Part shown: positions 1-64,000 of the stretch, piece after piece
Layout of the letters: each line of letters begins with the position of its first letter
How positions within the stretch are numbered: the first letter of the stretch is position 1
From: Macrostomum lignano
Lineage: Eukaryota
Length of the DNA: 64,000 nucleotides
Reading direction: 5' to 3'
Assembly (NCBI GenBank): GCA_002269645.1
Contig: NIVC01001201.1
Coordinates: 248,001 to 312,000, forward strand
Program-made: the position numbers and the translations under genes
The notes under the pieces: generated by a model
Databases searched by the model: none
What the model was told of the DNA's origin: nothing
Seen by the model: only the letters and a program-made list of their open reading frames with translations

Positions 1-101
1 AGAACCACAGTATTCTGTGAGACGAACCTTGAATTGTTATTCTGAAGTTTGTACTGGGGTTTGCCGACACCTGTTCTAAGACATCGATATAATGTGTACA
101 G

Positions 102-25571
<25,470 letters not shown>

Positions 25572-25866
25572 ATTTGGCTGTTGGGCAACAAAGAAAAACT
25601 TTTAATGATAGAAGAAGTCTGGATTTAGCGATTGACAGCTCTGTTTTTAATGGTGTAACCTTTTGTACTTCTAACAGTAGTTGTCGAAAACCGAATTCTG
25701 CTTTAAAATGCATTGGCGAGTTAGGAATCTCCCATTCTTACGACCGTAGCTCTAAAATTAGCGATTGCTTCTCGTTCTGCCCTTCTGATGTTCATTTGGT
25801 CGGAGCTTGCCTTCACAAGATTGAACTTGGTTCTGGGAGAACGCTAAGTCTTTGTAGACGGTACGA

Positions 25867-26625
25867 CAGTTGGGGTCATAGGCAGCTTAGGTCATAGACA
25901 ACTTGACTTGGGTCATACACAGCTTGGTTCATAGACAGCTTGGGTCATAGACAGCTTGGGTCATGGACAGCTTGGGTCATAGACTGCGTGGGTCATAGAC
26001 AGATTGACTCATAGACAGTTGAGGTCATAGACAGCTTGGGTCGTAGACAGCTTGGGTCTTAGACTGCGTGGGTCATAGACTGCTTGGGTCATGGACAGCT
26101 TGGGTCATAGACAGTTGAGGTCATAGACAGCTTGAGTCATAGACTGCTTGGGTCATGGACAGCTTGGGTCATAGACTGCTTGGGTCATGGACAGCTTGGG
26201 TCATAGACTGCTTGGGTCATAGACTGCTTGGGTCATAGACTGCTTGGGTCATAGACAGCTTGGATTATAGACAGATTAACCAATAGACAGTTGAGGTCAT
26301 AGACAGCTTGGGTCATAGACTGCGTGGGTCATAGACTGCTTGGGTCATAAACTGCTTGGATCATAGACTGCTTGGGTCATAGAAAGCTTGGGGCATAGAC
26401 TGCTTGGGTCATAGACAGCTTGGATTATAGACAGATTGACTCATAGACAGTTGAGGTCATAAACAGCTTGGGTCATAGACTGCTAGGGTCATCGACTGCT
26501 TGGATCATAGACTGCCATGCTTGGGTCATGAAAAGCTTGGGGTGGGGCATAGACAGCTTGGGTTATAGAAAACTTGGGTCATAGACAGTTTGGTTCGTAG
26601 AAAATTGGGTCATATACATTGGACT
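25867..26625 (+). repeat. 16-17-bp minisatellite GGGTCATAGACAGCTT
   Basis: Directly visible with many variants; downstream of the PKD1L stop. Confidence 0.93.
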
Positions 26626-27467
26626 GCTTCATAGATAGTTTGAAAAGAAAAATCAAAACTTACTATCTCGCTAACGCATTCCGAATCCAACTAGACCCTC
26701 AATTTCTTTCATAAATTGGTCCCATATTTTGCCCACCATTACACGGAGGAGCACCACGTTGAGGCGAACAAAAGTTTTAATGTGATTTTTCTCCCCTCTT
26801 TTTGGCAGTTTCGTAGCCTTTTTCTTCTCTCCAGCATATTGATATTTTTCTATATTAGAAAGAATTTTCATATACTCTAAGTAGCTCGCAAGCGTTTTTT
26901 GAAAGCGATTAGTAGGATTATCACCATGTTTGGAAGTACCAAAAACAATTGCTTGATATTGACGCTACCAGCTTATTCTATAAAACTATCTACTGATGTA
27001 TGCTACTTTCAGTAGGCCTAATTGTCTTCTAGAAAGCTAATACTCGTTTATCTGTCACTCGTATGCTACTCTCTACTGTTTAAACAGCAATCAGTCTCGC
27101 TTCGTTATTTAAAACTCTTTGCTGTGCTTTTCTGCTTCAGCTACTAGTAAGTAGCAATCAAAGAATATTTCTAAATTTTCCATCGAACTATTTAATTTTT
27201 TTAAATTCTTGTTGCTACCCCAAAAATTTTATCATTTTTCTTGAGGAAATAAAAAACGCACGAAAGTTTTCAAATAAAGGTTTCAACCAGCAGCACAAAT
27301 CCGGTCATTGATGATTGTTTTCATTTTAGAATTAGAAGCTTTTTGTATATTTCTGTACACTGAGTGAGTGAGTCTGAGTGGGAACTGGCCGAGACAACCC
27401 TCGTTGTTTCGTTTCGTGAATACGAAAAGTTTTCGGTTTGTGGCCGTTTGGTCATGTGGATGCTCGA

Positions 27468-27955
27468 GTCATAGACGTTTTGTGACATGGACAATTGCGG
27501 TCATAGTTTTGGACATAAACCATTTAGGTCATATATACGATTAGCTTGGGTTAACGACAGTTTGTGGGTCATAGATAGTTTGGGGTATAGACAGTTGAGT
27601 CATAGACAGCTTGGGGTCATAGACAGTTGGGGTCATAGTTTTGGACAAAAACCGTTTAGGTCATATATAGCTTGGGTTAACGACAGTTCAGTGATAGCTA
27701 GAGTTACAGACCATGTGGTCATAGACAGTTTGTGGGTCATATAGAGTTTGGGTCATAGACAGCTTGCGTCATAGACAGTTTGTGAGTCATAGACAGTCTG
27801 AGTCATAGTTTGTGGGTCATAGACAGTTGGGTTATAGACAGTTTGTGGGTCATAGACAGTTGGGTCATAGACAGTTGGGTCATAGACAGTTTTTTTGGTC
27901 GGATAGTTTAGGTAATAGACCATCTGGTTATAGACAGCTTGGGGTCGTAGACAGT
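27468..27955 (+). repeat. Second GTCATAGACAG-core array, degenerate
   Basis: Same core and orientation as 25867-26625. Confidence 0.85.
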
Positions 27956-28487
27956 TAATTTTGTTTATTCGCAGCCAGACTTCACTTAACTCCAAAGATT
28001 ATGCTAGTTAGTTTGTTTAATCCAACTCAATATTTCTGTGTTCGAGCAGCAAATCTCGCATGACCATTGCTCGGATGCCTACAGTTCTACGACTAAAACT
28101 AGCAAAAAACAACATGGAAAGCAAATATTCAGCTGAATCGCCAAGCTCATCTACTGCTGAGTTCATCTACTCGTAAACTATAAAACTACTGCAAATAGTC
28201 ACGAAAGCGCTAACAGAAATTTGCTGATAGCGTGCGGAACTAAGGAGCGGGTGAATTTAGGAACTAAAAAAATTTCGCATAGCAACACAACATGGAACGA
28301 TAAAAGTACGGCGACAACCCATGGGAGTTTGAATTTGTTGGAGATTTTTTTTCCAAAGAAAAAGTAAAATAGAAAAGTTAAAAAAACGACTTCGTCGGTG
28401 TAAAGAACGGAGTGCAAAAATATCGGCCTTCAATCAAGTTTCCATTGATCTTGCTTTGCCTCGCCTCGGAATTTTCAAGACAAATCG

Positions 28488-28800
28488 CCGTCCTTGTACT
28501 TTAGCCGTCCTTGCACTTCAACCATCCTTGCACTTCAGCCATCCTTGCACTTCAGCCATCCTTGCACTTCAGCCATCCTTGCACTTCAACAATCCTTGCA
28601 CTTTAGCCGTCCTTGCACTTTAGCCATCCTTGCACTTCAGCCATCCTTGCACTTCAGCCATCCTTGCACTTTAGCCGTCTTTGCACTTTAGCTATCCTTG
28701 CACTTTAGCCGTCCTTGCACTTTAAGCTATCCTTGCACTTTAGCCGTCCTTGCACTTTAAGCTATCCTTGAACTTTAGCCGTCCTTGCACTTTTGTCAAT
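28488..28800 (+). repeat. 17-bp minisatellite CCATCCTTGCACTTCAG, ~17 copies
   Basis: Directly visible, just downstream of the ENT4 stop codon. Confidence 0.93.
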
Positions 28801-28882
28801 CGTCCCTTCACTTTAGCCGATCTTTTGTACTTTTCGCACCTTAGCCAATTCTCCTTGCACTTTAGTCGTACTTGCACTAAAG

Positions 28883-29394
28883 TCAGCGGCCAATCACGTG
28901 ACTGACATTGTAGTCGCCGCAGGCGTACTGCCACGGCTGCAGCTTGGCTGGGATCGGGCCCAGCAGGTCGTCCAGCCAGTAGGAGAGGCCGCTGCCCGCT
29001 GTGAGACCCACGCTGTAGCTCAGCGTCATCAGATTGCCTGCGGGCGGCGAGTCGGAGCGGGGAAGCTGGGTTGGAGATTTGAAGGGAGTAGGGGCCATGA
29101 ATTTTCCCTGAGCGCGACTCATCCGACCATGAGATGGCAGTGCAAGAATCAGAAGCCCGGACACAAACCCTTAACGAGGACACCGGGTCCTGTAATTACC
29201 TTTCCTAAAAGCAAGACGGGGCCTGACATCCTGACGAGTCTGCCCCCCTGCTGATGGATTGAGAAATCTGATTATTCTGTCAGGTGGGAGAGCAAATCCG
29301 CTGGACCACCCTCCTTGCTGTCTTTCTTCTTCAAGCTTTTTGTTTTTCTGCGCAGAAATTGTTAGCTTCAAAATTCTGTCTGTCAGAGTGTCTA

Positions 29395-29493
<99 letters not shown>

Positions 29494-29496
29494 GGG

Positions 29497-29551
<55 letters not shown>

Positions 29552-32500
29552 TTCGCAAAGGAAATTTGAAGTACCCTAATGAGATGCAGATCAAATCAGA
29601 CATCAGGGGCTTAAAGTGTTTCCTGTTGCTAATCAAGTTTTCTCTGTAGCTCAACTTTCTGATATTTTGAAATCCAATTTGATCCTCTTGTTCTGTTTAA
29701 TTTCGAGATAAGAAGTGCAAGGCCGCGACCAAGATGTTAAATTTAGTAACGAAATGAAACGGAGTTTAAAAGTAAACAAGGTCATACCCCTTCTCCCTGA
29801 TGGGTTATACCTGATCCACATTCTCCCCCGATCCCTAATCTTCCAGATCCATTATCTTCCCAGATCACCACCATTCTACCCAGAACCCCAATCTCCCCAG
29901 ATCCCCAATCTCCCCAGATCCCAAATCTCCTAGATCCCAAATCTCCCAGATCCCAAATCTCCCAGATACCAAATCTCCCAGATCCCCAATATTCCAGATC
30001 CTCAATCTCCCAGATCTTAAATCTCCCAGATCCCAAATCTCCCAGATCCCAAATCTCCTAGATCCCAAATCTCCCAGATCCCAAATCTCCCAGATCCCCA
30101 ATCTTCCAGATCCCAAATCTCCCAGATCCCAAATCTCCCAGATCCCAAATCTCCCAGATCCCCAATCTTCCAGATCCCAAATCTCCTAGATCCCAAATCT
30201 CCCAGATCCCAAATCTCCCAGACCCCCAAATCTTCCAGATACCCAATCTCCCAGATCCCCAATCTCCCAGATCCCCAATCTCCCCAGATCCCAAATCTCC
30301 TAGATCCCAAATCTCACAGATCCCAAATCTCCCAGATCCCCAATCTTCCAGATCCCAAATCTCCCAGATCCCAAATCTCCCAGATCCCAAATCTCCCAGA
30401 TCCCCAATCTTCCAGATCCCAAATCTCCTAGATCCCAAATCTCCCAGATCCCCAAACTCCCAGATCCCCAATCTCCCCAGATCCCAAAAATTTCATCAGT
30501 CGGAATGCCCCCAGCCGCCAGCCCCTCTCACCGGCGATCTCCCTATGCGAGCTCTGCACAGTCTTGGGCGCGTTGATCATCGGCAGGCTGCCGAAGTAGC
30601 CGTTGGTGGCGCCGAGCAGGGCGGTGACGAAGCAGGCCCAGGACTCGCTGCTGATGTGCGGCCGCTGCCTGGGGCTGGCGCAGCTCATAAACAGCGGCAC
30701 CAGGCAGACGCGGAAGATGCTGCAGGCCAGCAGGGGGCCGCCGCGCCAGGCGATGGGGAAGGCGGCCAGCAGCTTGCCGACAAGGTCGCTGCCGTTGAAG
30801 ACGGCCATGAGCAGGACGGGCATCCAGTCGCGCAGGCGGCAGGACGGGATCTCGGACTCGATGCCAGGGAAGAGGCTGAGGCTGACCAGGTAGCAGAGGG
30901 CGATGGCGGCCATGTACAGCCAGACTTTGTGCGCGATGTTCAGCCTGGTCTGCAGGCCGGCTGCAGTGGCGTTCGGTGGCGTTCACTGTTATGATTTGCC
31001 TTGCCAATTCACTATTAACGCTTGTATTTCTAAGGTCAGCTTTCGGCCACTCCAAATTAACTTTTCATGGCTCCGATGCCCTCTCTGAGAAGTCAGAAAT
31101 CATAACAAGCGTTTCCTGAGTCCCTGGGTTCCTGAGTCCCTGGGTTCCTGATTCCCTGGGTTCCTGAGTCCCTGGGTTCCTGAGTCCCTGGGTTCCTGAT
31201 TCCCTGGGTTCCTGATTCCCTGGGTTCCTGAGTCCCTGGGTTCCTGAGTCCCTGGGTTCCTGATTCCCTGGGTTCCTGAGTCCCTGGGTTCCTGAGTCCC
31301 TGGGTTCCTGAGTCACTGGGTTCCTGAGTCCCTGGGTTCCTTATTCCCTGGGTTCCTGAGTCCCTGGGTTCCTGAGTCCCTGGATTCGATTCCGCCGGGT
31401 TGACTAATGCGCTCATGAGAAGCAATTTCGGAGGTCGGCGGAAAGCGCATCCTGAATTGCCTTCTCCCTTCGCTGAATCTCCTCCACTCTGACACCTCGG
31501 GATCAGCTGGATGGACAGACCGAAAATCAAGGAAGCTCACGGATGCGTACTCAGGCACACGCTGATCACACAGGGTGTACACAGCGGCTCCGAATTTCTC
31601 AGATTGGCCCAGTGAATGGTGGATCCCGCCATTGAAGTCCCGGGTCACTTTTCCCCGCCCCGGAGTCGAACCCAGGTGCTCCGGGTCCTGCCTACGACGG
31701 TTCCTCACCTTCCACTCCCAGGTGCCGCGGCGTCCGCGTGGCCGAGGCGGCCGCCACCGTCGAATCGCCGTTGTCGAGCAGGTCGGCATCGGCTCGATTC
31801 GGAGGCGGCGGACTCAGCACCGCCTCGCCGACATCCAAGTAGCCGAGGTCCATCATCTCGGGCTGGTAGGCGGGGTTCTCCAGTCCAGGCAGCATCCGCT
31901 CGCGGTCCTCGGCTACCCGAGGACGTTGAGGAATCTCCGACTGCTGCTGCCTGGTCGGCCGGATGAACTGCCGCACGAACTGCGACTTCACGGCCAGGGT
32001 GAAGGTGAGCAGGCAGAGCAGCAGCAGGCAGCTGGACAGGATGAAGAACAGCGCAGTGCTGGGCGCCGCCGATGCCACGGCGCTCTTCGTGACGATGCGG
32101 TTCAGCGAGACGATGAAGCCGGCGCAGCTCTCGCCCAGCATCACCGCCTGGGTGTAGCGGCGCGGCAGCAGCGAGGCGTAGCCGTAGAAGCTGGACTGCT
32201 GGACTGCAGGCGGCGGGTGGGCGCGGGTTCGAATCTCAGGGTTTGATCTGTTATATGGTGTCTCTGTAGGTGTGTCAGGTATCCCAGGGCAGGTGTGTCA
32301 GGTATCTCGGGGCAGGTGTGTCAGGTATCTTAGAGCAGGTGTGTCAGGTATCTTAGAGCAGGTGTGTCAGGTATCTCGGGGCAGGTGTGTCAGGTATCTT
32401 AGAGCAGGTGTGTCAGGTATCTCGGGGCAGGTGTGTCAGGTATCTCGGGTAGGTGTGTCAGGTATCTCGGGGTAGGTGTGTCAGGTATCTCGGGGCAGGT

Positions 32501-34054
32501 ATGTCAGGTATCTCAGGGTAGGTGTGTCAGGTATCTCGGGGCAGGTGTGTCAGGTATCTCAGGGCAGGTGTGTCAGGTATCTCAGGGCAGGTGTGTCAGG
32601 TATCTTAGAGCAGGTGTGTCAGGTATCTCGGGGCAGGTGTGTCAGGTATCTTAGAGCAGGTGTGTCAGGTATCTCGGGGCAGGTGTGTCAGGTATCTCGG
32701 GGCAGGTGTGTCAGGTATCTCAGGGTAGGTGTGTCAGGTATCTCGGGACAGGTGTGTCAGGTATCTCAGGGCAGGTGTGTCAGGTATCTCGGGGCAGGTG
32801 TGTCAGGTATCTCAGGGTAGGTGTGTCAGGTATCTCGGGACAGGTGTGTCAGGTATCTCAGGGCAGGTGTGTCAGGTATCTCAGAGTAGGTGTGTCAGGT
32901 ATCTCAGGCAACCCCCAGGAACGCAAGCAACCCAGGTAGCCCAGGCAACCCCAAGAAATTAAGCAACCCAGGTAGCCCAGGCAACACCAGGAACCCAAGC
33001 AACCCAGGTAGCCCAGGCAACACCAGGAACCCAAGCAATCCAGGCAACCCAGGCAACACCAGGAATCCAAGCAATCCAGGCAACCCAGGCAACACCAGGA
33101 ACCCAAACAATCCCAGGCAACCCAGGCAACACCAGGAACCCAAGCAATCCAGGCAACCCAGGCAACACCAGGAATCCAAGCAATTGAGGCAACCCAGGCA
33201 ACACCAGGAATCCAAGCAACCCAGGTAGCCCAGGCAACACCAGGAACCCAAGCAACCCAGGTAGCCCAGGCAACACCAGGAACCCAAACAATCCCAGGCA
33301 ACCCAGGCAACACCAGGAACCCAAACAATCCCAGGCAATCCAGGCAACACCAGGAACCCAAACAATCCCAGGCAACCCAGGCAACACCAGGAACCCAAAC
33401 AATCCCAGGCAACCCAGGCAACACCAGGAACCCAAGCAGCTCACTTGTGCATCCCAGCGACACAACGCCAGCGCTGATGAGGGTCAGCCGATACGACCAC
33501 TCAGGCGGGAAGATATTCAGGATGATGTCAAAGAAGGTGGTCAGGAACAGCACCACTATGGCAATCATATAGCCGAAGGTGATTCGCCAGCGAAGGTGCA
33601 CCCGGTTCACCAGGGCGTTGGTGAGCAGCACGCTGCCCAGCATCACAGTGATGTAGGTCATGCTGATGTCGAACACGATCAGGTGGCTGTCGAAGCGCTG
33701 CTGATAAAAGTCCACCGCGTTCACGAAGCTGTTGTAGGGCAGCAGGAAGCCGACGCCGGCCAGCACCATGGACAGGTACACCAGGTGGTAGCGGTCCCGC
33801 AGCTCCAGCCGGCTGTCATCGACTTCGTCCAGCTGCTCGAAACGTCGCCGCCGACTCGCCGGCTGTTCGTCATCGACAACTTCGTCGGCTTCCTCGCCAA
33901 CTTCGTCGGCCTCCTCCACGAATTCGGCGGCTACAGCAGCCGGCGGCGCGGTCGTCCGCGGCATGGCGAGGCTGGCCGGGCGCTGAATCGAGGAAGCTGG
34001 ACGGTCGGCAGCTTCATCGTTCAGGCTGATGGAAGTGTAAGCCCCGGGCTCCAT
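28883..34054 (-). CDS. SLC29A4: Equilibrative nucleoside transporter, ENT4/PMAT-like, 4 exons, 562 aa
   Basis: Exons 34054-33445, 32203-31709, 30960-30532, 29037-28883, all junctions phase 1. Motifs: DRYHLVYLSMVLAGVGFLLPYNSF, GCTIQQSSFYGYASLLPRRYTQAVMLGESCAG, LSLFPGIESEI, FNGSDLVGK, LLGATNGYFGSLPMINAP, AGNLMTLSYSVGLTAGS. The QQSSFYG and GNxMTxSY motifs match ENT4 rather than ENT1-3. Confidence 0.93.
29385..29550 (+). repeat. (CTGT)n microsatellite
   Basis: Directly visible in ENT4 intron 3. Confidence 0.97.
29880..30487 (+). repeat. 16-bp minisatellite ATCTCCCAGATCCCAA, ~37 copies
   Basis: Directly visible in ENT4 intron 3. Confidence 0.95.
31110..31385 (+). repeat. 16-bp minisatellite TGGGTTCCTGAGTCCC, ~17 copies
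   Basis: Directly visible in ENT4 intron 2. Confidence 0.95.
31400..31700 (-). mobile_element. SINE-like element (copy B) with Pol III B-box and a core shared with copy A
   Basis: GGTTCGACTCC (exact B-box) at 31672-31662. Segment 31541-31588 aligns with 24900-24943. Boundaries approximate. Confidence 0.55.
32270..32905 (+). repeat. 23-bp minisatellite CAGGTGTGTCAGGTATCTCGGGG, ~27 copies
   Basis: Directly visible in ENT4 intron 1. Confidence 0.95.
32908..33436 (+). repeat. 36-37-bp compound repeat (CAACCCAGGCAACACCAGGAACCCAAG-type)
   Basis: Abuts the 23-bp array and runs to within ~8 nt of the ENT4 exon 1 donor. Confidence 0.92.
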
Positions 34055-35027
34055 TGGCCAGATCCGCAGCGGCTCCGCCAGCGCTGCCAGCCGGGCCGGT
34101 CAGTTTTGTGCCGCTCAGCTCCGCGGCTTCTCCCGCCTTCCCTCCCCGCCTTCCCCGCCTTCCCCGCCTGTGCGCTCCGTGGATGAGGGATCGGACAGGG
34201 AGTTGGGGGATCAGGCACGGGAGTGTACAGGCGGGTTGAGGTTGTTATTTGGGAGGAGAGATGAAGGAGGCTGGGGTAGCAGCTCAGTACGGTTTTCCGC
34301 TGTCTGCCTGCCTGTCTGAATCCCCTTTCCCAAATCCACCCTGTGCAGTGCACGGCCCAGCCCGGCTCGCAAGTCTGCCATCGAACGGGAAAGCAACTCC
34401 AGCACTACTAGATTAGTAGAAATGCACGCTAATTAAGCCTTTTTATAAATATCTGAGCAGCATTCAGACAAGAACTGCTCAAGTAGAAGGACAGGAGACT
34501 GCGAGCCGTACGTTTCTTAGAAAACGTTTATGAGGCTGGTTTTTTCCGAAAACTACACTATAGAGATAGGAAGTTTTCATTTTTTAGCACAAAAATTTGT
34601 TTTTGCTTTCGATAGGAGGCAGACCCAGTGCTCCTCTTTTGATATGTTGTGCCTCTCTTATAGCTCTATTGATATTTATAAAGCTTTTTGTTCAGAAAAT
34701 CAGGATTCTGTGTAAATACTTTGTTCCACGCACAACTGCACATGTCCTGTGCCGAAAAAACACTAAAATGTCACGGCTCGGCTCATTGGTTTTATGAATA
34801 TATTTTGTCATTTTTAGCTCACTGTGTAACAATATGTGTAACAGAGATGATTAAATAGATTTATTAAACCAAAGATTCGAGCTGTGCCATGCATTTTTAT
34901 GATTTTTAGGTGCAGGGAATGTCTGTCTTCGCACCTTCTCAAACACGAATCAATCATCAATCACTGGGGCATTCGGTGCAGCCCCAGTGCGCCAATCAGC
35001 ACTGCGCATCAGCACAATGGACCGCAT

Positions 35028-35314
35028 GTGTGTCTGCATCAGCTGTGACTTCGGTAGCCATGTGTGTCTGCATCAGCTGTGACTTCGGTAGCCATGTGTG
35101 TCTGCATCAGCTGTGACTTCGGTGGCCATGTGTGTCTGCATCAGCTGTGACTTCCGTGGCCATGTGTGTCTGTATCAGCTGTGACTTCGGTGGCCATGTG
35201 TGTCTGCATCAGCTGTGACTTCGGTGGCCATGTGTGTCTGCATCAGCTGTGACTTCGGTGGCCATGTGTGTCTGTATCAGCTGTGACTTCGGTGGCCATG
35301 TGTGTCTGCATCAG
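35028..35314 (+). repeat. 34-bp minisatellite GTGTGTCTGCATCAGCTGTGACTTCGGTGGCCAT, 8 full units plus a 15-nt partial
   Basis: GTGTGTCTG starts at 35028, 35062 and every 34 nt to 35300. Confidence 0.95.
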
Positions 35315-35662
35315 GTCTGACTTCGGTGGTCCACTGGCCTTCACCAAGGATACTCCGACTTCGCTTGATCAAGCCTTCACATCGGAGCAAACCTCAGCTG
35401 CGGAGCTCGGCTTACGCACCCGAGGTGTGTTGCACTGCAGCTGCAGCATCTTCATCTGGCCGCAGTCATGCAGAACTGCAAAGGCAAATATAATTATAAA
35501 TGCCTGAAATTTTTGTCACGCGCAGCTCAAGTTCGCTGGAGAGGGCCGGAGCGTGTTGACCACGCGGGTAGAACTGGCGAGACAGACAGAAATAAACTGG
35601 CATATGATCGACCGTTACAGACGGAGTGAGAGCTTGGCACCTGGGCCTGTGCTCAGTTTGCT

Positions 35663-38600
35663 GTGTTTGTCGAGACTGTGTTTTTCTCTGCTGGCGCTCA
35701 GCGGTGCGGAGAGGCGCAGCGAAGGAAGAGGGGGGAGGGGGTCAGAGAAGAGAGCAGAGCGTTTGGCCACACCGCAAGCCCCCCTCAGACCGCAGACTCA
35801 GCTCTCTTCCGCTCTATCCATTTCTTTTCAAAAAGAGAGCAGGCGGGTCAACGGCAAAGCCTGACTCTGAGAGAAGAAAATGTTGAGGCCAGCGGAGCCG
35901 CTGAATTGAAACTCGTCATCGCTGAAGCTGCTCAAGGCCTCTCCCCAGTTATGATTGCCGACGACTCCGAGCGGGCGCTGACCTCCGGCCTGCTCAGCGC
36001 GCTGGGAACCGAGGCGCGCCAGATCCCGCTGCGCCCGACCACGGCCGGCCTCACCCGGCGGGCCCGCCTGGCCAAGCCGACGGCGCCTCTGCCGCTTGAG
36101 GAAGATGGCGGCTCCGGTGGGGACGGCGTCCTGCAGCTGCCGCTGATCGACGACGCTCGCCGACAGAAGCGTCGGAAGCGGCCACCGGCTGGCGGCTCCA
36201 GTCCGGACCGGCTGGAAGCACTCGGCCCCCGGCGCCTCGGCGCCATCGCGCTGCGCACCACCGTCGAGTGGGTCGGCGACGACCGTCTGGCACAACTGTC
36301 GCTGGGCGGCGGCAAGCCTGCGGCACCTGCTGGCCGCCTGCGCTTGGAGTCGGCCGAGGGTGAGGGTCGCGCCGAACAAGGCGAGTCGGCGACTCGACCT
36401 GCCACGGCCACCGCATCCTGGCGTCGACGCCGCTCGGAGACGTCGCCGAAGCCGATGGCTGCCGATGTTGCCGATTGCGTCAACACGCGCTACGCGGTGC
36501 TGAACGGCCGCACCCGGACGGAGGCCAGCGATTTCGAGGCCTTCAGGCGGCGCTACGGCCGCGGCAGCGACTGGGGTCGCGTGGCGTGGGCGGCCCGCGG
36601 CATGGAGCAGTTCCTCACCGCCTACTCCGTGCCGATCGCCTTCGTCAACGGCGAGAAGCTGGCGGCCCTGGCTGAGCAGCTCGACTTGTCCGGCCGGCGG
36701 CCGACCGGAGCTCAGCTTCTCGACTGTCTCATCAACCGGTCGGACGTGGCGCGGCTGGTGTCGCAGCCCGGCCGGCGGTTCTCCGGCCCGGACGGCCGGT
36801 TCCGAGCCTGCGCGCTCATCCAGGCCCGTTGGCGCGGCTTCGCGCAGCGCCGCCGCTACCTGGAGCTGCGGCGCCGGCGTCAGGCGGCCGTTGTCATCGC
36901 CACGGCCTGGCTGCTGCAACTGCGCCGGAGGGTCGCCCGGGTGCGTCTCAGCGAAGCCCGGTCGCAGCACCTGGACGGCTACAGGCGCAGGCTGCGGCTG
37001 CTCGCCAAGAACTGGGCGGACTGGCAGCGCCAGCGCCGCGTCCTGGTGCACATCCCGTCGGCTGGGCTCTCGGAGCGGACGCGGAGTCGTCTCGGCGATG
37101 ACGGAATCGACCAGCTGCAGGCCGGGCAGATGGCGCGGTTGTGCGACATCCGCGACCCAAATGTGGACGTCGTGCTGGTCTGCCCGCGGCCGGTGAGCCC
37201 GGAGGTGGCGCAGTACTTCAGCCGGCTGGCGGGCCTTCAGCCTGCCATCCGGTCGGGCCGCGCCGAGGACCAGGCGGACGCCAGCAGGAGGTTTCGCCTG
37301 GTGGTGCCGGAGGCGGTCGGTCAGTTCCGCGGGCTGCCGCTGTGCCTGTCCACCCTGCTCAACTACTCGCCGAAGGCGCTCCGCCAGATTCGCGAGGTGG
37401 TGGCGGGCCGGCGGGCCTTCATCGTGCCCGGGCTGGCCTGCGCCGACGACCTCGCCGTGGCCGACCAGCTGGACCTGCCGATCCTCTGCCCGGAGCCCGG
37501 CGCCCTACGGCTGTACAGCGGCAGCGCGGGAGTCGGAGAAATTCTTCGAGCCGCCGGGCTGCCGATGCCGCCGGGCGAAGCCGGGCTGGCGGCGTCGGTC
37601 GAATGTCTGGCAGACAGGCTGGCGGCGCTGGTCACCTCCAACCTGGACGTCGGCCGGTGGCAGGTGACGCTGGAGGATTCGGTCGACGAAGCGGAGGACG
37701 CGGATCGAAGCCGGCGGGTGTTCGACCCGGAGCGACTTCGCTGTCACCAGTGGGCGCTGGAGGAGCGGCAGCGGCTTGGAGAGGCGTGGTCAATGTCTTG
37801 GAGTCAGGAGAGCGTCAAGCTGAAGGTGCTGGAGGAGCTTCACCAGTCCGACTCGGCAGGGCTGAGCGGCCAGTGCGGCCGGGAGTTCCTGGCCGAGTTC
37901 GCCGCTCGCGGAGGCTGCATTCGAGCGTGCGCGGATGGCAGGGCGGCTCGGGTCAGCGCCGACCTCTGCGTTGAGCCTAGCGGAGCTGTGCGGCTCGTCA
38001 GCTGCGCGGACGGCGGCGGCAGCGGCGGTCCGAGGTTCGTACCCCAGTCAGCGCTGCCCCCGAGCCGCCTCTCCGAGCTCTGTGGCCGGCTCGGCTCGGC
38101 CTGCTTCGAACGACGACTCATCGGACACGTCAGCGTCGAGTTCGACGTGTTCCAGGAGGGCGGCAGCTCCGCGCCTGCCGTGCTGACAGCCGGGCTGCGG
38201 TTCGGCTATTCGGACACGGCCGCGATGGCGCAGCTGCTGCAGTTCGCCACCAACTCCAGCCTCGACCCGGTTGGCCACGAGCTCACGATGAGGCGGCGGC
38301 TTTCCGGCGGCGGCGGCGGAGGCGGCAGCAGCGGAGTTCGGCACCGACCGCGCACCGCCGCTGCTGCAGTCGGCTCCACCGGCAGTGGTCGTCAGCGTCG
38401 ATTTGCCGCTCTTTCGGCCGGCCTGCGGCACTCCGGCCTGGCCGCCGTGGACTTCGGCGTCTTCTTCCAGCTGTGCAAAGCCCGTGGCGTCGGGTTCGAC
38501 GTCGCGGACCTCACCGGCACCGTCTTCTGCCTGGCCGAATCGGCTCGGCGCGACCGCCTGTGCGTCCTGACGGTGTCGAACGGGCCGCATCGGGCGCGGG

Positions 38601-38731
38601 CGGAGTTCGCGCGGGTGCTGGCCGCCATCAACGAGGAGCTGGGCGCGGCGGAGTTGTCGAACTTCGCGGACTACCTGCCGCCGGAGGGCGAGAGAGTCGA
38701 GCGGCTGAAGGCGCGGGGCTCGGAGGCCTGA
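35663..38731 (+). CDS. IQCH: IQ domain-containing protein H orthologue; true 5' boundary uncertain (candidate upstream exons ending 35027 and 35315-35424)
   Basis: Uninterrupted 1022-codon ORF. IQ motif ACALIQARWRGFAQRRRY followed by AAVVIATAW, then RVLVHIPSAG, QMARLCDIRDPNVDVVLVCPRPV, RFRLVVPE, LCLSTLLNYSPKAL, RRAFIVPG and LFQLCKARGVGFDV..TGTVF, matching IQCH. AATAAA at 38884. The TTG start in the ORF track is unlikely to be real. Confidence 0.88.
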   Translation: MFVETVFFSAGAQRCGEAQRRKRGEGVREESRAFGHTASPPQTADSALFRSIHFFSKREQAGQRQSLTLREENVEASGAAELKLVIAEAAQGLSPVMIADDSERALTSGLLSALGTEARQIPLRPTTAGLTRRARLAKPTAPLPLEEDGGSGGDGVLQLPLIDDARRQKRRKRPPAGGSSPDRLEALGPRRLGAIALRTTVEWVGDDRLAQLSLGGGKPAAPAGRLRLESAEGEGRAEQGESATRPATATASWRRRRSETSPKPMAADVADCVNTRYAVLNGRTRTEASDFEAFRRRYGRGSDWGRVAWAARGMEQFLTAYSVPIAFVNGEKLAALAEQLDLSGRRPTGAQLLDCLINRSDVARLVSQPGRRFSGPDGRFRACALIQARWRGFAQRRRYLELRRRRQAAVVIATAWLLQLRRRVARVRLSEARSQHLDGYRRRLRLLAKNWADWQRQRRVLVHIPSAGLSERTRSRLGDDGIDQLQAGQMARLCDIRDPNVDVVLVCPRPVSPEVAQYFSRLAGLQPAIRSGRAEDQADASRRFRLVVPEAVGQFRGLPLCLSTLLNYSPKALRQIREVVAGRRAFIVPGLACADDLAVADQLDLPILCPEPGALRLYSGSAGVGEILRAAGLPMPPGEAGLAASVECLADRLAALVTSNLDVGRWQVTLEDSVDEAEDADRSRRVFDPERLRCHQWALEERQRLGEAWSMSWSQESVKLKVLEELHQSDSAGLSGQCGREFLAEFAARGGCIRACADGRAARVSADLCVEPSGAVRLVSCADGGGSGGPRFVPQSALPPSRLSELCGRLGSACFERRLIGHVSVEFDVFQEGGSSAPAVLTAGLRFGYSDTAAMAQLLQFATNSSLDPVGHELTMRRRLSGGGGGGGSSGVRHRPRTAAAAVGSTGSGRQRRFAALSAGLRHSGLAAVDFGVFFQLCKARGVGFDVADLTGTVFCLAESARRDRLCVLTVSNGPHRARAEFARVLAAINEELGAAELSNFADYLPPEGERVERLKARGSEA

Positions 38732-38883
38732 CGGAGAAAATCTGTTCAGGAAAACGATGCATAAGAGAGATGCAAACAGCGGCCAAACACACGCCGGCTT
38801 CGGCTGACCTTCAGATGTCCAGCAAACTATGCAGCTAAACACTGAAGAGCTGCTCTCCCACTAATGCGTTTTGAAACTGCATA

Positions 38884-38889
38884 AATAAA
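38884..38889 (+). terminator. Polyadenylation signal AATAAA for IQCH
   Basis: Canonical hexamer about 150 nt after the IQCH stop. Confidence 0.55.
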
Positions 38890-39373
38890 CTGTGCCTTTA
38901 AGTTTCCATAATTTTCAAGTGCGTGACAGACACTCTTACTGCAAGTAGCCAATTTGGAGTTGTTTGGAGTTGAAGTACTACTCACAGTACGAACTTTGAT
39001 TAGCGATGTACCTCACTGAGTGTGATTGAAATATTAATTATGCTTTGCATTTTAGCTCTGGTAGGGTAGCAGTGAAGGCAGTGAAGCTCTGTACAGATAA
39101 ATAAACTACTATGAGTAGCGCATGTGTGTTGCTCAGTACAGCACTGGGCTTGAACTGCACTTTAGCAAAGAATTGAATGTTTATTTGTGAATTTATGTAG
39201 AAAATCTATTTATTGCATATTTTTATCCCATTGCGATTTCTCAGAATCCCACAACGCCGCGGGGCTTCCTTCTGTTCGATGATGAGCACCAGATGCTGCC
39301 GGGGTCGCGTGCTTCTCAGGTACTCAGCTCAAGCGGCTGCCACCTGCCCTTGGGAAAATCCCCGACCCCAATC

Positions 39374-39765
39374 TGACACCCATATTGTAGCGTCTGACAC
39401 CCATATTTTAGCATCTGACACCCACATTGTAGCATCTGACACCCACATTGTAGATTCTGACACCCACATTGTAGCATCTGACACCCACATTGTAGCATCT
39501 GACACACACATTGTAGCATCTGACACCCACATTGTAGCATCTGACACACACATTGTAGCATCTGACACCCACATTTTAGCATCTGACACCCACATTGTAG
39601 CATCTGACACCCACATTTTAGCATCTGACACCCACATTGTAGCATCTGACACCCACATTGTAGATTCTGACACCCACATTGTAGCATCTGACACCCACAT
39701 TGTAGGATCTGACACCCACATTGTAGATTCTGACACCCACATTGTAGCGTCTGACACCCACATTG
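39374..39765 (+). repeat. 21-bp minisatellite CATCTGACACCCACATTGTAG, ~18 copies
   Basis: Directly visible between the convergent IQCH and beta-subunit genes. Confidence 0.96.
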
Positions 39766-40019
39766 TACGCCCATCTTGTAGCTCTTGTGACCGCCGGGAC
39801 ATTTTGTGGCTTCTGACAGCCGTTATAATTCTATTGAAACTGAAATAACGTTAATTTAAATCAAGTAACTATAAAAGGTGAAAGATTTTCAGTAATTGTC
39901 CAGCAAAAGAAGAGGACATGATTGATATCAGAGTCAGAATCCAGCTCAGATAAAGCAGAGCCATAGGTGTCAGTCAGCAACACTTTCATTCGCCGGGCTG
40001 CTCAACTGCAGCTCAGGTT

Positions 40020-40850
40020 CTACTTGAACAGCAGCTGCAGCCGCGCCGATGTGCTGGCGTTTCTCAGAATCTCGTTGTCCAGCCAGCAGGTGACGCTGAT
40101 CAAGACGTTCCTCGGCGGCCGCCTCAGCTGCACCATCGCCACTGGGGGCAGGTAGAACGGCGAGTCAGTCACGTACGGGAAGAAGTACCTGGGGAAGTAG
40201 GTGAAGGATTGGGAGAGGTACCGCATGGTGGGGTAGTAGGCCAGGCTGATGTTGGCCCCGGACACCGAGCATGCGATTCTGGGGTTCTCCGAGTAGTTCC
40301 TCGACAGCTGCGGTCCCGCCTTCACGAGGACGCACGGGTCGCCCCTGACGTAGCCGAAGGCCGCGTAGGCGTTGCAGGGGCCGAAGGCGGCAACGGATGG
40401 CACGCAGGTCTCGCCGACGGTCGGGTAGCGCTGCTCGCTGGCGCAGTCCGTGGGGCGCCGGCGGCCCCGGCTCAGCAGCGGGCGCCACACGCGGACCGAT
40501 GCGTGGCTGAGCTGCTGACCGAGCCGCGACAACAGCATCGCCATGGCCTCCGAGTTGGCCGGGTCCACCTCCACCCGGGGACCGCCGAAGTGGCTCCGAG
40601 GCTCGAGCAGCAGGTAGCCGGTGGGCGCCGGCTTGAGCAGCAGCAGGCAGACGACGGCGAGGAAGCCGGCGGCGAACAGCGTCATAATGGCCACGGCCAA
40701 AGCCACCTGGATCTTCAGCTGGTTGTCGGCGCTGCTGTCCACCTCTGTGACGGGTGCCGGCGCCGGTTCTTTCGTCGAGTCGACGGGGAAGTAGCGCGGC
40801 GAAAACCGGGACTGCCGCCGGGCGTACTTGGCGCGCTGCGGCTCCGACAT
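40020..40850 (-). CDS. Divergent Na+/K+-ATPase beta-subunit-like type II membrane protein, intronless, 276 aa
   Basis: One N-proximal TM segment (IQVALAVAIMTLFAAGFLAVVCLLLL). GPCNAYAAFGYVRGDPCVLVK resembles beta-subunit GxCS..YGY..GKPC..IK; FPRYFFPY..YLPPVAMVQ resembles FP..YYPY..YxQPLVAVQF; C-terminal ISVTCW. Six ectodomain Cys at the expected positions. Confidence 0.75.
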   Translation of the reverse strand: MSEPQRAKYARRQSRFSPRYFPVDSTKEPAPAPVTEVDSSADNQLKIQVALAVAIMTLFAAGFLAVVCLLLLKPAPTGYLLLEPRSHFGGPRVEVDPANSEAMAMLLSRLGQQLSHASVRVWRPLLSRGRRRPTDCASEQRYPTVGETCVPSVAAFGPCNAYAAFGYVRGDPCVLVKAGPQLSRNYSENPRIACSVSGANISLAYYPTMRYLSQSFTYFPRYFFPYVTDSPFYLPPVAMVQLRRPPRNVLISVTCWLDNEILRNASTSARLQLLFK

Positions 40851-41469
40851 GGCCTGAGAGAGCAGCTGAACAGCCTCGGCGCATTGAGCAGTGCGAGCTT
40901 CGCTTTTATAGGGCCTGGCATCCCATCCTCCCTGCTCTCCCCGCTCCCCCCACTAGCTCCTCATCCCCTTTTTGGTCGAGCAATTTCCGATGGAGTTCCG
41001 CTGACAAGGCGAGCTGCCTGCCGCTGCAGCGCCTCGTCCGAATGCAATCGACTTTGAATGCTGGATGGGGCTGGATGAGGGAGGCTGGAGGCTGGGGGGA
41101 GGGACAGAAAGGAAGGCAGATGGCTATTAATAATCTCCCACACACGCGCTCACAATGGCCTCGGGAAAATCATGCGCGACTGATTTTTTCGGCTTTGTAT
41201 ATAGCAGACTGTAGTGGGAAGTGAACTATGCTGAGTAGAGATCCCACCTGAGCCTTATCAATCTGCGAGGTGATCTCACTGGTCACGCCGAGCAGGCATT
41301 TTGTCCTCTGAGACTCTGAAGCAGCAGACAGGCTATTTTATAGCATTAGAGCAACGTTTCTTGAGGTAGACATAAAACTCGTAGTTAATTAATTCAATAG
41401 AATATTAATTAGTTGCAATATTCTCTGCTAGGTGGTCAGGTGTGGCAGCCAGTGGTACAGCCGCATGTG

Positions 41470-41585
41470 GATGCACTGTGTACAAGCACTGTGTACAAGC
41501 ACTGTGTACATGCACTGTGTACATGCACTGTGTACATGCAATGTGTACATTGTGTGCATACACTGTTTAGAAGCACTGTGTACAA
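41470..41585 (+). repeat. 13-bp repeat GCACTGTGTACAT
   Basis: About 6-8 degenerate copies, directly visible. Confidence 0.8.
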
Positions 41586-42634
41586 TAAAGTATGTTTTCA
41601 GCATGATAGAGGTCGAACTTGTCGGCAAGAGACTATGAAAGACAAGGTACGACCTGTTTCAGATTTCCGAAGGAGGATAAGAAGCCGTTGCGACATGCAA
41701 AACTTTCACCGAACTCAAAGGCGGCAACTTAGGAAGCGTCTCAGCTTGAGCTTGCAAGTTTGAGCTTCATAGAACGGCCCCAGGTATTCAGGGGTCCCCA
41801 GGCTGTATGAGCGCCCAGGCTGCATAAATTTCTGTCTGTCTGCAGCAGTCAGTTCGCGTAAGACTCTTATGTGCAGGTATGTGCAGGTATGTCGATGTGA
41901 TGCATCGCTGAGCAGGATATTCTATTGAATCATTCCGCATTTCGGCTCTGAGCGTTCGGGCAGGGCGGAAATCGATATGGCATTATCCCCTTGCAGCGTT
42001 CAGCCAGGTTTTTCGGGAAAATAATCCCCACCTTGTTCTAGTAGGGTGCATTAGCATCGAAATGTATTCAGAGATTATTGTGCTACGGGCTGGAGAGTGC
42101 TTAGGCTTATCTGTGTGGCTAGCAAATGTCACTTCATGGACTGGAAAGCCTTACAAATTTGCCCATCTTGCAGTGGACTTTTACCGCCGAAAGCGAAGAC
42201 GACGCGCCGATTCTGCAGGAAGCATCGAAAAAGTGCGAATGCAGGAAGGCTGGGAGTTTTGCTGCCTTATTGGCTCTGCTGTGCAGCTGGCGCCTGCATG
42301 CGTTCTTTCCGTCCGATAATCCGGGACTTGGAGAGCAAAGGAACCTGGGGGTGTGGCACTGCTGCAGGCCCGCATTCAACATTTGGGAATGGCCAACCGA
42401 AATGCCATCCAGGTTCCTCGCTCTCAGTTCGAACTTTTCTACCCCCCCCCCTTCTTCCCCGATCTGACGGACCCCGTTGAAGGTATTCGGGAACTCGGGA
42501 AAAAATCGGGATGGTAAAACCCAGGTGACCCCCCTGGTTCGAAAGCGCTTTTCGAACTCCCCCCTCTCCCAGGGAGTCAGGGGGATAGAAATGCCCCGGC
42601 ACGAGCGCTGTGCCTCCGGAAAAATTCGGTCGCG

Positions 42635-45600
42635 ATGTTCCGCTCAGCCAAGAGGACCCTCGCAACCGGCGCTGGCCGATCCGGCTCCTACCTGCGCGAC
42701 ATTCTCGCGCGACCTTCGGGTGGCGTCGAGGCCCCCAGCGACGACGGAGCCAATGACGCCCTCCAGCCGATGCTGCAGGCGTACGATGAGAAGAACTTCA
42801 CTGAGTTGGGACGCCTCCTAGGTGAGGGCGCGAACCCGCACTTGCCTCTCCGGGACAACCGGACGCTGGTGCAGCTGGCCGCCTTCGACGGCAACCTGCA
42901 GGCGCTGCGACTGTTCAAGGAGCAGGGCGTCGATTTGAACCGACGCGGACCGGACGGCAAAGTGCCGCTGCATCACGCGCTCAGTGCCAGGCGGCTGCTG
43001 ACTGTCAAGAGGATGTGCCAGCTCGGCGCCAGTCCTGATGTGCCCTACTCGTCTGGCGCCTACCCGGTACACCGGTACAGCGGCCAGGCCAGTGTGGAGG
43101 TCATCCGATGCCTGCTCAGTAAGTTGTTGAGAAGACTACTTAAGGCTTTGAACCCCAACTAGTTCTTGATCGGGGAAGAAATTGCCTACATTTAGGCTCG
43201 TAAATCACATTATACTCGTAAGAACAATCAGAATAATTGGCAGAAAATTTTAGGCCTTTAAAGCTCTGACTGAATTAAAATCACTGTCAGAGATCACGGA
43301 TGCAGAGTCACCATCATCAGCATAGGAAACGCTGCTGTGTGCGCTGCGTCCTTCTCCCACATTGGCAGCCTCTAAAACTGCCTACCTGCCAAAGGGTGCA
43401 TCTACGAGCGTATTAATCTTGCGAATAGGACAGCAACATGTGCTGCAGCGGTGCGTTGATGAAAACTGCAATCCAGATGCCGCTGCACTCGCAACATTGA
43501 AGGAACAGTTGGCCCAGGTTTTTCAAATACAGATCTATAGTGGCTGCTGCTAAGAGAAACAGGGGTCTGCAGCAAGCAGATAAGGTCACAAAGAGGAAGG
43601 AGCCTTGAACGTCATTCCTAACCCTAACATTTCTGTAGCAGCAAGCCAGGGCTGAAAAGCTTGGTGGCAGCCGTTGAAGCCGCGAATGCTTTCATATAAT
43701 GGGCAACCGAAATCGATTGGTCATATTTCAGCATGCAACGAAGCTCGAGTGTTGCCTTACTAGTGTAGAACAAATACTACTTCCAAGTCGCCAGTAGTAG
43801 CAAGAAATGCGTTTTGCAGTGAAATTTTGGCAGGTTCCTCTATTCTCTTGAAACTCATGCGCTCATTGAACTTTTTAAGTCTTCCAGGCTAAAGTATTGA
43901 ATTCCAGCCAATGGCTTGGAAGCTGGTTTGGCTGGTTCCCATACGAATCCCATCATCTACTGCTTCCAGGGGACTGTAAAGCCAGACTGGACGTGTACGA
44001 CAGGCTCAACAACACTCCGCTGCACCGCGCCTGCCTCGAGGACTCGTTTCACCACGTGCTGGAGCTGATTGACTATTGCAGTGAGCAGATTCTCAACCAC
44101 CGCGGCTACGAGGGCAAGACCGCCTTGCACGTGGCTGTGCTTAACCAAAACCGGCGAATCATTCGCCTGCTGCTCACCCGCGGCTCCTTCGTCGACGTGC
44201 CCGCCAGCAACGGCAAGACGGCCATCGACCTGATAATGGGCGCTAATAATGTTGTGCTCATGAGCGACTTGGCTCATTTCTACACCGACCAGATGTCGGC
44301 GGCGGTGACCGCCACAAGCTTCAAGGAGTTGCTTGACGCGCCGCAATTCCTGCAGTACCTGGGCTTTCTGGACGCTGTGGACAACGAGTTCCAGGTGTGC
44401 AGCGTGCCGTACATTGACCTAGGCGAGGAGGAAGAGAAGCAGTTACTGAAGAAGGTAGTGAAGGATGAAAACATGGATCTCATCGAGTTTAAGGAGATTT
44501 TGATGAAGCTACTCCAGACCGAGGTGTTCCATGTGCTCTGCGACGAACAGAACGACTCCTTGCTGCGGAGAATGGCGGCCAACGTAGTCAGATACGTGCT
44601 GTTTCGTGAAGATGCAGTCATGTTAAAGAAGCTGGTTGCCTGCGGCCTTGTATGGAACCGTATCGAGGTCCTAATTGAGAACAAGCTCGAAGCGCTGTAC
44701 CTGCATACCCCAGACCGCGGATTCGCTGGAATGCTGACTCACTTCTATCGGCACTTTGCCAGTGAACACAAAGTTCAGTGGGGACATCTGGCTAGGCACT
44801 ACGGCCAGCGTTGCAGCGCCTTCGGAATGCAGGCCGACCGAGGCGGCCTGAACCAGGACGTTGCCTTCCTCCGCCACCCGATGCACACGCTGGTAATTTG
44901 GAGCATCCTGGCCGGCCGCAGCAAGCTCACGGAAATTCTACTACAGCGCGAGAGATTCGACGTTTTGCCGATGTCGCTATTTTGCGCGGCACTGCTCCGC
45001 ACCTTCAAGGACAACCCGAGCGTCAACGTGGACCCCGACAGCCTGGAAGAAAAGGCGCTGGCTTGTGAGAAGTTTGCCGTGAATATTGCAGAGACCGTGT
45101 TTGAGGTGGACACCTCCTATGATAAGTGCGTGACCACCGACTTCCTGCTGTACCCGCTACCCACCTATGGAAACGTTTCCTGTATGGACCTCGCCGCGAA
45201 GAACAGCTCTGCCCTGTTTCTGCAGAGCCCTCCATGCCAGATCGCTCTAGAGAAGAAATGGTACGGCACTCTGTATGATGCGAACGCCATCATCCGCGAG
45301 ATAATTATTTGGTTGGGCGTTATTCCCCTGAACCCAATCATACCGTGGTACCTGATGCGTCAGGAGCGAATCCTGAAGATTATGGACGAGCGGCACCGCA
45401 GCCCCACCAAAAAGAGCAGCTGCGATTCGGCTGAAAGTCAGGACTGCAGCTTCCTGCTGACCGACAGCCCCTCCGCGAAGGATGCCATTGTGGCAGAGAC
45501 TGACCCAGACGAGTCGGCGACGCCGACGGGGAAAATAGCAAAGGCGCCAATGAATCCGCCTCTAAAGAGGACAAGAAGAAGCAGGATAGTAGCGGCGAGC

Positions 45601-48210
45601 AGCAGCACCCAGCAGACGGTGTCAAAAAATCGCCTTCCACCGCGGGGGCCGGAGCGGTGGCGCGCCAGGAATGCTTCTTGTACCGATGGGCGCTGCATCT
45701 GTACGACTTTTACCATATCCCCGCAGTGAAGTTCCGCTACCACGCTACGTCGCACGTAATTATGGTGCTGCTCATGTCATACATCCTGCTCTACAACTGG
45801 GAGTACTCGATTGACATGATTGAGTGCATTATGTACTCCATCGTTTTTGGCTACCTAATTGAGGAGATCGGAGAGTTCGTCAGCATCGTCCGGGAAGAAA
45901 ACGTGAGAAACTTCTTCGCCAGCAAATGGAACATTATCGACATCGGCGCTGTGCTGTGCGCCATGATCAGCTTCAGCATCCGGCTCACTCGCCTCGACTA
46001 CGTCATGGACACGAAGGAAGAGCACTTTTGGATGGACTTTGACGATACCGTCTGGTACATCGCGCGTGTCTTTTTAAGTAAGTTTATGGATGACTTAGCT
46101 GGAATACTTCTGTCAGTTTCGACACCTATTCGTTGAGCTGAGCGCAGAACCTGGTTAAAGCAATGGGTTGATAGAAATAGGCGTGTACGGATCTGCCCAA
46201 ATCAGATGGACCCCTTATTTCAATCCGAATGCAAATGATAGGTCTAGGATGCGGTGATATATGGCGTAGGATCCAGGTTGTTAAAATCCAGGATGTCAGT
46301 CGTAAGATCCATGACGACAGGAGTAGAATCCAGGATTTCAAGAGTCAAATCCAGTATGTCAGGCATAAGATCCTAAGATCATAAGATAGGAGCTAAGTAT
46401 GAAATGATAGAACAGGAATACGAGCTAAATCGGAATTCTGATGGCTACTCGTAGGTTAATCAGTCAGCACGTTTCAATTACAGGCGTCTCCTGCCTTCTC
46501 TACTGGGTCCGGCTGCTGTACATCTCCACGGTGATGGAAACCCTCGGCCCAAAGCTGAAGATGATCGCCCGCATGACCAGCAAAGACATGATCCCGTTCC
46601 TATTCATTCTTTTCATCTTCATATTCGGCTTCGGCGTTCTCATCCACGCGCTGTTGTTCCCGAACGGGTTCAAGGCCTACAACCCGGAGCAGATGAGCTC
46701 GATTGATGTGGTGCTGGCCATGTTCAAAATCTGCTTCTACAGCATGGTCGGGGACTACAGCCTGGATACAATCATGGGTGACGACAGCTGCGATGCGATC
46801 TACGAGAACAAGACGTTTAACTCGAACGGCTGCCCTCACAACACCGGCAGGTCAGAGCCGGATTAACATTCTACCGAATTATTACTGTGTGCGAATGAGT
46901 AGTTCTTTGGCATTCATTGGTGATTCAGTGCCCCAAGAGTTCATCAACCGGTTGGTGATCGGCATGCCAAACAGGGGCATATGGCGCCTTTTTACAGAAT
47001 AGCTTTCGCACCCCTGGAGCCTGGAACTGGCTCTACTTCAAGAAATATCCTTGATACGCTCCTAATGCCACGACTAGTGATGACACAAGCATTCTCGTCA
47101 TTCTTTCACACGTTACTGAAGAAAGGCAGACACATGCAGAGTTGGCATAAGCTTGATACTCAGCAAAGGAAAGCTAAAATCAATGCCATCAATACCTGGG
47201 TTCATTCAGCCAGCGAGCCAAGCTATGAATTGAGGGGGGGCGTAGCCTGTGGTCCAGCGCGGCGCTCTTGTATGCCAGCGGCCCAGGCTCAATTTCAAGT
47301 GCAGTCACATTAAGTTGGGGCAAAATTTGAATCTCCAGCAAAATTTTCAAGATTTGCGAGTCCTTCTGCTTCAACTGTCCATGCTTGATCTTCAATGAAA
47401 ACCTTTCCCAGATATCTGGTGCCTTACTTCGTCCTGCCTCTCTACGTGATCGTTACGGAGATCCTCCTGCTCAACTTGATCATCGCACTGTTCAGCAAGA
47501 CGGTCGACGAGATCGACTCCAATTCCAAGGCCCTGTGGCAGTTCGAACGCAACGACCTCATCGAGGAGTTCCGCGGTCGGACCTCGCTGCCCCCTCCGTT
47601 GAACGTCATCCCGCTGGCCACCCGACTGCTGCTGCACGTCGTCAGGCGGCTCTGCCCGACAGCTCTGCTGCGCTTCCAGAGGGCTGCCCAGTTCAACCAG
47701 AAGCTGATCCTGCAGTTCCTGCTGTTTCAGGTTTGCCTTTGTCGGATCGACGGCTCCCTGAGCTCACTTTCTGAACTCACTCTACTCCCTTAACTCACTG
47801 CCCTGAACTCACTCCTTAAAATCACTCTTGAAATCAGTCTCTGAAACTACTGGCCAGAACTAATCCCTTGAACTCCCTGAACTCTCCGACAGGCGGTGAG
47901 TCTGCGCAACCAGCGCCAGCACATGATGGAGCAGTGCTGTGGCCTCGCCGACGACCAGAGTGAGCAGCTCTGCCAGCGCATCCAGGATATCGTCGAGACC
48001 GAGCTACTGAAGTCGAAGAAGTCCAATGAGCATCAGCCGTCCTCCTCGGCTAAGCCGTCATTGACGAAGCCGAAGACGGACGCGGAGGTGGGCGAGAAGG
48101 AGGGCACCATCGACGCCATCTCGGCGTCAATCATGAACGCTGAGCCGCAGAAAAAGCGGCGCGATTCGCAGCTGTCCGCGGTGTCCCAGGAGCCCGAGCA
48201 GAAGGATTAG
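42635..48210 (+). CDS. TRP channel: ~6-7 N-terminal ankyrin repeats plus TRPM-type MHR3/4, S1-S6, TRP box and short coiled coil; 5 exons, ~1,200 aa; 1-nt frameshift at ~45513
   Basis: Exons 42635-43118, 43970-46077, 46484-46850, 47412-47730, 47893-48210, phases 1/1/2/0 consistent. Ankyrin motifs GKVPLHHA, NNTPLHRAC, GKTALHVAV. TRPM signatures LVIWSILAGR, YGNVSCMDLA..F..PPCQIALEKKWYG, FYHIPAVKF, YWVRLL..LGPKLKMI, ILLLNLIIALF, LWQFERNDLIEEF..SLPPPLNVI. Confidence 0.9.
47234..47333 (+). mobile_element. tRNA-derived SINE head (copy C), degenerate, in TRP intron 3
   Basis: GGGGGGGCGTAGCC...GCCAGCGGCCCAGGCTCAATTTCAAGTGCAGTCACATTAAGTTGGGGC aligns colinearly with the reverse complement of 25038-25137. 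Confidence 0.7.
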
Positions 48211-48834
48211 CGGAACTGAATCCGCCTGAGCTGACTGATTGCCGGCTTTGACCTTGAAGTTGGTCGATTTATAACTGTGAAACGCATCTAATACTACTGA
48301 ACAGGCGCACGTCAGCACGAAACGCTTTTCTAGGTTTGATAGCTGAAAATATTTATTTCATCAGCTTTGCTTTAGTCAATGCGCTCTGTTTAGCATATCG
48401 CAATTTCGGCTGAGCTATTCAAACCCATCGAAGACCGTCTGTTGCTTAATTATTAGGTTTAATTATTTTCAACTTTCAAGTAGCCTTTACTTGCTAAGCT
48501 TTACTTTATTCTGCTTTAAATTTGGCTACTCACTGCAGTGCCCATTTAACCAGCCAAGCCATCAATATTGGATCAAACAGTTGCTCCTTGCATGGTCATC
48601 TCGAAAGTAGATTCTAAGAAGTATCCACGAGCATAGTCATAACTGAGTATCTACGCGATCGCAAAAATCGAGGCTAAAATTTTGTTTATTATTTTCAGCT
48701 TCTTATTACATGCTTTGATAACTTGCATCGCAAAAATGGCATGTTACAAGTTCCGTAGCTACTGCTGCTTCTGTTTTTTTAAATAAAAGGTTGGTAATTG
48801 GATTATAGGTAATTTCTAGTTCTTGGGCAGCTGA

Positions 48835-49793
48835 GACCCACTGAATAGCTGGGGAGCACTCCATGACCCACTGAATAACTGGGGAGCACTCCACGACCCA
48901 CTGAATAACTGGGGAGCACTCCACGACCCACTGAATAACTGGGGAGCACTCCACGACCCACTGAATAACTGGGGAGCACTCCATGACCTACTGAATAGCC
49001 GTGAAGCACCGATGACCCACTGAATAGCTGGGGAGCACTCCATGACCCACTGAATAGCTGGGGAGTACTCCACGACCCACTGAATAGCTAGGGAGCACTC
49101 CATGACCCACTGAATAAGCTGGGGAGCACTCCATAACGCACTGAATAGCTGAGGAGCACTCCATGACTCACTGAATAGCTGGGGAGCACTCCATAACGCA
49201 CTGAATAGCTGAGGAGCACTCCATGACTCACTGAATAGCTGGGGAGCACTCCATGACTCACTGAATAGCTGGGGAGCACTCCATAACGCACTGAATAGCT
49301 GAGGAGCACTCCACGACCCACTGAATAGCCGTGAAGCACCGATGACCCACTGAATAGCTGGGGAGCACTCCATAACGCACTGAATAGCTGAGGAGCACTC
49401 CACGACCCACTGAATAGCCGTGAAGCACCGATGACCCACTGAATAGCTGGGGAGCACTCCATGACCCACTGAATAGCTGGGGAGCACTCCATGACCCACT
49501 GAATAGCTGGGGAGCACTACATGACCCACTGAATAGCTGGGGAGCACTCCATGACCCACTGAATAGCTGGGGAGCACTCCATGACCCACTGAATAGCTGG
49601 GGAGCACTCCATGACCCACTGAATAGCTGAGGAGCACTCCATGACCCACTGAATAGCCGTGGAGCACTCCATGACCCACTGAATAGCTGGGTCATGGAGT
49701 GCTCCATGACCCACTGAATAGCTGGGGAGCACTCCATGACCCACTGAATAGCTGGGGAGCACTCCATGACCCACTGAATAGCCGTGGAGCACC
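48835..49793 (+). repeat. 30-bp minisatellite CCACTGAATAGCTGGGGAGCACTCCATGAC, ~32 copies
   Basis: Directly visible, with GCCGTGAAGCACCGAT and ATAACGCA variants. Confidence 0.96.
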
Positions 49794-50102
49794 TAGAGTC
49801 GCGACTTTCCTAGTCATTTCTTAGTTCACCTTCACTTGTCTCTGTTTACTCTGTTTTCTCTCTCTCTCTGTCTAGCTCAATCTTGTTATTCTTATCTGTC
49901 TCCCTCGCCGCCTTCTGATTGGCTCTCCAGTCTCGCCTCTCTCTTCAGTCGCGCACTCCACCCCCCTCTCTTTATTATCTGCAATTCAACCCCCCAAGTT
50001 AATGTTTGGTATAAATATATCGGTTTGGGTCCTGCGCCCACTTACTGCTCCAATTTAACTCCAATTAAATAGTCTTAAGTTTAGTTTTTGTATTTTCTCT
50101 AC

Positions 50103-50282
50103 AGCTGGGGAGCACTCCATAACCCACTGAATAGCTGGGGAGCACTCCATAACCCACTGAATAGCTGGGGAGCACTCCATAACCCACTGAATAGCTGGGG
50201 AGCACTCCATAACCCACTGAATAGCTGGGGAGCACTCCATAACCCACTGAATAGCTGGGGAGCAGCACCCCACGACCCACTG
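50103..50282 (+). repeat. Second block of the same 30-bp minisatellite, ~6 copies
   Basis: Same unit as 48835-49793, separated from it by ~300 bp of unique sequence. Confidence 0.93.
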
Positions 50283-50352
50283 GATTCCTAAGGAGCCGTG
50301 ACCTGCATAAGGAAGAGTCAATGCAGCGCACTGGCGGTTATTCCAATTCAAC

Positions 50353-51856
50353 TCATCGAAAACCCAGCAGCTGCTCGGCCAATGGCTGCTCGCCGGCCCC
50401 TGCCGCCTCCTTCTGCTCCTGGATTGCTTGATAGTCCGCCGGCCTGTCCGTGTAGAAGGCCACCTCGTTGATGCCGATGCACTTGTACCAGCTGTCGCTC
50501 CTCCACTTGATCACCTGCCGGTTGTGCAGCCCACTATTCTTCCTCTGGAACGACTGAACAGAAGGCAGAAACATTGGGGATCTGAGTGAGTTTTGAGTTA
50601 CTTGTAAGGGATATAGGTTGAAACCACCTCTGACAAAAGCACGGGATGGGAAAACTTATTAACTTAGATGTGACTGACACAAACACAGATTGGACTGACA
50701 CAAACACAGATCAGACTGACACAAACAAAGGTCGGACTGACACAAACACTAATGTTACTGGGAGCCAGCCGCAACCTCACCTTGATGCACTCGCTAATGA
50801 ACAAGGAGCAATTATTCCTGAAATTGTAGGTGTCTAACTCGCCACCAAACTCCAGCATCTCGTCGGCCAGGCTCTTCATCACTAACAGCTTAGCAACGGA
50901 GGTTCTCTTGGTGCTGGTCGGCAGAGAGCTCGGGTAGCTCCCGTTGTCGATGGGGTAGATGCCAAAAAGGATCCTGAAGCTGCTGTTCAGGGCGAACCTG
51001 TGGGTGAAGTTGTGCGCCAGGTAGTGGAACTGGCTCACCCCGCTCTTCAGGGCGGGCTCGCCCAGCTGCACGAACAGCACCACCTTGTACAGCGTGCGGC
51101 TGATCTCGTGACCCTGAATGAACTGGTCGAAGTTCTTGCTGTTCAGCATCACCACCGAGGACCAGATTTTGAACGTCAGCTCGCTTGGGGCTACTCGCGA
51201 CTCCAACTGCATTGTCGGACTGTGCGGATGGCTGCAGCAAATGTCCTTTCCTCCAGATGATGTTCAGCCACCAGATCTGCCGCTGAGCTCATCAGTTCTT
51301 TTGATTATTTGTCTATGGCCATTGAGTCCGTCAGTCAGAACAAGGTTAAAAATTTAATCAACTTCCGCGCCAAGAATTCCCAGTCGCTGGGAGCTTTGGG
51401 CTGCTTCTGCCCAAAAGAAGACCCGCCGTCAGCGAGGAGGCCCAGCATTCGTGCTCATTCCTCTGTTTAGAATAATTGGTGGTAACTGCTGTATTTTCTG
51501 CCTCCGTCCGTGCGGACCGCAGACGGGGTGATCAGGGGTTCGGGTACTGGACTGCCCAGAGCTTGCCGGGTGGGATAGGCGAGAGAGAGTGGCGACCCCC
51601 GAGGCGTACGGACACTTCGAGGTGGAAGTGGAGAGTCTGGGAGCGTACAGACACTCGGCCAGCCCCACGGAGAGAGGGAGATGCAGATGATGAGGCTGTG
51701 AGCAGGTAGCCACTTAGCAGCAGCAGAGGTGAGCACGGGTACAGACACTTCGCAGACCCGAAGGAAGACGGTGGCGAGAAAAGTGGATAATGGAGACGGG
51801 ATAGATTAACGAAAACGAACACTGTCTTACCGGGCGGGGTCACTTGTCGCGCTCAT
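50353..51856 (-). CDS. Uncharacterised protein with a probable redox-inactive thioredoxin-like fold; gene model partial
   Basis: Exons 51231-50781 and 50553-50353 join in phase 0 (AAG|GTGAGG ... TTCAG|TCG) and have GC3-rich codons like neighbouring genes. Candidate upstream exon 51856-51831 (MSATSDPA, phase 2, CG|GTAAGA) matches the phase-2 acceptor. VVMLNSKNFDQFI..KVVLFV..FHYLAHNF..ILFG resembles a Trx beta1-alpha1-beta2-alpha2-beta3 pattern without CxxC. Confidence 0.5.
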
Positions 51857-51864
51857 GCAGGCGT

Positions 51865-51995
51865 GGCCTCTAATATTTCCACCAGTGAACGAGCCGAGCC
51901 CGAGGGGCCGAGGGCGAGTGAATAATTTCTACCCATGGCGGCCGAAGGCCGACATGGGCTAGAAAGTATTTACGAGTAAATAAGTTACGAGCTAG
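51865..51995. mobile_element. Hairpin-rich terminus of a probable non-autonomous DNA element
   Basis: TTCTACCCATGGCGGCC-GAA-GGCCGACATGGGCTAGAA stem-loop at 51927-51964, preceded by GCCGAGCCCGAGGGGCCGAGGGCG. Confidence 0.45.
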
Positions 51996-53099
51996 ACTCT
52001 AATGCATTTTGAAATTTCACGTTTTTTCGCCAAAAATGCTCCTGTTTTGCAGCCACTGCTCCGATTGAGTTGAGTGAGGTGTCGATCGATAGAAAACTTT
52101 TAGATCTATCGAATGAATATACTTTTAAGTGCAGAGATTTTTATACTAAGCCGTTATTTAGCTGGAAAGACGATTTTTTCAAAAGTGCTTCTAGGAGATC
52201 TCAAAATTCTGGTACACCTTACGAGATACGGCTTCGACATCTGAGGATCAAAGTTGTCAAACTAAATTTTCTACAAAATGGTATATGGCACTTTAATTTA
52301 TTTCGGCGTCTTTATGCAGTTTTGGTGGGTTTTTTGGGTAAAAAAATGACCTTCATTTTATTATTTCGCCAATTTTTCCTACGAAGCTTTTTGCATTTGG
52401 GCTTCAAAGCAGTGCAATTGGATGCGCAATGCAAAAATCTACAAGTGTCTAAAGTTTTGTTTCCCTACGATTCTGCAGTGCTGAGAAAATCGACAAAAAT
52501 CGATTTTTCAAAAAATCACATGACTTTCGCATTATTGCTCATTATAATTTTGAGAACATGGTGCGAATAAGCCGATTTCGAATTTCTATAGCATAGTTGC
52601 TGTACTATATTGGTTTAAATTGCCGCCGTCTGATTTTGCTGCTTTCGGGTTGAAAAATCGATCAGAAATCGATAATTTGTGATTTTTGGCTGATTGGGTG
52701 CCATAAAAATGGGTGATTAAATTTTTTTTAAAGTGTAGTGCATGCGCCCTTGTCAGTTGGCAGGGCGCGTTGCACTTTGGGGCTGGTTGGGGGGGTTGGC
52801 GGGCGTGGCAGGGTTTGGCCGCCGGCCGGGCTTTGCGCGTGCCCCTCCCCAGCCGTGCCCCTGCCCCGTGCTCAGGGCTGGTTGGCTGCGGCCGGGCCAG
52901 CTTTGGCGCGGGTGCTGCCCCTCCCCCCTTAGGCGGGGTTTTGATTGGCTGGGCCGGCGTGGTTTGTTTTGGTGAGCTTAGCCGGTGGGGCCGTCTGCCC
53001 CAGGGTTTGGGTGCTATTTATGGTGCGACTCTGGCTCTTGCCCACCACCTGCGTGCCTTTTGTGTTTTGGTGTGCTCCGAGAGTGCAAGCGCGAGACCT

Positions 53100-53173
53100 G
53101 ATAAAAGAAACAGCAACATTAGCTACTTCGATAAAAGAAACAGCAACATTAGCTACTTCGATAAAAGAAACAC
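53100..53173 (+). repeat. 30-bp direct repeat GATAAAAGAAACAGCAACATTAGCTACTTC, ~2.4 copies
   Basis: Directly visible. Confidence 0.85.
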
Positions 53174-53579
53174 AATAGCCTAATCGAGAAGAGTCTTGGA
53201 GAATTAAGAAGAAGTCGGAAACTGCGCTTGAGACCTGCGAATAATAAACGGTGAACAGTCATCTGGCCACTGGTAAGCCGCCTGCTGTTTGAGTCCTTTC
53301 TTTTCGGGAAGCTTGCTAGGCCGAATTCTTGCCAGAGCGTCATAACGCCGGGAGACCATATAGCTTCTGTAGTACGGTACCGTTTACCATATATATTGCG
53401 TACGCCCTACGGTATAGAGAATAGAAGCACTCGAGAGTGTCACCACACCTCGAGCCGCAGCGTGAACTCTGAGTGTCACAACACCAGAGGGATCGAATTA
53501 TTATCGCAGAGCGTCGCCACGCCTGCTCGTCGTATTCATAAAAGTACAGACAGAGCGTCACAACGCCTGTTATATCACA

Positions 53580-53718
53580 TCTCTACATAAAACTAAAACC
53601 GACGCGATGTTTGTCTGTCTGTCTGTATGCATTAAGTGAACTCCTACAATTCTGCCAAGTCAGCGTCGAAACTTATATGGGAAAACTGCAAATTTTCCGG
53701 AGCAGGCTTTAGGCTATT
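53580..53718 (+). mobile_element. Helitron-like 5' terminus of a related subfamily (A|TCTCTACATAAAAC...GTTTGTCTGTCTGTCTGT)
   Basis: TC start preceded by A, then an A-rich stretch and a short (TGTC)n; the first 9 nt match the start of the 56572 copy. Confidence 0.5.
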
Positions 53719-55687
53719 TCTACATATAAAAATCAAAACTCTGTGTGTGTGTGTGTGTGTGGACAATTTTGATCGCTATGGACTCCCAAACTGCTCAACC
53801 AAATGACACCAAACTTTACACCCACCCTAAACTTACTACGGAGAATGTCTTAGGCTACCTTTAAATTTCCTAGACTCAAGTCTTCCTACCTAAAAGTACA
53901 AAAAACTGCTCAAAATGCGCGATTTTTTCACTTAATCCTCCATAGCGCCGCTCCACTTCTACCGATTCTCTTCAAATTTGACACAGATAATCTTAAACTA
54001 TTTTGGCACAATCATGTAAACTTTTGAGTCTCAAAGTTAATCCTGAGCGGTGCTGTGCACTTTTAAAGTTAGGCTGTTTTTTTCAGCGTAGCAACCACCC
54101 CAACCTCCGCCCGCCTGCCTCTCTTTCCCGATCTGGGCCCAGATGTGTAAAAGGGTTTCAAATTTGACTAACTTTCAGCTGCCATAAGTTTGCTTCACGT
54201 GAAGCGATTGACTTCAAATTTGACACAATTCTTCATTGACTCATTCTCTGCCTACATGTAAAGTTTCAACTCTGTAACTCAACCAAAAAAGAAACTGTAA
54301 GCATGTGAAGTTTGTCTGCTTTTTCTGTTGTTTGCCGCTCATCCAACTCATTCCCCCAGACGAAGGATCAGGCGATAGGGCTCAATGTACATAGCGAGTG
54401 TACAGTGTTTTGGAATAACTTTTTAATAGCCTTCTCTGTACCCCCGCGAGTGGAGAGGCGTTGAGAGAAGAGAGTTTAGCGAGAGATTCAATCTACTGTC
54501 CTCTGTATAGACAAGTCGCAGCAGTTAAACAAGGATGGCAAATCAAAGCGATGTGGGATGGTTTATAAAAATAGCGAAAAATTAATGAATAACTGATTAC
54601 AATGCAATCCTATTAAATTAGTTACACCATGAAAATTTTAACATTAAGATTCGCATAAGGTAACTTTAAAATTTAAATGGCCTCCTAAGAAATGCGTATT
54701 TCCTTGGTTGTTAGACTGGTGCAGACTGTGGTGGTGGAGCTGGAGAATGGAGATACACAAATTCCTCTCAGGGCTGCTAATTGGCCAGAAAGATGACGTG
54801 ATTAAAGCATGAGAAATGATAACAACCATGATAGTACTACGTTCCATGATAGTACTTTCGAAGCAGGGATTGGCAGATTTTTATCTCAAAGGCCAGATAA
54901 AGAATCCAGCTCATGGCTGCGGGCCAGATGAGAGTGAAAAGGAAAAGTGGTGAGGAGAGAGCAGAGAAGAAGGGAGGAAGAAGCGAGAGGAGGGGAGAAA
55001 GGAGGGAGAGGAAAGAGTAAAGCTGAGAAGAGGGGAGAGATGAGACAGAGGATCGATGAGAGAGGAGAGTAGAGAAGATTGAGAAGAGAGTAGAGATGAG
55101 AGAGCAGAAAGAAGATGACAGAGGGTCAAGAGGAGAGGAGAGATTAGAGAGGAGAGAGTAGAAAGGATAGAGAAGAGAGGAGATAAGAGGGGGAGAGAGG
55201 AGTGAGAAGAGAAGAGATAGAGATAAGAGAGTGGTGAAAGAAGAGGGGAGAAAGGAGAGATGAGAGAGTAAAGGGAAGAGGAGGAGAGAGGAAAGAGATG
55301 AGATTGTAGAGATGAGACAGATGAAAGAAGAGATGAGAGATGAAAAAGGTGAGAGGAGAGTGCAGAGAGACGAGAGAAGATAATAGAGGAGAGAGAGTAT
55401 AGTAGAGGGAAGAGAAAAGAAGAAAGGAGTAAGGAAAGATAGGAGTCAGAAGAGGTGAAAGAGAAGAGTACAGAGGAGATAAGTGAGAGAACGTATAAGA
55501 GAGTAAAGATGACAGATGAGAGAGCAGATTAACAGACGAGAGATGGGAGAGTAGAGAGAACAGAGGAGAGATTAGAGAGAAGAGATTACAGAGACTAGAG
55601 GAGAGAGGAGAGACAGGGAGAGAGAAGAGGAAGTAGGAGAATGAAGAGGGGAGAGAGTAGAGAGGAGAAGAGAGATGGGAGTGGAGA

Positions 55688-55746
<59 letters not shown>

Positions 55747-56571
55747 CAGAGCAGAGAGAAACGAGAAGAGATAAGAGAGAAAAGATAAAAGAAGAGAAAG
55801 GAGAGATGAAAGAGCGGACGAGAGAGAAGAGAGGTGAGGGAAGAGACGAGCGACGAGGGGAGAGAGAAGAGATAAAACAAGAAAAGAGATGAGAGGAAAG
55901 AGGTGAGGGAAGAGACGAGAGAAGAGGGGAGAGAGAAGAGATAAAACAAGAAAAGAGATGAGAGGAAAGAGAGAGAGGAAAGAGGTGAGGGAAGAGACGA
56001 GAGAAGAGGGAGAGAGGAAAGAGTAGAGAGGAGAGATGAGAGAGTAGAGGAGAGAGTTAAGAGAAGAGAGAAAAGAATAGAAAGGAGAAGGAATATGAGA
56101 GAAGAGGGGGTGAGAGGAGAGAGGAGAGGAGAGAGAAAAGAAGAGACAAGAGATGAGATAAGAGAGATGAAAGAGAAGAGAGATGAGGGAAGATACGAGA
56201 GAAAAGGGGAGAGAGGAGAGAGGAGAGACGAGAGACGAGGGACGAGAGAGATGAGAGGAAACAAAGAGACGATAAAAATTTTAAAGGATCCAAGGGACGT
56301 AGGGAGAGTCAGGGAGAGACCAGAGTTTAGCAATATATGTTTTAGAGTCAGACAGACATTGCCTGACATTCTGCGCAGTACCCCAGCCAACAATGTCTCA
56401 AACCCTAATTTTACACGAATGTGCTCCATTTTATGTCTACCTCTATCCTACTAACTATTAACAAGTTTTTGTTTGTGTATGGCATGGAGGGAGCATGCAT
56501 AGAATACATGCAAAAGTAGTTCCGGGTATTGGAATTCCCCGGGTTCAAAATCCGCGGGTTTCAACAGCTTG
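53719..56571 (+). mobile_element. Non-autonomous Helitron-like element, copy 1 (2.85 kb)
   Basis: Starts TCTACATATAAAAATCAAAACTCTGTGTG and ends with a GC-rich hairpin CCCCGGGTTCAAAATCCGCGGG followed by TTTCAACAGCTTG. About 1.2 kb of 5' sequence and the 3' end are homologous to 56572-59327. No RepHel ORF. Confidence 0.7.
54930..56275 (+). repeat. Polypurine (GA-rich) low-complexity tract inside Helitron-like copy 1
   Basis: Almost entirely G/A on +, including (GA)n at ~55690-55740. Confidence 0.95.
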
Positions 56572-59327
56572 TCTCTACATATAAAAATCAAAACTCTGTG
56601 TGTGGACAATTTTGATCGCTATGGACTCCCAAACCGCTCAACCAAATTACACCAAACTTTACACCCACCCTAAACTTACTACGGAGAATGTCTTAGGCTA
56701 CCTTTTAATTTCCTAAATTTGAGTCTTCCTACCTAAAAGTGCAAAAAACTGCTCAAAATGCGCAATTTTTTCACTAAATCCTCCATAGCGCCGCTCCACT
56801 TCTACCGATTCTCTTCAAATTTGACACAGACAATTTTCAACTATTTTGGCACAATCATGTAAAATTTAGAGTCTGAAAGTTAATCCTGAACGGCGCTGTG
56901 CACTTTTAAAGTTTGGCTGTTTTTTTCAGCGAGGCAGCCACCCCAACCTCCGCCCGCCTGCCTCTCTTTCCCGATCTGGGCAAAGGGTGTGAGTAGGTTT
57001 TAAAATGCCTAACTTTCGGCTGCCATAGTTTTGCTCCACGTGAAGCGATTGACTTCAAATTTGACACAATTCTTTATTGACTCATTCTCTGTCTACATGT
57101 AAAGTCTCAACTCTGTATCTCAATCAGGACAGAAACTGTAAGCATGTGAATTTTGTCTGCTTTTCTGTTGTTTGTGCCTCTCACTCACTCATTCCCCCAG
57201 CCCAGACGAAGGGTCAGGCGATAGGGCTCAATGTACTTAGCGAATGTACAGTGTTTTGGAATAACTTTTTAATAGCCTTCTCGGCACCCGCGCGCGGAGA
57301 GGCGTGGAGAGGAGAGACAGTTTCAGCGAGAGATTCAAACCACTGTCCTCTGTATAGACAAGTCTGCAGCAGTTTAACAGTGGATGGCAAATCAAGGCGA
57401 TATGGGATGGTTTGTAAAAGCGAAAAATTAATAACTGATTAGTAGTGATTACAATGCAATCCTACTAAATTAGTTACACCATGAAAATTTTAACATTAAG
57501 ATTCGCATAAGGTACTTTAAAATTTAAATGGCTCCTAAGAAATACGTATTTCCTTGGTTGTTAGACTGCTGCAGACTGTGGTGGTGGAGCTGGGCTGGAG
57601 GGAGATACACAAATTCCTCTCAGGGCTGCTAATTGGCCAGAAATATGATGTGATTAAAGCATAACAACCATGAGAGTACTACGTCCCACAAACGCTTTCG
57701 AAGCGGGGATTGGCAGACTTTAACCTCAAATGCCAGATAAAGAATGCAGCTCATGGCTGATGAGATGAGAGTTAAAAGGAGAAGCAATAGACTATAAGAA
57801 GAGAGGAGAAGCGAGAGGAGGATAAGAGAAAAGATAGAAGACAAGAAGAGAGCTGATGAGGTAAGGATAAGGAGTGAGCAGATAATATTGGAGTAAGAAG
57901 CGAGAGGAGAAGAGAGAGAAGAGAGAGGAAAGAGTAGAAGTGAGAAGAGGGAGAGAGAAGATGGGAGAGATGAGACAGGATCGATGACAGAGGAGAGTAG
58001 ACAAGAGTGAGAAGAGAGTAGAGATGAGAGATGAAGGAGGAGAGAGCAGAGTGCAGAAAGGCGAGAGAAGAGAATAGAGGGGAGAGAGTATAGTAGAGAG
58101 AAGAGGAGTAAGGAAAGAGAGGAATCAGAAGAGGGTAAAGAGAAGAGTACACTGAAAATTGGAGAGTACAGATGACAGAAAAGAGAGGGGATGAGAGCGA
58201 ACACGATATCTGAGAGGAAAGAGGAGAGAGGAGTCAGATGAGGGGAAAGAGAAGAGTACAGAGGAGAGAGGTGAGAACATACGAGTATACGAGAGTAAAG
58301 ATGACAGATGAGAGAGGGAAGATAAGACTGAGAGAGCAAAGACGAGAGATGGGAGAGTAGAGAAAAAGGATAGATAAGAAATAAGAGATGAGAGATGAAA
58401 GGTGAGACAAAGGGAGAGAGAGAGAGAGAGAAGTGAGTGAAGAAAGAGGAGGGGAGGGGAGAGAATCGAGAGGACAGGGGAAAGAGGGGAAAGGATGAGA
58501 GAGGGGAGAGGAGAGAGAGGGAGAGATAGAGGTAGAGAGCATGCAGAGAGAAATGAGAAGAGATAAGAGAGAAAAGATAAAAGAAGAGAAAGGAGAGATA
58601 GATAAGAGAGCAAAGACGAGAGAGGAGAGGCGAAGGAAGAGACGATAGAAGAGAGGAGAGGAGAGGAGAGAGACGAGAGAGTACAGAGTACAGAAGAGGG
58701 AGGAGAGGAGAAAGGAGAGAGGAGAAGTGTTCGGAGAGGGTAGAGTAAGGAGTGAGAAGAGGGGAGAGGGAAGAGAGAATAGAGAGCAGAGAGAAGAGAG
58801 TAGAGAGCAGAGAGAAAATAGAGTAGAGAGGAGAGAGAAGAGAGAGTAGAGAGCAGAGGGAAGATAGAATAGAGAGCAGAGAGAAATAGGAAGAGATGAA
58901 ACAGGAGAAAGGGAGAGATAAGAGAGCAGAGAGGAGAGGAGAGGAGAGAAATTATTAAGAGGGAATAGACGAGAGAAGAGGGGATAGAGGAGAGAGAGAA
59001 GAGACCACAGACCAGAGAGAAGAGAGAAAACAGAAGAAAAGGTAAAGATAGAAGTTTCTAAGGATCCAACTTCCAAGGGACACAAGGAGAGGCAGAGGCC
59101 ATGAGTTTGCCTGACATTCTGTGCAGCACCCCAACCAACAATATTAATGTTTGCTTTAAATACTAATTGTACACGAATGTACTCTATTTTATGTTTAACT
59201 CTATCCTAAATTCCTAACTATTAACAAGTTTTTGTTTGTGTATGGCCTTAGATTTCAGAATACATGCAAAAGTAGTTCCGGGTATTGGAATTCCCCGGGT
59301 TCAAAATCCGCGGGTTTCAACAGCTTG
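56572..59327 (+). mobile_element. Non-autonomous Helitron-like element, copy 2 (2.76 kb), head-to-tail with copy 1
   Basis: Begins TCTCTACATATAAAAATCAAAACTC immediately after the CTTG of copy 1. Ends with the identical hairpin and CAGCTTG followed by T. Confidence 0.72.
57760..59050 (+). repeat. Polypurine (GA-rich) tract inside Helitron-like copy 2
   Basis: Homologous to but diverged from the copy 1 tract; shared islands such as GGATCGATGA(G/C)AGAGGAGAGTAGA. Confidence 0.95.
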
Positions 59328-60575
59328 TATAATATATATTGTACTCGGGACTGGGCACCCAAGCCGACCCGGGTCACAACAAAAGGAATGGTAGATCAAA
59401 TGCGGATACTGCAACGTGTTGTACTAATGTCTGGCTAAGATCGACCAAGTTTTTGAGTGTCTGCAACAAGTGCTCATGTGTCAAAAGTGATTGGAAATCG
59501 ATCAGAGTAGTGACTTTTTAATATTTTGCTTGAAATCAGGCAAAATAACGCAATAGGACGGCAATATTTTAATGACGCCTGATTTCCCACATAACGAGGC
59601 ATATTTGTGTGCAATTTCTAGAGATTCGACTCATTGGGAAAAAAATTATCGATAAAAAACTGAAAACTTGACTTTTTACTTTTATGTTAGTTCCGGGGCT
59701 ATTTAAACTGGAAATGGTAGGAATTTTGCACTGAAATCAATGCAGAGTGTTCCATATAGTTAATTTAACAAATTTCTTGAATTTCATAACCATTCGATGT
59801 TTTTTCATGTAAAAAATGCCTTTTTTGCATCGAAATTCATCACATTAAGCTGCATACCGCTTTGCATAATCTGCATTTGCATGCGATTGCTTGCATAGCT
59901 TTGGCGTTAGGCTAAGTTAAGCTGGTTAGAAAGGAAAGGAAAGGAAAGGAAAGGAAGGAATATTCGTACATACAATGTACACACCCGTCCCTTCCAAGTG
60001 GGGTTGTGGCAACGAGAGAGGGCTTGGCGGCTTGGTTTGGAGGGCGTGTAATAGAGCTTCATTTGACTCGCGCACAGACCAAGGGAAATTAGATCGATAA
60101 ACGGGCGTCACGTGATTAAAATTTCGTATTAAATTTAGCTCTTCAACTGCACATTTGAATTGCAAGCCCAGTACAAAGTTTGTCGGGCGCAAGATCCAAG
60201 TCACTACGTGTACAATCCTCCCCCGACTAAAAAGTCAGACGATAAGGCTTCTGAAGTACAGGTATGTACAGTGTTTTGGAAAGACTTTATTTATAGCTTT
60301 CTTTGCAACTCCGTTGGAGAATGAAGAGCATTAGGGTAACTTAAGTGTACTATCTGATTGAGTTGAGAGTACGAGGTTTACGTTTATGTCCCACAAAACT
60401 GGCCTGACTTTCCAAGCACTTAAGCTAGAGGCGAGAGGAGAGGAGATAAGAGACTAGAGAGAGATTAGAGTGGAGAGAAACAGAACAGACAAAGAGAGAA
60501 AATGGGAGAAGTAGAGATTTAAATTTTTATTGAGCTTCTCAAAGTTCTTTTTCATCGGTTCAAAACTAGGTTTAT

Positions 60576-60654
60576 CAAGTAGTATGAAGACCCACGTCTA
60601 AAAAGAAGCCCGTTCACTGGTGGCAAAAAGACGTGTGCGTCTTCATACTACTTG
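60576..60654. mobile_element. 79-bp foldback element with 16-bp perfect terminal inverted repeats and apparent TTTAT direct repeats
   Basis: CAAGTAGTATGAAGAC ... GTCTTCATACTACTTG; TTTAT at 60571-60575 and 60655-60659. Confidence 0.55.
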
Positions 60655-60849
60655 TTTATTCTGCTCAAGCACAAAGTTCGTAGTGGTAGAGAGAGAGCAG
60701 GGAGGGCGAGAGTCGGGCGAGGGCCGGGCGCGCACATAAATACTGGGTGAGCACTGAGCAGGGGACTGAGGTGGGTGGGCTTAGCCACGCAGGGCTGGGG
60801 GGTGGGGGCAAAACTCAGAGAGTTGAAGGGCGAGAAAGAAGAAAGGGAA

Positions 60850-60935
60850 GGCTAGCCAATCAGGTGCCTCCGCGGCGAGACACATGATTGGACTAGCCCA
60901 CGCGAGAGAGAGACGAAAAGACGCCAGCCAATGAA
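60850..60935. promoter_or_regulatory. Cluster of three CCAAT (NF-Y-type) boxes ~1.1 kb upstream of the SGSM start codon
   Basis: TAGCCAATCAG (CCAAT 60856), ATTGG (60887), CAGCCAATGA (CCAAT 60928), in GC/GA-rich context. Confidence 0.4.
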
Positions 60936-62017
60936 AATGTGGGTAAATGAAATTGGGAAAAACAAAATGAATAGCAGCTTTAGACGGAGGGGGGCCAGAA
61001 AAAACCAGTGGCAGGGAGAGGAGGGGCGGAGAGCGCAGGGGTCGGGGAAAGGGCATTGTGAGGCGCAGCTCACAACACTCAACTCTGCACTGCTTCAGTT
61101 CACCCAGCTGTAAAATGGGTGCCAGAATTATCTGGGGTAATTGAGGGTGTGTGTGGCGCCCCCCATTCTTGGACTTAACAGCCATGCGCAGGGTTCAGAT
61201 GCGCCGCGCAATAGCTGCGGCTGAGCTGTCGGTTGCACATAAAAAACTTGTTTGTTATTAATTATTATTATTATTACTATATATATATAAACTCATGGCC
61301 ATATGGAATTTTCATAAATTAATCGAAAAGGGATGCTGTTCGAATTCCTGTTGTGTTAAATAATGAAGAACATCTGGGATTAATTTTTCTGCTCTTGTCC
61401 TTGAGAGAAGAGACTGCCTGACACTCAGTGCAAGGGCAGATTGCCTTCGCTGAATTACTGAATCCCTTCGCCCACGCTGTTTCGGGACAGGGGGTGAGTG
61501 TTTTTAGGGTGAGGGGTCAAACCGGCGGGCTCAATGTACATTCAACAAGCTAAGTACATTTCTCTGCGAAGGAGAGAGCCGCGAGGGCCGCAGCCTACAC
61601 TGGGGCTGTGGTTATCGCTCGCCCGACAGGAAGGGGGAGGGGAGAGGGGCCACAACGTACACTGAGGCTGTGGTTATCGGAAGACGGAGGGGAGGGGGGC
61701 TGCTGCGGGAGGAAGACACGACTGTAAGCGGCTGGGACAGGAGAGAGCTGAAAGGAGGGGAGGCGAAGAGCGGAGAGAGGCGAGAAGGCAGAACGGGGCT
61801 TCCCGGCCTCTCCCAGGCATCAGTGCAGTTGAGCATCCAATGTCGGAGCCGGCACAGGGGGGGGGGTTGGGGATGAGAAATGATTGAGGAGGGATTTGCG
61901 ACCGACAACCCAGCTCAAGTCGGTCCTTAGCCAGTTCTGCCTCCCACCGAAGGCTTGGGAACGCAGAGAATTTTTGTTTTGCAAAAGCTATCGAGCCAGG
62001 CCTTGCAGAGAGAAGGC

Positions 62018-64000
62018 ATGGCCAAACTGCTTCAACGAGTCGTGTCCGACGCGGCCACGAAGGTGGCTGGTCGGCGGGGTGGAAACTCTACGCTGCCGGA
62101 GATGCAGCGGGCTGACACCGAGCCTTCGCAGCAGGCGGCTGTGGCTGCGGCGCTGGAGAAGATCAACAGCAGCGGGGCGGAGTACCGTGAGATGCTGCTG
62201 AGACACGTGAAACGGGAGGTAAAGCAACTCATGGAGGAGTCCGTGACTAGGAGGGGTGTCCATCAGGAGTGCTCCATCATCACTTCGCTGTGCGGTGAGT
62301 GACAGGTTGGGTAGGAGTGAGAGCACTTTAGCTTAATAGATAATGTGGGTCATTTACAGTTGGGGTCATTCATGTCGACAGTTGGGGGTCATACATGTAG
62401 ATGTGGGTCATAGACAGATCGGGTCATAGACAGTTTTGGTCATAGACAGCTGTATTCAAATACAGTTGGAGTCATAGCGGCTGATCCTCTCCTATCCGCA
62501 CTCACCCACAGCCGGAGTGGATAACTGCCTGCTGTACGGGCTGAAGCGCCACAGCCTCGGCATGTTCAGGGACAGTTCGACCCTCGCGCTGCTGCAGAAG
62601 ATCAGCCGGTCCTGCCCGGCCGCCAAGGCGGTCACCGACCGGCTGCAGACTGATGAATCTGCATCCCAGCCAGCTTCCAGCTCTTCTTCGAACTCATCTT
62701 CGATAAAACGGCCGGTGCAGAGCGTCAAGTTCCAGTGGATCCGGGTGGCGCTGATGGAGAAACACTTGGCCAGAATCATCGAGCACCTGGTTGAGAACGG
62801 GCGACAGTTCTACGAAACCGACAGCATCATCGGTGACCCCTGCGATGGGCCTCTGCTGGCTTCGCTTCTTGGTGAGCGGTCCAGTAGTTGGGATTTCGCT
62901 GGCTTTGTGGAGGGTCTGCAGGGCCTGTGAGTGTCTGTGGAAGATCTGTGGCGCGTCTACTCGAACTGTGCTATTTGGGTCCTGTGGGGGTGTTGTTGTT
63001 CTGGAGCGCTGTAATGTCATAAAATCATAAAATGTCATAAAATCATTTGCCACCCTCGTCATTCCCAGTCGGACCCTGCGCCCTCGAGTTTGACAAGTCC
63101 CAGGGCCCGGGCATGGAGATGTGCACCGATCTGAGCGCCGACGAGCTGCTGCAACGACATCGGATCCACTCGCCCCTGAGGAACCCCGCGGCGTCACCAA
63201 AACCCGCTAGGAAGCCGTCACTGAAGGTTTGAGTTCACTCTGCCATCCACACTAACGCGCTAGTCTAATCCCTAGACTCTCCGGGGGGAGATCCCTAATC
63301 TAGGGGATGTTGTGCGCTAGGGGATATTCGAAAATCCCCTCTCAGCAGTGATTTCGTAATCTCCCAGTTCTCCCGCTGATCTGGGGATCGCGGAGCAATC
63401 AGAGGCTGACAAATCAGTATCGCAGTAGAATGTTGCACGATAGATTTTTCCATGGGATCGTCCTGCTTTTTTCACGGATTTCCCATGGAAACTCCGTCCG
63501 CAGCTGAAGCGCTCGCAGTCTCCGGCTGGGGGCGAGGCGGCCGCGAATCGTCGGCGCAGCCCGGCTGGCGGAGGCATGGCGGAGTTCGTCCAGCTGCTTC
63601 ACCAAAACAGCCGGGCGACGCTGCTGTTTGGCAAGAACAATGTGCTGTCTCAGACACCGGCCCTGCCCAGGAAGATGCCCGGCTACCTGTCACTGCACCT
63701 GGAGCCCTCCGGTGAGGCTGGAAGGTTTAATTTCTTCATTTTTTAAACTTGATCCAATAGACTTCTGAACCCTTGAAGTCCATTAGGTCTTCAAATCCAA
63801 GTCCATTAGGTCTTCAAATCCAAGTCCATTAGGTCTTCAAATCCAAGTCCATTAGGCCTCCAAATCCAAACCAGTTAGGCCCCCAACCCCAAGTGATTAA
63901 GCCTCCAAAACCCCAATCCCCTGAGCTCACCTGCACAGGCCTGACAGTGAAATGGATGCCCAACCTGCTGATGATGGCCGGCAGCACTTCGGACAGCGAA
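62018..64000 (+). CDS. SGSM1: Small G protein signalling modulator 1/2-like (RUN domain, PH-like domain; TBC domain expected beyond the window), 5' part
   Basis: Exons 62018-62294, 62512-62871, 63069-63226, 63504-63711, 63939->64000, phases consistent. Motifs LLRHVKREVKQLMEESVTRR.VH, CLLYGLKR, WIRVALMEKHLARIIEHLVEN..FYE, GPLLASLLVGPCALEF, DLSADELLQRHRI, LHQNSRATLLFGKNNV, PGYLSLH, LTVKWMPN. SGSM1 versus SGSM2 is not resolvable. Confidence 0.92.
62345..62478 (+). repeat. Short GTCATAGACAG-core array in SGSM intron 1
   Basis: GGGTCATAGACAG and variants; same family as 25867-26625. Confidence 0.75.
63776..63870 (+). repeat. 23-bp repeat AAGTCCATTAGGTCTTCAAATCC, ~4 copies
   Basis: Directly visible in SGSM intron 4. 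Confidence 0.88.

Follow-up and report, generated by a model that had tools for sequence, protein, structure and literature searches.

A TRPM-type channel with ankyrin repeats in place of SLOG in the flatworm Macrostomum lignano, a likely member of the TRPM_MCLZ family

TRPM channels are treated in the literature as a TRP family without ankyrin repeats (PMC7306681). The 64,000-nucleotide stretch of DNA analysed here (the window) contains a gene that an earlier note, which mentioned flatworm TRPM channels as anthelmintic targets, had read as a chimera of ankyrin repeats and a TRPM channel. The source is indeed a flatworm, Macrostomum lignano. The locus raises the questions of whether such a protein is real, to which TRP family its channel belongs, and whether its architecture is new.

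We rebuilt the gene from sequence as five coding exons on the forward strand (42635-48210), with GT-AG borders at every intron (Table 1). The model is in agreement with P0001, a UniRef protein of M. lignano, with 99.7% identity across 1,036 aa. The acceptor of exon 2 (CAG, 43967-43969) produces the junction LLR/DCKARLDVYD, the same as in the paralogue P0002. A start of this exon at an upstream AG near 43888 was rejected because it brings in an in-frame stop codon. The reading frame upstream of exon 1 is open to 42518, so additional 5' exons are possible.

Table 1. Features of the Ank-TRPM gene, in window coordinates.
Feature	Position	Strand	Description
Exon 1	42635..43118	+	Start codon, ~40-aa leader, ankyrin repeats 1-4; aa 1-161 plus 1 nt; donor GT 43119
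Exon 2	43970..46077	+	Ankyrin repeats 5-7, helical MHR3/4-like region, pre-S1, low-complexity linker, S1-S3; contains the ANK-to-MHR junction
Exon 3	46484..46850	+	S4 to pore loop; junction FLS/VSCLLYW agrees with P0001
Exon 4	47412..47730	+	Pore-loop end, S6, TRP domain, post-TRP helices; junction NTG/RYLVP agrees with P0001
Exon 5	47893..48210	+	Helical C-terminal tail, probably coiled coil, plus stop codon
Ankyrin-repeat domain	42755..44283	+	aa 41-266, ~7 repeats, split by 851-nt intron 1 (43119-43969)
MHR3/4-like region and pre-S1	44284..45369	+	aa 267-628, all-helical; holds PF25508 match and WYG
One-base deletion relative to P0001	45517/45518	+	In low-complexity pre-S1 linker; P0001 there DPDES-V-DADGENSKG
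Channel core	45693..47607	+	Spans exons 2-4; S1-S6, pore loop, TRP helix, TRP box 2
S1 KFRYHATSH	45729-45755	+	Alignment
S2 GYLIEE	45849-45866	+	Alignment
S3 WNIID	from 45927	+	Alignment
S4 VRLLYIS	46507-46527	+	Alignment
Pore helix and filter FYSMVGDYSLD	46735-46767	+	Alignment
Paired pore-loop Cys C967/C981	46786-46833	+	Alignment
S6	47464-47496	+	Alignment
TRP helix WQFER...RGRT	47536-47583	+	Alignment; TRP box W1029-QFER
TRP box 2 LPPPLNV	47587-47607	+	Alignment; follows TRP helix

The coding sequence of the window copy is 3,596 nt long, which is not a multiple of three. One base is absent relative to P0001, the window reading GAGTCGG-CGACGCC where P0001 has ...DPDESVDADGENSKG, and the 1,198-aa protein considered below thus requires a one-base correction. 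Left uncorrected, the frame terminates at 45727-45729, ahead of S1. This copy reflects an assembly error or an allelic difference, or else it was inactivated very recently. If the deletion is real, the locus would be a pseudogene whose protein, cut before S1, is an ANK and MHR fragment without a channel. The shift lies outside any homopolymer, and many M. lignano genes exist in several near-identical copies (g1/g2/g3 entries), such that a single copy can decay. Past the shift, however, the correct frame is open with three of 1,036 residues differing from P0001, and every splice site is intact, as would be expected of an assembly indel or of damage acquired very recently. Long reads underlie the M. 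lignano assemblies, which are prone to indels. We consider a pseudogene unlikely, if still a serious possibility, and the intact product P0001 exists alongside the frameshifted copy.

Pfam was run on the conceptual protein with the one base restored. The N-terminal part matches Ank_2 (2.1e-20, in two stretches) and Ank (4e-13), and exon 1 alone matches Ank_2, Ank, Ank_3 and Ank_4. About five ankyrin repeats are backed directly by these profiles, and the AlphaFold2 model of the full-length paralogue P0304 (46% identical) contains seven helix-turn-helix pairs that recur every ~33 aa (pLDDT 72-92). Further along are a match to the TRPM2-like family PF25508 (2.8e-9; aa 416-578, 44731-45219), the pre-S1 WYG (W592-Y-G, 45259-45267), a second stretch just before S1 that aligned to the TRPM3 cytosolic region in a search of PDB sequences, and Ion_trans (2.5e-12; aa 768-1025). 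Between the ankyrin repeats and S1 the AlphaFold2 models are helical throughout, without a beta-sheet SLOG-like or alpha/beta domain, and a long terminal helix closes the C-terminus. Pfam found no LSDAT_euk/SLOG, NUDIX or alpha-kinase domain in the 1,198-aa protein even at E ≤ 1, local phmmer with a SLOG query found no SLOG domain, and the C-terminal tail did not match TRPM_tetra, NUDIX or kinase in Pfam. The inventory drawn up in the earlier note, namely six to seven ankyrin repeats, MHR3/4-type helices, a pre-S1 WxG, S1-S6, paired cysteines and a TRP box, with NUDT9-H, kinase and MHR1/2 (SLOG) missing, therefore stands in full. The product would be a six-TM cation channel whose ankyrin solenoid is joined directly to a helical MHR3/4 layer in place of SLOG.

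In principle, such a layout could be created in silico by gene prediction, through the joining of an ankyrin gene to a 5'-truncated TRPM gene. M. lignano assemblies are redundant and rich in repeats, and exon 1, with four of the repeats, is linked to the remainder solely through the predicted 851-nt intron. Repeats 5-7 and the MHR region, however, share one exon and one ORF. The boundary between them (~aa 266/267) falls at 44283/44284, within exon 2 as previously claimed, and in paralogue locus L002 the exon 2 region is one unbroken 755-aa ORF. In addition, the identical layout recurs in at least ten paralogue groups, including that of L002, a 6.8-kb Logan contig carries one unbroken 1,072-aa ORF with both ankyrins and channel, and the schistosome relative, TRPM_MCLZ, was obtained by cDNA cloning and proved functional (PMC10788528). 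A mis-joined gene model, which had been discounted from the start, is effectively refuted.

The channel portion is TRPM-like, as first proposed, rather than similar to TRPC, TRPA or TRPN. TRPMs account for the whole of the best 60 PDB sequences, with TRPM3 at 2.5e-49, and of the top 50 Foldseek fold matches (probability 1.00). TRPA, TRPC, TRPN and TRPV were therefore rejected as the closest families for the TM and TRP region. These channels resemble the window protein in placing an N-terminal ankyrin solenoid before a six-TM TRP channel, but they are without MHR3/4 and their TM and TRP regions are much less similar, as judged from the TRPN-like proteins P0017 and P0103, which scored 33-37 bits with the family profile; the listed TRPMs all reached 126 bits or more. 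The top sequence and fold matches are canonical TRPMs (TRPM1-8, nvTRPM2 and the flatworm TRPM_PZQ), which have in common with the window protein MHR3/4, the pre-S1 WxG, the pore-loop disulfide pair, the S3 WNxxD and TRP boxes 1 and 2. Among strict TRPM traits, the protein possesses MHR3/4, TRPM-type S1-S6, a WxxxR TRP box, a PPP(L/F)N box 2 and the pore-loop Cys pair, whereas the MHR1/2 (SLOG) N-terminus is absent by Pfam, phmmer and the AlphaFold2 models. Its filter, FYSMVG-D-Y, has an acidic residue where TRPM1/3/6/7 carry Glu. Unlike canonical TRPMs, it has ankyrin repeats and is without SLOG/MHR1-2, NUDT9-H and kinase. TRPS (soromelastatin, ced-11-like), the sister family of TRPM, shares the TRPM-like core, but is reported to possess SLOG, frequently Nudix, and no ankyrin repeats (Himmel et al.); by that description the window protein differs from it.

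The novelty that the earlier note implied did not survive comparison with the literature; prior cataloguing of the architecture was among the outcomes that the note itself had listed as refuting. Publications from 2023-24 onward describe an ankyrin-for-SLOG TRPM design under the name TRPM_MCLZ, which meclonazepam targets in schistosomes and which has orthologues in more than 60 flatworm parasites. Sm.TRPM_MCLZ (Smp_333650) lacks MHR1/2-SLOG and has N-terminal ankyrin repeats instead (PMC11731825, PMC12861061, PMC10788528), so the window gene adds a free-living, so far unstudied relative to a known family. In both proteins the ankyrin repeats precede MHR3/4-type helices, TRPM-type S1-S6 and a TRP helix, and the C-terminus is short, helical and free of enzyme domains. 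There are differences. Whereas M. lignano has VG(D/E)Y as its filter, the trematode and cestode proteins have a filter of FEVS type. The TRP box reads WQFER in the window protein and WLA(D/E/G)R in the parasite proteins, and the window protein exceeds TRPM_MCLZ by 5 aa in the S3-S4 loop. The M. lignano gene has five exons versus three reported for Sm.TRPM_MCLZ, a descriptive trait and no functional criterion, and its family comprises at least ten paralogue groups, whereas the parasite gene is treated as single in the literature.

The architecture, which the earlier note had suggested looking for in other taxa, is found in those paralogue groups and in trematode and cestode proteins. The best of the top 150 matches among 1.84 billion representatives are further Ank+TRPM proteins of M. 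lignano and proteins from Opisthorchis, Schistocephalus, Dicrocoelium and Fasciolopsis, with ANK present and SLOG absent; SLOG-bearing TRPMs rank below them. A Scoredist-NJ tree over 442 columns (MHR4, pre-S1 and TM) places the window protein and the other M. lignano Ank-TRPMs in a single clade with the trematode and cestode proteins, at a bootstrap of 0.98 with a TRPN outgroup and 1.0 without it, but support for the joint clade is just 0.32 in TM-only NJ. All trees are distance-based. The window protein is ~27% identical in pairwise comparisons to the parasite proteins, the same as to the M. lignano SLOG-TRPMs, and the ankyrin regions of M. lignano and parasite proteins are no more similar than generic ankyrins are.

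We infer that the parasite proteins of this clade are TRPM_MCLZ orthologues on the basis of residue spacing, tandem units and database labels. In Dicrocoelium P0131 the spacing H..H(S1)-33-Y...E(S2)-75-R..x(S4) agrees exactly with the Sm numbering in the literature, and the Opisthorchis model contains two tandem channel units, in line with the published exon 3a/3b duplication. The annotation of the parasite proteins as 'TRPM7' fits the earlier published classification of TRPM_MCLZ (PMC10788528). The link to Smp_333650 itself is indirect and runs through these proteins, as the sequences compared included no Schistosoma TRPM_MCLZ. With a probability of roughly 0.8, the locus is an M. lignano member of this flatworm 'TRPM-like' or TRPM_MCLZ-type family, of TRPM descent, in which SLOG has gone and about seven ankyrins are fused to MHR3/4.

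The early-diverging TRP lineage raised in the earlier note would be a different history, one in which the ankyrins are ancestral, the lineage split off before TRPM and TRPS lost them, and no N-terminal swap took place. A TRPN-like outgroup does root the tree beside the ANK clade (bootstrap 0.61; 0.38 TM-only), and Rohr et al. 2026 placed TRPM_MCLZ 'next to' the other TRPMs and named it 'TRPM-like' (PMC12861061). Such a placement by outgroup is, however, the classic pattern of long-branch attraction, and once the long-branch outgroup is omitted the ANK clade adjoins the flatworm SLOG-bearing TRPMs against all other sampled TRPMs (bootstrap 0.84). A 1-aa S4-S5 insertion is also common to the ANK clade and the flatworm SLOG-TRPMs and is absent in other TRPMs and TRPN. 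Moreover, the TRPM-specific MHR3/4 (PF25508) region is present in the ANK proteins, and the named members of the clade among the sampled matches are flatworms without exception. An ancient separate lineage is thus improbable and TRPM descent is preferred. As to how that descent proceeded, a tentative scenario is that the TRPM_MCLZ family predates the parasites, a SLOG-bearing TRPM having had its N-terminal domain replaced in the flatworm stem lineage. The family may then have radiated in M. lignano into the at least ten paralogue groups, presumably sensory channels, and have shrunk in Neodermata to essentially one gene. Flatworm TRPMs of the P0148/P0152 type, in which a few ankyrin repeats lie upstream of SLOG, might be relics of an intermediate state.

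In the schistosome channel, meclonazepam binds in the VSLD cavity. The published pocket consists of H827, H831, Y864, E868, R943, H946, Y1117, R1120 and T1121, of which H831 (S1) and R943 (S4) do not vary across 63 orthologues and H827, Y864, E868 and Y1117 are well conserved. The aligned residues of the window protein are H753, H757, Y790, E794, R874, Y877, F1040, R1043 and T1044. Seven of the nine are kept, namely the S1 His-x3-His, the S2 Tyr-x3-Glu, the S4 Arg and the TRP-helix Arg-Thr, with H757 and R874 at the invariant positions. Y1117 is replaced by Phe (F1040), as also reported for Gyrodactylus, and H946 in S4 by Tyr (Y877). By analogy with S. japonicum and Fasciola, a Tyr at this key S4 position predicts low meclonazepam sensitivity. 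Homology with the cloned and expressed Sm.TRPM_MCLZ suggests that the tetrameric channel would conduct cations, including Ca2+, and that gating may occur via the S1-S4/TRP-helix (VSLD) cavity. TRPM2-type gating by nucleotides or ADP-ribose is not expected, as SLOG and NUDT9-H are absent. The lower cytosolic layer is probably made up of the ankyrin stack, which would also offer a surface for protein interactions.

For TRP evolution, the family counters the view that TRPM has no ankyrin repeats, a point already made for TRPM_MCLZ. What is new is the occurrence, with expansion, of a TRPM_MCLZ-type family in a free-living species of flatworm. TRPM_MCLZ is a validated schistosome drug target that has so far been studied in parasites alone, which are genetically hard to manipulate. 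M. lignano is free-living and transgenesis-capable, and its expanded relatives offer an accessible system for the effect of the ankyrin-for-SLOG swap on gating, for endogenous ligands and for the diversification of the VSLD pocket.

The channel protein encoded in the window, which comes from the flatworm Macrostomum lignano, joins N-terminal ankyrin repeats to a TRPM-type core. In the conceptual protein, Pfam detects the repeats (Ank_2, 2.1e-20; Ank, 4e-13), a TRPM2-like domain (PF25508, residues 416-578, 2.8e-9) and an Ion_trans domain (residues 768-1025, 2.5e-12), with no match at E <= 1 to SLOG/LSDAT, NUDIX, alpha-kinase or TRPM_tetra. The Pfam result is the same for two M. lignano paralogues, P0002 and P0003. 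The motifs named in the earlier note are all present: W592-Y-G before S1, C967 and C981 in the pore loop, and WQFER followed by LPPPLNV; the selectivity filter reads FYSMVGDYSLD.

AlphaFold2 models were obtained for P0001, a near-identical M. lignano protein (pLDDT 78.5, pTM 0.75), and for P0304, a full-length paralogue that is 46% identical (pLDDT 75.7). The P0304 model contains seven helix-turn-helix pairs that recur every ~33 residues. Ankyrin repeats were counted from Pfam together with these helix pairs; a home-made ankyrin-repeat HMM was too weak for counting. In both models the region up to pre-S1 is wholly helical and is followed by a disordered low-complexity linker, and the membrane part comprises six transmembrane helices plus a pore helix, the TRP helix and long C-terminal helices. 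Neither contains any alpha/beta fold to suggest a hidden SLOG domain, the MHR1/2 domain of ordinary TRPMs. The structural interpretation offered earlier, ankyrin repeats on a TRPM-type core without MHR1/2, NUDT9-H or kinase domain, is right, and the transition from ankyrin repeats to MHR indeed lies within one exon (exon 2, residues 266/267, window 44283/44284).

The gene has five coding exons on the forward strand with GT-AG introns throughout, as judged by six-frame translation and splice-site inspection. Its best protein match is P0001 (UniRef), which is 98% identical to the preliminary gene model and 99.7% identical to the final one over 1,036 residues. The exon junctions give back the P0001 sequence, and the exon 1/2 boundary, which joins LLR to DCKARLDVYD, agrees with P0002. 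An alternative exon 2 acceptor, the AG at 43886-7, was ruled out because AGC-TAA, which it forms with the phase-1 donor, holds an in-frame stop; the paralogues agree with an acceptor at 43968-9.

As read in the window, the coding sequence is 3,596 nt long and one base short of P0001 at 45517/45518 (GAGTCGG-CGACGCC, against DPDES-V-DADGENSKG). Left uncorrected, the frame terminates at 45727-45729, before S1 is reached. The shift falls inside the low-complexity linker before S1 with no homopolymer run at the site, and the frame 3' of it is intact, 3 of 1,036 residues differing from P0001. At the paralogue locus L002 (NIVC01003499.1), the matching exon is one unbroken 755-residue ORF extending from the ankyrin repeats through S3, so the frameshift is an anomaly of the copy or the assembly and not an intron. 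That the base was truly lost, very recently, making this copy a null allele or pseudogene, is less likely than not; the alternatives are an indel of the assembly or divergence among near-identical copies. Restoring the base gives the product length of 1,198 residues quoted in the earlier note, whose observation stands after two corrections, to the exon 2 start and for the frameshift.

Features of the window around the channel gene
Feature	Position	Strand	Basis or remark
Channel gene, exon 1	42635-43118	+	splice-site inspection
Channel gene, exon 2	43970-46077	+	splice-site inspection; acceptor fits paralogues
Channel gene, exon 3	46484-46850	+	splice-site inspection
Channel gene, exon 4	47412-47730	+	splice-site inspection
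Channel gene, exon 5	47893-48210	+	splice-site inspection
Gene pieces, full extent	8848-22442	+	polycystin-1/PKDREJ-like
PKD domain + REJ (ORF)	11169-14561	+	polycystin-1/PKDREJ-like
REJ	15313-16206	+	polycystin-1/PKDREJ-like
PLAT	20175-21122	+	polycystin-1/PKDREJ-like
Polycystin domain	21618-22442	+	polycystin-1/PKDREJ-like
Long ORF	35663-38731	+	IQCH-like ATP-grasp domain (8.4e-41)
Minisatellite	1481-5338		
Minisatellite	5594-6320		
Minisatellite	48835-49792		

The polycystin-1/PKDREJ-like pieces mean that a second TRP-related gene precedes the TRPM-like gene by ~20 kb. The stretch that carries the IQCH-like domain has a G+C content of 72%, far above the remainder of the window. Minisatellites are dense, with ~30 further sites beyond those tabulated; examples are a 30-bp unit repeated 128 times, a 17-bp unit repeated 43 times and a 30-bp unit repeated 32 times, the last starting ~600 bp downstream of the stop codon of the channel gene. 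The long spurious ORFs and strong GC-skew blocks are explained by these arrays.

All PDB sequences were searched with a profile made from the three closest paralogues without their ankyrin part. Among the best 60 distinct sequences there are only TRPMs, with TRPM3 first (2.5e-49) and nvTRPM2, TRPM1, TRPM8, TRPM2, TRPM4, TRPM5 and TRPM7 after it among these 60; a second aligned stretch covers the cytosolic region immediately before S1. The top 50 Foldseek matches of the P0001 model in the PDB are likewise TRPM structures only (probability 1.00), and TRPN-like channels with many ankyrin repeats reach 33-37 bits against the non-ankyrin profile, compared with at least 126 bits for the TRPMs listed. 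Thus, the transmembrane region is TRPM-type, as the earlier note held, and does not group with TRPC, TRPA or TRPN.

The same architecture, which the earlier note had proposed seeking in other taxa, occurs in further M. lignano, trematode and cestode proteins. Word-index homology searches returned mostly generic ankyrin proteins for the full-length query and M. lignano proteins only for two ankyrin-free profiles. Run exhaustively with HMMER against 1.84 billion representatives, the non-ankyrin profile matched 2,463 proteins at E <= 1e-3. The matches next after the query proteins are from M. lignano: P0121, P0122, P0124, P0125, P0127 and P0135, and the fragment clusters P0123 and P0138, whose full-length members are P0304 and P0305. 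Ranked after the M. lignano proteins are those of Opisthorchis viverrini and O. felineus (P0126, P0276), Schistocephalus solidus (P0130, P0282), Dicrocoelium dendriticum (P0131) and Fasciolopsis buski (P0301), and the search also yielded unnamed sequences from Logan (P0128, P0129) and MetaClust (P0142, P0160). All sufficiently long members of the group have ankyrin repeats and lack SLOG. Past E ~1e-70 the matches become ordinary TRPMs (SLOG, TRPM2-like and Ion_trans), flatworm ones first. In single-domain phmmer comparisons of the ankyrin domains with M. lignano, the parasite proteins score no better than generic ankyrins. P0129 is an intron-free ORF of 1,072 residues (positions 1298-4516 of a 6,849-nt contig, Logan DRR639838) with the ankyrin and TRPM-like parts; it falls in the parasite-side subclade and has Tyr...Tyr in S1, not His...His.

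All trees were built by distance methods only. Neighbor joining on the transmembrane region alone (290 columns) recovers a joint clade of the channels with ankyrin repeats and no SLOG (ANK clade) with a bootstrap of 0.32, its M. lignano subclade having 0.78 and its parasite subclade 0.77-1.0. Since this tree is too weakly resolved, the MHR4/pre-S1 columns were added to S1-TRP (442 columns, 117 sequences, Scoredist-NJ), and the all-ANK clade is then resolved at 0.98 with the TRPN-like outgroup and at 1.0 after removal of its two sequences. Without the outgroup, eleven flatworm SLOG-TRPMs and the ANK clade together split from all other sampled TRPMs (0.84), and the flatworm SLOG-TRPMs form a group of their own (0.85). 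Two one-residue insertions in the alignment fit this picture: one behind the second pore-loop Cys is common to the ANK channels of M. lignano and of the parasites, and one in the S4-S5 linker is found in ANK channels and flatworm SLOG-TRPMs, but not in other TRPMs or TRPN. When the outgroup is kept, TRPN joins next to the ANK clade (0.61), which is probably long-branch attraction; a basal position of this clade is the less likely reading.

Some flatworm SLOG-TRPMs also carry ankyrin repeats: P0148 (M. lignano BOX15_Mlig003066g1), P0152 (Clonorchis sinensis KAG5447154.1) and P0298 (Opisthorchis viverrini T265_14336). Their few repeats lie N-terminal of SLOG and pass the Pfam cut-off for Ank_2 (33-37 bits). 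A placement of these proteins as an intermediate sister of the ANK-only clade is not supported (bootstrap 0.04); they instead join the flatworm SLOG-TRPMs (0.85), and their repeats may represent either an intermediate state or a separate gain.

The suggestion of an unreported chimera proved wrong: the flatworm TRPM_MCLZ or 'TRPM-like' family, already published (PMC10788528, PMC11731825, PMC12861061), has this architecture. The family's Schistosoma mansoni member, Sm.TRPM_MCLZ (Smp_333650), has been cloned and expressed, and is Ca2+-permeable and opened by meclonazepam (Park et al., J Biol Chem 2024, PMC10788528). TRPM_MCLZ lacks the NH2-terminal MHR1/2 or SLOG domain (Sprague, Rohr and Marchant, Front Parasitol 2024, PMC11731825), and 63 orthologues have been catalogued in trematodes, monogeneans and cestodes (Rohr et al. 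2026, PMC12861061). Three lines of evidence point to the parasite proteins of the ANK clade being TRPM_MCLZ. First, the pocket of Dicrocoelium P0131 (H845/H849, Y882/E886, R961/Y964) has spacing identical to that of Sm.TRPM_MCLZ (H827/H831, Y864/E868, R943/H946), namely 4, 33, 4, 75 and 3. Second, Opisthorchis viverrini P0126 (T265_12782, 1,906 residues) contains two tandem MHR4-to-TRP channel units (residues 414-1004 and 1145-1690), which agrees with the duplicated exon 3a/3b described for TRPM_MCLZ of Opisthorchis, Clonorchis and Paragonimus (Rohr et al. 2026, PMC12861061); the gene model thus probably joins two mutually exclusive exons. Third, two members are annotated 'TRPM7', the earlier published classification of TRPM_MCLZ (PMC10788528).

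At the nine published pocket positions the window protein has H753, H757, Y790, E794, R874, Y877, F1040, R1043 and T1044, keeping both residues invariant in TRPM_MCLZ. Its Tyr at the S4 selectivity position is shared with the low-sensitivity channels of S. japonicum and Fasciola, and its Phe at the TRP-helix Tyr position with that reported for Gyrodactylus. SLOG-bearing TRPMs have Asn...Tyr in S1 in place of His...His.

The window protein thus has the family's architecture and TRPM-type core, belongs to its clade and conserves its pocket. By analogy with the schistosome relative and with TRPMs in general, it would assemble as a tetramer and conduct cations non-selectively, Ca2+ included, with gating through the S1-S4/TRP-helix cavity. 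The residue after the filter Gly is acidic, as in TRPM1/3/6/7. Four of the five positions that bind Ca2+ in TRPM2/4/5/8 are kept (E794, N816, D819, E1039), and the fifth, Gln there, is E797; Ca2+ modulation is possible, if speculative. Control by nucleotides or ADP-ribose would not be expected because SLOG and NUDT9-H are absent. The ankyrin stack presumably takes the place of MHR1/2 as the bottom cytosolic layer and provides a protein-binding surface.

The three TRPM_MCLZ papers (PMC10788528, PMC11731825, PMC12861061) make no mention of Macrostomum, planarians or other free-living flatworms, and a combined literature search found no paper linking TRPM_MCLZ and Macrostomum. The occurrence of the ANK-TRPM family in a free-living, early-branching rhabditophoran and its expansion in M. 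lignano, where at least ten groups are separated at 50% identity, both appear to be undescribed in the literature searched. Presence and expansion in M. lignano represent an incremental advance on the known TRPM_MCLZ family.
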